DNA of 63,632 nucleotides, the filler included, from Basidiobolus ranarum (taxonomy: Eukaryota): the NCBI GenBank assembly GCA_040143965.1. It is 10 parts of 10 records of this genome, joined end to end, with 100 filler letters (N's around TTAATTAATTAA, not from the genome) between each part and the next. Parts side by side here need not be neighbours in the genome. Positions count along the whole stretch, not along the records: positions 12,767 to 19,047 come from JASJQH010008230.1; 9 more parts are not named here. The stretch is one strand, 5' to 3'. Within the stretch, counting starts at the first letter, position 1. Every line of letters starts with the position of its first letter. Positions 1-63,632 of the stretch are shown here, piece after piece. A program made the translations under genes and the position numbers. Below the pieces are notes generated by a model. The model had not been told where the DNA came from. It made no database searches and was given only the letters and a program-made list of their open reading frames with translations.

Positions 1-530
1 CATTTCAGCTATACAAGCAACTGATTGGCCTTAGACTTTGTGTTCAGATGCAGTCACCATACTCCATATTTTCCTCTTTGGGAATTACTGCTTGTACCAC
101 AAGTCACCAGAATTTAACATATAAGAGTTTAAGAATTTTCTTCATAGCATCATCAAGTGAGCAAGCCCTTTTTGCTCATGATGTTCTACTAGGATTTCCC
201 ATGCATTCTTGACAGAGTCAGCATCTCTGACTAGCATAAGTTGTTGTGATCCCAGTCTTAGACATATTTCCCTAAATGCCAATTGGTCTTTTTCTTTGAA
301 GGTTGCCCTGGCCTCTTTATATGTTGGCTTCTTTGTTTCAGTGTCAGAATCTATACTTTCTTCTTCAGAAGTTTTTTCTTCTTCATCTGGTTGAACTACT
401 TCCCATATATGTTTCCCTTCAAGCACAAGTTGCATCTTGAATTTCCTTTCTTGGAAATCTTCCCCATTGAATGTTGGAATATTAGTAATCTCCTTTTGAG
501 AAGTTGACTCTAACTCACTTGCTGCTACCA
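1..530 (-). mobile_element. Ty1/Copia retrotransposon (family B): PBS and degenerate gag, truncated by window start
   Basis: ORF 142-549 reads IPTFNGEDFQERKFKMQLVLEGKHIWEVV...KDQLAFREICLRL...VRDADSVKNAWEIL, typical of Copia gag (DUF4219/Retrotran_gag_2-like). It ends in a premature stop. PBS-like TGGTAGCAGC (530-521) abuts the LTR end. Confidence 0.85.
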
Positions 531-1050
531 TGTTGGAGGATCTTGACATAATGGGAATAGACTTTGGGTATTAGAAGCAACTTATGGTAGTGTGTTTTAG
601 TTACTTTATTCTTAAGACTATCCCTATGAAAAGTTTGGGAATGAATACCAGTGGAAAACCAGAGAAAACACAAATATAGGGGTAGAAATACCATAAGAAA
701 ATGGGAGGAAAAAAAGACTGGTAGAGAAACCATAAGAAAATTGTTGCAATACCAGCATAATACCATTATGAAACAGTCAGAAAATAGTATGAAATGCAAA
801 TTTAAATTTTTTTTGTTAGAGTATATGCTGACTTATATAGTAGAAAAGTGAATCAATTCTTTGAGATATGCAGGAGTTTGTATAATAACACATAATAGAT
901 AGGTGGAGGTAATAAGAGATAATTGTTATATAGATATAGAGATACTCCTGTTTAGAGTACAGGGGCTATTGCTATGTTGCTTTCTATTTCTTATATATGT
1001 ATCATAACTAAAGTTAACTATGATGGTGAATAAAGATTAATTATCCAACA
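531..1050 (-). mobile_element. 5' LTR (520 bp) of Copia family B element
   Basis: Perfect 7-bp terminal inverted repeat TGTTGGA (531-537) / TCCAACA (1044-1050), directly followed on the minus strand by PBS and gag. TATA-like TATATAA near 833-839. Confidence 0.75.
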
Positions 1051-1667
1051 GAAATACATATTTCTAGGTTAGTTTACTCAAACCAAGGCCTACAGACTCT
1101 GTGATACCAAAATTTTAAAGTTAATGAAATTGAGGGATGTTTTGTTTGATGAAAATAAAACATTTTCACCCAAAATGACCTGCAATGATGACAAAACTCA
1201 ATTTTCTCACAATTCAATCATTCAAATTTATTCAAACTAAAACAATGAAGAAACTAGCATTTCTGTTGATCCTTCAACTGTAATTTAGCCTGCTGAAGTT
1301 CCCAACACAATGCCAGAAGTTGTGGTACCTCTGTCCCAAACCAGGAGATCAAATTATATCAGAAATTGCCCTGATTGCTATATCAATGAGTCTCAAAATT
1401 GGGCCTATGCCTGCTTAGCACAAGTACATGTGTCCCAGACTGTAAAAGAGGCCCTGAATGGCCCTCACATGAAATTTTGAAGATCTGCAATGGCTGATGA
1501 GCACCAGGCTTTGATTGATAATTAAATTTTCATGGTAGCCAACTTACATGATAAGAGAAAATCAATTGGCTGCCAATAGGTGTTTGAAGTGATATAAAAC
1601 TCTGATGAAAATATTAAAAGATACATGGATTGGGCTTAGTTTATATGACTATTTAGTTGAGAGAGTG
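1051..1667 (+). mobile_element. Degenerate Copia pol remnant (family A): integrase C-terminal region and start of RT, then PPT
   Basis: Plus strand reads KYIFLG*FTQTKAYRLCDTKILKLMKLRDVLFDE, then PQTVKEALNGPHMKF*RSAMADEHQALIDN*IFMVANLHDKRKSIGCQ*VFEVI*NSDENIKRY (RVT_2 N-terminus with stops). Purine tract TTGAGAGAGTG lies immediately before the LTR. Most of RT/RNase H is deleted. Confidence 0.8.
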
Positions 1668-2011
1668 TGTTAAAGTTTGCATTGCCTAAGCACCTATATA
1701 GTCATATAGAGCTTAATACTTAGTTATGTTATACTTCCCTGAGATATTACCAATTATTCTCAATTGGAATTTAATTAGAATATTTTTACCAACTTAGTTC
1801 TCAGATAAATAGATCTTTCAAATTTGTGCTAGAAGCCCCAAGCTTTGTGCACATGTTCCTGGGACCTTCCTTAACAAATTCTACAAGTTAGTTTGTTTAC
1901 ATCTTAACAAAACTATAAATGTCAACTTTCTACTCAATAAATTAACAAGTGAAAACACCAATTTCTTGGATTCTCCAAACCACTTCCAGCAGGCTCCCAA
2001 ATACTTTAACA
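1668..2011 (+). mobile_element. 3' LTR of Copia family A (344 bp)
   Basis: TGTT...AACA termini, preceded by PPT; reverse-complement homologous along its length to 11775-12121. Confidence 0.85.
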
Positions 2012-3455
2012 CCTAACACATTTGCTGGCTTGCATCTCAACAATACTATAATGTCAACTTTCAAATCAATGCATCAATAAGTGAAATCTGCAAATTCTTT
2101 TTCTTCTTCATGTCACATAACATAAGAACTTCCGAGTTGGTTGAAATATATGCAGTAAATTCCTCTCTGAGATATTAATACTAGCATAGTGAAATTTGGA
2201 TGGCTAGCTATATGACTATATAGATGCAGAAGTAATGTTATTTTTAACACAGAACCCCTGATATCAAACTTAAATCATAACATTCTTGAGTTTCATTCTA
2301 AATCCTTGCATTGAATCTTGATAAGGCATGTAACAATTATATGTTTAGCAGAATACACAAAGTACTTATCTATATATAGATTTCTCACATTGCAGCATTC
2401 TTGGGCTTTATGGACAGCAAACCAACTTGCTTGATTAATGCAAGGTATGATGAGGTGCAAATTTGCTTAGGATGAGGAGATGTGTATAATATATATATAC
2501 AATTAGTACTATTTTTCATTGCTTACCTGCCATTGAAAAATTCACATTCATGTTTCTGTTTTTACTTTGAGAATATGGACACACCGAAATGTAATTGCTA
2601 GTTAAGGTTTGAAATCACTGCAAGTAAAGGGATTTATTTTGCCATTGTATAATTGAAAATTTTCATTTCTGTGTTGTAAGGAAACCGATGGGGAATTCTC
2701 TCAATTCCGTCTCCAATATTTCAAGATACTACTTGTGAATCTTTGAGAAAGATGCGTATCAACTTAAAACTTCTCAGGTATAATTTTGATCCTGGAGGAT
2801 ATATAATTGATATGGTAAAAAAATTAAATTACTGGGCTACGTTCATGTGCTCATGTAAACTGTAAGCAGTAAGTATGGCATGTTCTAGAGAGATACAGAA
2901 TGTTCACTTCAAATAAATATTCTCAAGTCGGATAAATGGCTGAGATGGCAGGATCCATGTGTACATACTATCATTTCATCTTTGCCAGACAATGCAACCT
3001 TAGCATCTCATGTATGATTCTTTACAGAGGCTAATGCGTGTATTTCACATGGCTGGGTGGGTACTAATCGAAATTGGTGAAAGCTGGAATGTTGATCAAA
3101 TATAGAATTCAATGTCACAGCGATCTAATGGAGTATTCATTAGAATATATATACACACCGGATGAGCTACATCAAGAGATCCCATACACGTTATTTGCGA
3201 CTGGCATGTGACTATTTTTGTAGGTAAGGTTTATTACCTATCTATGTGGAACTCGTACTATCCCGAAATACTCGGGATATTAAGGTAAATTCATCCTACC
3301 CGAAATACAATCAAATCAAATTGGAAAGAAATATGTACAGGATTTGTTGACGCGGAGTTTCTGGAACCGCGGGTGAGTTACATAAATACCGGATTACTCT
3401 TTACATGTCTTTTATGAATCCCCACCAATCATGTTAAAGTCCCATCATCTTATCT

Positions 3456-5682
3456 CTAAGCTGATTCATTCTCCGAGTCAAAGAATTGATTCTTGACATC
3501 CGGTTTAAAGATCGGCTCATCCTTTGGGAGACTAAGATTTAATATTATCGATACGATGCCTGCCAAAATATACCCGGTCGAAGCGACAGTTTCGATAGCT
3601 TCATAAAACCCGTTTAGTGCTACATTCGAGGTGACTGGCATGACATGACTGAACCATCCCGGGACAAGCTCAACCCCAAGGGCGATGGCAAGTGAGGCCG
3701 CCACAATGATTCGATCTCGACGGGTCCAATCTAAATAGCCAAGTATACGAATTCCTGAGGTGGCAACCGATGAAAATAAAAATGTGGTCATGCCGCCCAT
3801 GATCGGAGCTGGAATGGCTAGAAATGCCCCAGATATCTTGGAAAATACCCCACATAGTACCAGTAATGCTGCACAAACATAACCAGCAGTGCGGGAGGCA
3901 CACCGAGTGACAGCAATAACTCCATTGTTCTGACTAAATGTAACCACCCCCATAGAGGTTGCAGCCCCGCTCAAAATGCCCGAACACCCGTCCGCAAGTA
4001 AACCTCCTTGCATACGAGAGTTGAAGTCTGGCCCTTCAATTGGAATTCCAGAAACATCACAGTTGGCCGTAAGATCACCAATACATTCAATAAGGAAGTC
4101 AATGTAGACGAATAGAAGTGGTATAATACCAGGACCGTAGACAGAAAGCTTAAATGTTTTCACCCAAAGGAAAGTAATAGCGGGAGAGCTTTGTATGGTT
4201 GACGAGTCGAACATTCCAGTCGTTCCACCAATTAGGCACCCTAAAGAGTATATAATGACTAAGAGGCTCAAATAAATCAAGCAAGAAATTGAACTCGTTA
4301 CCAACAGCAAGTCCAATGACAACAGAGATATTTTTCAGAAAGATCGACCCAACCATCTCAATCAGTATAATGGTCACAAAAACACTTGCACCCATGCCAA
4401 TGTATGCTGGAGACCCCCATGCAAAAGCATTTGGCGCATGAATGGTAGGGCACTTACTAAAAAGGCCTGTCTCTGGACGTTGTGAGCAAGGGCCAGTGCC
4501 ACCTGCCCAGTTCTTCATACCCGAGGTGATGAGTGAAGCCCCAATAACCGTAAGAACAATGCCTGTGACTATTTTGGGAAATATGCGTCGCATAATACGA
4601 GCTGGCAGAAAACTAATGAAGATAGCGATAAAGGCACAAAGCATCTACGTAGCATAACAAAATATTAGAATTAAGCTACTGTTTAATGTAGAGCTGGACC
4701 TACTTGAGTTCCAAGAATAGCCCCAAATGCATCAGGACAAGGATTGTAAGTGTAGGTTCCGTCAGCTCGAAGCTCGCGCGAGCAAGTTTCATTCTTATAC
4801 ATAGTGCCAATCATTGCTTGGGCGGCAGGAATATTCGAAAATGCTACACCAGTAATTTGCAGTAGTCTAAAATAATCACATATGGCATCAATACCTGCAT
4901 TGCTCTATGGTAGTATCAAAGTCATGAAATTAATTTTGGATAGATATGCTTACCCAGTACCAAAGTAATATCTTGTTTTTGGAATGCGAATACGAGTGAT
5001 CTGTATAACACTAGATTGAAGTTGTATTAATTGTTATTAACGGATTTTTAAATGTGATTTACCTCATCAAACCAGACATCTGGATTTGGATTGTAGCAGC
5101 AAGTACAGTTGAATTATTAGTGAAATTGCAAGTAAATTCTGTATGGTCCATGGGATACTCACGATAAGAGAGGCAGAGATCATGTAGGAGCGAGTTTCCT
5201 GGTCCAAATTTAGATATGTTTCGCCAGCACCACTAATCATAATAGTAGGGCTGATGATGCCTCCAATAACAGCCAAAAAATCTGAAAATTGTTGAATTAA
5301 CAATCCTTTGCTCTGTGTGTAGTATGAATCAACCTACGTTGGATACCCATTAAAAGTGCTACAGAGATTGGGATCTCGTCATCAGGACCATAGAAAGGCG
5401 ACTGATTAGCTCGGTTGCGGTTGAGAAATGGAAGGCGAGGTAAACTAAGTGTAGATGAGCATACGATCCATACTAATAGTTAGTATAGGAACAAAGATGA
5501 TTCTTGACCAAGAGTATCACAAACCAAAGCGACTTGTAGTCATAGTCACCAAACCAGCCTCTCTTAGTGATGAATTTGTCAGTTAGTGTCAAGCGAGGTG
5601 ACGGAGCGGACGGATAAGCAGATGACTCAGATTCATTCTCCACTTCCTGCATAGTACCATCTTTTTTAATATCTTCTGACAT
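3456..5682 (-). CDS. Uric acid/xanthine permease, NCS2/NAT family (UapA/UapC-like), multi-exon
   Basis: ATG 5682 (MSEDIKK...GWFGDYDYKSL), about 7 GT-AG introns, NAT signature FSQNNGVIAVTRC, GLLADG and GGMTTFLF motifs, stop at 3456. Confidence 0.93.
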
Positions 5683-6284
5683 TCTGGTACGTGGGTGCGG
5701 AGCGAAGCTATGGAAGGATGTGACCTCAAGATAACAACTGAAAGAGGTGTGTCGGTTATTGATTACTGATTCCAAACGGCGGTCGCTCATTTATATTATG
5801 AAGCTCTCGCACTCTTATCTTTGCTGAATCTTTGGAACAAGAACAATAACTGTGTCTGGCTATCCTTGAGCTGAATCCGCAAGTTGATCATTTCCGTTAG
5901 ATAGGTAAATGATTTATTTGTATTACTCAAACAAGTTTGGAGAGAGGAATTAAAAATGAGGAATCGATGACCAAAGCATCACAGGTTGAGAGTTGCTTAG
6001 AATGGAAATGAAAACTCTTATCTTTGTTTCATTCCTCAAGCACTTCTTGATTGCTTCTAAAGATATCGATTTTACAACCTGTTCATCGTTTTATTTGCCC
6101 AATGATTTGTCAGAGATTAATTCCTTTGCAGTCCACGAAGAATTAACGCTTAGACAGAGGTTTACAACAGATACATACTCTCTTTGAGGATTACCGGACA
6201 ACTGATATTTCTTGTTGTAGTGTCAGAGGCGACAGTTTAGGAGTTATAACCAGATTCTAGGATTTCCAGTTTATCACTGTTGGT

Positions 6285-6384
6285 NNNNNNNNNNNNNNNN
6301 NNNNNNNNNNNNNNNNNNNNNNNNNNNNTTAATTAATTAANNNNNNNNNNNNNNNNNNNNNNNNNNNNNNNNNNNNNNNNNNNN
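6285..6384. other. Artificial contig spacer N44-TTAATTAATTAA-N44 (first of nine)
   Basis: Identical 100-bp spacers at 6285, 12667, 19048, 25426, 31800, 38173, 44543, 50909 and 57272; the 12-mer gives stops in all six frames. Confidence 0.99.
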
Positions 6385-6504
6385 CTTGGAAGAAACTGAG
6401 GTAGAGAACGAGTTTGCAACGTCATTAGCACCAATACCATAAGCATCAAGGAATGCAAAGACAATGCAGACGACGAATATCCAAGTAAAGTCGTGGGGCA
6501 ACAT
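6385..6504 (-). CDS. PHO89: Second PiT-family phosphate permease copy, first 40 codons only (cut by contig edge)
   Basis: 120 bp matching 8913-9032 except two synonymous changes in codons 2-3; MLPHDFTWIFVV...GANDVANSFSTSVSSK. It has its own TATA-like TATATAAA upstream (~6563-6570). Confidence 0.88.
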
Positions 6505-7502
6505 TTTACTGCTCTCTCAATGAAGTTGTGTGAGTGATGATGATAGTTGATTGTGCATCGGCTTTATATATGAAAGTCTAGATGTATACAATGTTAAGGA
6601 ATATTCGAAATGGGATGTTATGGTTTTTGTTAATGGATAGTATCCTTTTGACTACTTTAACGAATTAGTTCATGCTTGTATTAGCGACCGCACGCAAGGA
6701 TTTCTAGCGAAACCATTGGTTCTATGCTGGAATTCCATACGGAAACCATAGTGAAGTCCATTTCATGATCGAAACAAGTGATATTATTGAAGGGAGAATT
6801 GTAAGACTGAGCTTAACATAAACGTATGCAATCCTGTTGAGGACGTAACGTTACCTCAGACTAGTATTTCTCTCAACAGTCTTTCTTGATTAGGTATTTT
6901 CTCCTAGTACTCACTAAAATTGATCTTACTTGGAACACCTCCCTTTTAAGCTGATGGTGCTATCGAAATTATCCCCTTTAAAACCAAGATTTTCATCCAA
7001 GTTCCAATTCTAGGTGTTTAGTCATACACATCCGTACTTTTCATCATACCCTGGGTTTCTCAAGAACTTTAAATGCTACCACGAGCGGTATTTTGCGATA
7101 ACTATTGGCTTTTTAGTCAATTTTCTAGTATGAAGAAATTAAGCTTAATGATATTTGAGGTTGTACGAGATTTACATTAGGTTATTATATAAGCTTAAAT
7201 TTATAGTAAATATGTTTCATTGTTAATGGATCACGAAGACTACTGTTGGCTCTATTATCTTAACTTGATTGTATACAAAAGCAACTGCTTCAAACAGTAC
7301 ACTATTATAGCTATTGTATAATCTACAAGAAGCATCTTGAGAACTTTTATTACGTGCTGTTAACCATTGTGTTCACAATTGCAATTGTTTCTACGAAAAA
7401 ATATGATTTATGTGCCGATATAGGTAATGTAGTAATCTTTATAAAAATTCATATGAGGATAGTAAATGAGTGTAGCGTGCATATTGTAGTCACTCTCAAG
7501 GT

Positions 7503-9032
7503 CTACTGGGAGAGTATGAGCTTTGGGGCATATGCTGCAAATGAGAAGAGAATGCCGGAGACTAGTCCAGCACATGGTAAAGTCAAAATCCAGGAAAGGA
7601 AGCACCAAGCAATCAAGCGCCAATTCAATGAGCTAGCTGTACCGTTGCAAAGACCAACAGCGGCAGTGGCCCCAGTGATGCAATGAGTGGTGGATACGGG
7701 AAGTCCAATCTTGGAGGCAGTCAACACGGTCAAAGAACTACCCAATTCCATACTGAAACCACGAGTGGGAGAGTGATATGTGATTTTGTTACCAAGAGTA
7801 CGCATGATGTTGTAGCCATAGGTAACCAGACCAATATCAATGGCTACTCCACCCATTGCGAGTACCCACAAGGGCACTGCAGTCTTGCCACTGACATCAA
7901 CTGTGGCGGTACTCCATACATGGTATACAGTGGACAAAGGTCCTACAGCATTAGCGACATCGTTTGATCCATGAGCAAATGAGGCCATGGATGCAGTGAT
8001 TACTTGAAGGAAACTGTACATGTACTCGGTGTTGTCATCGTATCTCACAGCAGCATCATGGATCTTCTGAAGTCTTTCTCCTTCACAGTTGACCACATCC
8101 TTACGAACACCATGAAGCACAATGGCCTTGATGCGTTCGAAGATACCATCAGACTTCTCATGCTCTTCTTCCGAGATCTCATGCTTCTCGCTTTTCTCTT
8201 GCTTGCCATCCTCCTCAGAGAACACTTGCTTCATGGGACGAGGACTAAGGAAGGGGATTACAAAGATATGATACCACTCAAGGTCCTCATGCTTCTGGAG
8301 CTTGCGAACTAACCATGGACGAATGAAGAACCAACAGAATAATACTACGACTGCTGTAATTCCCAGTGTGGATCCCCAGATGACAGCTGGTGAGGCAGAA
8401 GCAAGGTTGAGGCCTGGTGAACCTTTGTAGATAATGTAGAATGCGTTGATGAATGCAGTGAATCCAAAGTAAATTGGGATGGCAATTAGTCCACGCTCGA
8501 AAGAGTTAGGGTGCTTCAACACTCCATATTTGGTGATCAAATAGATGATACTTGCAACGAGACCGGCGCAAATTGGGGAAATGAACCAAGACGTGATGAT
8601 CTTTGCTACTCCATTGTAACTCCAGTCGACAGAGTTGGTTCCAAAAGCAGCAATACCTACACCCATGATGGCTCCAACGATAGAATGGGTTGTGGACACT
8701 GGCCATCCATTTCTGGTGGCAAACAAGACCCAGGTGGAGGAACCGATTAAAGCACAAGTCATGGCAAGCATGAGAAGCTCTGGCTGACCTTGGAAGTTCT
8801 TGATGGAGATGATCTTACCTTTGATAGTTTCAGCTGTCCCAGAGCCCATTAAGAAGGCACCCAAAAACTCGGTGAAGATCGCTATGGTGCAAGCTTGACC
8901 GAGAGTAAGGGACTTGGAAGAAACTGAGGTAGAGAACGAGTTTGCAACGTCATTAGCACCAATACCATAAGCATCAAGGAATGCAAAGACAATGCAGACG
9001 ACGAATATCCAAGTAAAGTCGTGAGGTAACAT
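7503..9032 (-). CDS. PHO89: Na+/phosphate symporter, PiT (PHO4 domain) family, intronless, 509 aa
   Basis: Both PiT signature repeats (GANDVAN, HGSNDVAN) and both PVSTTH motifs in one open ORF. Confidence 0.96.
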   Translation of the reverse strand: MLPHDFTWIFVVCIVFAFLDAYGIGANDVANSFSTSVSSKSLTLGQACTIAIFTEFLGAFLMGSGTAETIKGKIISIKNFQGQPELLMLAMTCALIGSSTWVLFATRNGWPVSTTHSIVGAIMGVGIAAFGTNSVDWSYNGVAKIITSWFISPICAGLVASIIYLITKYGVLKHPNSFERGLIAIPIYFGFTAFINAFYIIYKGSPGLNLASASPAVIWGSTLGITAVVVLFCWFFIRPWLVRKLQKHEDLEWYHIFVIPFLSPRPMKQVFSEEDGKQEKSEKHEISEEEHEKSDGIFERIKAIVLHGVRKDVVNCEGERLQKIHDAAVRYDDNTEYMYSFLQVITASMASFAHGSNDVANAVGPLSTVYHVWSTATVDVSGKTAVPLWVLAMGGVAIDIGLVTYGYNIMRTLGNKITYHSPTRGFSMELGSSLTVLTASKIGLPVSTTHCITGATAAVGLCNGTASSLNWRLIAWCFLSWILTLPCAGLVSGILFSFAAYAPKLILSQ

Positions 9033-10832
9033 CTTTCAGATCGATGTTTTGTCGAATTATACTTTCTGGTTCAACATTTCATTCCGAGATACAGTTTTAT
9101 ACCTATTTGATCTTTCATTCAGACGTTGAACCTAAATATTCAGCACCGTGTGGTGAATGTGCTGAAGGATCGGATAAATCATTGCATCTAATTGTGCATA
9201 GTGTGTATCTGTTACTGTTGCTTCTTTTGGTTGCTTGGAACACCACATCTAACATGAGATTTCTCTCGGTATATCCATTGGCTATATAGCTACTTCGAAT
9301 TGGCGAAATCTCCCAAAATCTTCACAAACCTATTTCAAAAGAAGCATTCTTGAATCCTGTTGGCAAACAGGAACTCTGGTTCTCTACAGAGGAATTTATA
9401 CGATTATGATGAAAAGCTAATTTAATCTATATCACTGACTTTTTAAAGATCTCGATCACTAGATTCATTTCCCCAGTCTAGTTGGTGATCCTGAAAATTC
9501 TATTCACTATTCTATTACCAGAGCGAGATCCTCAAATGCTGCGGATTCAACTTGAAAGAAATGCTCAACAATGACCGAAGATTGTAGGATATTGAAACCA
9601 CATGTGGTATTGGGAACACCACCAATTGGCCAGCACTTGACTTCGAAACCTTAATTTCCTTGTTGTGATGATAGTTGATGCGAATTTTCACATTAAAAGC
9701 ACGTTTTCAACATGCTAGCCGTTCATGGCAGTTCCAGATTTTAGGGCTTTCGGCCATCTTAGACTAGTGGAACCCACAAAAAGGTTTATCTTGCACAACT
9801 CTTGTCACCAATGACGAAAGCGAAAGACGATGCGTGAAAAATACTTACTACGGTATTCGTATGTCATTTACGATGTTTCGTTATGTTCGCACTACAAAGT
9901 CACCAACGAATGTAATCATATGCTTATACCATATAGATACACTTCGTACATCGAGAAGCCATCTATACGCGAATACACTAATCTTCGAAATTCTGGGCCG
10001 TTATAATCTCGAATCTATTGCTCGTGAAGCACGAGAGATAGCGACTTGACGCTGTGGCCACAGAACTAGTACCATCACTAGCAGCTCGACTATGTAAATT
10101 TTCTCATTCGATGATGATGCTTACTAGCCTAAATAGTAACAATTCTTCTTAACATTCTCTGTGTTACCTTCGACAATGTTTAGTTCGCCAAGATATTCCA
10201 ACTGTTAAAAGTCGCACAGTTATTATTGATGATAGCATTTCCAGCTGCTAACTATACACATATAGCTCTGTAGAATGCTGTCTTCCTCACACATTCTATA
10301 GCAAATAGTGCTATAGATTTACCACCCAGTTAATGAGACTGACTCAGATTAGTTTACTGTAGATCATATTTTTCCAAGTAGGAGTTCATGTTGCTCTGAT
10401 GGTATGAGTCATATCTAGCCTAGAATACTCCATGTGCTATACGACTGATAACATTTGAAAAGCAACCGTTAACGAGAATGGGGAGCACACAAAGATCAGA
10501 TACTCAGCCATACTTCAACATTTCTAAATCTTAACTCGCGGTCAGGTTGAGCTGCTCTATTCGTCAACAACTTGAACTGACTGATATTCTTGTTCAGCAT
10601 TTGATGTTCTTTAAACACAGCTTTTTGAGCTATTATAGGATGAGGGTTTTACTCTATATTATGGCTGTAGAAACAGTAAGAGTAAGCAATGAGATATTCA
10701 GCATGTTTAATGCGCATTTATATAAAAATCTATTGGTCAAAATTCAAAAATGATTCTGGGTATATCACATATATTTTCAAATCGACCCTAGTTTTCTCAA
10801 ACTGTTCCGTCAATCTCCATCTTAGATTTATC

Positions 10833-11070
10833 CTAAATTGGTGGTTTCACTTATTAATTTATTGAGTAATCAGCTGACATTTATACTTTTGTCAAGATGT
10901 AAACAAACTAACATGTAGAATGCGTTAAGGAAGGTCCCAGGAACATGTGTGCAAAGTTTGAGGCTCCTTTGAAAAATCTATATATCTGACAACTTCTGTG
11001 TAAATATAGGATAACCCAATACTAAGCTATATATGAGTGTATAGATGTTTAGGCAATGCTAATTTCAACA
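10833..11070 (-). mobile_element. Family A LTR, truncated and internally deleted
   Basis: Ends ...GCAATGCTAATTTCAACA; shares the GGTCCCAGGAACATGTG core with other copies. Confidence 0.8.
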
Positions 11071-11774
11071 TACTCAACCCCTAAATCATTGGGAGAATTT
11101 GAGGTTTGTGGAAGGAGCTTCATGATATTAAGTTCTGGGGAGTTTGTAAGGCACTACTTAGTTGATTTGGATCAAAGTATTTATGTATTTGGATACAATA
11201 CTAAAGACAAACAACAGGGCTATATTCCAAATATCAGTGGAAGTCAGATGAAATCTAATGGAGCCAATTTGAAGCACTATGAAATTTCAAGTTAAATTTT
11301 GCTAATTCTTCAATATTCTGTGGACATTGAAAATATGTGTTTCAATTGTGGACTCAGTACCATGAGACTAATAAGGTTAGCTAACTGAGATGTGCTATAG
11401 GAGATAATTAGAAGTATGTGAATGGGGATGGCAAGTATACTATATATAACAAAGTTGAACAACAAGCCTTGCTCCTTTCAAATTATTTTTCATTTCCTTT
11501 GCAGTTGATAAGAATAGGTTAATACCAATCCCTTTTAATCAAATCCCTTTTGATTGAATCCAAACACTTGAAACCATGTTTCTAAGATATTTAAAAAACA
11601 GAGCCCAGGTTTAAGACCAATGAATCTGACCTTCAAGCATATGGAGTTTAAATTTTTAGTAGTTTATACTCTCTGTCATGGATGTTGATTCTTCATCATC
11701 CAGCTATAAAACCTATTTGCTGGTAATATACACTGAAAAGTGAGGAGCCTGGATATAAATGTTATGGTAAGGGT

Positions 11775-12121
11775 TGTTAAAGTATTTGGGAGCCTTTGGG
11801 AAGTGGTTTGGAGAATTAGAGGAATTGGTGGTTTTCACTTATTGTTTTATGAGTAGAAAGTTGACATTTATAGTTTTGTCAAGAAGTAAGCAAGCCAACA
11901 TGTAGAATGTGTTAAAGAAGGTCCCAGGAACATGTGTACAAAGTTTGGGGCTTCTAGCACAAGTTTGAAAAATCTAAATATCTGAGTACTTCTAGGTTGG
12001 TAAAGATATTCTAAGTAAATTCCAGTTGAGAATAATTGATATTATCTTAGTGACTTATAAGATAACCAAGTATTGAGCTATATAAGACTACTTAGGTGTT
12101 TAAGCAATGCTAATTTCAACA
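11775..12121 (-). mobile_element. Solo LTR, Copia family A (347 bp), with 5-bp target-site duplication AGGGT
   Basis: TGTT...AACA ends; AGGGT at 11770-11774 and 12122-12126. Confidence 0.92.
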
Positions 12122-12344
12122 AGGGTAAGGATGAAAAGAGTAGGTCTGGGGGATGCAGTCCTCCCAGTATTAAAAGAAAGTAGGGGGTTTGGGGGATGCA
12201 ATCCCATATGTACACCACTGCATAACAATATACACAAGTTACTTGTATATAGAATAAATTTGGCTTGCCCAAATATTCCAAAGGTCAGAAATCCGATCTT
12301 GGACACATGTAAGTAAGAAATAGCAATTGTGATACTATGACAAT

Positions 12345-12557
12345 TGTTGAGATTAGCATTACCTAAGCACCTATATAGTCATATGTAGCTTGGTACTTAG
12401 TAATCTTATAATGAAAAAACATATTACCCATTATTTGCAATTGGAACTTTCTTAGATTATTTTTACAAATCAAGAAGTTCTCAGGTGAGTGGATTTTTAA
12501 AACATGTGCTACAAGCCGCAAACTCTTCACACATGGTTGTGGGACCTTCCTTGACAC
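12345..12557 (+). mobile_element. Diverged family A LTR, interrupted by another LTR
   Basis: Starts TGTTGAGATTAGCATTACCTAAGCACCTATATAGTC and breaks at GGGACCTTCCTTGACAC. Confidence 0.8.
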
Positions 12558-12666
12558 TGTTGAAATTAGCATTGCCTAAACACCTATATAGTCATATATA
12601 GCTTAGTACTTAGTTATCTTGTAATTCACTAAGATATTATCAATTATTCTCAATCGGAATTTACTT
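12558..12666 (+). mobile_element. Family A LTR start, cut by contig end
   Basis: TGTTGAAATTAGCATTGCCTAAACACCTATATAGTC, near-identical to 38046 onward. Confidence 0.85.
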
Positions 12667-12797
12667 NNNNNNNNNNNNNNNNNNNNNNNNNNNNNNNNNN
12701 NNNNNNNNNNTTAATTAATTAANNNNNNNNNNNNNNNNNNNNNNNNNNNNNNNNNNNNNNNNNNNNAAAGGCAATCATTCGTGATAACTAGGTGCAC

Positions 12798-14694
12798 CTA
12801 CGAAAATATGAAAAGATTTTTGGTTGCAGCGACGGCAATGGTATTCTCTCTTGGATGCCATGAGGTATGGAGAATTTTCTTGTTGAAATCCATGGTGTCT
12901 GGATTGATCTCCTCCTTCCTACCATTCTTGGCTCCACGACCAAGGCTCGATTTGTTCTTGGTAGAGCCAGCACGTTTAGCCTTGAAAGCGCTCTTGTCAG
13001 CTTGCAACGTGACTTCTTCCTTGTTGTTCGCATCAAAAATACTGAAATAGTTGCTGTAGGAGCCAGTGAGAATGGAGCTAATTTCTCGAATTAAGGACAA
13101 TGGGTAACACATCGCATGAACGTAGTAAAAGAAAGAAAAATTCAACTGGAAAAAGGATACTTTCCATCGCCGCTGACATTGCATTCAAATTTGTCGAAAA
13201 TACAATCATTTTCGTAAAGATCGCATAACTTGCAGCGATGATGGTCATGGTCGTTGATGGTCTCCACAGGCTTGCTGTCCATATTGATGTCCCAGATTTT
13301 CAGCGTCAGATAATCACGAGAAAGAATGTAGCGACCGTCACTACTGAACTTGACATCCGAGATTGAAGAGATGATTTCCGAGAAGAAGGACCTGCTACTG
13401 GGGTCTTCTTCCTCTTCAAACACTAAACAAATAAAAAAAGAGGTTGTGGTGATTAGCGCTCTGGCAATTGGGTGTGGTGATTGTTAGTATGACTGCCCTA
13501 CTCTTAGCATAGCGATCACAAAGAGCCGCCTCTCTCATATCGCAAAGTTTAATGGTTCCCTTACTACTGCTGTACATGAAAACGTTACAGTGCGATGGAT
13601 GAAACTCAGAAGCAGTAATTACTTCAGTCAGTTCCTCCATATTAGCAGGCTTAATGTCGACAATGTCTATGAAAAGGGAGGTTAAGGAAATAAACACTTT
13701 CAAATAACAATCGATCAATCATTTTCACCACCACAAAAAGATACTGAAGCTCTGGTCACTAATATCCAAGTTCCACAGATTGATTCGTAGATCGTCTCCA
13801 GAAAGGTATGTCTCTCCGTCAGAATTGATGGAGATAGAATTGATGTGATAAGCATGAGCATTAGCATATACCTTTCTGGGCACTGCGGCAACAATAGAAT
13901 CATGGTGGGTGAGTTTGGGAAGTTTTAGAGAGCCAGTGTTCAACGATGGCCGAGCCAAGCCATCTGTTATGTTCTTCTCAGAAACAACCTTTAGAGATTT
14001 CTCAAAAACCTTCCACAATTTGATGGTCTTGTCTGAATAATATTAAAAGTGACATGAGTAATAAGCACAGCACTTGTCCAACTGACCGAGTACGAGTACA
14101 TACCGTTAGTGGAAAGCAAGAAGTGAGCAGAATTTTGGCGTTTGCACCATCTGATCTTGTTAATTCTTTCTTCAATCTCTAAACTCTTCAAGTAATCGAA
14201 TTCAGGCTCGTGAGATTGGAATTCTGTATGAAATTTGTATTCACAGCCTTTTTTCTATAAACAAGTTAGAAATTTGAGGGATAGTTAAGTACGTAGAGTA
14301 AACATACCCCGTCATTTCTCTCAAATAATACCACTCTGCCTCCTCTATCACCAGTGGCAAGATAGTCGCCACTATGGTCAAACTCAACAGTAGAAATTAT
14401 GTCAACTATAGAAAGATCAATTCCAAGTTAGTTATGTCGAAGTATTGATACACGTAAGAAAGTCGATTTGACCAAAGTCAGAGGGGATAATAAGAAGTAA
14501 ACTAGTGGAAGGAAGAAAATAGATAGCTTGGATAAACTTCGCGTAGAATATAGGGCAACTGGGCACATTTCTGAGCTACGTAGAAATAGACCTTTAGAAG
14601 AGAAAATTCAGAACATACCTTCAGAGATGTCTTCGACATCCCCTTTGTCACCAAAACATTGGGCAAATTTCCATCCTCCATCAACTTCAGCCAT
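12798..14694 (-). CDS. CDC55: PP2A regulatory subunit B55 (WD40), 7 exons
   Basis: [125 protein letters not shown]. The exact last codons near the contig edge are uncertain. Confidence 0.96.
13078..13160 (-). other. U12-type (minor) GT-AG intron in CDC55, 83 nt
   Basis: 5'SS GTATCCTTTT; branch TCCTTAAT ending 11 nt before the 3' splice junction; splicing restores SGDGNSILTGSY. Confidence 0.9.
13667..13744 (-). other. U12-type (minor) GT-AG intron in CDC55, 78 nt
   Basis: 5'SS GTATCTTTTT; perfect branch TTTCCTTAAC ending 14 nt before the 3' splice junction; splicing restores QSFNIVDIKP. Confidence 0.88.
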
Positions 14695-15773
14695 ATTTGA
14701 TATAGAAATAGGTAGACAAAAAAGAGTAGATTACTTTAAGACAGGGCGACAGAGAAAAGCTACAGGCTGAGGTGAGAAACAAGACAGCTATAGTGTGTGG
14801 CCGCGAAATTCTCTTGATTTTTTTTAATAGCTGGAATCCTAATAAGTCTGTGTGGCAGATATTGAGCATAAATCAGATTGACCAGGAAACGCAAACACCA
14901 CCCACATCAAGATGATGAATTTCATATGCTGAGCATGTCAACTCATGGTGATTGGATTAGAAATCACATTTTAAGTACGAAATAGGCTCACTCATTAAAA
15001 TATGTGTCTCACCCGTGCTTGTCTATAGTTACTGATACCAACTCGTTAAGAATAACCCAGCTACTAGTCAACAATGGCATTGATTCTGTATTCCAGATTC
15101 AGGCTTCAACCCACCAAAAAACACCGAAGCCCTTGCCAGACAGTAGAACTAAGAGCCTTTGTAACAATGTGTTTGACATGGTGATGAAGCTATCGGCGCG
15201 AAATGATTGGCCTTCACCTTGAGCCAATGGCAGACTGATACTCTTTCCTTGTTTCATTAGCCTTGCCAGAAGCTCAGGCTTACAACTCTCGCTAGATTCA
15301 TTTCCTTTGCTTATTATTAAGAACATTGCATCGTTTGAGCTAAATGAGCCAATTATGACACATGCGTTAGCGGCTCAGCTTTGACCGTGTTCAGTAATAT
15401 CAAATGCCTGAGCTCACGCGGCCCTGAGTGTACAATTTGGAAAATAGCGCTGTGTCCACTGCACATGACAGAATGAAGGTTGCTCTCACAAAATATTTTA
15501 CATACATTCCCGGTGCCTCTTTGATCCAGAATATATCCTTCCAGATCATCGTTGTAAGAATGGTTCTCAGAAATCGTTCCAGAATTGTCATCTTATTTTG
15601 ACGAATTGAGTAAACCGTATTTCATTAATCATTTGTGAATCTTGATTGAATGTCGAACTTCAGTACCATTCATGTACTTAATCCATCGACTGATAAAAGA
15701 GCTCTGAGACCGAAACAAAATAAAATAAAACTCATCGTTCAGGGTCTCTTATTCGTTCTATATTTAACATTAA

Positions 15774-17624
15774 ATGCATAGAGGACTCGAGAATAAAGAG
15801 ACGCTAACTGCCCACCCATTTATACACTATTATTGTGGATGTTCGGACTTGTATAAAATATCTTCAGGTCAGGCTGCTGCTGATATTTCTAATTCGGAAA
15901 CCACTCACAGTTTGCACAAGGATGAGATAGAGTCAGGAAAAGAGAGTGACAGCTCAGAGGAGAACGAACTGGATACTCCGCCTTTTGATTTGTCGGAACA
16001 CGATGTTCATCTGGTAACCCAACCGCTTTCCAAACTTTATTTCTGTGAGAGTTGCCATCAGTTACGCTGCCCACGCTGTGTTCAAAGCGAAATCGTGTGT
16101 TATTATTGCCCCAATTGTTTGTTCGAAGTTCCGACCGCTTCAGTGAAATATGAAAAAAACAGGTAATCGAAGCTTCCAAGAAATTCGAGTAAACTTTATT
16201 AATTCTCTTTCTTTTTCAATCAAGGTGCGGCAGAAATTGCTTCGAGTGCCCTCTTTGTTCAAACACTCTATCAGTAGTGTTATCTGAAAAATCTTCTACT
16301 CAGGGTTCACCTGAAACCCCCGAGTCACTGTATTATTTGCATTGTGGAGTATGTAGATGGAGTTCCAAGGAAATAGAAATGACCTTTGAGCGTCCCACCG
16401 GCTTGGCCAGTAAGAAAATATTGCTTGGCTAAATGAATCTTCACGATATTTTTCTAACTATATATTTTAGTGCAACTTCAAAAGACTGAGGATGAGCAAC
16501 CAGACGTTCAAGAATTCGATAATTTGAAACAGCATTTTGAGCGTTTCTTTCGTGCCAATAATCCACCTTCACTTCCACCCTCTCTACTTTCTATTCCAGG
16601 AGTATCAGGATTCACCAAGACTTCTATGTTGCTACACACCCAACAACAACAACAACAACAAGAAGTCACTCCCTATAAATCAGACGTCGTTGTGGCTGAC
16701 GACAAGGATCTTATCGAGGAGCTGATCAATATGACAGATTCTAGTGAAAGTAAGTGGCCAATATATATTCCTCTGGAATTGATCTTATTCATTTTTATGT
16801 TTATTAGTTACCACTTTGGAGCAGCGTTTGAAGCAATTAAATACTCAATCGTACCGTACTACCGGCTTGTATCCACAGAGGATTCATTTACGTACGAAGC
16901 GTAGTAAGCGATGCAAATCATGTCGACACATTCTGATTAAACCGGATCAGAAGGCACAAGCGACACGTTTCAAAATCAAGTTCACGGCTATGTAATTAGA
17001 GATGTTTGTAAGATTTTTTGTTATAATACTAACATATTTTATTAGGCTATATGTACCTATTATCAATATCGTTAACCAACCCTATCTTGAAATTGGCAAA
17101 CCAACACAAGTCATTTTGAAGTTCACTAATCCTTTGGAGCAAGAAATGGAAATTATTCTAGCCACATCGCAAGTGACTAAAGATAACCAAGCACAGGTAA
17201 TCCTTCGTAGTGTATAGGGCCTTTTTCGACTTGACAACTGACACTTTTTCAGATTAGTGTCTTGGCTCCTCAGTTTAAAGTATATCCATACGCAGATATG
17301 CTTGAATTTGACGAGGAGGAGCGACGAAGACGTTTAGTCTCGGAGACGAACAACTCGACCATCGGTATACATGAGCGCAAGTTAAATACCACTAGCATCA
17401 TTATAGAAGTAGTTCCACAAGCTGAAGTGAAGAATTTTATGGTAATTCTATCCATCATTTATGGAATGTTAATATGAATTACTAATACTTGTACCTAGTT
17501 CCCAATGTTGGTAACATACTCCTACACCTTAAAGTCCGATTCTGAAGATGGAGAAAGCGAAACTCTCACTAAAAAGAAATACTCATTTTGGACCATTATC
17601 GGATTGGGCAGTGTAGATCATTGA
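15774..17624 (+). CDS. Dynactin subunit p62 (DCTN4), 7 exons
   Basis: LYFCESCHQLRCPRCV...YYCPNCLFEVPTASVKYEKNRCGRNCFECPLC, PQRIHLRTKRSKRCKSCRHILIKP; six GT-AG introns; short CAA poly-Q tract near 16641. Confidence 0.93.
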
Positions 17625-18477
17625 GGTCACTGTCACATTAACGAATCCCCATTTTTTACGTTGCTAATTCTCTTCGTATTTGATTCTAAATCCTTTCACT
17701 CCACTCCTTGAATAATACCAACCATTCTTTAGTATACTTATATTACGAACGAAGCAGTTGTTCCACTCTAGTACAAAAAACTAGTAGATTTTTTAATGTA
17801 AAACGAAATAGCGTAGCTATCTCCATTCAAATTCATCCATTGAAGCTTCGGCTCTTTCCAGTGAGCTGTGTTCGCAAGTAAACATTTAAATCAATTTGAT
17901 CGATTATCGCAAGTGTTTATGCACAGGTACATCAAAGCAAATACCCAGACTGTACTTGAGGATTGATGTGTTAGCTACATATGCGATGTAAATCAAACAA
18001 AACCAGTGTTTAATACTCATCTTCTCCAGTAATCATCACAGTAGCAAACAAGCGGACTGGAATCTCAGTCAAAGGCGTAGGTAGTTTATTGGTGGATCTG
18101 CATAACTTCATCAACTCGGAAAATTAGTCATAGTAATGAAGATGGTCAAGTCCGTTTGAACTAATGTTGTACCAGCCAGGTTGTATTTCCCGTACTAGCA
18201 ATAACTGATCAAATTACTCCAAACCCAACTACGTCATTTCAAGCTATGACACAACTACACCCTCAGGATTCCAAATTTAGCGGTGGGGATCTTTAATCTT
18301 GAAATTTTTAGAACGTCTATGCACATGATACTCTTACATCATTTGCACAAATTACTAACAGTATTGACACAATCCAAACTAGGCAAGTCATTCCTTACAT
18401 ACATATATATAGACACACACGCCTACAATGCTAGTGTCAAAATCCTTAACTCAAAAGAATCCAATTATCTTATCAAT

Positions 18478-18978
18478 ATGTCTAAAATCACTGCAACCGC
18501 TAAGAACGCTGCCGGTACCATCCAAGAGAGTCTTGGGAGAATATTCAACAATGAGGGGATGATTGCCAAAGGAGAACAAAAACAGTACGAGGCACACGAA
18601 AAAAAACTTGCTGTTGAGGAGAGAAATGCCAAAGAATACTATTCATCTAAGGGAGTTCCTGTGGAGAGTGGCCATGGTACCACTCACAAGGACGAGGGTG
18701 TACAGTGCTTCTATGGAAATGCTTTGAATATAGATCAATCCTTTGGCTCACCAGGACGTGACAATATTGAAGCAAGCTTGAGTGATACACATGACAGTAA
18801 GACTAAAGTCTCTAATGATCATAAGGTAACTACTAGTGGACACTCTCCCATGTTCGCAGCTGCCTCAGGAATGCATGTAGTTGAAAACCCTGTAGGAAGA
18901 GAGGGATCATATGACTTGGGAGAAAGCTGCACTAATATGGAGACGAATGCCCCGCCGCAGGTTCGACCCCTGCTGTGA
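18478..18978 (+). CDS. Hydrophilic protein with N-terminal CsbD-like segment, 166 aa
   Basis: MSKITATAKNAAGTIQESLGRIFNNEGMIAKGEQKQYEA matches the CsbD/UPF0337 pattern; TATA-like ATATATAG ~70 bp upstream. Confidence 0.65.
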   Translation: MSKITATAKNAAGTIQESLGRIFNNEGMIAKGEQKQYEAHEKKLAVEERNAKEYYSSKGVPVESGHGTTHKDEGVQCFYGNALNIDQSFGSPGRDNIEASLSDTHDSKTKVSNDHKVTTSGHSPMFAAASGMHVVENPVGREGSYDLGESCTNMETNAPPQVRPLL

Positions 18979-19147
18979 GCATTTTTTCTGACTTGAGCTG
19001 ACTAACAAGCGTTTTTTGACTACTTGTTTTATCGTGATGCGCCTTAGNNNNNNNNNNNNNNNNNNNNNNNNNNNNNNNNNNNNNNNNNNNNTTAATTAAT
19101 TAANNNNNNNNNNNNNNNNNNNNNNNNNNNNNNNNNNNNNNNNNNNN

Positions 19148-19548
19148 AAATTGATATGATCATGAATGCTGCTATGAAATCTGGTTTCACTGGTGGTTTG
19201 GTTATTGATTTCCCCAACAGTAAGAAGGCCAAGAAGTTCTATCTTTGTCTTTTTGCTGGTCAATCTGCACCTCAGGATCTTCCTAAGGCGTTAGGTGAGG
19301 AGGGTGAAGAGGCTACTGGAGTTACTTATGCTAACAAAAGGTACGTTTGGGTGAAAAATAGTCATAGAATTCGATACTGATTGCCTTCATGTAGAGTCAT
19401 AGAGCGTCGTAAGAGCAAAGGAAGCAGACGCCCCGTCAAGGATAAGAACTGGGTACTTTATAAGAAGGAATTGTCCAGAACACGTGGTAAAGAAAACGTC
19501 CCTCTTGACTCGAAATATACCGCAAGAAAGCGTAAGCCCAGATTCTAG
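19148..19548 (+). CDS. BUD23: 18S rRNA m7G methyltransferase Bud23/WBSCR22, 3' part
   Basis: [31 protein letters not shown], one intron, C-terminus [16 protein letters not shown]. Confidence 0.93.
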
Positions 19549-19980
19549 AGTGTATATTCAAGTATATTTAATCAAATGTATTTTTCCATTGTTCCAATCC
19601 ACCATATGCTTTGTAATCATCCCTCGCTCTCTACTTCGTCTATAATCTTCAATACCTCACCTCACCTCTCCCTCCCCTATCTCACCGAGAACATTTCAAA
19701 TAAATACATTCTCGTGATGTGAGGATAGACATCTTGAACCTAGCTAATGGGTATTGTCTGAATGCCTTAAATTAGTCAAACTTAGTCAGAACAGAACCGG
19801 AGAAATATCCATTTTGAAATACATTTATCCGGAGGGCCGTAACTGGTTGAAGACATATCTAAAAGTATCTAGATTATGTAAAGCTAGAATCTACCAAATT
19901 CAATTTTCTTTTTATAAAGTGTCCATCTTCTCGGTATTCTTGATCTTATTCACTACTATCACACAAATATCTGTTTCAAA

Positions 19981-20905
19981 ATGACAATCACCTCCCTTAC
20001 TCCAGAGAACCAGACAACTTGTGAGTTTGACGATATCCACTCTGCTTTGAAAGATTTCGGTACGTCCATTTACCTCTCTAGACGGTTATTTCTGAACCAA
20101 GTTCGCTTACTTTCATTTCGTTTAGCTGCGGGTAAGTTTTTGTTGGTAGTTGATAATGAAGACCGTGAAAATGAAGGAGACTTAATCATGGCTGCCGAGA
20201 AAGTTACTACCCAAGATATGGCATTTATGATACGTTATACAAGGTAATTAGTTCTCTTCACAGAAGGAGAGGGTTTTTCGAGTTACTAACCAAACACATT
20301 GATATAGTGGTTATGTTTGTGTTCCTTTGACTAATGAGCGAGCAGATCAGCTTCAACTCCCACTTATGGTAGAAAATAGTAGTGATCCTCATAAGACTGC
20401 CTACACCATCAGCGTAGATTATAGCCATAGTAAGCTTTTGGAGGCTTCGTTTTTGTTTACAAAATTTCATATTAAGGAACTATTTTGAATAGATACAACC
20501 ACTGGAATATCTGCACACGATAGAGCTTTGACTGCCAGGAGCTTAGCTGATATATCTATCACTGAACCCTCTGAGTTTAATCGACCTGGACATATTCTCC
20601 CCTTACGCGCACGAGATGGTGGTGTGCTTACTCGTGTTGGACATACCGAAGCAGCAGTTGGTAAATATTCTGGATGAATCCACCTCCCCTTCTCTCTCAT
20701 TGTAAACGTCATATTAATCTCACTTTTCATGGCAGATCTTTGTAAATTATCTGGATTAAGTCCAGTGTCGGTTATTTGCGAACTTGTCAATGATGATGGT
20801 AGTATGGCCCGTCGAGATGATTGTAAAGCTTTCGCCGTTAAGCATGGTCTTAAGATGATCACTATTGCTGATCTTATCAAGTATCGTTTAGATAATGAAC
20901 TTTAG
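19981..20905 (+). CDS. RIB3: 3,4-dihydroxy-2-butanone 4-phosphate synthase (riboflavin pathway), 5 exons
   Basis: [68 protein letters not shown]. Confidence 0.95.
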
Positions 20906-21406
20906 ATTTCCTTTACACCCTCTGATCGAATCCTCTCGCTTTAGAAGTAAATTACATTCAATTGTTCCCCCCCTCCCCCTTGCCTTTTCTATTTGGATAT
21001 CTTTCGATGTAGAGTGACTTGTACCATAATCTACTTTCAATCACCTACACTTGCTTGAAATAAATCCTTAATCACGAATAGAGAATGACTCTTGACTTTT
21101 GGATGGTGAGCTATGTTTTATACTAGATTGTGACGAGATATCGATACAAATTCCACCTTACAAAAGACCAGCGTTGACTCTGATCCAACTACCAGTATAA
21201 CAATGAAAGTAGAAACATTACGAAACGAACATGAAAATCTGGCTAAAATGACCATTCGTCAACATCAATAGACAAGGGACGAAAGATTCATGAACGTTGT
21301 AAAATTTCCATTTCAAATTAATATACATGCTCCAGGATATTAAAACTTACGTAAAACGAAAAGAATTCGTTGAATCTTTCGATAATCATTTCGAAGCACG
21401 TTCAAT

Positions 21407-22923
21407 TTACAAGAAATAATCGGGTGCGGGTTTTTTAGAAGGTGCATTTCGTACTTCTTGTGGTGCTGCTTCGAAAATTTTGTAATTTTTGTTCAAATGC
21501 TCATCTAACTCTAAGATTGCCGCTACATTACCACATCTTTGAATATTAAGTATCATGTTAATTAATGCGAAACTACCAATTTCACTCAATCAAAATTACC
21601 TGTAACAATAGTTCGGAGCGGACCAAACGGTGACAATGGTATCGTTAAACATGAGTTTATACCCTTCCATAACAAGTTGATGTGCTCTAGCAATCAGGTC
21701 TAAGTTATTGGCATGCAAGAACTAAACAAGTCAATCGTATTAGTATCTTTTCACGAGACATTCCTTTACGAGAGCTACCTACCGACTTTACGATATTTCC
21801 ACCAAACAAATAGCCAGCTCCGCGTGGACTCAGTCCCCAACCCTCAATTTCTAATAGAAAACCATATCAATAATCCAAGTATCTCACTTCTCGCGTCATG
21901 AGTAATATCAAATATACCATCTGGATCCGACCACAAAAGATCACACATTCCACCATCATGAGGGACTTCCTGCTTTCTATCAATAGTACGAATCTACGAA
22001 ATACTCAATATTTAACTTTCAAGAAGAATGAATAACAACCACTTCAACCAACAACAAATACCTGATCCACTGTTGTGATTGAAGGAGAGAGTCCTCCATG
22101 AACACAAAATATTTTATCATCAATAATGGCGGAGAGACTTAGGTAATCAAATATTTCACAGCAATAACGCCAAACATTCGGAGATCCATACTTTCGAAGA
22201 CATTCTTCGTAAAACCCATAAACTTGGGTGATTTGACGACTCTCATGATTACCACGAATTAAAGTAATTCGATCCGGATAGCGAACCTTATTATGTTCAA
22301 TGGATTATTATATGTAGTGAATGGTACAAAAAAGTGAAGGCCACTTACTTTAAGAGCAAGGAGTAATAGAAAAGTTTCAACGCTATAGAAACCACGGTCA
22401 ACGAAATCCCCTATACCAACAAAACAAGTCAGTGAAAAGAAAATTCACTTGAGGAGAGAGGAATTTGAAATTCACCCATGAACAAATAATTCGTGTCTGG
22501 ACATTTCCCACCGACTTTGAACAACTCTTTAAGATCGTAAAATTGTCCGTGAATATCTCCACAAATCTAGACAAGTTAAGGGTTACTATCTCTATAGAAT
22601 TGGTTGGGAGGGTTTTTCCGCGTCGACTAAAGCCAAAGTGTATGCATATTAAATCCATAGCCTCTGTTAACAAGTGGAAGTTTCATACCGTAACTGGAGC
22701 ATCTACTCTTTGAACATTACTTTCCTCGATCAGTATTTCACGAGCTTTGTTACAAAGCTGCTTCACCTGATTCTCAGTGATAATCTCACAACGTCTCAGT
22801 TGTTCTATTTGGCTGTCAAGAGGGGTTATAAGGAAAGAGGTAAGTTTAACAAACTACTTTAGTGAAGTACTAACAGCAACGAATGAAAGAAAAACAGTAC
22901 CGATCGAGGTCGCTTTGTGTCAT
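21407..22923 (-). CDS. PPH3: Ser/Thr protein phosphatase 4 catalytic subunit, 9 exons
   Basis: [17 protein letters not shown]..., [45 protein letters not shown]-terminal PDYFL. Confidence 0.93.
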
Positions 22924-25335
22924 GATGGAAGTGAAAGGAAAATGCACCAAGTAATCAAAGAATATATGTACGTAAACTGGATGTCTACCAGAGAACCAAT
23001 GCAGATAGTCACATCAAATCATTTGCATGATTAAATTTACCTCTAATATGCATTTTAGAGATAATTATTCCCAGATTTTGATTGGTTGTTAATTTGGCGA
23101 TATTTTCAGAAGCAACTGAAATAGAAACTAAATCTAACAAGATATGGAATTGTAAGGGAAAATGTTAGCACCATGCAAAAAAGTGGATATCCCTACACTG
23201 CTTCAGGTTGGTAGGTTCATTGTTTTGAGAATAAAATATTATTGAATGCACAAATATTGTCTTCGTCTAAGTAGTTCACTACATGTTGCAGAGTCAATGT
23301 TGGTTTATGAAATTTAGATCTAGCAGCCCAGCCAGACAATTAGCCACAATAGTACAAATTGAAGAAATGTAATACAGACATATGGAGAGCAAGTTTGTTC
23401 AAGTTCCCAAAACCTGTTGACAGCTTATATTCACACTTCAAGTGATAGAAACCCGTTGCCATTATGATTATATTTAAACTTCGGTGCTGATAAAGTTTGA
23501 GTGAGCCAACACCCGTTAGCAATCTATAATCCAATTAGGAATAAACGAGGAGATGCGTAACATCTTGTACTTTGTTTATTCTAGATCCCAAGCCATCACC
23601 AAGTGGCAATCAGGTGACATTTAAGAATGAACATCCTGGAGCGGAGGAGGAATGGGTGTCAATATCTATATTTAGTGTACGTGTAACGTGCTCTAAGAGC
23701 CGTTTCGAATATCAGTTACTTTTCTGGGAGGATGCCTTTTTAGTCCAAGCTGTTTGCTTTCTTCGTATTTGGTGTGTTCAATGATACTGAATATAACTGA
23801 GCTCATTCCAGAATAATCTGCAATCCGACACCCAATCAGAGAGTAGATGTTGTACGTCGTTACATATCCTCGAGGATACGCGTTACTGTTGCTCGAGCCC
23901 TTGGTCCGGTATTTTGACTCATTTACCCGATAATCGGAACTCTCTCATTAATGAATGTGGGAAAGTAAAGAATAAGGATATTTAAGTTCAAAGTCTATGT
24001 TTTGCTTGTCTCCATTGGCTCTCAAATATACAAGTGAAAGCTGTGTACTACATTACACAAGGAGGCATTCATTGGATGCCTTTCATGCAGATGATTTCAT
24101 GTTACCGACTTGATCTTAATTAGTCACTGAAAGGAATGCTGTGGGGTTCATAGGATGATTCGATAAAGAATAGTTCCCTACTTCCCTTTAACCGTGAAAG
24201 AGATGAGGTGTGCGTTATCACTCGTACTACGTAATGTTTTCCAACCTTCAGGACTCAAAGGATCATCATCAGGGCATCGTAGCAGCGAAGTCATGATGAT
24301 ACTAGTAAATACTAGGAATGCACCGATACCTGAATGCCCTGGAAGCATAGGGCAATGATTGATACAGGCGTTGATCAGTATATTCAAGCTATATTCTAAA
24401 TGTGATGGCCCAGAGTATACCCATAGGATCCGTATTCAACTAGTACGACATCGAGAAGTACTTATGGATACAACATATTCGTGTTATTCGTGTTAGCTCC
24501 CCAAATATTATTTTTTGTATCTCTTGCGTGTAACTTCACGGCTGCCTGGCTTTATCCTGATTAGATGGGAGTTACTGGTTTCCACAACAACCCTTAAACT
24601 ACGACCCTGAATACTTTCGGGGATTTCTAACAATATTTGGCAATTCCATGAGGTATCACAAGTCACTCTCCATCAGGAATATACGACACTTCGCGTACTT
24701 GCTCACGAACACTTTGATATGAGATAACGAGGTGCCCCATATTCTAAACACTTGTTCACACGAGACTATTATGCACGATTTAAAGTGTTGAAAGATCTCG
24801 TCGACCCTTGAGCCACCATGTTTGGCAATGAAACCTATCCATAGCCGACAAAGGATTGCTTCTCCGGTGATTATATCAATACATTATCAATACTATAATC
24901 GAACTCAAGTTCTTGACAGCTTACTAGTGATGGAATGATTTAACTCTAGCTAAGTAGATCGCTGTTTACCGACCTGGTAACTAAGCACTCTCATGGCCGA
25001 TATGCAAAACTATTGTTGCTTGGATATTATTGTTAAAGATTATTTGGATTCTAGATAGATAGGACCTTTAATGATGATGAATGCTTTCTAAAATGATCAT
25101 AAATGCTCTGAAGGACGGGCTATATACATTCTGAAACTCGCGGGGGAATGAATGGATGACTTTTGTTAAATACTGCGCCAAAGGGCCGGACAGGAAAGAC
25201 TCCCGCAAATGCTTTGAGAAGTACATAAAAATAATCGAAGTTTGGCTTGTTCCACAGAAAGAATAAAAATAAAATGCTATATATAAAAGTGAGTAGATTG
25301 AATGTTATCTACGGATCTACCGCCATTCAACAATG

Positions 25336-25425
25336 CTCGGTGATGAAGTTAAATGGCGATAGAGGTGGCAGTCTGTGCAATTGCACAGACTGCCACCTCT
25401 ATCGCCATTTAACTTCATCACCGAG
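25336..25425. repeat. Perfect 90-bp palindrome at contig end
   Basis: 45-bp arms with no spacer, centre GCAA|TTGC at 25380/25381, ending exactly at the spacer. Confidence 0.97.
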
Positions 25426-27516
25426 NNNNNNNNNNNNNNNNNNNNNNNNNNNNNNNNNNNNNNNNNNNNTTAATTAATTAANNNNNNNNNNNNNNNNNNN
25501 NNNNNNNNNNNNNNNNNNNNNNNNNCTTTGGAAGCTAACAAGTGAAGGACTATAGAATAGGAAAAAAGGACGTTCACACGTCAGGTCGACAATTGTACTT
25601 TTGCTTGGAATGAAGGTACACAACCGATTTTTCTTCAGAACTTTGTCTGTTTACTATAAAGGGAAGAGTAGGAGGGTTAATACGCACCAAGACTCGTGAT
25701 ATTATTGTAGGAATCATTATAACGCTGAAAGGAAGTTTTGCTTACTTGTGTAAATAGACTAGGTTACTTTGATGATAGGTTATACGTTCCAAATTTCCAT
25801 CAATTCAAGGAAGGGTGAAAATAAATAGGCAGTCGGACGATATCTTGAATACGATAGTTTAGATACGAAAGAAAATCATGCTCTACATATTAGAGTCAAC
25901 AAATTACCTTGAAAGTGAAGGGAAATAGAAACGAATCTACTATAATATGAGGTTAGTTAGAAGCACAAATAACCATAAAGTTGATTAGCTTACATTAACG
26001 AGTTGAGATCTAACAGACGATATGAAAGAGGAGAAGTGAACTTAATGTTGTCAAAATCTTGTCCTTACGAATTATTTTTATAGGACACAAAAGCCTGACA
26101 TGCTAAATGGAGCATACTCTTGTATATATCCTCATCGAGCTAACCATTCAAACGAGACAGGCATGATGATCCAGCTGCTTGTTTCTTTTGCTGGGTTTCC
26201 GCACAAATGCTGCTCCTACCTAATATATTGTATGCGAGTTTAAGTAGAACACCAGATATAACAAACTCAACTGCAGAACTCTGCCTTCCTACTTGAGCTC
26301 AATCTCGAAAAACACCACTTTGTAACAGTTATACGATGATTTATCACTTGCATGGTTGGTTATTAATTAGGAACTTTCTTAGAATTCGCTCAATGTTGAG
26401 AGCACCATACCTTCCATTCAATACTCTCCCCAGATGCCATAAAACAAAACAACTAGAAAAGCAATAAGTCTATGTTTATGGGGCTCGGTTTATTGTGCAG
26501 CATTACGACAACGCTGTACATATTCAAAGATGGAAACTACTATAACAAGCAAGTAATCAATCAACCAGAATGCACTATTGGATAGTAGAGACACCCAATT
26601 GAGCTCTCTTTGAGCTGGTGCTAAGAAACCTTTTACCAGCAGAGTTGCCTCAGAACACTGGGTGAGCGAGTAATACTGGATACAGTGCAATGAAATAGCA
26701 GGATGTTTGTCATGGCAACAAAACTCGAAACCATAGGCTATCTGGCAGTGATTTGGTGTTTGATATGCACTTACATCCCAGATAGAATCTCTTACGACAA
26801 AATGAAGTCAAATCGCTGCAATATTTACGTTTATTGCATGATCGTTGATTCACTTGTTGAATGCCAACTTTATGGTCAAGATCCTGTGTAGATTTAGTAA
26901 AAGTGAAGTATCAATGCATATATTATTATGAATAACACCAGCACTGATCCCACTCGCAACGGAAAATAGGACCACCATGTATGCCATCACTTCAACCAAC
27001 TCATGATCGTTTTCAAATACTGAAGAGGCGTGTTTCTTGACTGATGTTGCAATAAATGACTACACTGTAGTTCAATCACATCTTTCATTTGCCATGAAGT
27101 TCCTCGATCCTATTCGATTTTGTCACCACTACATTTTCGCATTTTTACAAAGCTTCAGTTTGATGTGAGAGGTGATTTTACACCTGCCTTATGCCATTTT
27201 CGTTGACCGCATATTTGATAGCTCAACAGTGCCTGCCAAAGAGCTTTACTAACCTTTTGTTGAGATCCAAAAAATTGGTAATTTATTTTCGAATTAAAGT
27301 TTCAAATCCATTTTCAATTATGTCTAAAAAGATTCTATATAAAATAAAACCATCGTTATACAAACAGCTCTAACAAAGTACATTTACATGCTAACCTAGT
27401 GAATGTACAAAGGATAAACTAAATAAAGATGGCTGGAGTTGAGGAGGCTTTACGAAGTAATTTTCAAAATAAATAACTAGCTATACGAGCAGAACATACA
27501 ATAGAATCACACTCAC

Positions 27517-29651
27517 TTAAAGCACTCTTTTTACTAAAGTCATAACACTTTCGATGTGCTTAGTTTGAGGGAATAGGTCGAAAGGAGTGATATCGACGAC
27601 ATCATAATCAGGTAAGGGGTTTTCGGCAGTGCTCTCACTGGCTTTCTTGTGAATGTAAGCCAAATCTCTTGCTTGTGTTTGAACGTTACAACTAACATAA
27701 ACCACACGAGCAGGTGCGAATTTGAGTAATTGATCGAGGAAGCTATCACTGCAGCCCTTACGGGGTGGATCGATAACCATAGCACTCTCATTACCATCGA
27801 ATTTGACTTCTTTGAAGATCTCCTCCGCATCCCCTACAATAAACTCACAATTGTTGATGTTGTTAAGTTCAACATTTTGCTTGGCATAGTTAACAGAATC
27901 ACGAGAGATTTCAACACCTATCAAAAGAAAAATTAGAATATGAAGCATAAACCACAAAGCTATCCAGTTATCTACATACCCAACACTTTGTCAAATTTGG
28001 CATGGCATGAAATAGCAAATAACCCAGATCCGCAATAAGCATCGACCATATACTTAATTTTGGACTTGTCTTCCTCGGTGGCTTGCAAATGCTCAGCAGC
28101 ATAATTGATAAGGAGAGGAAGAATCGATGCGTTGTTTTGGAAGAAAGAACCTAAAATTATATGTATAGAGTTTAGACTCAGATTAACATCCAAATGATAC
28201 TTGTAGTTATTAATTACCGGCAGGGAAATCAAACCGGTGCTTCTCCACCATTTCAGTAACGATCTTCTTGTGGTCCGTAATATATCCTTTTTCGTAGATA
28301 ACTTCTCCGTTTTCATCTTTGTTTTCTTGGGGAATGTTGGTCTCTCTGATCAACAAAGTGGCACCACGCTTGTATGTATCTTTGTTTCTTTGATAAGCAG
28401 ACAAATTAGTCAATTGAATGAAGCATTTTACCACTGCGTAAGACTTACTCGAAAACATAATCTCTCATAACTCCATAACCTTTTTGGATTGATGGGGTTC
28501 CTATCATGCAGTCTTCAATATCCAAAATTTGGCGGCGACCTTGGATGGCAAAACCAATCTCAACTTTCTCTAAAGTACTCTTAGGCTTCTGGAAATGTGG
28601 AGTGAGCTTGGTTCTGTACCCAAACTCCATAGGAGAGCCAACAACATCATTTACAGTGAGACTTTTTACATTAGCTATTAAGATTAAAACTGTTAGTAAA
28701 ACTACGATTCAAGTGAGAAATGAATAGTACTGCTTCTTACGAGCAAAATTCTTGAATGCGTTTATAACAACATTCTTCTTGAACTCTTTTTGTTTCTAAA
28801 GAATATAACCAAAATAAGTTTATACTAATCAACACGCTCAATCATACTAAAGCATACCTCATAAGTCAAATGTTGGAACTGACAACCAGAGCATGTGCCG
28901 AAGTATTTGCAGGGGGCTGAAATACGCTCAGGAGAAGGAGTGAGAACCTCCACCAAATCAGCAAAAGAATATCCCCTATTAGAGTGAACTATTCTAAGCA
29001 TTTGATAATCATAAAAATATAATATTCGATAGATATATTTACCAGCAAGACCTATACACTCGAGCACGAATTTTTTCTCCGGGTAATACAAAAGGTACGA
29101 GAACAACCCAACCGTTATCCTCAATTATACCCATACCTTCACCTAATTAGTTAAAGATATGCGTTTAGTTAGTTGCTTCTAAAAATGTAAAGCAATACAA
29201 TGATACCTGAAGCAGCCAACTCTCGAATTACAAGCTCGATTTCCTGGAGATGTTCGAAGGGGTTTTGTCTCTCTTCCTCATTCGTATCCTTTGTTTTATC
29301 GTCAAGTTTTTCCCAGTAGCTTTTTCTAACATTATCGATGTCATATCTTAAGACATCGTCCAAGTCTTTCTTAAGTTTACGTTGAGATCTTTTTCTTTTT
29401 CCTGTGATTTTCTTTGGTTTCACCTCTTGTTTTTCTGTGTCAGAGGGAAGGGCGGTAACAGTGGGCTGAATTTCGGTAACTTGTGCACTATCCATTCTGA
29501 ATTTAGAGTTGAAATGTTTTGCGGAGAATTGGGTAGGGGCTAGTGTGGACTTTGTTCTCAAAGATATGTGTGAGCGGGCTAGTATCAAGTTGCTTGGTAA
29601 AATAGGGCGTATGTTTGTTAAAAGCTTCCAAGAAGTCTTAAGTGAATGCAT
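27517..29651 (-). CDS. TRM2: tRNA (uracil-54-C5)-methyltransferase, multi-exon
   Basis: TRAM-like region, CKYFGTCSGCQFQH, SFFQNN, VDAYCGSGLFA, VIDPPRKG, VYVSCN, FDLFPQTKHIES. In-frame ATGs at 29651 and 29495. Confidence 0.93.
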
Positions 29652-30671
29652 ACACAACTATGAATAACAAGGCAGGAAATATGTCAATGAATATTTAATA
29701 CTTGAGTTTCTACTGATGCATTACATTTCTTTTTTTTTCTTTTTACTCTCCTCACATTTTTTCTTGATTTTTTCAGAACGCAATTCACTGGGGCTCCAGA
29801 TCCCAACAATATTTTTTGACCTCGAGATCATTAGTGATGGGCGCTTAAAATAAGCCACATTTTAATCAACCTTTACTACTTTTCGATTCTTTGGTCCAGA
29901 TTTGTGTACACGTGATCAGGGTGGACGATCCGGTATCAATCATCATGGAATCCGCGTAAAACACGCCCATGTCATATAACTAGGAATGCGTTCTGATTAA
30001 ATAATTCCATTTATGTCCTACAACCATTCATTGGCCAAAACCTCGATATATCATCCATCCACGGACAGGTCCATCGGAACTCTAAATCTTATTAACTGCC
30101 CGTTTGTTGAATTTTCTATTTTCGACAAGTACACGGGATGTAGACGACACAAATGTTTCGATGATGCATGAATCATGTTCATCATCAGTCTGGTTTAATA
30201 TCCAGAATACTCTAGGTATGGCTCTTTCCTCTTTGGAAACTTGGTCACACAGAGCCAGGTCATCTGGCATTATTTTCCTCTGGTTGTATCGACTTCGCGC
30301 GAATATTCGATAATATTATTGCATACTCTGCTGGCCAACCAAGTGCAGAGTTTTATTAAGAAATTCAAGGCCATGTAATATTGCTGCTCGGACACACCGT
30401 TGAAAGTTTTCGACTTGCAACTATTGGCTGATATGGATATAGACTAGGAGTTAAAATTGTTTGTACCACTTACACTACCCTTCTATAGTTCATCACCCTA
30501 CTTAATTAATTATTAATCTGAGTGGTTTTAGAAAAGCGACTTTTTGATAATTTAGTTCTGTCTTTAGTCTTACATTTTAGTAGCAATATATTCTTTCTTC
30601 CTCATACCATATTTCCAGTTATTACTCAGCGCAATTGCTTTAATTCCATAAAAACATAGCTGCTCTTTACT

Positions 30672-31799
30672 ATGTTTTTCCTGAGTTTCTTAAGAAGTCA
30701 CACATTTCTACTTTTGGTAACACTTGCTACAGTGGTAGTTGCTCAAAGTACATCTGGTATTAGATCACGCTAAATTTCTTTCGTTTTTAACTGTTCTACT
30801 AACACTTTATTTTATAACACAAACAGTTGATGACATTACCACCACCTGTGGACCAAATATATATTGTCTGCCTTTAGAAGGCGCATTATGGTTACCCCAA
30901 CAAAACCGATTTGTCAGATGGAATAGCAAATACCCCACCTTTGCCGTTGCAGGTTTTGTAAATATAAGCCTATACAATACTCAGTCTACCAATCCTGTAA
31001 GGCAATGGCCACTTTATGAGAATGCCGAGGGCCTTCTGGCTATAAATAGTTTTGATTCCAATTGGTTTATTGGAGCCGCTTTAGTCCAAAAGTTCTACTT
31101 TATTATATTAGGCCCTAACGATAACCCGTCCTTGGCTCAATTAGGCCCAGTTTTTTCTATTCAAAGTATGTATAGGCAGAGCATTATTGTCGATCTTGGA
31201 TAGTATTTATAACTATTTAATTGATGAAATAGGTTCGCTTTCATCAACCGCAAGCCCAACTACATCTATCACTAATTCTGCGAGCCCAACATCCAACCCT
31301 AAGCCTTCTGGTATATCCAGCGGGAGTTTTCCCACTGGAACATCTGGCACAAGATTACCAGATCACGAGTCTGGCGGACTCTCAGTTGGGGCCATTTGTG
31401 GAATCGCTGTAGGAAGTGTGCTGTTGGTTACTGCAGTGGCTTGATATCCTTTTTATTTCTCACCCAAATGATCAACTACTGTATAGCATACCCATATTTA
31501 TCCTTAACTTCTTCTCACTCTCATTTATGTCGCTCGACGTCGACAAAAGAATCACAAAAAAGGATACGATTTCCAGCTTGAATCTGAATCTGGATCTGGA
31601 GTTAACGGCTATAGCGCCGCAAGTCCAGCCATTTTAGCTACTGCTCGTGATAACAGCTCAAATAGTGACGCCGACTCAACAATACCTATGTCAGAAAGCC
31701 TTAGCCCTACCAAGCGAAACTCTCTTTGCCTTACTGTCAAGGGTGCTCAAGAACTAGCCCACGCCGTATCAGACTTTGGTAACTCTGCTTCACAGTTTT
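30672..31799 (+). CDS. Type I single-pass surface protein (signal peptide, globular ectodomain, S/T stalk, TM, cytoplasmic tail); 3' end cut by contig edge
   Basis: MFFLSFLRSHTFLLLVTLATVVVAQ; introns 30748-30826, 31166-31232 (GT-AG) and 31444-31518 (AT-AC); TM GLSVGAICGIAVGSVLLVTAVACLIYVA followed by RRRQK; the frame stays open to the contig end. Confidence 0.85.
31444..31518 (+). other. U12-type AT-AC intron, 75 nt
   Basis: 5'SS ATATCCTTTT, branch TCCTTAAC at 31501-31508, 3'SS CAC. Removal deletes in-frame stops and joins TG+T (Cys) inside the TM helix. Confidence 0.92.
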
Positions 31800-31899
31800 N
31801 NNNNNNNNNNNNNNNNNNNNNNNNNNNNNNNNNNNNNNNNNNNTTAATTAATTAANNNNNNNNNNNNNNNNNNNNNNNNNNNNNNNNNNNNNNNNNNNN

Positions 31900-32103
31900 T
31901 TGATCCATAGTTCTCTGAGATTTTAGCCAATCATTTGCAACTATTTTGCGAGATCTTGAAATTTCACTCCTGAAACTGAAAAAATTGATTAAAATGAAAT
32001 CTAACTTGACGATTTTATGATGGTAAGTAAACGGTCAACCCCAAATGGATTAAAATTGTGATGGTTTTCCTACAATAATAATCCTCAAATTTCTGTTAGG
32101 GAT
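31900..32103 (-). repeat. Dispersed repeat, probable DNA-transposon terminus
   Basis: Reverse complement of ~56993-57194; both copies end at CCCTAACAGAAATTTGAGG and run into contig edges. Confidence 0.75.
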
Positions 32104-32133
32104 TATACATACAAAAAATTCACCAGTTTAATC

Positions 32134-32990
32134 ATGGATTTATCTAGGCCCAAGGCTCCATCATTACAGCTACATGTTTTGAGAAATACAGTGTTAGTAC
32201 ATGAGGAGTCTTCTGACTCTTGCTTATATGGATCCTTAGAATTAAAACTCTACAAGCCATTGAAGATTCACCCTGTTCACATGGTACTCAAGGGAGTTTT
32301 TGTGACAAAACTAATATCAGGTAATAGAGTCAATTATACCATTTTGGGGTTTCAAGCATGTGCTTTACTCTTCCCTGAGTTAAACGGTAATGTTAACTGA
32401 TTTTTCTGTGAGTCTAGGTCTATGGGTAAATCTAGAGACAAGATGTACCAGTACTTGTGTGATCATTGAAAGACAGGTTACTGGGTATTATCTAGGATCT
32501 GGTGAATATTTGTACAATTGTGTTGTAAAGATTCCCGTCACACCGATCAAACCACAGTAACAAACATCGGGAAAATAGAGTATCGACTCTATGGGATTAT
32601 TGAAACGATAGGCTTCCAACAAAACTTGACTAAATCAATACCAGTTTATGTACAGCGAACTTTACCAAAATGTGACGATTTTGGTATATCCAATGGCCTG
32701 TGGAAAAGTATGTTACGCTATCAGGTGATGATAAGCTGTATAGATTACACGCTGGACGATTCTTTGAGTGTTATATTTCGATTGGAATCTCTAGTAGATG
32801 TTTCTTTTCCATGGAAACTCTCCGTCACTTTAAGTGAATCTGTCGGACACTCCAAATCATATAAGAACGGGAAACTGGAGCTTAGAAAAAGCAATCGAGT
32901 TATCAGCAAGACTGTGGGATATAGTTTGATTGGGACGCCGTATCCAACGCTATAAAGAAATGCCATGAAGCCGTTCACGCTTTAGGTTGT
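32134..32990 (+). pseudogene. Arrestin-domain (alpha-arrestin-like) gene, frameshifted
   Basis: LYGSLELKLYKPLKI, GEYLY, TTVTNIGKIEYRLYGIIE, LTKSIPVYVQR, GLWKSMLRYQV. After the first intron the frame stops at ~32558 and homology continues in another frame. The 3' end is approximate. Confidence 0.6.
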
Positions 32991-33540
32991 CCTAGAGTCT
33001 CAACTAGGTAAGGATATTTGACTTTAAGATTGAAATCTTTCGATTCTCTTTCTATAACAAAGCGAACTAATGAATGTTATTTTCTAGCGTTCGCATAGGA
33101 ACTCGTCTGGATAAAGAATCTCATATTCAAGATAAAATTGATAGTGTAAATAAGCTACTAGAAAGTAGTAAATCCAAATAAATTCTATTGAATTTCTTAC
33201 AGTTCTACTTGAAATTAACGTAACGCGTTAATCAAAGGCGGTATAACTCCCATATTTTTGGATTTTATCGAGAATTAAGTAAAGGCTTCCTAATTTTTAT
33301 AAAATACCTTTATTATACATGTAGATTCTCGGAAAGAGTGCCTGTAAGGGTAGATAGACTTTCTACCTAACTATGATAACTCAAAACTCAATGCAGAAAT
33401 ATCGAGTTTTTTGATGAATGAGTAGCAACTATAATTATTGTGGAATTAATCTTCACTTTATTGCCAGGTCTTAATTTTATCGTACTGTCACAATGAGCAT
33501 AAGAACAAGACTGCAAGAACATCGTCAAATACAGCCCCGT

Positions 33541-34333
33541 TTACTTTACCAAATTAAACTCCAGTTCCAAAAAGCCGAACATTGGTGCTAAATATGCCTG
33601 ATACTCCTCACTACCATATCGAATGTCAAAATCGAAAACATGACTTTTAATCTCTAATCTAACTTTTCTATCCGCATTTTCGAGGGCCTTTTTCATATTC
33701 AGGGAATGTTCCGGGATCACCATGGTATCTGCATCGCCATGTACAAGATATGTTGGTGGATAGTTTGCATGGATTTGATTTAAAGGTGAGATATCTTTAA
33801 ATTTGGATATCTCAGCTTCAGAGTTAGGATCAAGTCCGGTCATCATTTGTAGACTACACCCATTTTTATTGGCAAAGGCAAAAAGCTGGTAACGTGGGTG
33901 ACTAGCGGATTTTTGAAAATATGGTCCTCCAGTTGCGGGATTAATCTCAAAAGGGGTTTCAACTACGACAGGTGGTATCTGTGCTACCTTTTTTAATTCC
34001 TCGGCAAGACAATCTCAATATCCACAGAGCCATTGAGTAGTTTTGGTAGCTCTTCCTTGCCCAAGTTACAACATCCACAACGTCTTTGTAAATCTCTCTG
34101 AGAGGTGTTTGAGGAGCTAAACGGTAATTGGCAGAGACTAGAATCCACTCACGTCTGGCCACTTCTTCAAGATAACGTGGCATAGCACTCTTATTGCCAA
34201 GTACAAACCTTCCACCGTGTAAAAAGATTATCACTGGAGATTTACCACCTGAGGCCGAGGAAGTTGTGTGATAAACATCAACGTCAACCCCTAGTACTTT
34301 CTTATAGTCAAAGTGTTGAGCAGTTGGTACCAT
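33541..34333 (-). pseudogene. Alpha/beta hydrolase (HSL/BD-FAE-like esterase), disrupted, intronless
   Basis: PVIIFLHGGR, SANYRLAPQ and PPTYLVHGDADTMV are present. There is a frameshift near 34055, and the GxSxG nucleophile segment is absent. Confidence 0.78.
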
Positions 34334-35666
34334 TTGTCGTTTTTCGTTACTGAAGCTACAACAGGAGGCTTAGACTCGGTTTATATATTAGAATTACATC
34401 AGATATCATGGGGCTCGTTGAATTCGCATCCGTGTATCTTTCCAGTATGGCTGTTGACCTTGCCACGTCATATACTTTAAGGAGATTCATTAGATATTCC
34501 CTAAAATTATAAAGAAATAATGTTATTAAGGAATCAAGCAACATTACAATAATCGTCAGAAACCGCATCAACGATTCAATTTAGTGGCATCTGACTTGTT
34601 CAATCCTCACCCAGTAGTGTTGATCCTCCCAAACGATCATTCTGGGGATTCACTTGGAGTCAGAGAATCTACATTAACTGCCCGATGCTTAATAATCCTT
34701 AAGTGATCGCTACCGTGAACAGAACGTGAAGAGAATTGAAGAATCCTCCAACGGGTCGTATCAGGTTTTAGTTCAGGAATGTGATTTCACAAGATTATTC
34801 TCGAGATCATGAAGATATTTTGGTCGTGATCGCGATGCTGAAACCAGTATATATCTGTGATACTCCGATCAGGTCTGTTCCAGTTTTTGAAGTTTCTTCG
34901 GAGCACTGTCGTCTGGCATTCCGAGACTCGCCAAGAAGATAATCACAACTATTGGACCGATCAGACACATGGGGAATAGGCGACAGAGGGTTGATGTTTC
35001 AAGATTGCTAGATTTTAAATGATACTATATTTATTCGTGATTACATGGAATTTTCCCCTTTTAAGTTTTAGCCGATTTCAGTGGCGTCTCACAACAAATA
35101 TCTAGCTTGGGCGTTCACAAATTTATCTTATGGAGCTGTTGTTTGCCTCCTGATGTTTTGGTCTAAAGATGAGCACTGGACGCTCAAGTGACTAGAGTGC
35201 TGAAACCATGTCAGCAAGTATTGTGTTCCTAATGAGTGTTGTCAAGGGTGGAATTTCATTCAGGCGAAGCTCCCCATCGTATGTCTTTATTAGTAAAACA
35301 CTCCACAGTAACCATTACTAGCCTGTGTACAGTGGTAAGACATTATTGGATAACCAAGTTCATTGGCGTTCCAAGTTGTATAACAGGTATTCAATAGGTT
35401 TTTGCACAATGGGAGCCTACTTCTTTCCTAGAGTTTTGGTCCGTAACCGATTCCTGGAGAATAAACCTAGTTGATGAGAGTTTGAGTGAAGCTTACTTCA
35501 AATAAACGTAACACAAACTTTTAAGGGTATGCGAATTTAGTTTTCCTCACGTAAATAATAAAAATATTTCTCTTCATTTAAACACTGCAAAGGTATAAAA
35601 AGTAGCTGTGCAGCTCCATCAAAGCTCAGTTACTTTTCTGCTAGTGGATCCATCTTTTGCGTCAAG

Positions 35667-36770
35667 ATGGCAAGAGATGAGAAACATAGTAAGAGTCACA
35701 GGCAAACTAACAAGGAGCTCTTCGAGGACATCATACTAGGCAACACAATGTCTCCAATCAGTTTGATCGACTTTCGACGTTATCTTCAGCATCAGGAGCA
35801 CAGTATTGAAAACCTTGACTTCTACAAATGGTACCTGACTTACTGTAAGAAATTTAATTCATTACCACTCCAAGAGCGTGAAAAATCCCCGCCACCTAGA
35901 AAACATAAACTGTCGATGTATCATACAAAACCACATTACAAGGAGGATACAAACCTATTTTCTAAATTACGAAAACAATCATCGCTTTCTTCAGAGGATT
36001 TACTAAGAGAAGAAGAGGATCTTACACTCGAATTGAGTAAACCTCAAGTTGCTGTTCTGAGCAGAACCTCCACAGATTCCATTGAATATGAACTGAAAGA
36101 TATCGAATCCAAGATATCCTCTAGCTCTAGATCTGCCCAGCAGCCATTTCGTAGGGAGGTGGATGTGGCAATCAAAAAATACTTCACCTTGGACTCGGAA
36201 GCGGAAGTAAACGTTAGTAGCAATATTCGTAATCAGCTATTAAGGGATGTAACAAATACTACGAACCCAGCAGTGTTTGAGGATGCGACAACCGAAATTC
36301 TATCTATGTTGATAAACTCGTCCATCCCTAACTTTCGAGCTTCTGCGGTGCAAAATATTACACCAAAGACAATTGTATGGCGCATCATTCGAACCACTAT
36401 TCTCTTGATGATATGTTGTGTGATTCTTTTCTGTCTTGTTATAACTCGACAGGAAAAATGGTGTCGAGCTACTCTATTTCCCATCTTAGGGCTTGTTGTT
36501 ACAAGCTATATCACGAACCCCAAGGGAATATGCTTGTTAAAACAATTTACCGGAGAAAGAGAGGTGCTAGACTTTGAGGACACTTGCGACGCAGGTGAAC
36601 TTGAACGGTCACTATTTCACAGGATAATTGGAAGAACTAGAAACGTTCGAGATAAAGGAACCGATCCAAGAATCCGAAAAGAAAGACTGAAGTTAGCCAT
36701 TTTGTTGGTATGTTTGACCGTTTTAAGCTGTGGAATATTGTTTACTGCCATCCTTTTAATTCCCAACTGA
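35667..36770 (+). CDS. RGS-domain protein with three C-terminal TM helices (fungal Rax1/RgsB-like), intronless
   Basis: SPISLIDFRRYLQHQEHSIENLDFYKWY and QPFRREVD...EVNVSSNIR...NPAVFEDA form a split RGS domain; three hydrophobic segments follow. Confidence 0.85.
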   Translation: MARDEKHSKSHRQTNKELFEDIILGNTMSPISLIDFRRYLQHQEHSIENLDFYKWYLTYCKKFNSLPLQEREKSPPPRKHKLSMYHTKPHYKEDTNLFSKLRKQSSLSSEDLLREEEDLTLELSKPQVAVLSRTSTDSIEYELKDIESKISSSSRSAQQPFRREVDVAIKKYFTLDSEAEVNVSSNIRNQLLRDVTNTTNPAVFEDATTEILSMLINSSIPNFRASAVQNITPKTIVWRIIRTTILLMICCVILFCLVITRQEKWCRATLFPILGLVVTSYITNPKGICLLKQFTGEREVLDFEDTCDAGELERSLFHRIIGRTRNVRDKGTDPRIRKERLKLAILLVCLTVLSCGILFTAILLIPN

Positions 36771-37895
36771 AACCCCTTGATAGTTTTTGTCACCAATAGT
36801 ACTTACCATTACACCTCAGCCTTTCTTTACATAATTTTTGTACAGATCTATTCTTAAATCTTTTACCAAAGTATACCCCAGAATCATGTAATAATCGAGG
36901 CGATCATTTTGCTCATGTAAATCTCCACTTTGTCAAATCAATATACATTCATTTGTAAACGATAGTCTGATCGGTCATGCAATCTGAATATTATATCCAA
37001 ATATCAGGTATAAAAGGAAATTCTGTGTAGGAGACTTTGAAAATACAATATGGGCACGGAGCTTTTCACGACTTCACTTTTAGGATTACTTTTCTTGTAA
37101 CCGGAGGATGATAATCAGAAGTGGCCCTGAACGAACAGGATAGATGGTTTACACAAAATAGAGCCGCTACATCCATTGGTGATCATCACACAATACTGTT
37201 CAGACATTCCTATTTGACGACGTTAACCCGGTCATTCAGCAGACAGCAGCATGTGATATTTGGGTTATTTTCTCCTTCATATACTTGCGGTTTCGATGTT
37301 TTCGTGTTGATAGGCTGTGGAGTGTGATTCGCTCTGACACAGTTGTGACACTGACTGAAATGACGGCAACCAACATCATGTTATGAATATCGACATGGGG
37401 ACGCTGGCTAATCTACCTTAGATATAATCCTATGATTGGTAAATCAACAGGCATGCGAGATCAAGTTACTTATTCCCACCAATTCTAAATATTCAATATT
37501 CTAGCCAATAATGATGCTCAGATGGAGTTATTTGGATGGAGTTCCTGTTTGCGACACGGTCCAATGAAACACCCTTTGGTTGTAAGTTCAGTCATGCTTA
37601 TGCTTATGCTCATGCTCATGCTCATATCGTCTCAAATTTCATTTCATATGCAAAACTGTAAGAAAAAATGAATGATGATGAGAGGTTATCGCATTTCAAA
37701 ATCGATTATGTATCCATAGTCATCCAGCTCAAGTGACAGTCACTTCTTGCCTGTTGAAAGTATGCTTCGTAAAATTCTACCAAATTTCAGTCGTTTACAG
37801 TAGTTTCATACTACCTTGTCTGCAGGTAGAATAATTCGAGTTTCACCACCCTGAAAATAAATATATAGTCTAATCCCGAGTGTTTAATAGTAGAT

Positions 37896-38003
37896 ATGAG
37901 GATTATTCCCATTCCCGCTCTCGAAGATAACTATTCTTGTTTGATTATCGACGAAAGTACCAACGAAGCAATTGCTGTCGACCCAGTTGACCTTAGTAGT
38001 TTT
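37896..38003 (+). CDS. Hydroxyacylglutathione hydrolase (glyoxalase II) first exon or fragment; not in the ORF track
   Basis: MRIIPIPALEDNYSCLIIDESTNEAIAVDPV matches the glyoxalase II N-terminus; exon end approximate. Confidence 0.75.
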
Positions 38004-38045
38004 GGTAGTAGTCAATGCTCTTTATTCATTTGTTGGTCATATATC

Positions 38046-38172
38046 TGTTGAAATTAGCATTGCCTAAACACCTATATAGTCACATATAGCTTAGTATTTA
38101 GTTATCCTATATTGAACGAAGATATTACCCATTATTCTCAAGAGGAATTTACTTAGAATATTGACACCAACT
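38046..38172 (+). mobile_element. Family A LTR start, cut by contig end
   Basis: TGTTGAAATTAGCATTGCCTAAACACCTATATAGTC... Confidence 0.87.
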
Positions 38173-38272
38173 NNNNNNNNNNNNNNNNNNNNNNNNNNNN
38201 NNNNNNNNNNNNNNNNTTAATTAATTAANNNNNNNNNNNNNNNNNNNNNNNNNNNNNNNNNNNNNNNNNNNN

Positions 38273-38854
38273 GGTTTAGAGATTCATTACAATCCCAGTA
38301 AGCCAGGTGGTTCTCGTCTGATAAAGGTTTTCGTCACCAAGCGTGAGACTGAGGGATCATCCGAAAAAAGTGCCGCTTCATTGGTTAAAGAGCCATTAGA
38401 AATGGATAAAGTTTACCAGGTTGCGACTAGAAACTACATGGCGGAGGGATATGACGGATTTCAGGCGCTTAAACGTAGTAAGGTTATAGTAGACGAAGAG
38501 AATGGAATGCTCATGAGTGTGATGTTCAGACGCTACTTCCTTGGACTCAAATATATCAATGCCATGAAATTCAAAGATCAATATCCCGGGTGTGAGAAAA
38601 ACCGAGAGCCCAAAGATACTCTACAGAGGGCAGTTGATGCTTTTAGGAGTCAGTTACATAAGCGCCATGATCGACCAGAAAAGATTAACAGGCATTTAAA
38701 AGAAGCTATGAATTGGACCCAACCTTCTATGTCTACTAAGGGTGTTTTTGTACATTCCGGATTCTGCGATCACAAATCTAAACGCGACATTATTAAGGAT
38801 TGGGCTACGGTTGGTCCTCAGATAGAAGGTCGAATTGTCGAAGTTAGCGACTAA
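38273..38854 (+). CDS. 5'-nucleotidase family protein, C-terminal part
   Basis: GLEIHYNPSKPGGSRLIKV...PLEMDKVYQVATRNYMAEGYDGF and terminal GPQIEGRIVEV. Confidence 0.85.
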   Translation, partial: GLEIHYNPSKPGGSRLIKVFVTKRETEGSSEKSAASLVKEPLEMDKVYQVATRNYMAEGYDGFQALKRSKVIVDEENGMLMSVMFRRYFLGLKYINAMKFKDQYPGCEKNREPKDTLQRAVDAFRSQLHKRHDRPEKINRHLKEAMNWTQPSMSTKGVFVHSGFCDHKSKRDIIKDWATVGPQIEGRIVEVSD

Positions 38855-39005
38855 AACCGTTGTCAACATTAGCGAGCATTCTTCATTTTCAGTTAAATTT
38901 TTATTGTTGTCGTTCATGCAAGAAATAACAGATGGATACCTATGCCTCAACTAGTGAGGATTTAGACAAATCTATTATTTTCATTTATATATGCAAGGTA
39001 AGTGT

Positions 39006-39733
39006 TCAAGCTTTGACCAAAGTAGCTTCTAGGTGATGTTGAAGGGGCTTTTCTTTCGTGGCCATAGCGAGTTTGTAATGTAATTGATTTTTGTTCAAGT
39101 CTAAAATAAAGGTCCTGAGAGTTTGTGACAAGTTGGAATTAGTTCATGGTTTGTCAGATATTTGAGGGAGTGTAAATATAAATCTAGAATACCTTGCAAA
39201 TTCAGTAACATAGGGTTTGGTGGCAGAAGTGGTACGTAAAATATTTTCCGAGGATTTTAACTCGAGAGTTAATTCGCCTTTATCTTCGTCAAACTTGGCA
39301 TAGCCCTCTTCAATCGTGACAGTTCCTAAAAAAATGATGTTCGTATAAGATATTTTTTTGCATAAACTAAAAAGATAAAACCTGAAGTTTGAGCAATAGC
39401 GAGCTCGAAGCGCTGTTCGTCCTCGGGATCGGTCATTTTTGGTGCACGTAAGTAGCCCATTTCTCCGTGCATTGGTTTAGTTGCATCCTTAACGCTGCAT
39501 GTTTTCTGTCTATTCCACACGGCAGTGAAAGTGTAAATTATTCTATATCTTTTAATAGTAGAAATATATTGAAGTACAACTTACACGTAGGTTAAAAAAG
39601 GCTTGGCTCCAACTGTACTAAAAGTAACTTCCTCTAAATACTCAAAAGGGGTGATTCCTGGATATACACCTTTTCCTTGGCCTTTCCAAGTGCCAACTAA
39701 GGGTAAAATACGCTTTAATGTCGGTGCTGACAT
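39006..39733 (-). CDS. Nitrobindin / THAP4-like heme-binding beta-barrel (DUF1794), multi-exon
   Basis: LPLVGTWKGQGKGVYPGITPFEYLEEVTF...KPFLTY, KPMHGEMGYLR, C-terminal PLQHHLEATLVKA*. Confidence 0.9.
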
Positions 39734-40631
39734 GATGTTCGTCTTGTTAGAAAATGTCGACACAACAAATTCCGCGGGGTAAATGTAAAAGTCATGATTT
39801 AGCCGATTTCGATCACATGATGATATTAGTCACATTATGTGTAAATCAGTGCGCACACTTCAGATGGCATTGCTGATTATATATTCGAATACCCGCGCAA
39901 ATAGTATTTGTTTACTACAAACCATAGCTAGCTACATGATTAGCTAGTGATTAATTACCACTCCAGAACCTTTGCCAAGTCTCATTCTGTGTAAGTTGTT
40001 GCGTATGCTGTATCGTTACATCCATTTCAAATCCTGTCCCTAGTTCATCAAGTGTTATCAATTAATTGAAATCGGGTTTCGGCCGGAAACTGAGTTTTGA
40101 ACTGGAATATCCGTGTCAATCAGGATTTATGTTTACTTAACTAACTAGTCGAATAGCCTTGAAGTTATACTTAATGAATTATATTGTTGTTGAAAATACT
40201 GTTTTCCAATTAACAATTGCTCTTTTGAGATACTGAATGGAGGAGGGAACAATATATTAACTGTGTAATGGACAGACACGGATGGCTTGGAAATATTCCT
40301 TTTTTACTACACATTATTGATACCCCTTTATTTACGGCTATTACTACCGTCAATAGTCCAAACATACTCTAACTTGCCTGTATTTGTGGCTTATATCTTT
40401 TCTTCTCCGTAACCCCTTCACATTGCGTCCCCTTTACGTTTCATCCACCCTTTGTTATTTCGAAGTTGACGCACGAGACTCAGAACTGTCAATAGTACCC
40501 TTGATACAAGATCTACGTGCGTGTCTACTAAAATACGGTAATGAACTTCAATCTCCAAATTCAACTGTCACCATCACTATTTCTCATTCTTTTATAAATA
40601 GGACTCTGTAATTTACAATAATTGACTAGCT

Positions 40632-42584
40632 ATGACTGGTAATGAGCCTATTAACTTGGCCGACGTTTCTACATCGTCCGGTAGCTATGGACGTTGGATA
40701 GTTTTAGGGTTAAGCGCCTTCTCTCTAACTGGAAACTACTTTGTAAGTAGATGGTTTCATACCTCTGAAGCTCGAGATTTTACTCATTCTAAGTTTATTA
40801 TCCAGGCTTATGACATGCCAGCCGCCTTAAACGGGCAGCTAATGGATTATTTAGGCTTCGATTATTACGACTGGCAATATTATCTGGCCATGATGTATGT
40901 AGTGTATTCTATCCCCAACATTTTCTTGCCCTTTGCTATAGGACCACTTATTGATATTCATGGTACATACATCACTCTATCTCAATATATGACTAGAACT
41001 AATATCCCAATTCTCTTCTAGGAACTCGAAAAGTTTTTCTTGCACTTTCTGGAGTAGTTATAATTGGTCAGCTTCTGTTCACTATTGGGCTGATAATGCA
41101 GATGCTTCCTCTTATACTCCTCGGTCGTTTGTTCCTGGGTATTGGGGGAGAATCATTAGGTGTTGCCCAGGCCCGGATTACCTACCATTGGTTTAATATC
41201 AAAGAGCTTGGTTTTGCACTTGGAATAAACCTATGTTTCGCACGATTAGGTTCTGTATTTAACGACTTTATCAGTCCATACATAGCTGAAAGATATGGTG
41301 GTGTCAATTCTGCCTCATGTTTTGCGCTGCTGATGTGCTTTATCTCTGGAATTTGCGCATTTTTTTTTATCTTGGCAGACTATGCTGGTGAACTTCGAGT
41401 CAAGATGAAAATCCGACAGAGGTTGTTTGTGAGTATCCCGGGAAACAAGCGATTCAGTGGCCAACTCATTGGTATTCCTGAAAATGGGAATATACGTAGT
41501 AGTTATTTTTCTGTGGTTTCTGAAGGTTCTTCTCGTCCAGGTGATCGTCTAGAGCAGCCTATGAAGTTCTCGGACATCTATCGCTTCCCAACTGAATTCT
41601 GGGTTCTCTGCGTTGTAATGGTTTGGTAAGCTATTTGGATCATACTCACTTGGACTGTATACAGTAATTAATGGGTCTTCATTGTAGCTTTTACGGTTCA
41701 ACCATCCCATTCATCAATATTGGTAAGTGGAGGTTTCTTTTGCTTCGGTAACGATGTGCGCCAAACTAACTGAGTTCTCTCATAATAGGTTCGGATTTAT
41801 TACAGAAAAAATGGCTTGGACCAGATCCAATTACTGCTGGTGCCCTTCTCTCAATTCCTGACCTAGTATCTACTCTACTCTTGCCTTTCTCCGGGTTTTT
41901 GATGAATTTTCTTGGCTGTCGTATGCTGATCATGATTGTCTGCGCCGGTACAATTGGTTTTGTGCACTGGTCCTTTGCCCTTACTTCATGGTCCCCAATA
42001 CCTGGATTAGTAGGTCTAGGTTGCATGTCAGCTATTTACGCTTCAGTAAGTAAAAACGCCCTCTTTCCTAACCGCTGCGTACATTATTTAACACTCTCTT
42101 TCTTTAGTTCTTTTGGCCTACGATCTCCCTTTTTATTGAAGAAAGCTACATCGCGACTGCATATGCTGTAGCTACCGCATTCTTGAACACGTTTCTTTGC
42201 TTTGCTCCGTTGATCGTCGCCTCACTTGTGGCTCAAGACCCGCAATACGTCTGGGTAGAAACATTCTTTGGTTTTCTCGTTTGCGCAGGATTGGTTGGTT
42301 TGCTTGCTCTTTGGCTCATCGACTCTTGGTGGGGAAGCAGTATTCTATCTAGATCTATGTGTAGCCAAAGCCCCTTCCAGGATGAACCTGACTTTTCAGA
42401 TACTGACGACGAATATTATGAGGAAACAGAAGAGGTTTATGGTGATCCAGAAGTAAATGCTGATACCATACATAGCAACAATAGCTATTTTGAAAATCGA
42501 ATAAATTCCGGAACTTGGCGTCGAGAAAAGGCACCCCTTATTCGAACTGCGGACCACCCGATCATTTATGGTGCAGCATTATAA
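40632..42584 (+). CDS. MFS transporter, MFSD1-like, 6 exons
   Basis: GNYFAYDMPAAL, YVVYSIPNIFLPF, GRLFLGIGGESLGVAQ, WFNIKELGFALGINLCFARLGS; five GT-AG introns. Confidence 0.9.
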
Positions 42585-43383
42585 TTGGAACATACTAATG
42601 ACAAATAATTTTGGAGTAGGGTTCATTAATATCCTAAAATTAAGCGGAACCTTACGAAGATGGAAATCAGTCGATTATCTGTAAGCGAACGAGCATCCCA
42701 TACCGTTAATCTCCTTTGGATCGATAATTTGATAGAATCGCCTTACTTTTCTGTACGTTACGCCCTACTCCACCCCACTTTTATCTTTTTGAATAATCTC
42801 CCGTTCTTGTTCATTTTTTGCTCACATACACACCTGTAATAAGCTTTGTCCCCCTATAATACCTTGAGATGCCCCGCTGTGTTGTATATTCACCATCATA
42901 CCCTTGTTATTGGTCTTGTCCATATGGAAAAGTTTTCAATGAAATAATATTGGCTTTATTTGCAAGTAGAATTGATGAAACGCGACGTATGTATACCATG
43001 AGGTTGATTCCCATAGGGTGATAATTGAAGGGGTGGGAAGGGAAGGGAAGAGCAAGTATCGAATTTCATCCAAGATAGAATCCATTGATAGCATGAACCA
43101 AGTGGCAAAAACCAAATCATGATAGAATTGAAGGGTTTTCATGGCCATTCAAAGTATGATTTAATACGATACAAATATATGAACCATTATATTCTCATTC
43201 GTTTGAGAATTGCTCAAAATAAGAAAAGATACGAACAAGGAAAATCTTCCCTCCATTAACAAAACCTAAAATAATATAAAAGTGGAGGTCAGATGTTTCA
43301 CAAATACATGAATTAAAGAAGACAAGGTAGGTCGGTAATATATAAGAAATCTTTCTTTTCCAACGAAGCTGAATAAAACTACT

Positions 43384-44128
43384 TTAACATTCACTAAGCT
43401 TTTGGAAAATGGGAAGGCGACAAGCTCTATTGTATAGAGAGGCAGTATCCTCTTGATAAGCATACTTCTCGGAGGAGAAACCGTCATTTTTGGATGGTAG
43501 GTAAGGTGTAGTCAGCTGAGAAGGCTGTACCTCAAAAACATCAGAGTTAGCCCACCACAAAGTAGCCGTATTGGTAGTGGAAGTCGGTGAACATTCTGCA
43601 TAGAAATTCTCCAAACTATCAACATCGCTGAAGTTCCCATCAGATGGATCTGTATCTGAAGATGACGAAGAGATGTGAATAAAGCAACATCTTTGGCCAT
43701 ACGGACAGGACCCTTGCTCCCAAAATGCTTTGCACAAGAGGGTTTTGTATTTTGGGTGACGCATTACTGGACGTAACTCCTGTTCTCCATGAGCAAATTG
43801 ACATTTTGTACCATAGCTTATGGTTATTACAATAATTAGTGAAAATTCATTCCAAGGTATTATCAATGCTAGCTTACCGGCATGTGGCAGTCTCCTCAAA
43901 GCTACGACATAACTCGGTCTTATAAAGTACTACCATTTTATTCATGCGCCTTCCTTCTCTCTTACGACCGTTCGACTGGTGTTTCTGTTCTGGATAAGAA
44001 TATTCATTGACTTCAAAAGAGATGGGTAAGTTTTAGAGAGTAAAAATAGAAAACCATGAGTAGTCGTTACCGTTCCCGCCAGCCCATTCAGTGTTGATCC
44101 ATGTGACTTCGGAGCTATTGGTAGTCAT
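43384..44128 (-). CDS. Tandem CCCH zinc-finger mRNA-decay protein (TTP/ZFP36/Cth family), 3 exons
   Basis: [27 protein letters not shown] and [27 protein letters not shown]-terminal RLPIFQKLS. Confidence 0.92.
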
Positions 44129-44642
44129 GATTTGGTAGATATTTCAAATGAAGAAATATGGAGGCGAGGTAGTTGGAATATATATAGAGAGATCTGGAGG
44201 TGCTTTGACTCTTGAAGCAATCATCTAAACTTCGACTCAGTGTTGATCTTTGTTAAGGGTTGGATAAAATCAATTTGGCTTTCAGGGCAGAATTTGCATT
44301 TCCACAACGCCATACGATACAATACGCTTTGAGTGGTTTGTTTATCTTTGATTGTGTAAGAGAATCAAATAAACGAGAATCAAATCAATGCTGCTTGATG
44401 TGATTTCTATTAATTAGAGTTGAAACAACGCTTTTGACATTCAAGTTGAAGGATTTGGTTTGATTGTGTGATGCTATGATTGTATCTTTCCATGTTATGC
44501 CGTGTAACTGTGATCATCTTTTGGGATCATCAATGATCATACNNNNNNNNNNNNNNNNNNNNNNNNNNNNNNNNNNNNNNNNNNNNTTAATTAATTAANN
44601 NNNNNNNNNNNNNNNNNNNNNNNNNNNNNNNNNNNNNNNNNN

Positions 44643-44799
44643 GTGTTAGTTTTCTGTATTTCCACAAAATTGTATAAATGCTTTATTTCTGGACAATAAA
44701 TAATTATCTCACAAAGCTATTCACAACTCCACTTTTCTAAAGTTCCTCCCAATCTACTGTTTATTATTTCGACTTGTTTATTTTTCTAGACACTACCCC
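44643..44799 (+). repeat. Short repeat element (MITE-like); inverted copy at 49269-49377
   Basis: About 110 bp reverse-complement match; ACACTACCCC at 44790-44799 is complementary to GGGGTAGTGT at 49379-49388. Confidence 0.7.
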
Positions 44800-47030
44800 C
44801 CCCCCTCCACCTCATCAATCTATTTTGTATAACCCGCATTACAAACGAATAAATGCATAGCCTTCATGAAGAAATCTAGATACAAGGGTGACTAAATGGT
44901 ATGGGAGCCAGCGATTGTACGACCGCAGTGGCCCTTGTTATATTTGAGGCCAATCATCTAGTGATAATGTGGTTTTTGGCCATAACCGGCATGGAAGAGA
45001 TTCATCCATTTTAGAAGCCACCTGATCACCCCCAAGATCTCTATCAATGATTCCAAAGATTTTCCATAATTACAATCTGAATCATGATCATGATCCAGAT
45101 CTAACAAATCATCGAGATCTTACAATCCCTTCCCCTAAAACCCAAGATAGTGGTGAATGGCATCACAATGGCGAGGGAAGTAATCTTTCACATAGCAGTG
45201 AGTCTAGGATTCAGTACACTTTTTACTCTCAGTCCAGCAGAAAGATGCAACCTAGTAGTTTCACGCTACTTCCCAGACTATTTTGGGATTTCATGTTTAT
45301 GTACCTATGTCACCTAGGGCCATCACGTCACCAAAATGGAATCTCATATTCGGGATGGGTTACACCGGATTATTACAACTTCAGTAAAACCATTGGTAAT
45401 GAAGGTTGCTGGAATATACTACTCAAATAGCAAGGTTCGTACCTTAGCGGAGGCTCTCCATAAACTGACGGGATTGCTGTACGTATATATTATCCTTTGT
45501 CAAGGATGTTCTACATGTGCCAACCGGGTACTACTAAATTGACCATCACTTACGAAACCTGCACCACATCAAAATATCACAAGGACAGCACGGAGTTTAT
45601 GTCACATCTACATTGCAAACACATGAGCAATCATTGTTTCTCTTGGTTGACTCAAAGTTGACATAATAATTAAATCCATTGATGAATGGACTCTCATAAT
45701 TTTAATACTGATTTTGTGTATATTGACTTGCTAAATATTATTCCACGAATACTAAGCCACAATGAATCCTCTCTCTACGGATAGATTATGAAATCGGAAC
45801 TTGATAGAAAATCCCAACCTCAAAATTAACCAATCAGCACGAAGACCTCCTAAACATTGAGCTTTTACTTCCCCACGATGTCTGCTTCAAGACATGATTC
45901 ATCAAAATGGGAAAAGGTGATTTCCGAATCGATCCCGTGGGTTCGATTAATCGGTTTTTACGAGTGTCCATTGGCTAATCATGAAGTCCTCCACTCCTAA
46001 ACAGGAATTGAATATGGATATATGACAATTTACCTAAATCAGCGTTCCGTGTAATATACTTGGATACCTGACGTTACATTTACGGGAATGAATTCTCCAT
46101 GCTTGGCAGATCAGATGAAAAGCACTTTACAAATGGAAATTCTTCATCCATTGGTCTAATTTTCATCAAAAGGGGATGAAGAAACGAGGACATTATTATG
46201 TCATTTATGACTGTTACGAGCTGCCACATGGCATGGTCGGACTGTTACATAGAAGCCACGTTTTAGCGAAAGCTAAATTTGGATTTCTCAGCAAAGCAAG
46301 CTGATTTGATCTCTTTATGGGATAAGGTAACCAGGGTCAGGCCAGGTACTCTACCAAATTTGACCTAACCATGAATTCCTGGCCCAAATTGTGAATACGG
46401 GGCATCCTTGATGCATGAGCTTCATGTAAGTTCTTTGTGCAAAGTCAGAATTGATACAGCTTGAGTTTCAAGCAGCTACAATGATGGTAGGATCAGTGTT
46501 TCACTCTAGACTACCGTTTTGCGTTGGTTCAAATCCAATGACCTCCATCAGAACATCTCTGCTATATTCTGTGATACGGAGTTGATGTGTTCCGTTGTAC
46601 AGCGCCGACTAAAGCAAAATTCAATCATTGAATCCTACCCACTTACCATTCACTGTATAGACTGATTCTAATCTGCTACTCCGATTAAATAGTGACTTAA
46701 GCTGCCTTTTAGTCAAGATTGGGGAATCGGAAAGCTTCCCTCCTTCCCCATGCGATTGAAGTCACTATTTAGATCAGTGTCGCATCATTGCCGCGCCTAT
46801 GATCTTCAATGGAAGTGGAAGCGTTGCCGATGCTTCATTTGTCCACTGGATTTTCCAAATCCGGTCACTCCATTCGCCAACACCCATATGAAAAATCGAT
46901 TCCAATTCGTATTACAAATTGCGAATCCAAAAGATAGAGCTTGAGGTTGAATGATGAGAGTCTTATACGCAGTAGCGCGATTGCTGACTTTAGGTAGATT
47001 ATTATTCAATTGCTCTCAGATACTCCGTGA

Positions 47031-47054
47031 GTAGTAGTAGTAGTAGTAGTAGTA
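47031..47054. repeat. (GTA)8 microsatellite
   Basis: Direct reading of the sequence. Confidence 0.9.
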
Positions 47055-49268
47055 GGGCCAAGTCAGGCGCATCATACGTGTAATATTTCAAATTCCAGAA
47101 ACCCCTGTAATATTCTCATATGGCAGCGTTATCCTTACTTCCAATCAATCTCAATCCATATCCATTGAAAGTGCTTTAGTGGTGCTGGTGCGGCGTACCA
47201 TGATTACCCATATATCTTAGATGACTAAGAAAGTCAAATACAGATTAGGTTCCTTTGGGAACAAGTGGGCATGGGTTGGAAACATTTGTCTATCTACTAT
47301 ATTGCCAATGAAAACTTCTATCTGATTGGTATTTACTGTAATGAAATGTGATTTCCTATCTACGTGAGTAAACACATATTTGCTGACATGGCATCGACAC
47401 ATATCATGTTCATGAAATGGCTGATATGAGTATGTATGGCGCAAGCTCAAGATCGTTTCCACTTTCAATTGGGAGTAATACTTTCTGTTTCCATAGTGCT
47501 TTGATTATCATATTTACTTTTCTATTAAGCACTTCGTTTCTTACAACTTAATTGCTACATCTGATTGGATGGACATATCTCTAGTCAAATATACTAATAT
47601 TCATTGAATAGTGCTGTATTTGATACGTGTAATTTAACCGAAATGTATTTGAATCTCTAACTCATGTAAATAATTCAGGAAGTTCAAAAGAAATCAGCAC
47701 TGAAGGTTACTTTGCGTTTACTTTCATCCACAATGATTGATCATTTTTCGTACCAGCTTGCGTACTGGTGTGACTTTGAATAGCAAAGTAATTACACTTT
47801 TTCGTAAGCTAAAGTTGGATTTCTCTTGCTCATCAATTTTACACTGAATTGTGGTCTATACATATTTGCTCAGTTAGTATATCAGCTTTATGCATCACGT
47901 TGTACCATGTATCTCTCCTTCCAACAGGCAAGTACCGATTTGAATTTAAAATTCCAGTGTATATGTCAAGTATATTTGGATAATACTGAATTTAGGAACA
48001 AAATAGAGTCCCAGTAGAAAATTTCAATAGGCACTAAGATTGCGATACAATTTCCAAACAATGTCAACTGATCTAGCAGCTAGGACCGGACAATTTTTGT
48101 ACTCATATATATGCCTATACTTGTATATTGATATAAGAGATGGGAGTATTTCTAAGCCTATTCTGCATATCCACTGACTTGCATATGCTATTTGTATCGA
48201 GAATCTTATACAACTACTACTGATTCTCCGAACACAAGGTTATATCTTGTATTCTGCATTTTAACAAATGTGTACAACCCTATTATATCAGGTCAATACA
48301 TAACAATCTCTCTGGCCAATAACAACCCTATATTCCAAAGTACCTTGCGTAAGCCAAAATATTTCCAGCAAACGCTTTCTTTGATCACGAATAGCTATTT
48401 ATTGTTAGTTAATCCACATCTTTAAAGTGTATATAAACTATATTGTTTTCCAAAGTTCATATTGCATATTAGGATTTATAAGTAAGCAGTATTGTCTGAC
48501 AAGGAGGCTGCTAGTTCAAATTCTGCTACAACATACATCATTTTTATTTGAAAAACTTTGAATTAACTTATATACTGAGTTTTCTACACATCATCACACA
48601 GATTTCAAATATGTATATAATATTCCAGATTAGGTATGTCAAGTTTAATATCTTAGAGTTGCCCAGATCAATCTTATTTTGGCTTATATCAATCTAGCAG
48701 ATATTACAATTTAGATTTGATTGCACCTAATGACTCCTAAAACCAATCTGGTCATAACAAGTAATGATTCCTGGTCAGATCAGCACTCATCAGAGCTGGC
48801 CACATGCTCCGACTAGAGTTGGGTTGCAGCCCTTTTCAAGTAAGGGGAAATTTTTTGATTTGTTATAAGAAATAAATATATAGTAGGCTGAAATATTGCT
48901 CTGATGATATATGCAGTAAAACAGTAAGTTAAACAAAATAGAGTGATACATGCTCAACAACTGCCATATCTCTAACCATTTGGACAATACGCTGCAGCAA
49001 TTTTAAACATGTAGTGACTTTTATGATTTGTTACTCAATCAAGTAGAAGTTGTAAGCTGCTTATATTTATAAAAGTGGCTCACCTTGCAAATATTAATAT
49101 ATACATGGGTCATAACTTGAATATTTTGTGCCTTACAAAATTCTTGCCAAATAACAATAGCACTCAATGGTCCAAATGTCAGCCAATTATATTATGTAAC
49201 CAGATGTTATAATTTTTAATGTTGCAACTAGTCATATTCCCATATGTTATTGGGAAAATATGGGCTGT

Positions 49269-50750
49269 TTGGAGGAACTTTAGAAAAGTGGAATTGTGAA
49301 TAGCTTTGTGAGATAATTATTTATTGTCAAGAAATGAAGCATTTATACATTTTGGTAGACATACAGAAAACTAACACTGGGGTAGTGTTCAGAACATCTG
49401 TGGGAGTAAAATGAGCTATCTTTGGGGCAATTTAGACAAGTTTGAAATTTCCAATATGGGATTACTTATTTTCACATTATTCACATATATATATAATATA
49501 TGCTTCAATTTGCAGTTAAGTGATATTTGACTAAGTAATGTTAACTAATGTATATGTGATATATGAAATAGGTAGGTGAATAAAGATAGAGATAATAAAT
49601 ATGATAAAGACAATAAACTTGAACAGATTTGTCTAATGAGAAAGCATCCAGAGCCAATGCAAATTTGTAATCATATGTGTTCTCAAAGAAACCTTGACTT
49701 TACTGATCCTAGTAGTTATATCTATCAAGTATATTGGTAATACAATAAGTTACATGGTGAGTACTTTGGTACCAGATCAATGATCTATATTTGAGTGATT
49801 CTATCAAAACTTTAAGATAAGGAATCAATTGTAGATAAGCCAAATATGAACAATATTTACCTGTTTCAGTGATGGTTAATTGTGTACCAACAGTACATGA
49901 CTTCAGGTTTTTAAGATCACTGCTGAAAGCAAAACAACCATTTGGGAAATGAAAGTAGTATCTTCTTCTGGCATGTGGCCATCAGTACTGGAATAACCAT
50001 GGTCTGCATATAGTAGTATATCCTCAGAGTTTTCTGGACTTAATGGTTCAGCCAAACTTGCACTTCTTCCTAATTCATTCTGGTCTGTGATAACTCCACA
50101 TTATCTTGACTTTCAGAGGTGTTACCAAAACTTTGAGGTATAGACTGCCAATGGACTCAGTGGGCAAAACTGAAGTTGTTTTTACACACTGATTGCTCTT
50201 GATACTCACCAGGCTTTGGGAAGCTGATGGCTTTATATAGTGACCATGCTTGTGCTTATTTTCTCTAGGAAGCCTCTTACTTTCATAGCACAAGAGTTTG
50301 TGACAATGAAAGCAAGTCTTCTTTAAATATTGGTGCTGGGGCATGAAATGGATATTGTAGAAAAGAACACCCTCTATGTAAGGGTGGTATTTTAGGTATA
50401 TGTCAGCAATATCATCAGCTGATTCTGAGAAGGTGTCACAGATGGGTCATTGGGGGATTTACAAGATATTTCCACTAATGGATGGCAAGTTTGGTTTATT
50501 TTTAGTTGTTTCTTAGCAATTTCATTACACCAAGTTTACCATCTGAATATTTCAATGTCATTGAAAAAGCATACAAATTCTCCATCAAAGTTGGATTCTA
50601 AACAAAAGCCTGATTGCACAAGAGGAAAAAAACCAGCAAGAACAGAAGACTTAATTGACAAGCAGTCTGGCAATCCACTATCCATATTGGAAGGCACTAA
50701 CATGCCCTAGCAAAAATAAAATCAATTTGATCTGGATTGGATCCACCCTC
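49269..50750. mobile_element. CpG-depleted decayed repeat/transposon region
   Basis: Contains the inverted copy of the 44643 repeat and a GGGGTAGTGT terminus-like motif; CG is essentially absent; no intact ORF. Family not identified. Confidence 0.5.
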
Positions 50751-51008
50751 CAAAATAGCAAAACCATCAGAGAACCGTCACAGTATTGCTGGCTTGCATT
50801 CTGCCGGGGATTTTGATTGTGTGATGGCAGCTTCTTGATGGTATCTTGATGGTATTCATACATGTTAAAATATTGATCCTCAAATTTGGCATGCGTTATT
50901 CAATCACCNNNNNNNNNNNNNNNNNNNNNNNNNNNNNNNNNNNNNNNNNNNNTTAATTAATTAANNNNNNNNNNNNNNNNNNNNNNNNNNNNNNNNNNNN
51001 NNNNNNNN

Positions 51009-51610
51009 CCTTTATGAAATCCCTTGACCTTTACTGTGATAAAACCGGGCCCAACTACAATGCTTATATGAATGAGGCTATGGAATGTATGGGTGCCTGT
51101 CCACAGGCTGAACTTGATGGATTTATGAAGAATTTCAGACCTGTCTGTAACTGGTACGGAGAAGTAGCTGGTAAAGATACTACTACTAATGCGTTAAACA
51201 AGTCAAGTTCAAGTGCAATCTCACCCACCAGTAATCAAGAGTCCCAAACTCCCGTTCAATCAGCGAGTACTTCAGCCACCACTAACCAAGATTCTCAAGT
51301 TCCTGCCCCGACAGGTTCAGCTGGAACTTCAGGTACCACTAGCCAAAATTCTCAAACTCCCACCCCGACTGCGTCAGTAATGCCATCTGGTAATTCGGCT
51401 AGCATTAACCAGAGCTCGCAAAAATATGTCTCGATCAATTCAGCTATTATCTCAGCTACCACTAATCAAAGCTCTCAAACTCCTTCCACAGTCAGACCAG
51501 TAGACCCTAAGGCATCGCAAAATAACCCAAATTCTGCCGCTATCACTCTACACACCAGCGGTATGCTAGTCCTAGGAAGTCTCTTCGTAGTTTTTATCGC
51601 TCGATTTTAA
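51009..51610 (+). CDS. Probable GPI-anchored surface protein, 3' part
   Basis: Cys-containing segment, then S/T/Q-rich repeats (S-x-T-T/S-N-Q-x-S-Q-x-P), then omega-like NS and hydrophobic tail LVLGSLFVVFIARF. Confidence 0.8.
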
Positions 51611-51949
51611 AGCGATAGTTATAATGTTTGCATAAAAGTATGCAGTTTCTAACTCTCGAGACCGTTGAATAAATCACACTTTTCAAACTATTTACTAGTA
51701 TGAATACTTCGTAAATATTATTGCTAGGTGTGGCTGTATATCTATGATCGAAAAGGTAATTATTTAGAACGCCCTGTTGTCATATTCATTTCAGTGGAGC
51801 CATGGCAACCTCAATAGTCACAATAACATAATATATCACCAACTTTAGCCGAAGATATATTTTCACCGGGATTTTCAGAAGGAAACTCGTGCATATCGAA
51901 TGAGAAGGATGGGGATTTCCAAAGTTACTTTTGGTTCAGTTAATACCCT

Positions 51950-52348
51950 TCATCTATTAATACCCTTATTTCCCCGTCTGCCATACAAACCTCTCTCGTA
52001 TTCATCTTCTTCGTATTGACGACCATAGCGAGAGCGACCACGTCTTCGGTTTAAGCCTCTCTCGTATTCTTCTTCCTGGCCATCCTCTTCATACTGACGA
52101 CCATACCGAGAACGAGGGTAGTTCTTTTGTCCACGTCTGCCATTTAAACCTCTCTTGTATTCCTCCTCTTGCTCATCCTCTTCGTATTGACGGCTATAGC
52201 GAGAGCGAAAGTTATTTTGCTGACCACGTTTTTCGGGCCATCCTCTCTTGTATTGAGCTTCGCGTTGTTCTCTCTCCTGGTGACTGCCATGGCCCGAAAG
52301 GAGGTGATTTTGCTGGCTGTAGTTTCCAGGTTGATGATTATGAACCAT
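51950..52348 (-). CDS. Low-complexity R/E/Y/G repeat protein, 132 aa
   Basis: Three to four in-frame repeats of RSRYxRQYEED...EYxRGLxxRRG; indels between units are frame-preserving; TATATAA ~80 bp upstream. Confidence 0.65.
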   Translation of the reverse strand: MVHNHQPGNYSQQNHLLSGHGSHQEREQREAQYKRGWPEKRGQQNNFRSRYSRQYEEDEQEEEYKRGLNGRRGQKNYPRSRYGRQYEEDGQEEEYERGLNRRRGRSRYGRQYEEDEYERGLYGRRGNKGINR

Positions 52349-53289
52349 GTCAAAAGATTACTGTTTTTAGGTGTATTCATGAAAGTAATCGAATATGAGA
52401 ATATGAAGGTTTATTTGAAGGCTTATATAACCAAGATGTGGCTTATACAGTATTATACTTGAAAGCCAAGCCACCCAGTATAACGTCGAAATTGATGAAT
52501 ATTCGTAATTTCATATAATTTTTAAGATATCTCAATACAGTTTATTATTGAATTCGTCCGTAAGTTAATTCTAATAGCAAAAATTACCTTAATGTGCTAA
52601 CAACCAATAATCTCCTGTTACTAAGCCACCATACTCATTAGGGTTTACATTAAGTACCAAAGGCAACTCTACTACATTCACTATGAATCCATTTACTATT
52701 CATCCGAAAGTAAATTGACGTTGCTCTGGTGAGAATATCACATATTTCCTCCACCTTCTTCAGCGTCAAAGTCTATTCCTCTATATTATTGTGAATCAAC
52801 AATCTTTAGACTCATTGAATTTAGTAATTTTCATTCATGAAGAGAATTTGATTAGCGTCGGTAGGGAATGCAAATACATGCATACTGCTAGTAAAGAGTA
52901 TCAGAATTTTTGTATATATTACGGATAGAATCCAACAAGACATTGAGACTAATATTATTCTGCAGACTGATAGAATAATCAACAAAATCTCAAACTTGTA
53001 GTTTATTCATGGACAGTCTATGTGGGTAGCGAGATTTATAGACTTATTTTTTTCTACTACTACTTCTGAATGGATTTAAATTGCTGGCAGAATATCTAAC
53101 TAACTAAGAAACACGCAGGTGATGACGGTAGACATAGTGCTACCACTACAAATATTTTAGAGATATAGGAATATCTCATATGCATAAAATTTGCTGGTCA
53201 GTTTTTTGGTGGCTTGGAATACAATTTGTTAGCACTATACAGGCTATGATATGTATTCAAGATTACAACCAAGCAATGATGAGGATTAT

Positions 53290-54020
53290 AACATTCTAAG
53301 ATCGCCAGTATTACCAATACCTGCCAACACTACACCAAATTTTGGTTGGGCGCGTTTGATATCCAGTAGATACCCACAGATTATCTGATGGCATGTTTAA
53401 CCGTAAAGAATCAGCTAGCAAGTAGACTTAGGCATATTTAATGACCAAGTATCTTACAACTTATACTTTAACTAGGCACCAAAAACAACAAAGTAACTGA
53501 CCATCCACATTGCAGTAGGGTGTATCTTATAGCAAGTAACTATCCGCACACAGGACTGGAGGCATATTTAATAGTTAAATATCTTACGATACAACATCAA
53601 CGTAACTAGTCACTCATACTGTGACTACATGTGCTTCATAGCCAGTAGCTTTTCATACATAGTGCTACGTGATACGTTTGACGATAGAAAACAATTAGTG
53701 TGTAGACATGCTAATCTAATATCCAAATATATTGTCATCGTACATATTTTGATTAGGCGCTTAGGATAATCAAGTACTAACCACCCACATTGTGGGTAGG
53801 CGTATATTATAGCAGGTAACTATCCACGCAAAGTACTTTGTGACGCGTTAAACGATAAAGAATTAACCAGTAAGTAAACTTGAGAATATCTCATAGCCAG
53901 GTCACATTTTGATTAAACGGCTAAAATAGTCAAACATCTAGCTACACACATTGTGGTTGGGCGTGCTCGGTTGCCAGTAACTAACCACAAGTAGTACGAC
54001 ATGGCACCTATGACAACTAC
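53290..54020. repeat. Degenerate tandem array, about five units of ~110-170 bp
   Basis: Recurring CCAYCCACATTG...GGYGT...GCMAGTAACTAWCC core near 53330, 53500, 53610, 53780 and 53940. Confidence 0.7.
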
Positions 54021-54419
54021 AAGGCGAGTAAACTTTAATGGTCATATTACGTAAGCTTTTTCTTGAGAATGTTATATAAAGAGGCCCATTTTCACTATTC
54101 CAAGCAATTATAACATCTTGACTTACTCAAAACAACTTTAAACAAGCGTTGACTCCTCATTTACGTGAATGAATAAATGTGTTTTATCAGTTGTAGCAAA
54201 AGACTCTTGCGGTAATTACTTTTATGCCACTTGCCAATTGATACTTCTTTGCTACATTATTAAGATGATTAGAGCAAACAAATTTTACTCCATCAAGTTA
54301 GACTTTCTTAAAATCTTCTACTTTCCTAGGTACTAACGGTTGATTTTAACCACGTTTTTGGCTAATGCACATCTCATATATCTATTGTACACGGATAAAA
54401 CATTCGGGCTACAAACGCA

Positions 54420-54632
54420 TTAGGCTATTTTGGTTAAGCCTGCTTCTTTGAAATTTGCCGCCAAGCTGATACAATCGGAGGATAAGGCTCGATCTAATTC
54501 ACTTTCAACAGTACCGACAACCTTCTTGAAGTAGCCAAATGCCTCAAAAATATTGGTAACAGGATTTGGATTCCGATCAGCGAATGAAGAACCGATAACT
54601 ATAACCAGAGTTACGTAAGTTAATAAACGCAT
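54420..54632 (-). CDS. Putative small secreted protein (70 aa), possibly truncated by a premature stop
   Basis: Signal-peptide-like MRLLTYVTLVIVIGSSFA; the frame continues past TAA with CVCSPNVLSVYNRYMRCA. Confidence 0.45.
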   Translation of the reverse strand: MRLLTYVTLVIVIGSSFADRNPNPVTNIFEAFGYFKKVVGTVESELDRALSSDCISLAANFKEAGLTKIA

Positions 54633-56309
54633 GGGTGATTTAAAATTCAAGGCTTACCGAAGGATAATGTGGATTAAGGAAAAGTATGAAGTGGTTAGGA
54701 AATGTGAAAATCAATAACATTTGTGACTGGATTCGAAGTACTTGTAACAAGTCGCATAAATGACTAAATGCTCGATAAAGGATGTAATTTCTAATTAGAT
54801 ACACCAGCACTGTCATGGGAGCTTACCTTCACCTCTCACTTGAGAGTTTAGATGAGCTATCAGGTACGGTACTAAAAGAAAAAGCCAAGTGCAGCAATGC
54901 ATGGGCTAAATGAAGTGGCAAGTGATAATAATCAAGCTAATAACTATACTTTCTTTTATTTATCGCCGCCAACTATACACTGTAACTATACACCTGTTAT
55001 TAATCATGTATTATGAAAATTTGGTTTTTGTTCTGAGTCAAACATGTTGGGAATGAAGTTGATCTCATATTAAAACATTAGTTGGTAGGAATATATGGAA
55101 GATAAATTGCAGAAGTGCCGCATCATCTGGATACTTCAAGTTTAGCGTAGTTTATTTGATTTTTAACCACGCCATCTATGTATCAATTACCTTTAGAACA
55201 GTTGTGAGGCCCCAAAAGGGAAGGTATATATGCAAGATGGAGTCCAGCTTTGTGGAAGAGTACACAAAGAGCTAAATATTGGTTAAGGAGAAAGGTAAAA
55301 CTTAATTGATCGCTATTCATTTACTTCTTCAACTTGATTCTCAAAATATTTAACCATTCAATACAGGTTACTTGCACACGGAATTTTCAAGAATCATTTG
55401 GCCGAGTTCAAGTAAATATCCAGGAAGCTAATGTATAAGAAGTAGTAATCATAATTGAACAAGAAATACCCCGATATCTACATCATCTAGATTGCTCAAA
55501 AAATGGTTCTTAGTCTCAAAGTATTAACTTCATTATCGATGAGGGTTTTGGAACTTAAGTTGACATGTTGACAAGATATATCAAGTATAAGCATCAACGT
55601 AACCAGGAGGTTGCTGATTCGCAGTAAGGTGATTGTGTGTTCTCAATGAAATTTGGCATTGCCTATAATGGACCCAGGATTAGAAGAGAATGTAATCCGA
55701 TCGTGCGGCTCATCGGGAAAGACAAAAAGCATAGGACAGTGAGATTTTTCAATGCCAATAGTATCCAAGTGGTATTGCTGAATGGCAAAAGTCAATGCAG
55801 CGTTCTGACTCTCGATACGGCTAAATCATGGCTTGTTTTGTGAGTCATGGTTTCGTACTTGAAATAATAAATCGTATGCATTTATAGCATGTATATTGGC
55901 ACATCGTAAAAACCATGAAAGATAAATGAAATTCACGGACTGTACCAACAAAAATCCAAGAATTTTACGGAAAAACAAACAATTTGCTAGTTTCTGGTAT
56001 TCATTGAGCAGGCTTTGATGGATTTAAAATACTGCTTATTTCCAATTTCGTATACATTTTCAAGATGTAGTTCTTTGAATGGTTCTTTTGTTTCACAAAA
56101 GAAAGACCCAACTTCACTAGATGTAGCACAATATGCGACGAACAGGTCTTTGAGCATCACCTCGAATGATCTTGGAATATTATAAATAGTTATTTTCTGA
56201 ATGGTATTTCCGTGAACAATCTCATCTGCTGTTGCCACAAATCTCCTTCAATAATCTCATCTGTTACTACCACAAATTGATTTGGTGTGTGCTATACCGT
56301 AAGTTCAAT

Positions 56310-56777
56310 ATGCAAAAAGAGACAGAAAGATTGCTACCACAATATTCCGCTAATGTGGGAGAATACAATACTCTCCCGAGAGAGGGTCCCCCCCAAACGA
56401 GCTCTGTATGTTCGTATTCCGACATGTTGGCAGAGATTCAACAAGAAATTGATGACTTAATTAATCTATCCTCACTGGTGAAGTCAGAGCTGCAATTCCT
56501 GACCCCGGAACAACTAAATCTACTGAGAAAGTTAGAGTATCAATTCAATTACATCCCAGGAATTAACCAAACTGTCGAGTTATCAATTGTTGTAATCTAT
56601 CAAAGAATTTGCAGCTTACAGGAACAGAAGCGTACTCTTCAGGGTCAATTTGCTGCTTGCACTGCCAAAGGGGAACTCAGATTAAAATACATCAAGGCCT
56701 TTTCAGACAATTATCGCTTAATTGTCCCTATAATTGGTATGATCTATTTTGTTTTCCTTATAGGTCACTCTCAATAA
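56310..56777 (+). CDS. Hypothetical coiled-coil, tail-anchored protein, 155 aa
   Basis: Heptad-like LAEIQQEIDDLINL and ICSLQEQKRTLQGQ; single C-terminal hydrophobic helix LIVPIIGMIYFVFLIG. Confidence 0.55.
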   Translation: MQKETERLLPQYSANVGEYNTLPREGPPQTSSVCSYSDMLAEIQQEIDDLINLSSLVKSELQFLTPEQLNLLRKLEYQFNYIPGINQTVELSIVVIYQRICSLQEQKRTLQGQFAACTAKGELRLKYIKAFSDNYRLIVPIIGMIYFVFLIGHSQ

Positions 56778-56992
56778 ATTTCTAATGATTGTCATCTTGG
56801 GTGAATAAAATCAGTTAATGTACCTTCAAGTTCAAAGAGTATCAGGGGCAATGAAGGGAAGTGGATGCATTGATCTGGTATTTAGCACAGATGAAAAGTA
56901 CCAAGTGGCGTGAACTTTGTTTAGCTTAAGGGTTAGAGGGGATGAAAAGCACCTAGTGGTATGAACCTTATTTAGCTTATGTACTAATCTAA

Positions 56993-57271
56993 ACCCTAAC
57001 AGAAATTTGAGGATTGTTATTCTAGGAAAACCATCACAATTTTAATCCATTTGGGATTGACCATTTACTTACTGTCATAAAATTGTCAAGTTAGATTTGA
57101 TTTTAATCAATTTTTTCAGTTTCAGGAATGAAATTTTAAGATCTCTCAAAATAGTTGCACATGATTGGCTACAATCTCAGAGAACTATGGATCAACACAT
57201 GTGCAAAAAACGTAACTCAAATTTTACACAATTACCACTTGAATGCTAATTTGTCACCTTCAAAATCCCTA
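56993..57271 (+). repeat. Dispersed repeat, probable DNA-transposon terminus (same family as 31900-32103)
   Basis: About 200-bp reverse-complement match; several CpG sites of the other copy are TG/CA here. Confidence 0.75.
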
Positions 57272-57371
57272 NNNNNNNNNNNNNNNNNNNNNNNNNNNNN
57301 NNNNNNNNNNNNNNNTTAATTAATTAANNNNNNNNNNNNNNNNNNNNNNNNNNNNNNNNNNNNNNNNNNNN

Positions 57372-57916
57372 ACCTCACCAAATCCTGCCGGTAGCGGGAG
57401 TTGATCCATATCCGAGCAATCACTCAATGGTGTATCAAGTATAGGATTCTCTTTTGAGGAAATAGAAACCTCTCGAATATTTCTCGAAAAATTCCCATTT
57501 TCCAATCTATTTGAATCGAATGAAATTTTATCCATAGAAGACTTCCTTAAAGGAAGTGAAGGGTTTTGAGTGATATTCTCCAATTTTCTTTTCTTTTCTT
57601 TCACTTCTAAAGTGGAGTATTTCCAGTCACTCAATGGAGGAACTTCTTGGTCGCTTATTCGTTTCACTGGAGTAAAATTGGACTTTTCTGAATTTGAGTT
57701 TTCTTCGGTTTTTATCTCGTTTTGGGGAGAGGAAGAGTCAGTATAGGTAAATAAAGTTTCTTTAGTAAACTCAGGTTCCACTTTGATATCTTTCATATCT
57801 AACGAAGTGGCTTTCACGTTATTCAGATGATTAGAAACGGAGGCAAAGTTTACAAGGATGGACGGAGTAACTTTGGCAGGAGGTAATATACGTTCCTTAT
57901 GTGTGAGTTCCATCAA
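57372..57916 (-). CDS. Hypothetical protein, disordered N-terminal part (cut by contig edge)
   Basis: About 181 open codons from ATG ATG; S/E/K-rich with NLS-like KEKKRK; pyrimidine-rich leader. Confidence 0.7.
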
Positions 57917-58555
57917 AATGAGGAAAAAAAGGAAAGGAAAATTGTGTATGTATGTTTGAGTGTGGTATGGTATACAAAAACTATACTATGGAAGCTTTGG
58001 CGTAAATTCAAGTGAATTTTTAATAAATTTTTGAAGAAAAGGAGAATGAACAAGAAAAAGGTTGAAAGTTATATGAAAAAAAGGTGGCTGAGAAATTTAC
58101 CACCATAAATTAGATTTCATACGAGTCAATTTTAATCTCCCCTAACCCTATTTCTGATGGTGAATGATCTCTCCTCAAATGGGATGTTTATGAGCCAATG
58201 ATGTACTCTTTAGTAGCATATCCTAGTGAGATTCTTACTTGACACATTCACCGTTTCTTCAGGGTTTCTTCAGGGTTTCTTCAGGGTCCATTATTCTCGA
58301 AATGAGGCTTATTTCTAGTTCGGAGAATTTTTGACACCCCGATAGTTTGAGTTACAAGGCTCTTAATCTTAATTTCACTCCTGTCCCTTTTAAGAACCAC
58401 TTTTCCATCTAAACTGTCACAGGGACACTGTCTAACACGGTTACAAATAAGCACCGTTCTATCGCCAAATACGCGGAACATTATACTCTCTTCTAGTGCG
58501 AGACAGAGTGGATATTTATTCGTGGGTATAAAGTGAACTATACTGGGAATGAGGA

Positions 58556-59527
58556 CTATTTGGATAGAAACGTAGCGATTGTCAGTAAACTTATGATACA
58601 CCAAGCAGAGGTTACTGAGTGAGATGCGCGATTTTCCTCTGCCATAGAACGGGGTCTTAATACTGCATCAACAATGTGTATGACCCCATTATTGGTTAGT
58701 ATATTTAGCGTCACCAGATTGGCATTATTGACAGTTATTGTAGTATCGGTATTTTTTATGATTAGACTCGCTCCATGTAGGCTTGGCAAGGTTCCATTCT
58801 TGAGATTCACAGAATAGCCGATGGTAGAGGTAACAATATGATATTTCAACATATCTGCCAGTGCCGTACCTTTGGGTCTAATCTCATCAAGTACTTTGAG
58901 TGCTTCATTAGTGGGGGCAAAGATGGTGACCCCTTTAAGCTTGTCTAGGATGTTGGTAAAGTTACTTTTCTTCATTAGGTCGAGTAAGCTCGTTAGATTG
59001 GCGATCTTCATCATCTCACTGGCACTGATAGGAGGGGATAGTATTTGATCCACGATGTGAACCATACCATTGGACACTTCCATATCAGCCTCAACTATTT
59101 GAACATTCTTTATCCCATTCGATACAAAGATCCCTTGTGCATTCTTCCGAACATCTAACACTTGGGGCTTATTTTCTGGTAGATTTACCAACAAGCCGTC
59201 ATTCAGCAGAGTGGAGGGGAATTGAAGGGGCTTTAGAGTGGTAGAATTCAATTCCCCTCGGATCATGTGATATTTCAGAAGGTTGATGAATTTGGCTGAA
59301 TCAGCGCTAGTAATATTAGCCTCTTGGAAAGCCTTGTCAGATGGAGCAAATAGGGTATACTCATTTATATTGGAAAGTAGGCCCTGGAAGCCATCCGAGT
59401 TAGTAATTATAGATCGAAGCGTAGAGAGTTGCTTATTCTCTTTGATGGTGGTGAGTAGAGGTTGTGCACTATTGGTACCCGAAATACACACCAATGCAAG
59501 AATCAAGACACAGTATAGGTAGTTCAT
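58556..59527 (-). CDS. Secreted/GPI-type fasciclin protein with two FAS1 domains, intronless
   Basis: Signal peptide MNYLYCVLILALVCISGTNSA; TLFAPSDKAF/LLKYHMI/SNGMVHIVDQIL and TIFAPTNEAL/MLKYHIV/NNGVIHIVDAVL; hydrophobic C-terminal tail. Confidence 0.93.
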   Translation of the reverse strand: MNYLYCVLILALVCISGTNSAQPLLTTIKENKQLSTLRSIITNSDGFQGLLSNINEYTLFAPSDKAFQEANITSADSAKFINLLKYHMIRGELNSTTLKPLQFPSTLLNDGLLVNLPENKPQVLDVRKNAQGIFVSNGIKNVQIVEADMEVSNGMVHIVDQILSPPISASEMMKIANLTSLLDLMKKSNFTNILDKLKGVTIFAPTNEALKVLDEIRPKGTALADMLKYHIVTSTIGYSVNLKNGTLPSLHGASLIIKNTDTTITVNNANLVTLNILTNNGVIHIVDAVLRPRSMAEENRASHSVTSAWCIISLLTIATFLSK

Positions 59528-62194
59528 TAGAGAATAGTACTGGTGGAGATTTATGTTATATATAAATAGGATTTGGCAACAACTCATGTACGATTAACAG
59601 TCAAATAAGCAGTTATGTTAGTGAATTATGCAAAGATGGTTTAGTCGTGTTATGTTACGCCATCATGCACCTACACTAACCTCAGAATTTTACATAGCTT
59701 ATGAACAATATTGGCCTCTACTATTTTTGAAGTAATAATTGATTGAAATGGGTAAAATTCGGCCGCAAGAAATAACCATAAAGAAACAGGTGTCTAGTGT
59801 ATTCTAATGCGTATAAACATGATGAATCAAATAATTCGGCTCGGTCGAGAGTTATCCCAATTATTACTATTTGATTCAATAATTACTCAGATTGATTAGG
59901 TTCTAGAACACCAATCCCCGAGAGTTTAGACATTTCTAATCTTGGAAGGCGTTTGGATTTCTATGCCGGATTCCTAATTTTGCTGCCGGGTTGGGTGGTC
60001 AGCTCCCATGAATCACTTGTGAGTCAAAATGTAGGAAGCATCACTAATAAATGATAATGGTGTAACTATTGGATGATTTGCTAATTAGTTCTAGAGCTTC
60101 GTACATATCTAGCCAGCCCAGGTTAGTGTTTCACCAACTCGGATGTCCCGGTCTCAGAGGAGAGCTAGATCATTGCTGATCTCTGTGCATTTCCATCAGT
60201 CACGCTCAATACATATCATATTGAGTAAATCAAGTCGCATTAATATCAGTTACCGAAAATGGTTTGTCAAGTCATATAAAACCATCTTATCCCTGCCTTT
60301 CCTTTCCAACAAACAATAATCCTCCACTTTTCTTGAAGTCTATTCTGACAAAGTAACCATGGATCTCAACTGGTGTATCATCTGTGATAAACATATCGAC
60401 TCTGAGGTAAATTATCCAAGCCTAACCTTAATCCTGTTAACTAGAGTATTCACTAAATTTCTTTGTTGATAATAGGGTGACCTATATTGTAGTCAGAGCT
60501 GTAAATCTAAAGATACCGCTAGCTTCAAACTCAGTATTCCTGACTATGAACTTCATCCAGGATCTCCCAAAGTTCGCAGACATAGTACTATCACTTTCGC
60601 GGTGCCATTCATACACAATAGACATGAGCATGTCAGTGCAGCGTCTTCCCTATCTTCAACGCATTCACAACTTGCTTTGACTCCACCTGACCTTAATATA
60701 CGTGGGAATGAATATTGCGGAAATAAGAAAATATTGGAGCAACCCCTCTTCTTTACATCGACAACTTGTAGAGTATAAGCATCACTATACCAATCGACCT
60801 CAAGGTTCCGACATTTCCTCTATAATATAATTCAAATGGCAACCTTATGCATTCACCATTGTAAGCAAAAAACGGCTCTTCATCCACTTCAAAATTGTAT
60901 ATATTCCCCTCTCGGATATTCTCATTTTCATAACAAAGAGCCTCACTTCTCTCCCATGAAGAGCCCATCGATTAGTACAAATGTAGTTCACAAAATTCAA
61001 GTCTCTGTAATTAATATCGCAACTTCTATATAAAAGTAATCTCCAGTTTTTACTACAAAAAGTCAACCAATTTGAGAATCTCTCTTCTATTATCCAGTTA
61101 TTGTTGATTCCGCTGAGACTATCAAATAGCACATCAAAGCATGGATGGCGTAGTATGATATAGATTGATTTGACAATACGAATATCTAGTTTAGATCTGA
61201 GATGTAACTTATCTGAGACTCTGCGGAAGATGAATCTGAGAAGTAGAACATGAGTGTAACGTCAATTGACTTCTTGTTTCGTTGCTTACAGAACAATCAT
61301 CCATATACTTGATGACACAAGTACTAGGATAAGACACGACGAGTAAATTATCATTAGATCTATACTTGTCTAGAACCTTTAGTCTTGGTAATGATTAAAT
61401 AGATGACTAGGTGGCGGCGACAAAAACTAATACACCCTCATAGGTACAATCTGACCTTCATCCCAGAACTTCCATCGTGAATATCCTTTATCCATAGTTC
61501 CATGTGGTGTTGTAAACACCCAAATGAAAATGAGAAATAATCAGCATATTCTAGGACTTAACGTGTATAGTTTGTTTGTCATGATAAACAAGACTTGGCC
61601 AATTTTAATGAATAAAGTTAAACCAAACACTATCTACATGCTTTCTACTATGCATTAACAATAATAAGGATTCCCTTCCTTTCATGGTAAGTAACAATCC
61701 ACTGGCAATCAAATATAGACTGCTTTTGAAAGTGACTGAGCGGATCATCGGATGATGTGGAGTCTATATATCTCATATGATTGGAGATGAGCTAACAATA
61801 ATATCTTTGCGTTTCTTTTGCTGCTTAATGCTCTGTAGTAGGCATACTTGTATCTAAGCCAAGTAATGAAAGCCATAGCCAATCACACAAACCAGTGTCT
61901 GATGAAATCCGCAGGTAAATATTTGATGAAACCTGCAGGTAACTCAGGAATCTCGTGATGCTTACTGGTTGGTTAGATAGATAGGAGTAAGTCATCGAGG
62001 CGGAGTATCTTATGAAAGCGGAGTAAATGATGTTAAAGTGAAATATATCACCAATTGACATTTAAGATGAATAATATGAAACGTCAAATAACTCGTTTAA
62101 AGTTGTTCAGCGTTAAGCAATAATTGCATATAAATTGACGATTGAGTATTGGATTCAACAATTAACAATTACTTAGTTCCGTTTCAACTTCTCT

Positions 62195-63632
62195 ATGATC
62201 GAAATCATCATTATCATCGGATTATCAGTAGTCCTTTGGAGTTGGCTGACCAATCCAATCAAAAACTACAACTCTCCAAATTGGTTACCAGTACTAGGAA
62301 ATACTATCGAGTTACTGAGGAACAAAGACACTTTCGTTGACTGGATAACAGAAGTAAGTGAAAAGTTCGATGGTCAACCATGGGCGATAAAAGCTCCGTT
62401 TCAACCAGTTCAAATCATATCCAACGATCCTCAAACATTGCAATATATTCTCAAAGATAACTTCAATAACTTTGTCAAAGGCGCGACCTTTCACGATATC
62501 CTTGAGCCATTACTGGTAAGTGGTGATACAAACGATCAAGATAGCCAGTGATTAAGCTAATTCTCTCTTTGTAGGGGGATGGAATCTTTAATGCCGATGG
62601 CGAGGTGTGGCAAATGCAACGTAAAAAAACCAGTCGCATTTTTACGGGAAGAAATTTCCGGGATTTTATCAGTAAAGTGTCTTTTGAGGAAGCAAGCAAA
62701 CTTCATCAGTATCTTGGTGAAGTGGCTAAGAACAAAGGGAATGTTGATGTACATGACGTATTCCATCGTTTGACTATGGACGCATTTTGTAGGATTGCTT
62801 TCGGCTATAACATGGACTCATTAACTACAACGGAGACGCCTCCATTTGCGCTGGCATTCAATCGAATCCAGTCTTCATTGGCACAGCGAATGATCAATCC
62901 GTTCTGGAAAATCACAGAGTTGTTGAATGGAGACAGAAAACAACTTAACGCGGACATAAGCTTAGCAGACGAGCAAATATACAACATCATCAATAAGAGG
63001 AGGAACAACTCAAGCAAGGAGGAGTATAATGACCTACTTTCCATTTACCTGAGTGTATCTGAAGAAACCCATGGACAAGATGATAAGTTTTTACGTGATA
63101 TGATTATGAATATCATGTTGGCTGGAAGAGACACAACTGGACAGGTAAAAGCACCAACCAGCATTGGCTACATATTACTTTACTTACTGTATTATATATA
63201 AATACATATAGGCTCTATCCTATACATTGTATTGTTTGTTGGAGCATCCAGAAAAACTTGAGAGGCTCAGAGAGGAGATAAGATCCAAACCGAAGATGAC
63301 TGCCAATTCAGATCTCTCTAATGTGGTTTCGGAATATCCTTATGTCCATGCCGTATTCAAAGAGGCTTTGAGACTCTTCCCTTCAGTCCCTACTAACATG
63401 AAAGAGTGCGTACGTGATTGTGTTCTGCCTGACGGGACTGTGATCAAAAAAGGATGGACAGTCGGTTGGTCCACCTTGGTTGTATCGAGCATGAAATCTA
63501 CATGGGGAGAAGATGCTGAAAAATTCAAGCCCGAAAGATGGATAGCTGAGAATGAAAAGGGTGAGAAGCACGTTATACAGGTATCTCAGTTCAAGTATCC
63601 AGTATTCCACGCTGGACCCAGGTAAAGTAACG
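62195..63632 (+). CDS. Cytochrome P450 (CYP52/CYP86/CYP704-like fatty-acid hydroxylase type), 3' end cut
   Basis: N-terminal anchor, GDGIFNADGEVWQMQRK, MLAGRDTT, EALRLFPSVP, FKPERW, and FHAGPR followed by an intron donor. Confidence 0.94.

Follow-up and report, generated by a model that had tools for sequence, protein, structure and literature searches.

Two probable U12-type introns in a B55/Cdc55 gene of the fungus Basidiobolus ranarum

The window analysed here is a stretch of 63,632 bases from Basidiobolus ranarum, consisting of ten contigs of about 6.3 kb each that are placed in descending size and joined by N44-TTAATTAATTAA-N44 linkers. One of these contigs, at window positions 12767..19047, carries a gene for the PP2A regulatory subunit B55/Cdc55. 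The gene model was obtained by splicing the minus strand by coordinates, and its seven exons give a frame of 1320 nt, corresponding to 439 codons and a stop codon. The gene and its parts are listed below, the exons being those of the splice model.

14694..12798, minus strand: PP2A regulatory subunit B55/Cdc55 gene, with the ATG at 14694 and the stop codon at 12800..12798; 7 exons, 439 aa
14619..14694, minus strand: exon 1
14406..14618, minus strand: intron 1, 213 nt, GTATGT..TATAG, phase 1, U2-type
14308..14405, minus strand: exon 2
14255..14307, minus strand: intron 2, 53 nt, GTATGT..TATAG, phase 0, U2-type
14104..14254, minus strand: exon 3
14033..14103, minus strand: intron 3, 71 nt, GTATGT..TTCAG, phase 1, U2-type
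13745..14032, minus strand: exon 4, aligning with human B55 alpha residues 117-212
13667..13744, minus strand: intron 4, 78 nt, phase 1, U12-type GT-AG by its sequence motifs
13502..13666, minus strand: exon 5
13423..13501, minus strand: intron 5, 79 nt, GTAGGG..TTTAG, phase 1, U2-type
13161..13422, minus strand: exon 6
13078..13160, minus strand: intron 6, 83 nt, phase 2, U12-type GT-AG by its sequence motifs
12798..13077, minus strand: exon 7 and the stop codon, encoding 92 conserved C-terminal residues

An earlier note on this DNA had taken the gene for a fungal PP2A-B55, and database comparisons support this identification. Residues 1-95 of the exon 4 query, its whole length, align with residues 117-212 of the human B55 alpha chain in the PDB (E 5e-26). 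A database search with the same exon returned 2605 relatives, the top one of which is 100% identical, is 352 aa long, and is named by NCBI 'protein phosphatase 2A regulatory subunit cdc55 [Basidiobolus ranarum]'. Pfam searches of single exons gave weak WD40 matches, all of them under the cut-off. At 232 alignment columns that are invariant among 16 homologues the gene model departs twice; the homologues themselves, when each was left out in turn, depart at 0-8 columns. The model falls within this range, which indicates that the B55 gene is intact and constrained.

Two of the six introns differ in their splice signals from the other four, which are ordinary introns, as the earlier note had it, with GTATGT donors (introns 1, 2, and 3) or a GTAGGG donor (intron 5). 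The donor of intron 4, GTATCTTTTT, lies at 13744..13735 and its branch motif, TTTCCTTAAC, at 13690..13681, placing the branch A at 13682, 15 nt before the 3' end of the intron. The borders of intron 4 read tca/GTATCTTTTT ... CATAG/ac, the slash marking the splice site. Intron 6 has the donor GTATCCTTTT at 13160..13151 and the branch motif TCCTTAAT at 13097..13090, with the branch A at 13091, 13 nt before the 3' end; its borders read aaa/GTATCCTTTT ... TGTCCTTAAT ... TTAG/ct. In U12-type introns the branch A usually lies about 10-20 nt from the 3' splice site, and the distances of 15 and 13 nt have the short, fixed character of such introns. U12-type introns may have either GT-AG or AT-AC termini, and the termini of introns 4 and 6 are both GT-AG.

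The published U12-type consensus is RTATCCTTT for the donor and TTCCTTRAY for the branch site (PMC8848931), in agreement with the RTATCCTT and branch motif on which the earlier note had relied. When the donors were compared with RTATCCTT(T), that of intron 6 (GTATCCTTTT) proved an exact match, and that of intron 4 (GTATCTTTTT) showed one departure, a T for C at position +6. In the comparison with TTCCTTRAY, the branch motif of intron 4 (TTTCCTTAAC) matches fully and that of intron 6 (TGTCCTTAAT) at 8 of the 9 positions, those of TCCTTRAY. Phase was also counted in favour of the U12 type, minor introns having a reported phase bias of 1 > 2 > 0 (PMC10639083), with intron 4 in phase 1 and intron 6 in phase 2. 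The donor and branch motifs previously described in 13744-13667 and 13160-13078 are thus present on the minus strand in both cases, and both branch motifs lie near the AG, as had been claimed. Judging from these motifs, we consider it highly probable that the B. ranarum B55/Cdc55 gene has two genuine GT-AG introns of the U12 (minor-spliceosome) type, introns 4 and 6.

The frequency of such signals by chance was estimated over both strands of the ten contigs. A composite was defined as [AG]TATC[CT]TT, followed by TCCTTRAY and then by a matching AG or AC 8-21 nt past the branch A, all within 300 nt, and the null consisted of 300 dinucleotide-preserving shuffles. Four composites were observed against a shuffle mean of 0.23, an excess of about 17-fold; the shuffle maximum was 2, and none of the 300 shuffles reached 3. 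Three of the four composites lie in frame within coding sequence, these being introns 4 and 6 of the B55 gene and the following AT-AC intron.

31444..31518, plus strand: AT-AC intron, 75 nt, phase 2, U12-type by its sequence motifs, on another contig of the same assembly

The AT-AC intron matches the motifs perfectly and has the donor ATATCCTTTT and the motif TCCTTAAC at 31501..31508, with the branch A 11 nt before the AC. Its host gene encodes a Ser/Thr-rich membrane protein, and the intron falls inside a transmembrane segment. Without splicing the frame meets an immediate TGA; with splicing the transmembrane segment is followed by a basic tail, open to the end of the contig. The fourth composite (20997..21089) is noncoding, since a neighbouring gene reaches its stop codon before it, and is probably a chance occurrence. 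The window contains 24 RTATCCT sites, and only those at 13160 and 31444 combine a branch-like motif (at most one mismatch) with a matching AG or AC at branch distance; three further sites have a one-mismatch branch motif without the matching AG/AC configuration. A search of the 63,632-base window against Rfam at the gathering score gave no matches, and a Pfam search of the 36 window ORFs of at least 110 aa identified ordinary genes and no U11/U12-specific protein family. An ORF-bridging intron finder set up for the U2 consensus of the species returned 818 candidates, and was dropped as far too unspecific.

Splicing of both introns restores conserved protein, as the earlier note had proposed. 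The junctions rebuild sequence common to all 13 aligned homologues, DQSF/NIVDIKP at intron 4 and GDG-N-SILTGSY at intron 6, and no alternative GT/AG pair nearby preserves these junction peptides. The deposited 352-aa NCBI model has intron 4 spliced, but reads through intron 6 to end in GDGKYPFSS followed by a stop codon. Missing from that model are the 92 C-terminal residues, which are present in 12 of the 12 other aligned homologues. Of the 92 residues in our exon 7 translation, 84 (91%) are identical in the C-terminal part of a B55 from B. meristosporus and 66 in that of a Jimgerdemannia B55. Conservation of exon 7 with the congener indicates coding constraint, and intron 6 therefore has to be removed. 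The same annotation spliced the two other B. ranarum B55 paralogues correctly at this site. The likeliest reason for the deposited truncation is that gene prediction overlooked an unusual donor, and the model presented here corrects the public one by restoring the 92 residues lost in this way.

We also examined the positions of introns 4 and 6 (sites 4 and 6) in other organisms. Donor types were read from unspliced, prokaryote-style ORF calls on eukaryotic contigs, which run past the ends of exons; the resulting read-through peptides fix the codons, not every base of the donor. Among the best 120 longer fungal matches at site 4, 107 continue with NIVD and 7 read through, the remainder being 4 annotated models that jump to a later exon and 2 matches without the motif. 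The seven read-throughs begin SILF (an unnamed fragment), SILFTLI (Entrophospora sp. SA101), SE, SK, SK, SM, and ST. All of the best 120 near-length fungal matches read F/S at site 4, indicating that an intron is present there in these fragments. The continuation is SIL in 1 of the 120 and SIS in 2; in the other 117 the residues exclude ATC at +3 to +5.

From a metagenome scan 80 of 490 confirmed loci were kept, of which 72 consist of a single continuous, cDNA-like match and 8 have more than one match. Introns at sites of the B. ranarum gene were found in only two of the 80, L074 (sites 3 and 4) and L012 (site 5, with GT-AG termini). The site 4 intron of L074 is of the form GTGAGT..GCTAAC and has the same position and phase as intron 4. 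Scans of genome contigs, together with one viral scan, yielded only L081, a GC-rich divergent B55 that is intronless at sites 4 and 6.

For animals we used a profile of the 60 residues before site 4, built from ten animal-like metatranscriptome cDNAs, to search 1.84 billion representatives. The 150 best representatives comprised 28 that are spliced or intronless and 122 that read through. The read-throughs continue with S-I-L in 101 cases, S-I-F in 5, another S-I in 2, and SK in 5; SR, SM, S, and RFN occur once each, and the last 5 diverge two codons earlier (TDQ/V..). In the S-I-L and S-I-F cases the residue before the split codon is F, in a few of them Y. S-I-L corresponds to A/GT ATC CTn, that is, to the U12-type donor RTATCCT at the split codon. 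The fourth residue has a T-initial codon, as predicted by RTATCCTTT, in 67 of the 93 S-I-L fragments that were scored by the first pattern. A 13-residue string of human B55 alpha, INLWHLEITDRSF, is present in 23 of the 101 S-I-L fragments, and in one fragment a stretch with about 94% identity to residues 150-212 of human B55 alpha is followed by SILFLQ, where the human protein has NIVDIK. The S-I-L read-through at the split codon indicates that animal PPP2R2 genes have their minor intron at the codon and in the phase of intron 4. This identity of codon and phase in turn suggests that intron 4 goes back at least to the ancestor shared by animals and fungi. It thus looks ancestral, and its putative counterpart is the one minor intron found in animal PPP2R2 genes; in most fungi, to judge by the peptides, it became, or was replaced by, a major-type intron.

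The situation at site 6 is different in kind. Among 120 near-length fungal fragments, two run on into exon 7 and the remaining 118 end or diverge directly past the split codon, so that an intron at site 6, in phase 2 (GDG plus two bases), is almost universal among the fungal fragments. Immediate stops (GTAA/GTGA) account for 49 of the 118, followed by CV (26), YV (22), YA (5), CA (2), and others (14). YP[FL], the signature of GTATCCTT, was seen in 0 of these 118 other fungal fragments, occurring in the B. ranarum gene only. The site 6 intron looks U2-type in all 118. The suggestion of the earlier note that the two introns may occupy ancestral positions is therefore supported for intron 4 only, given S-I-L in 101 of 122 animal-like read-throughs; intron 6 occupies a site that is old in fungi, but a U12-like donor was read there in 0 of 118 other fungal fragments.

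Two histories can be proposed for intron 6. One, which we put forward only tentatively, is that the intron already present at site 6 switched from the major to the minor type within the Basidiobolus lineage, or that a minor intron arose there in some other lineage-specific way. The basis for this reading is the U2-like donor of 118 out of 118 other fungal fragments, the correct splicing of the two other B. ranarum paralogues at this site by the annotation that missed intron 6 here, and the listing of one minor intron for each vertebrate PPP2R2 gene, which is accounted for by site 4. The alternative would be that intron 6 has been of the minor type from early on, its counterparts having changed type in every other fungal fragment compared. 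The prevailing assumption is that introns change almost exclusively from minor to major (PMC10639083). Intron 6 is a candidate for the rare major-to-minor change and, if the switch is real, it would provide a concrete case of a direction of conversion that is treated as almost never happening.

Other explanations of the two introns have to be weighed against the U12-type assignment. One is that the major (U2-type) spliceosome removes one or both introns, the U12-like motifs being relics or chance matches, with intron 4 (GTATCT) perhaps shifting from minor to major. The loose branch pattern of fungal U2-type introns is YTRAY, which is also fitted by the TTAAC and TTAAT of the branch motifs, and the T at +6 of the intron 4 donor points the same way. 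Intron 4 was recognised by the gene predictor that produced the deposited model; S-I is lacking at site 4 in 117 of the best 120 near-length fungal fragments, and L074 has its GTGAGT..GCTAAC intron there. As for intron 6, its donor type recurs in none of the 118 other fungal fragments, which counts against the U12-type assignment. A change from minor to major is, moreover, the accepted direction (PMC10639083). What speaks against removal by the major spliceosome is the C at +5 of both donors, a position occupied by G in each of the gene's four U2-type introns, and the full 8-nt TCCTTAAY that both introns contain at 13-15 nt from the AG. The composites are also about 17-fold more numerous than expected, and the C-to-T change at +6 would probably retain a G.U pair with the snRNA. 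On balance we regard removal by the major spliceosome as improbable.

The deposited model, which stops inside intron 6 (GDGKYPFSS and a stop codon), might alternatively be taken at face value, with intron 6 retained, the 352-aa truncated protein as the product, and exon 7 a dead remnant. The frame of exon 7 is nevertheless open for 92 codons and conserved in B. meristosporus (84/92) and Jimgerdemannia (66/92), all 12 of the other aligned homologues run on through the intron 6 junction, and the alignment with B55 alpha implies that the last blades of the WD40 propeller would be lost; we find retention very hard to credit. Chance matches of the motifs in ordinary AT-rich introns are, if anything, a still poorer explanation. 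The window has a G+C content of only 38%, and one of the four composites (20997..21089) is noncoding and itself probably due to chance, but no shuffle out of 300 gave three composites, and each of the three composites in coding sequence lies in frame and is required for an open, conserved reading frame. Basidiobolus is, moreover, a genus already known to possess a minor spliceosome. The U12-type assignment of introns 4 and 6 is accordingly the reading that we prefer.

Under the U12-type assignment, the U11 snRNP would pair with the GTATC(C/T)TTT donor of introns 4 and 6, and the U12 snRNP with the (T)TCCTTAA(C/T) branch site, the second A being bulged 13-15 nt upstream of the AG. The U4atac/U6atac.U5 snRNPs would then catalyse removal of the two introns, and the major spliceosome would remove the four introns with GTATGT/GTAGGG donors. 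The 439-aa, seven-bladed WD40 subunit requires the removal of both minor introns; retention of intron 6 is predicted to give a protein without the last 92 residues.

Minor introns are known from several early-diverging fungi. Among fungi, the highest density of minor introns is reported for B. meristosporus, with 249 such introns or 0.554% (PMC10639083); another count gives 237, along with genes for U11, U12, and U6atac and a low-confidence U4atac (PMC11347168). Rhizophagus irregularis has 205 minor introns, the reconstructed ancestor of Zoopagomycota has a low minor-intron density, and no convincing minor introns are reported from Ascomycota or Basidiomycota (PMC10639083). A few U12 introns are described from Rhizopus and Phycomyces (PMC2846911). 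In animals, mouse Ppp2r2b, 2c, and 2d have been treated as minor-intron genes (PMC8848931). Supplement file 1 of PMC11347168 labels as 'minor' the introns of human PPP2R2A and PPP2R2D, mouse Ppp2r2b and Ppp2r2d, and zebrafish ppp2r2bb, ppp2r2ca, and ppp2r2d, and as 'minor-like' those of mouse Ppp2r2a and zebrafish ppp2r2cb, each PPP2R2 gene being listed with one intron. These two sources (PMC8848931 and the supplement file of PMC11347168) bear out the statement of the earlier note that animal PPP2R2 genes also carry minor introns. The same supplement file has no entry under the Arabidopsis or Drosophila identifiers that were looked up. A literature search for PPP2R2A together with minor introns found no paper, and the portions of the literature consulted contain no statement that we could find on the Basidiobolus B55 gene; supplementary per-intron lists may cover both sites. 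Since minor introns have already been published both for Basidiobolus and for PPP2R2 genes, the B55 introns add another case and leave established knowledge unchanged.

The closest known system is the minor intron of vertebrate PPP2R2A/B/C/D (in human PPP2R2A, chr8:26361152-26362683; PMC11347168), which occurs in the same gene family and has GT-AG termini. Linked through the read-through fragments, it appears to share its codon and phase 1 with intron 4, following the F opposite F212 of human B55 alpha in the alignment. The vertebrate introns are far longer, about 0.3-13 kb by their listed coordinates (PMC11347168) compared with 78 nt for intron 4, and the B. ranarum donor has T at +6 where the animal-like fragments, reading SF/SIL, correspond to A/GTATCCT. 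B. meristosporus, another species of the same genus, provides a second point of comparison, with its reported minor introns and minor snRNA genes (PMC10639083, PMC11347168), the motifs of introns 4 and 6 being those general to U12-type introns; it has the B55 paralogues P0004, P0005, and P0044. In Glomeromycota, a partial model from Entrophospora sp. SA101 has SILFTLI at site 4, where two unnamed fragments have SILF and SILL; these peptides point to another fungal phylum with the U12-type donor of intron 4. The U2-type introns of other fungi are identical to introns 4 and 6 of B. ranarum in position and phase, and differ in having donors with G at +5 or otherwise unlike RTATCC (SE, SK, SM and others at site 4; a stop, YV, CV, YA and others at site 6); with such donors, the major spliceosome is expected to remove them. 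The comparison thus suggests that one minor intron has kept its codon in animals and in two phyla of fungi, with most fungi having a major-type intron in its place.

The deposited Basidiobolus ranarum model of the PP2A regulatory subunit B55/Cdc55 (P0001) is truncated at 352 aa because intron 6 (13078..13160, − strand), which carries U12-type GT-AG signals, was missed in gene prediction. The real product of the gene is most likely a protein of 439 aa.

The window represents more than one locus, being made up of ten contigs that descend in size from 6284 to 6261 bases and are joined by N44-TTAATTAATTAA-N44 linkers (at 6285-6384, 12667-12766, 19048-19147 and so on). Adjacent pieces of the window are thus without physical linkage. 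The following features were located outside the B55 gene.

Features of the window outside the B55 gene
145..570, − strand: open reading frame containing a gag domain of copia-type LTR retrotransposons (Pfam E 2e-14)
15774..16163, + strand: start of a dynactin p62 family protein (Pfam E 3e-19)
20997..21089, + strand: U12-like composite of donor, branch motif and terminal dinucleotide (ATATCTTT .. TCCTTAAT .. AC)
31444..31518, + strand: motif-perfect AT-AC U12-type intron, 75 nt, phase 2

The dynactin p62 family gene is a neighbour of the B55 gene on the same contig. Several copies of an AT-rich element of approximately 70 nt (..AAGATAACTAAGTACTAAGCTATATATGACTATATAGGTG..), in both direct and inverted orientation, lie at about 12040..12640, near the end of the contig spanning 6385..12666; they may belong to a small family of repeats at which the assembly broke off.

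The intron at 31444..31518 has the donor ATATCCTTTT and the branch motif TCCTTAAC, with the AC found 11 nt from the branch A. The encoded membrane protein is rich in Ser and Thr and gave no Pfam match; the intron falls within its transmembrane helix, and the reading frame stops at once if the intron is kept unspliced. The composite at 20997..21089 is non-coding and probably due to chance. It lies directly past the stop codon of another gene, the product of which appears to resemble 3,4-dihydroxy-2-butanone-4-phosphate synthase at its C-terminus.

In four annotated fungal B55 models, from Funneliformis, Racocetra, Gigaspora and a Kwoniella (P0013, P0016, P0017 and P0115), the end of exon 4 is followed by a jump to sequence further along, the entire exon-5 equivalent being left out in three of them. 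These jumps may be mis-predictions adjoining the intron at site 4, the position of B55 intron 4. Five animal-like B55 fragments (P0385, P0395, P0397, P0417 and P0421), one of them an NCBI B55 delta isoform model, diverge two codons ahead of site 4, with reads such as 'TDQ|VS..' and 'TDQ|VR..'. This is the pattern expected from a GTAAG-type donor 7 nt upstream of site 4. In some animal lineage, a major-type intron at a shifted position may have taken the place of the minor one.

Follow-up and report, generated by a model that had tools for sequence, protein, structure and literature searches.

The locus and its gene

The window analysed here, i.e., the whole stretch of 63,632 bases (GC content 38%) from Basidiobolus ranarum, consists of ten pieces of about 6.3 kb each. 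The pieces are joined by linkers of the form N44-TTAATTAATTAA-N44, and the N runs of these linkers start at positions 6285, 12667, 19048, 25426, 31800, 38173, 44543, 50909 and 57272. Genes at the ends of the pieces are therefore truncated, and pieces joined here may lie apart in the genome. This applies to the gene described here, which sits on the plus strand in the piece 25526-31799 (6274 bases) and loses its 3' end at the end of the piece. Judged by homologs, the missing part amounts to approximately 80 residues. On the minus strand of another piece, an intron-free open reading frame of 510 codons (7506-9035) encodes a PHO4/SLC20-type phosphate transporter, which shows 91% identity to a protein of B. 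ranarum and 77-87% to proteins of B. meristosporus; a match of 100% is absent from the collection searched.

The gene on the plus strand starts with exon 1 (30672..30756), which comprises the ATG and a signal peptide (MFFLSFLRSH...VVAQSTS) and ends in phase 1. A GT-AG intron of 70 nt (30757..30826; GTATTAG...TACTAAC...ACAG) separates it from exon 2 (30827..31165), which encodes the ectodomain, a confidently predicted Ig/FnIII-like beta-sandwich that matches the Pfam family Psg1 (PF14610). After a second GT-AG intron of 67 nt (31166..31232; GTATGT...AATAG), exon 3 (31233..31443) contributes a Ser/Thr-rich stalk, where Ser and Thr make up 47% of the first 45 residues, as well as the first 19 or so residues of a transmembrane (TM) helix, and ends with TG in phase 2. 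Both GT-AG introns have to be removed to match the public protein P0133 (see below). The subsequent 75 nt, 31444..31518, form the predicted U12-type AT-AC intron that is the subject of this report. Exon 4 (31519..31765) opens with the T that completes Cys212 and encodes LIYVA, the stop-transfer sequence RRRQK and a cytoplasmic tail up to ...SLCLTVKGAQELAHA.

A further intron with the donor GTATCAGAC probably starts at 31766 and occupies the remainder of the piece (31766..31799). At this point the homologs diverge from the window: after ELAHA they continue with YRKML, where the window has VSDFGNSASQF. Since the homologs read AHA-YRKML and a GTATCAGAC donor is present at 31766, the last 11 open codons are probably intronic. 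The initial annotation had described an open tail of more than 90 residues; the frame is indeed open for 93 codons to 31799, but only 82 of these (31520-31765) are likely exonic.

The predicted product comprises a signal peptide, a folded ectodomain, a stalk, a TM segment at residues 193-217 (hydropathy peak) and a basic stop-transfer sequence, with the exon junction at codon 212. The intron thus falls within the TM segment, and the joint lies about five residues short of the cytoplasmic end of the helix. A luminal domain at the N-terminus and a single TM segment give the predicted protein the type I topology of Psg1/Ykl077w.

Splice signals and reading frame of the AT-AC intron

Across the site, the plus strand reads ...GTG GCT TG|ATATCCTTTTTATTTC...TTTATCCTTAACTTCTTCTCAC|T CTC ATT TAT GTC GCT CGA CGT CGA CAA AAG. 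The intron (75 nt, phase 2, GC content 0.32) opens with ATATCCTTTT (31444-31453), and its 5' splice site ATATCCTTT (31444..31452) matches the U12-type consensus /ATATCCTT. U12-type branch-point sequences follow the consensus TCCTTRAY and lie approximately 8-20 nt upstream of the intron's 3' end. The sequence TCCTTAAC at 31501..31508 agrees with this consensus, and its branch A, at 31507, is 11 nt away from the final base of the intron. The terminal AC at 31517..31518, which is part of a CAC, is the sole AC or AG 8-20 nt past the branch A, and excision up to this site restores the frame. Hence, the full U12 signature put forward by the initial annotation can be read directly from the DNA.

In the unspliced frame, GCT TGA at 31439-31444 places a stop codon (31442-31444) directly after ...LLVTAVA. 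This TGA is composed of the TG of the exon and the first base of the intron, and reading through it yields YPFYFSPK. In the spliced frame, TG|T encodes Cys (codon 212, phase 2), followed by LIYVARRRQK. Both outcomes had been predicted by the initial annotation, namely a spliced product ...LLVTAVA-C-LIYVARRRQK and, upon retention, a TGA at the junction.

The translated tail (31520-31798) matches the B. meristosporus protein K493DRAFT_73732 (P0001, 375 aa) with an E value of 3.5e-31, an identity of 77% and a query coverage of 88%, and this identity marks the tail as conserved coding sequence. P0001 itself reads ...VTTIACLIYFIRRKR across the junction; used as a query, it retrieves seven Basidiobolus proteins along with a spurious Penicillium match that covers 8% of the query. 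The spliced window protein was aligned with 21 relatives, 19 of which span the junction. All 19 carry a residue in the junction column without a gap (Cys in six of them), and the spliced protein stays collinear with every one across the TM helix and the basic stop-transfer sequence.

To compare alternative sites, every GT-AG, GC-AG and AT-AC pair near the site with a stop-free frame into the conserved tail was enumerated. Among the 24 in-frame pairs, only 31444/31518 preserves A-C-LIY..RRR and the collinearity with the homologs. Four other AT-AC pairs use an AC at 31555 or 31567 and forfeit the stop-transfer sequence. The other 19 are GT-AG or GC-AG pairs that leave the frame open into the tail, and in principle an ordinary intron of this kind might be used, with the U12-like motifs being coincidental. 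Yet, all 19 donors are poor (e.g., GTTGGG, GTGCTG or GCAGTG), the acceptors (31549, 31562 or 31576) are all located within conserved coding sequence, and each pair would remove at least 10 conserved residues, including the basic stop-transfer sequence and part of the TM segment. The AG at 31485-31486, which the initial annotation had singled out as the acceptor of a competing GT-AG intron, has no in-frame donor among the enumerated GT-AG, GC-AG and AT-AC pairs. We regard the use of an ordinary GT-AG or GC-AG intron as the least credible account of the locus.

The motifs of the AT-AC intron are enriched in the window. The 5' motif RTATCCTTT occurs seven times (1.95 expected), and TCCTTAAC occurs eight times (2.22 expected); none of 100 shuffled sequences reaches seven or eight, respectively. 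A permissive composite pattern, consisting of the 5' motif, 30-500 nt, the branch motif, 7-14 nt and AC or AG, is found twice, at 31444-31518 and at 13078-13160 on the minus strand. In 300 random surrogates the same pattern occurs 0.19 times on average, at least once in 50 and at least twice in 6. Accordingly, the motif pattern alone is only moderately unlikely, as chance generates it in about 1 in 6 random windows of this size; it is suggestive, not decisive. The weight of the intron call derives from the exact coincidence of the motif with the sole splice that restores homolog collinearity.

Several other candidates were rejected. Matches to RTATCCTTT at 28282, 29284 and 31559(-) are antisense to genes or lie within exons, and loose AT-AC candidates at 20997, 40393, 55272(-) and 2591(-) lack open frames on their flanks and were attributed to chance. 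Separately, a dispersed repeat of approximately 140-216 nt, with copies 85-86% similar, is present at 1796-2011, 10835-10977 and 11775-11990, in opposite orientation and in two pieces; it contributes two of the eight TCCTTAAC matches (1868+ and 10931-).

The public record and the unspliced reading

A profile built from seven relatives was searched against 1.84 billion representative sequences and returned 143 matches at E <= 1e-10, of which 17 reached E <= 1e-30. One of the matches is P0133 (211 aa), the hypothetical protein K7432_013540 of B. ranarum, which is identical to exons 1-3 of the window and ends at the junction TGA. This identity confirms introns 1 and 2 and indicates that the AT-AC intron was missed by the annotation. 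The public 211-aa model is an apparent annotation artefact, which reads into the unspliced intron. The expectation of the initial annotation that prediction limited to GT-AG introns overlooks such a site is borne out, in that P0133 corresponds exactly to the unspliced reading. A literature search retrieved no description of the method by which B. ranarum was annotated.

Taken at face value, P0133 would be the true product: the TGA at 31442-31444 would be a real stop, and the downstream frame would be untranslated or a decaying remnant. The public model does end at this codon, and the end of the contig cuts the gene, so that a complete downstream frame is not demonstrable. On the other hand, the 82 downstream codons, with their close match to the tail of P0001, are free of stops and frameshifts; the frame resumes with the next residues of the homologs after exactly 75 nt that bear a perfect U12 signature; and a protein ending in the middle of a TM segment without a stop-transfer sequence is atypical, as 19 of the 21 aligned homolog models go on. 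A true stop at this position is therefore highly improbable, albeit marginally less so than a GT-AG or GC-AG intron.

An ordinary, constitutively removed U12-type AT-AC intron combined with a mis-annotated public model very probably accounts for the locus. In the minor spliceosome, U11 and U6atac recognise the U12-type 5' splice site, and U12 pairs with the branch sequence. By this established mechanism, ATATCCTTT would be recognised by U11 and U6atac, and TCCTTAAC would pair with U12. Excision would then join TG|T to form Cys212 and bring back the stop-transfer sequence RRRQK together with the tail.

Minor introns in Basidiobolus

Basidiobolus includes the fungus for which the highest density of minor introns has been reported. 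In two surveys, this species, B. meristosporus, is listed with a density of 0.554% (n=249; Larue & Roy 2023, PMC10639083), unsurpassed in fungi, and its genome contains the genes for U11, U12 and U6atac (Olthof et al. 2024, PMC11347168); the numbers of minor introns given are 249 and 237, respectively (PMC10639083; PMC11347168). The AT-AC intron resembles the catalogued B. meristosporus introns, with the 5' sequence ATATCCTT, TCCTTAAC near the 3' end and a terminal AC, and its non-zero phase agrees with reports that minor introns tend to avoid phase 0. A search of the 63-kb window with Rfam yielded no matches and no snRNA.

Two further U12-type introns, both with GT-AG termini, are found on the minus strand of the window in the gene for the PP2A regulatory subunit B55 (12767-14600). 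The first (13078-13160, 83 nt) has the form GTATCCTTTT...TCCTTAAT, with the branch 13 nt from the end and a terminal AG, and the exons on either side of it are exactly collinear with human B55alpha, the alignment running to residue 354 and again from residue 356, with the split codon corresponding to 355. The second (13667-13744, 78 nt) has the form GTATCTTTTT...TTCCTTAAC, 15 nt from the end, again followed by AG; here the exons align up to residue 212 and from residue 214, and codon 213 is split. These introns, validated by collinearity, imply a working minor-splicing system. A literature search for PPP2R2A with a U12-type intron found nothing relevant.

The B55 introns and the AT-AC intron share the genome, the class of branch motif, the short length, a non-zero phase and validation by collinearity. 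They differ in their termini and in their hosts. B55 is an ancient, highly conserved eukaryotic gene and thus a usual home for minor introns, which are said to concentrate in old core genes, whereas the AT-AC intron resides in a family that is fungus-wide but not pan-eukaryotic.

Identity of the host protein

The gene is predicted to encode a membrane glycoprotein and to belong to the Psg1/Ykl077w-like (PF14610) family of fungal type I membrane proteins, which has more than 10 paralogs in Basidiobolus. Exon 2 alone matches the Pfam model Psg1 with an E value of 0.0038. Measured against the gathering score of 30.1 bits, P0133 falls below (20.7 bits) and P0001, its closest relative, above the cut-off (32.0 bits), and within the family, 26 of 35 proteins reach E <= 0.01, the best value being 6.4e-10. 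The window protein has a relative in B. meristosporus with 57% identity, and the named relatives further include proteins from Neoconidiobolus, Syncephalis, Calcarisporiella, Rhizopus, Ambispora and two basidiomycetes (a Microbotryomycete and Thelephora). In view of this relative, the many paralogs and the Psg1 matches, the description of the protein as orphan-like in the initial annotation has to be abandoned.

An AlphaFold model of P0133, based on an alignment of 35 rows, has a mean pLDDT of 80.5, exceeds 90 at residues ~31-140, where it adopts a beta-sandwich, and places a helix at 193-210. Searches with Foldseek against the PDB retrieved generic Ig/FnIII folds only, none at E <= 0.001.

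Yeast Psg1 is described as a Golgi/COPI protein that is cleaved by Kex2 and required for the stability of Pma1 (Geva et al. 2017, PMC5607100). The S. cerevisiae protein and the window protein have in common the type I topology and a luminal/extracellular domain under the same Pfam model, with the score of the latter below the cut-off as given above. Kex2 cleavage, Exp1 binding and the role in Pma1 stability are features of yeast Psg1 known from yeast work only (PMC5607100). Moreover, yeast, unlike Basidiobolus, lacks minor introns. The Basidiobolus tail carries the motif SLRLTVKDAQELAH-YRKML...YSDELLRRELAAEG, and the likeness to yeast Psg1 rests on the Pfam ectodomain and the topology. In the family alignment, the tail motifs SLRLTVKDAQ-LA--YR--LRKP-W and YSDELLRRELAAEG-GVK are strongly conserved, and the former recurs in the Rhizopus, Calcarisporiella and basidiomycete relatives.

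The comparison with Mid2/Wsc sensors made by the initial annotation stands as far as the architecture is concerned: a signal peptide, a Ser/Thr-rich stalk, a single TM segment, a basic stop-transfer sequence and a cytoplasmic tail are shared, and several relatives are labelled “Mid2 domain-containing” in UniRef. It does not extend to the domains. The cysteine-rich WSC domain has no Pfam match in the family, and Pfam Mid2 (PF04478) matches only 1 of 35 members (E 0.004), which is not the window protein; the latter instead has a predicted folded Ig-like ectodomain.

Probable footprints of the intron in paralogs

A screen of 154 family proteins identified four that end within a hydrophobic helix: P0133, P0137, P0164 and a fragment of an unrelated protein from fish. 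P0137 (K7432_009463, 237 aa) and P0164 (K7432_009049, 220 aa) both stop at the window's junction column, after I-YLFI and I-YPFVSIL, respectively. The unspliced frame of the window reads (TG)A TAT CCT TTT, i.e., x-Y-P-F, and by the same phase 2 reading, AT|ATATCCTTT encodes I-Y-P-F. The sequence I-Y-L-F is compatible with ATATCTTTT, the GT form of which, GTATCTTTTT, opens a validated intron in the window. Overall, the paralog read-throughs fit ATATC(C/T)TTT in phase 2.

The first 233 residues of P0137 are identical to those of P0275 (346 aa), which is also assigned to K7432_009463 and goes on with ALVVYRRR. If this pair reflects retention, the intron is in phase 2 and starts with A, C or T, not with G; an alternative acceptor, instead of retention, may likewise underlie the two forms.

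The pair bears on whether retention of the intron serves as a programmed switch, in addition to ordinary splicing, an idea of the initial annotation. In such a scheme, splicing would generate an anchored, tail-bearing protein, and retention would generate a tail-less form of 211 residues. The latter would terminate with 19 hydrophobic residues, lack a signalling or sorting tail and could resemble a GPI signal or be weakly anchored. The TGA is positioned exactly at the junction, the retained product ends with ...HESGGLSVGAICGIAVGSVLLVTAVA, where small residues precede a hydrophobic C-terminus, and the annotation of K7432_009463 lists two forms, one spliced (346 aa) and one truncated (237 aa), which would attest to retained RNA if they derive from transcripts. 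Minor introns are often inefficiently spliced, which also speaks for the scheme. Yet, in any AT-rich intron a stop is likely to turn up early in the frame by chance, translation into the intron ends after 0, 4 and 7 codons in the three cases, with no conserved peptide, and a premature stop upstream of the further intron at 31766 would more plausibly lead to decay. A programmed switch is thus speculative and unlikely, and unspliced transcripts, if there are any, would most likely reflect the ordinary inefficiency of minor splicing of a constitutively removed intron.

The window protein shares only 29% identity with P0137 and 24% with P0164, and the use of the same column in such distant paralogs points to an old position of the intron within the family. 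Judged from protein models only, the paralogs carry the intron as well, and we infer that its position was in place before at least three lineages of Basidiobolus paralogs split. Ten B. ranarum models from nine loci (K7432_006643, 003191, 002074, 014051, 002029, 000156, 007472, 005302 and the 346-aa isoform of 009463) are uninterrupted at the junction column, as are all six junction-spanning B. meristosporus models. These uninterrupted models either lack an intron at this site, or their annotation was aided by transcripts.

Weaker hints come from other records. K7432_008223 and K7432_008222 (P0139 and P0142) are adjacent loci on one contig of 14,019 bases, of which the former encodes the N-terminal ectodomain and the latter the C-terminal tail of a single family member; the stalk and the TM segment are absent between their products. 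In B. meristosporus P0132, the N-terminal half of the TM segment is missing. Possibly, these cases represent further annotation damage by the same unmodelled intron. The short members of a Rhizopus cluster, P0277, P0278 and P0282, are shortened at the N-terminus, not truncated in the TM segment, and bear no intron footprint. Among metagenome contigs searched with the family alignment, 66 pattern matches were obtained, none of which was confirmed as a related locus.

Implications

Minor introns are already known to be unusually dense in Basidiobolus, and the intron described here adds no mechanism. Its practical consequence lies in the public records. At least three B. ranarum entries, K7432_013540, K7432_009049 and one isoform of K7432_009463, are truncated in the TM segment, putatively owing to an unmodelled AT-AC intron, and the locus split into K7432_008223 and K7432_008222 is a probable fourth. 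Truncated TM proteins that end with x-Y-P/L-F provide a simple footprint by which missed AT-AC introns can be found.

The initial annotation had weighed a lineage-specific gain of the intron; its position, shared with such distant paralogs, is old at least within Basidiobolus. The two surveys reconstruct a low ancestral density of minor introns for Zoopagomycota and regard their gain as extremely rare (PMC10639083; PMC11347168). The intron might have been gained after the origin of the fungus-specific Psg1-like family, long after LECA, and then multiplied as the Basidiobolus paralogs duplicated, a scenario that we consider conceivable but doubtful. A minor intron common to paralogs whose family is known from fungi only constitutes a testable case for late minor-intron gain, and the shared intron is also relevant to the question of why Basidiobolus is rich in minor introns.
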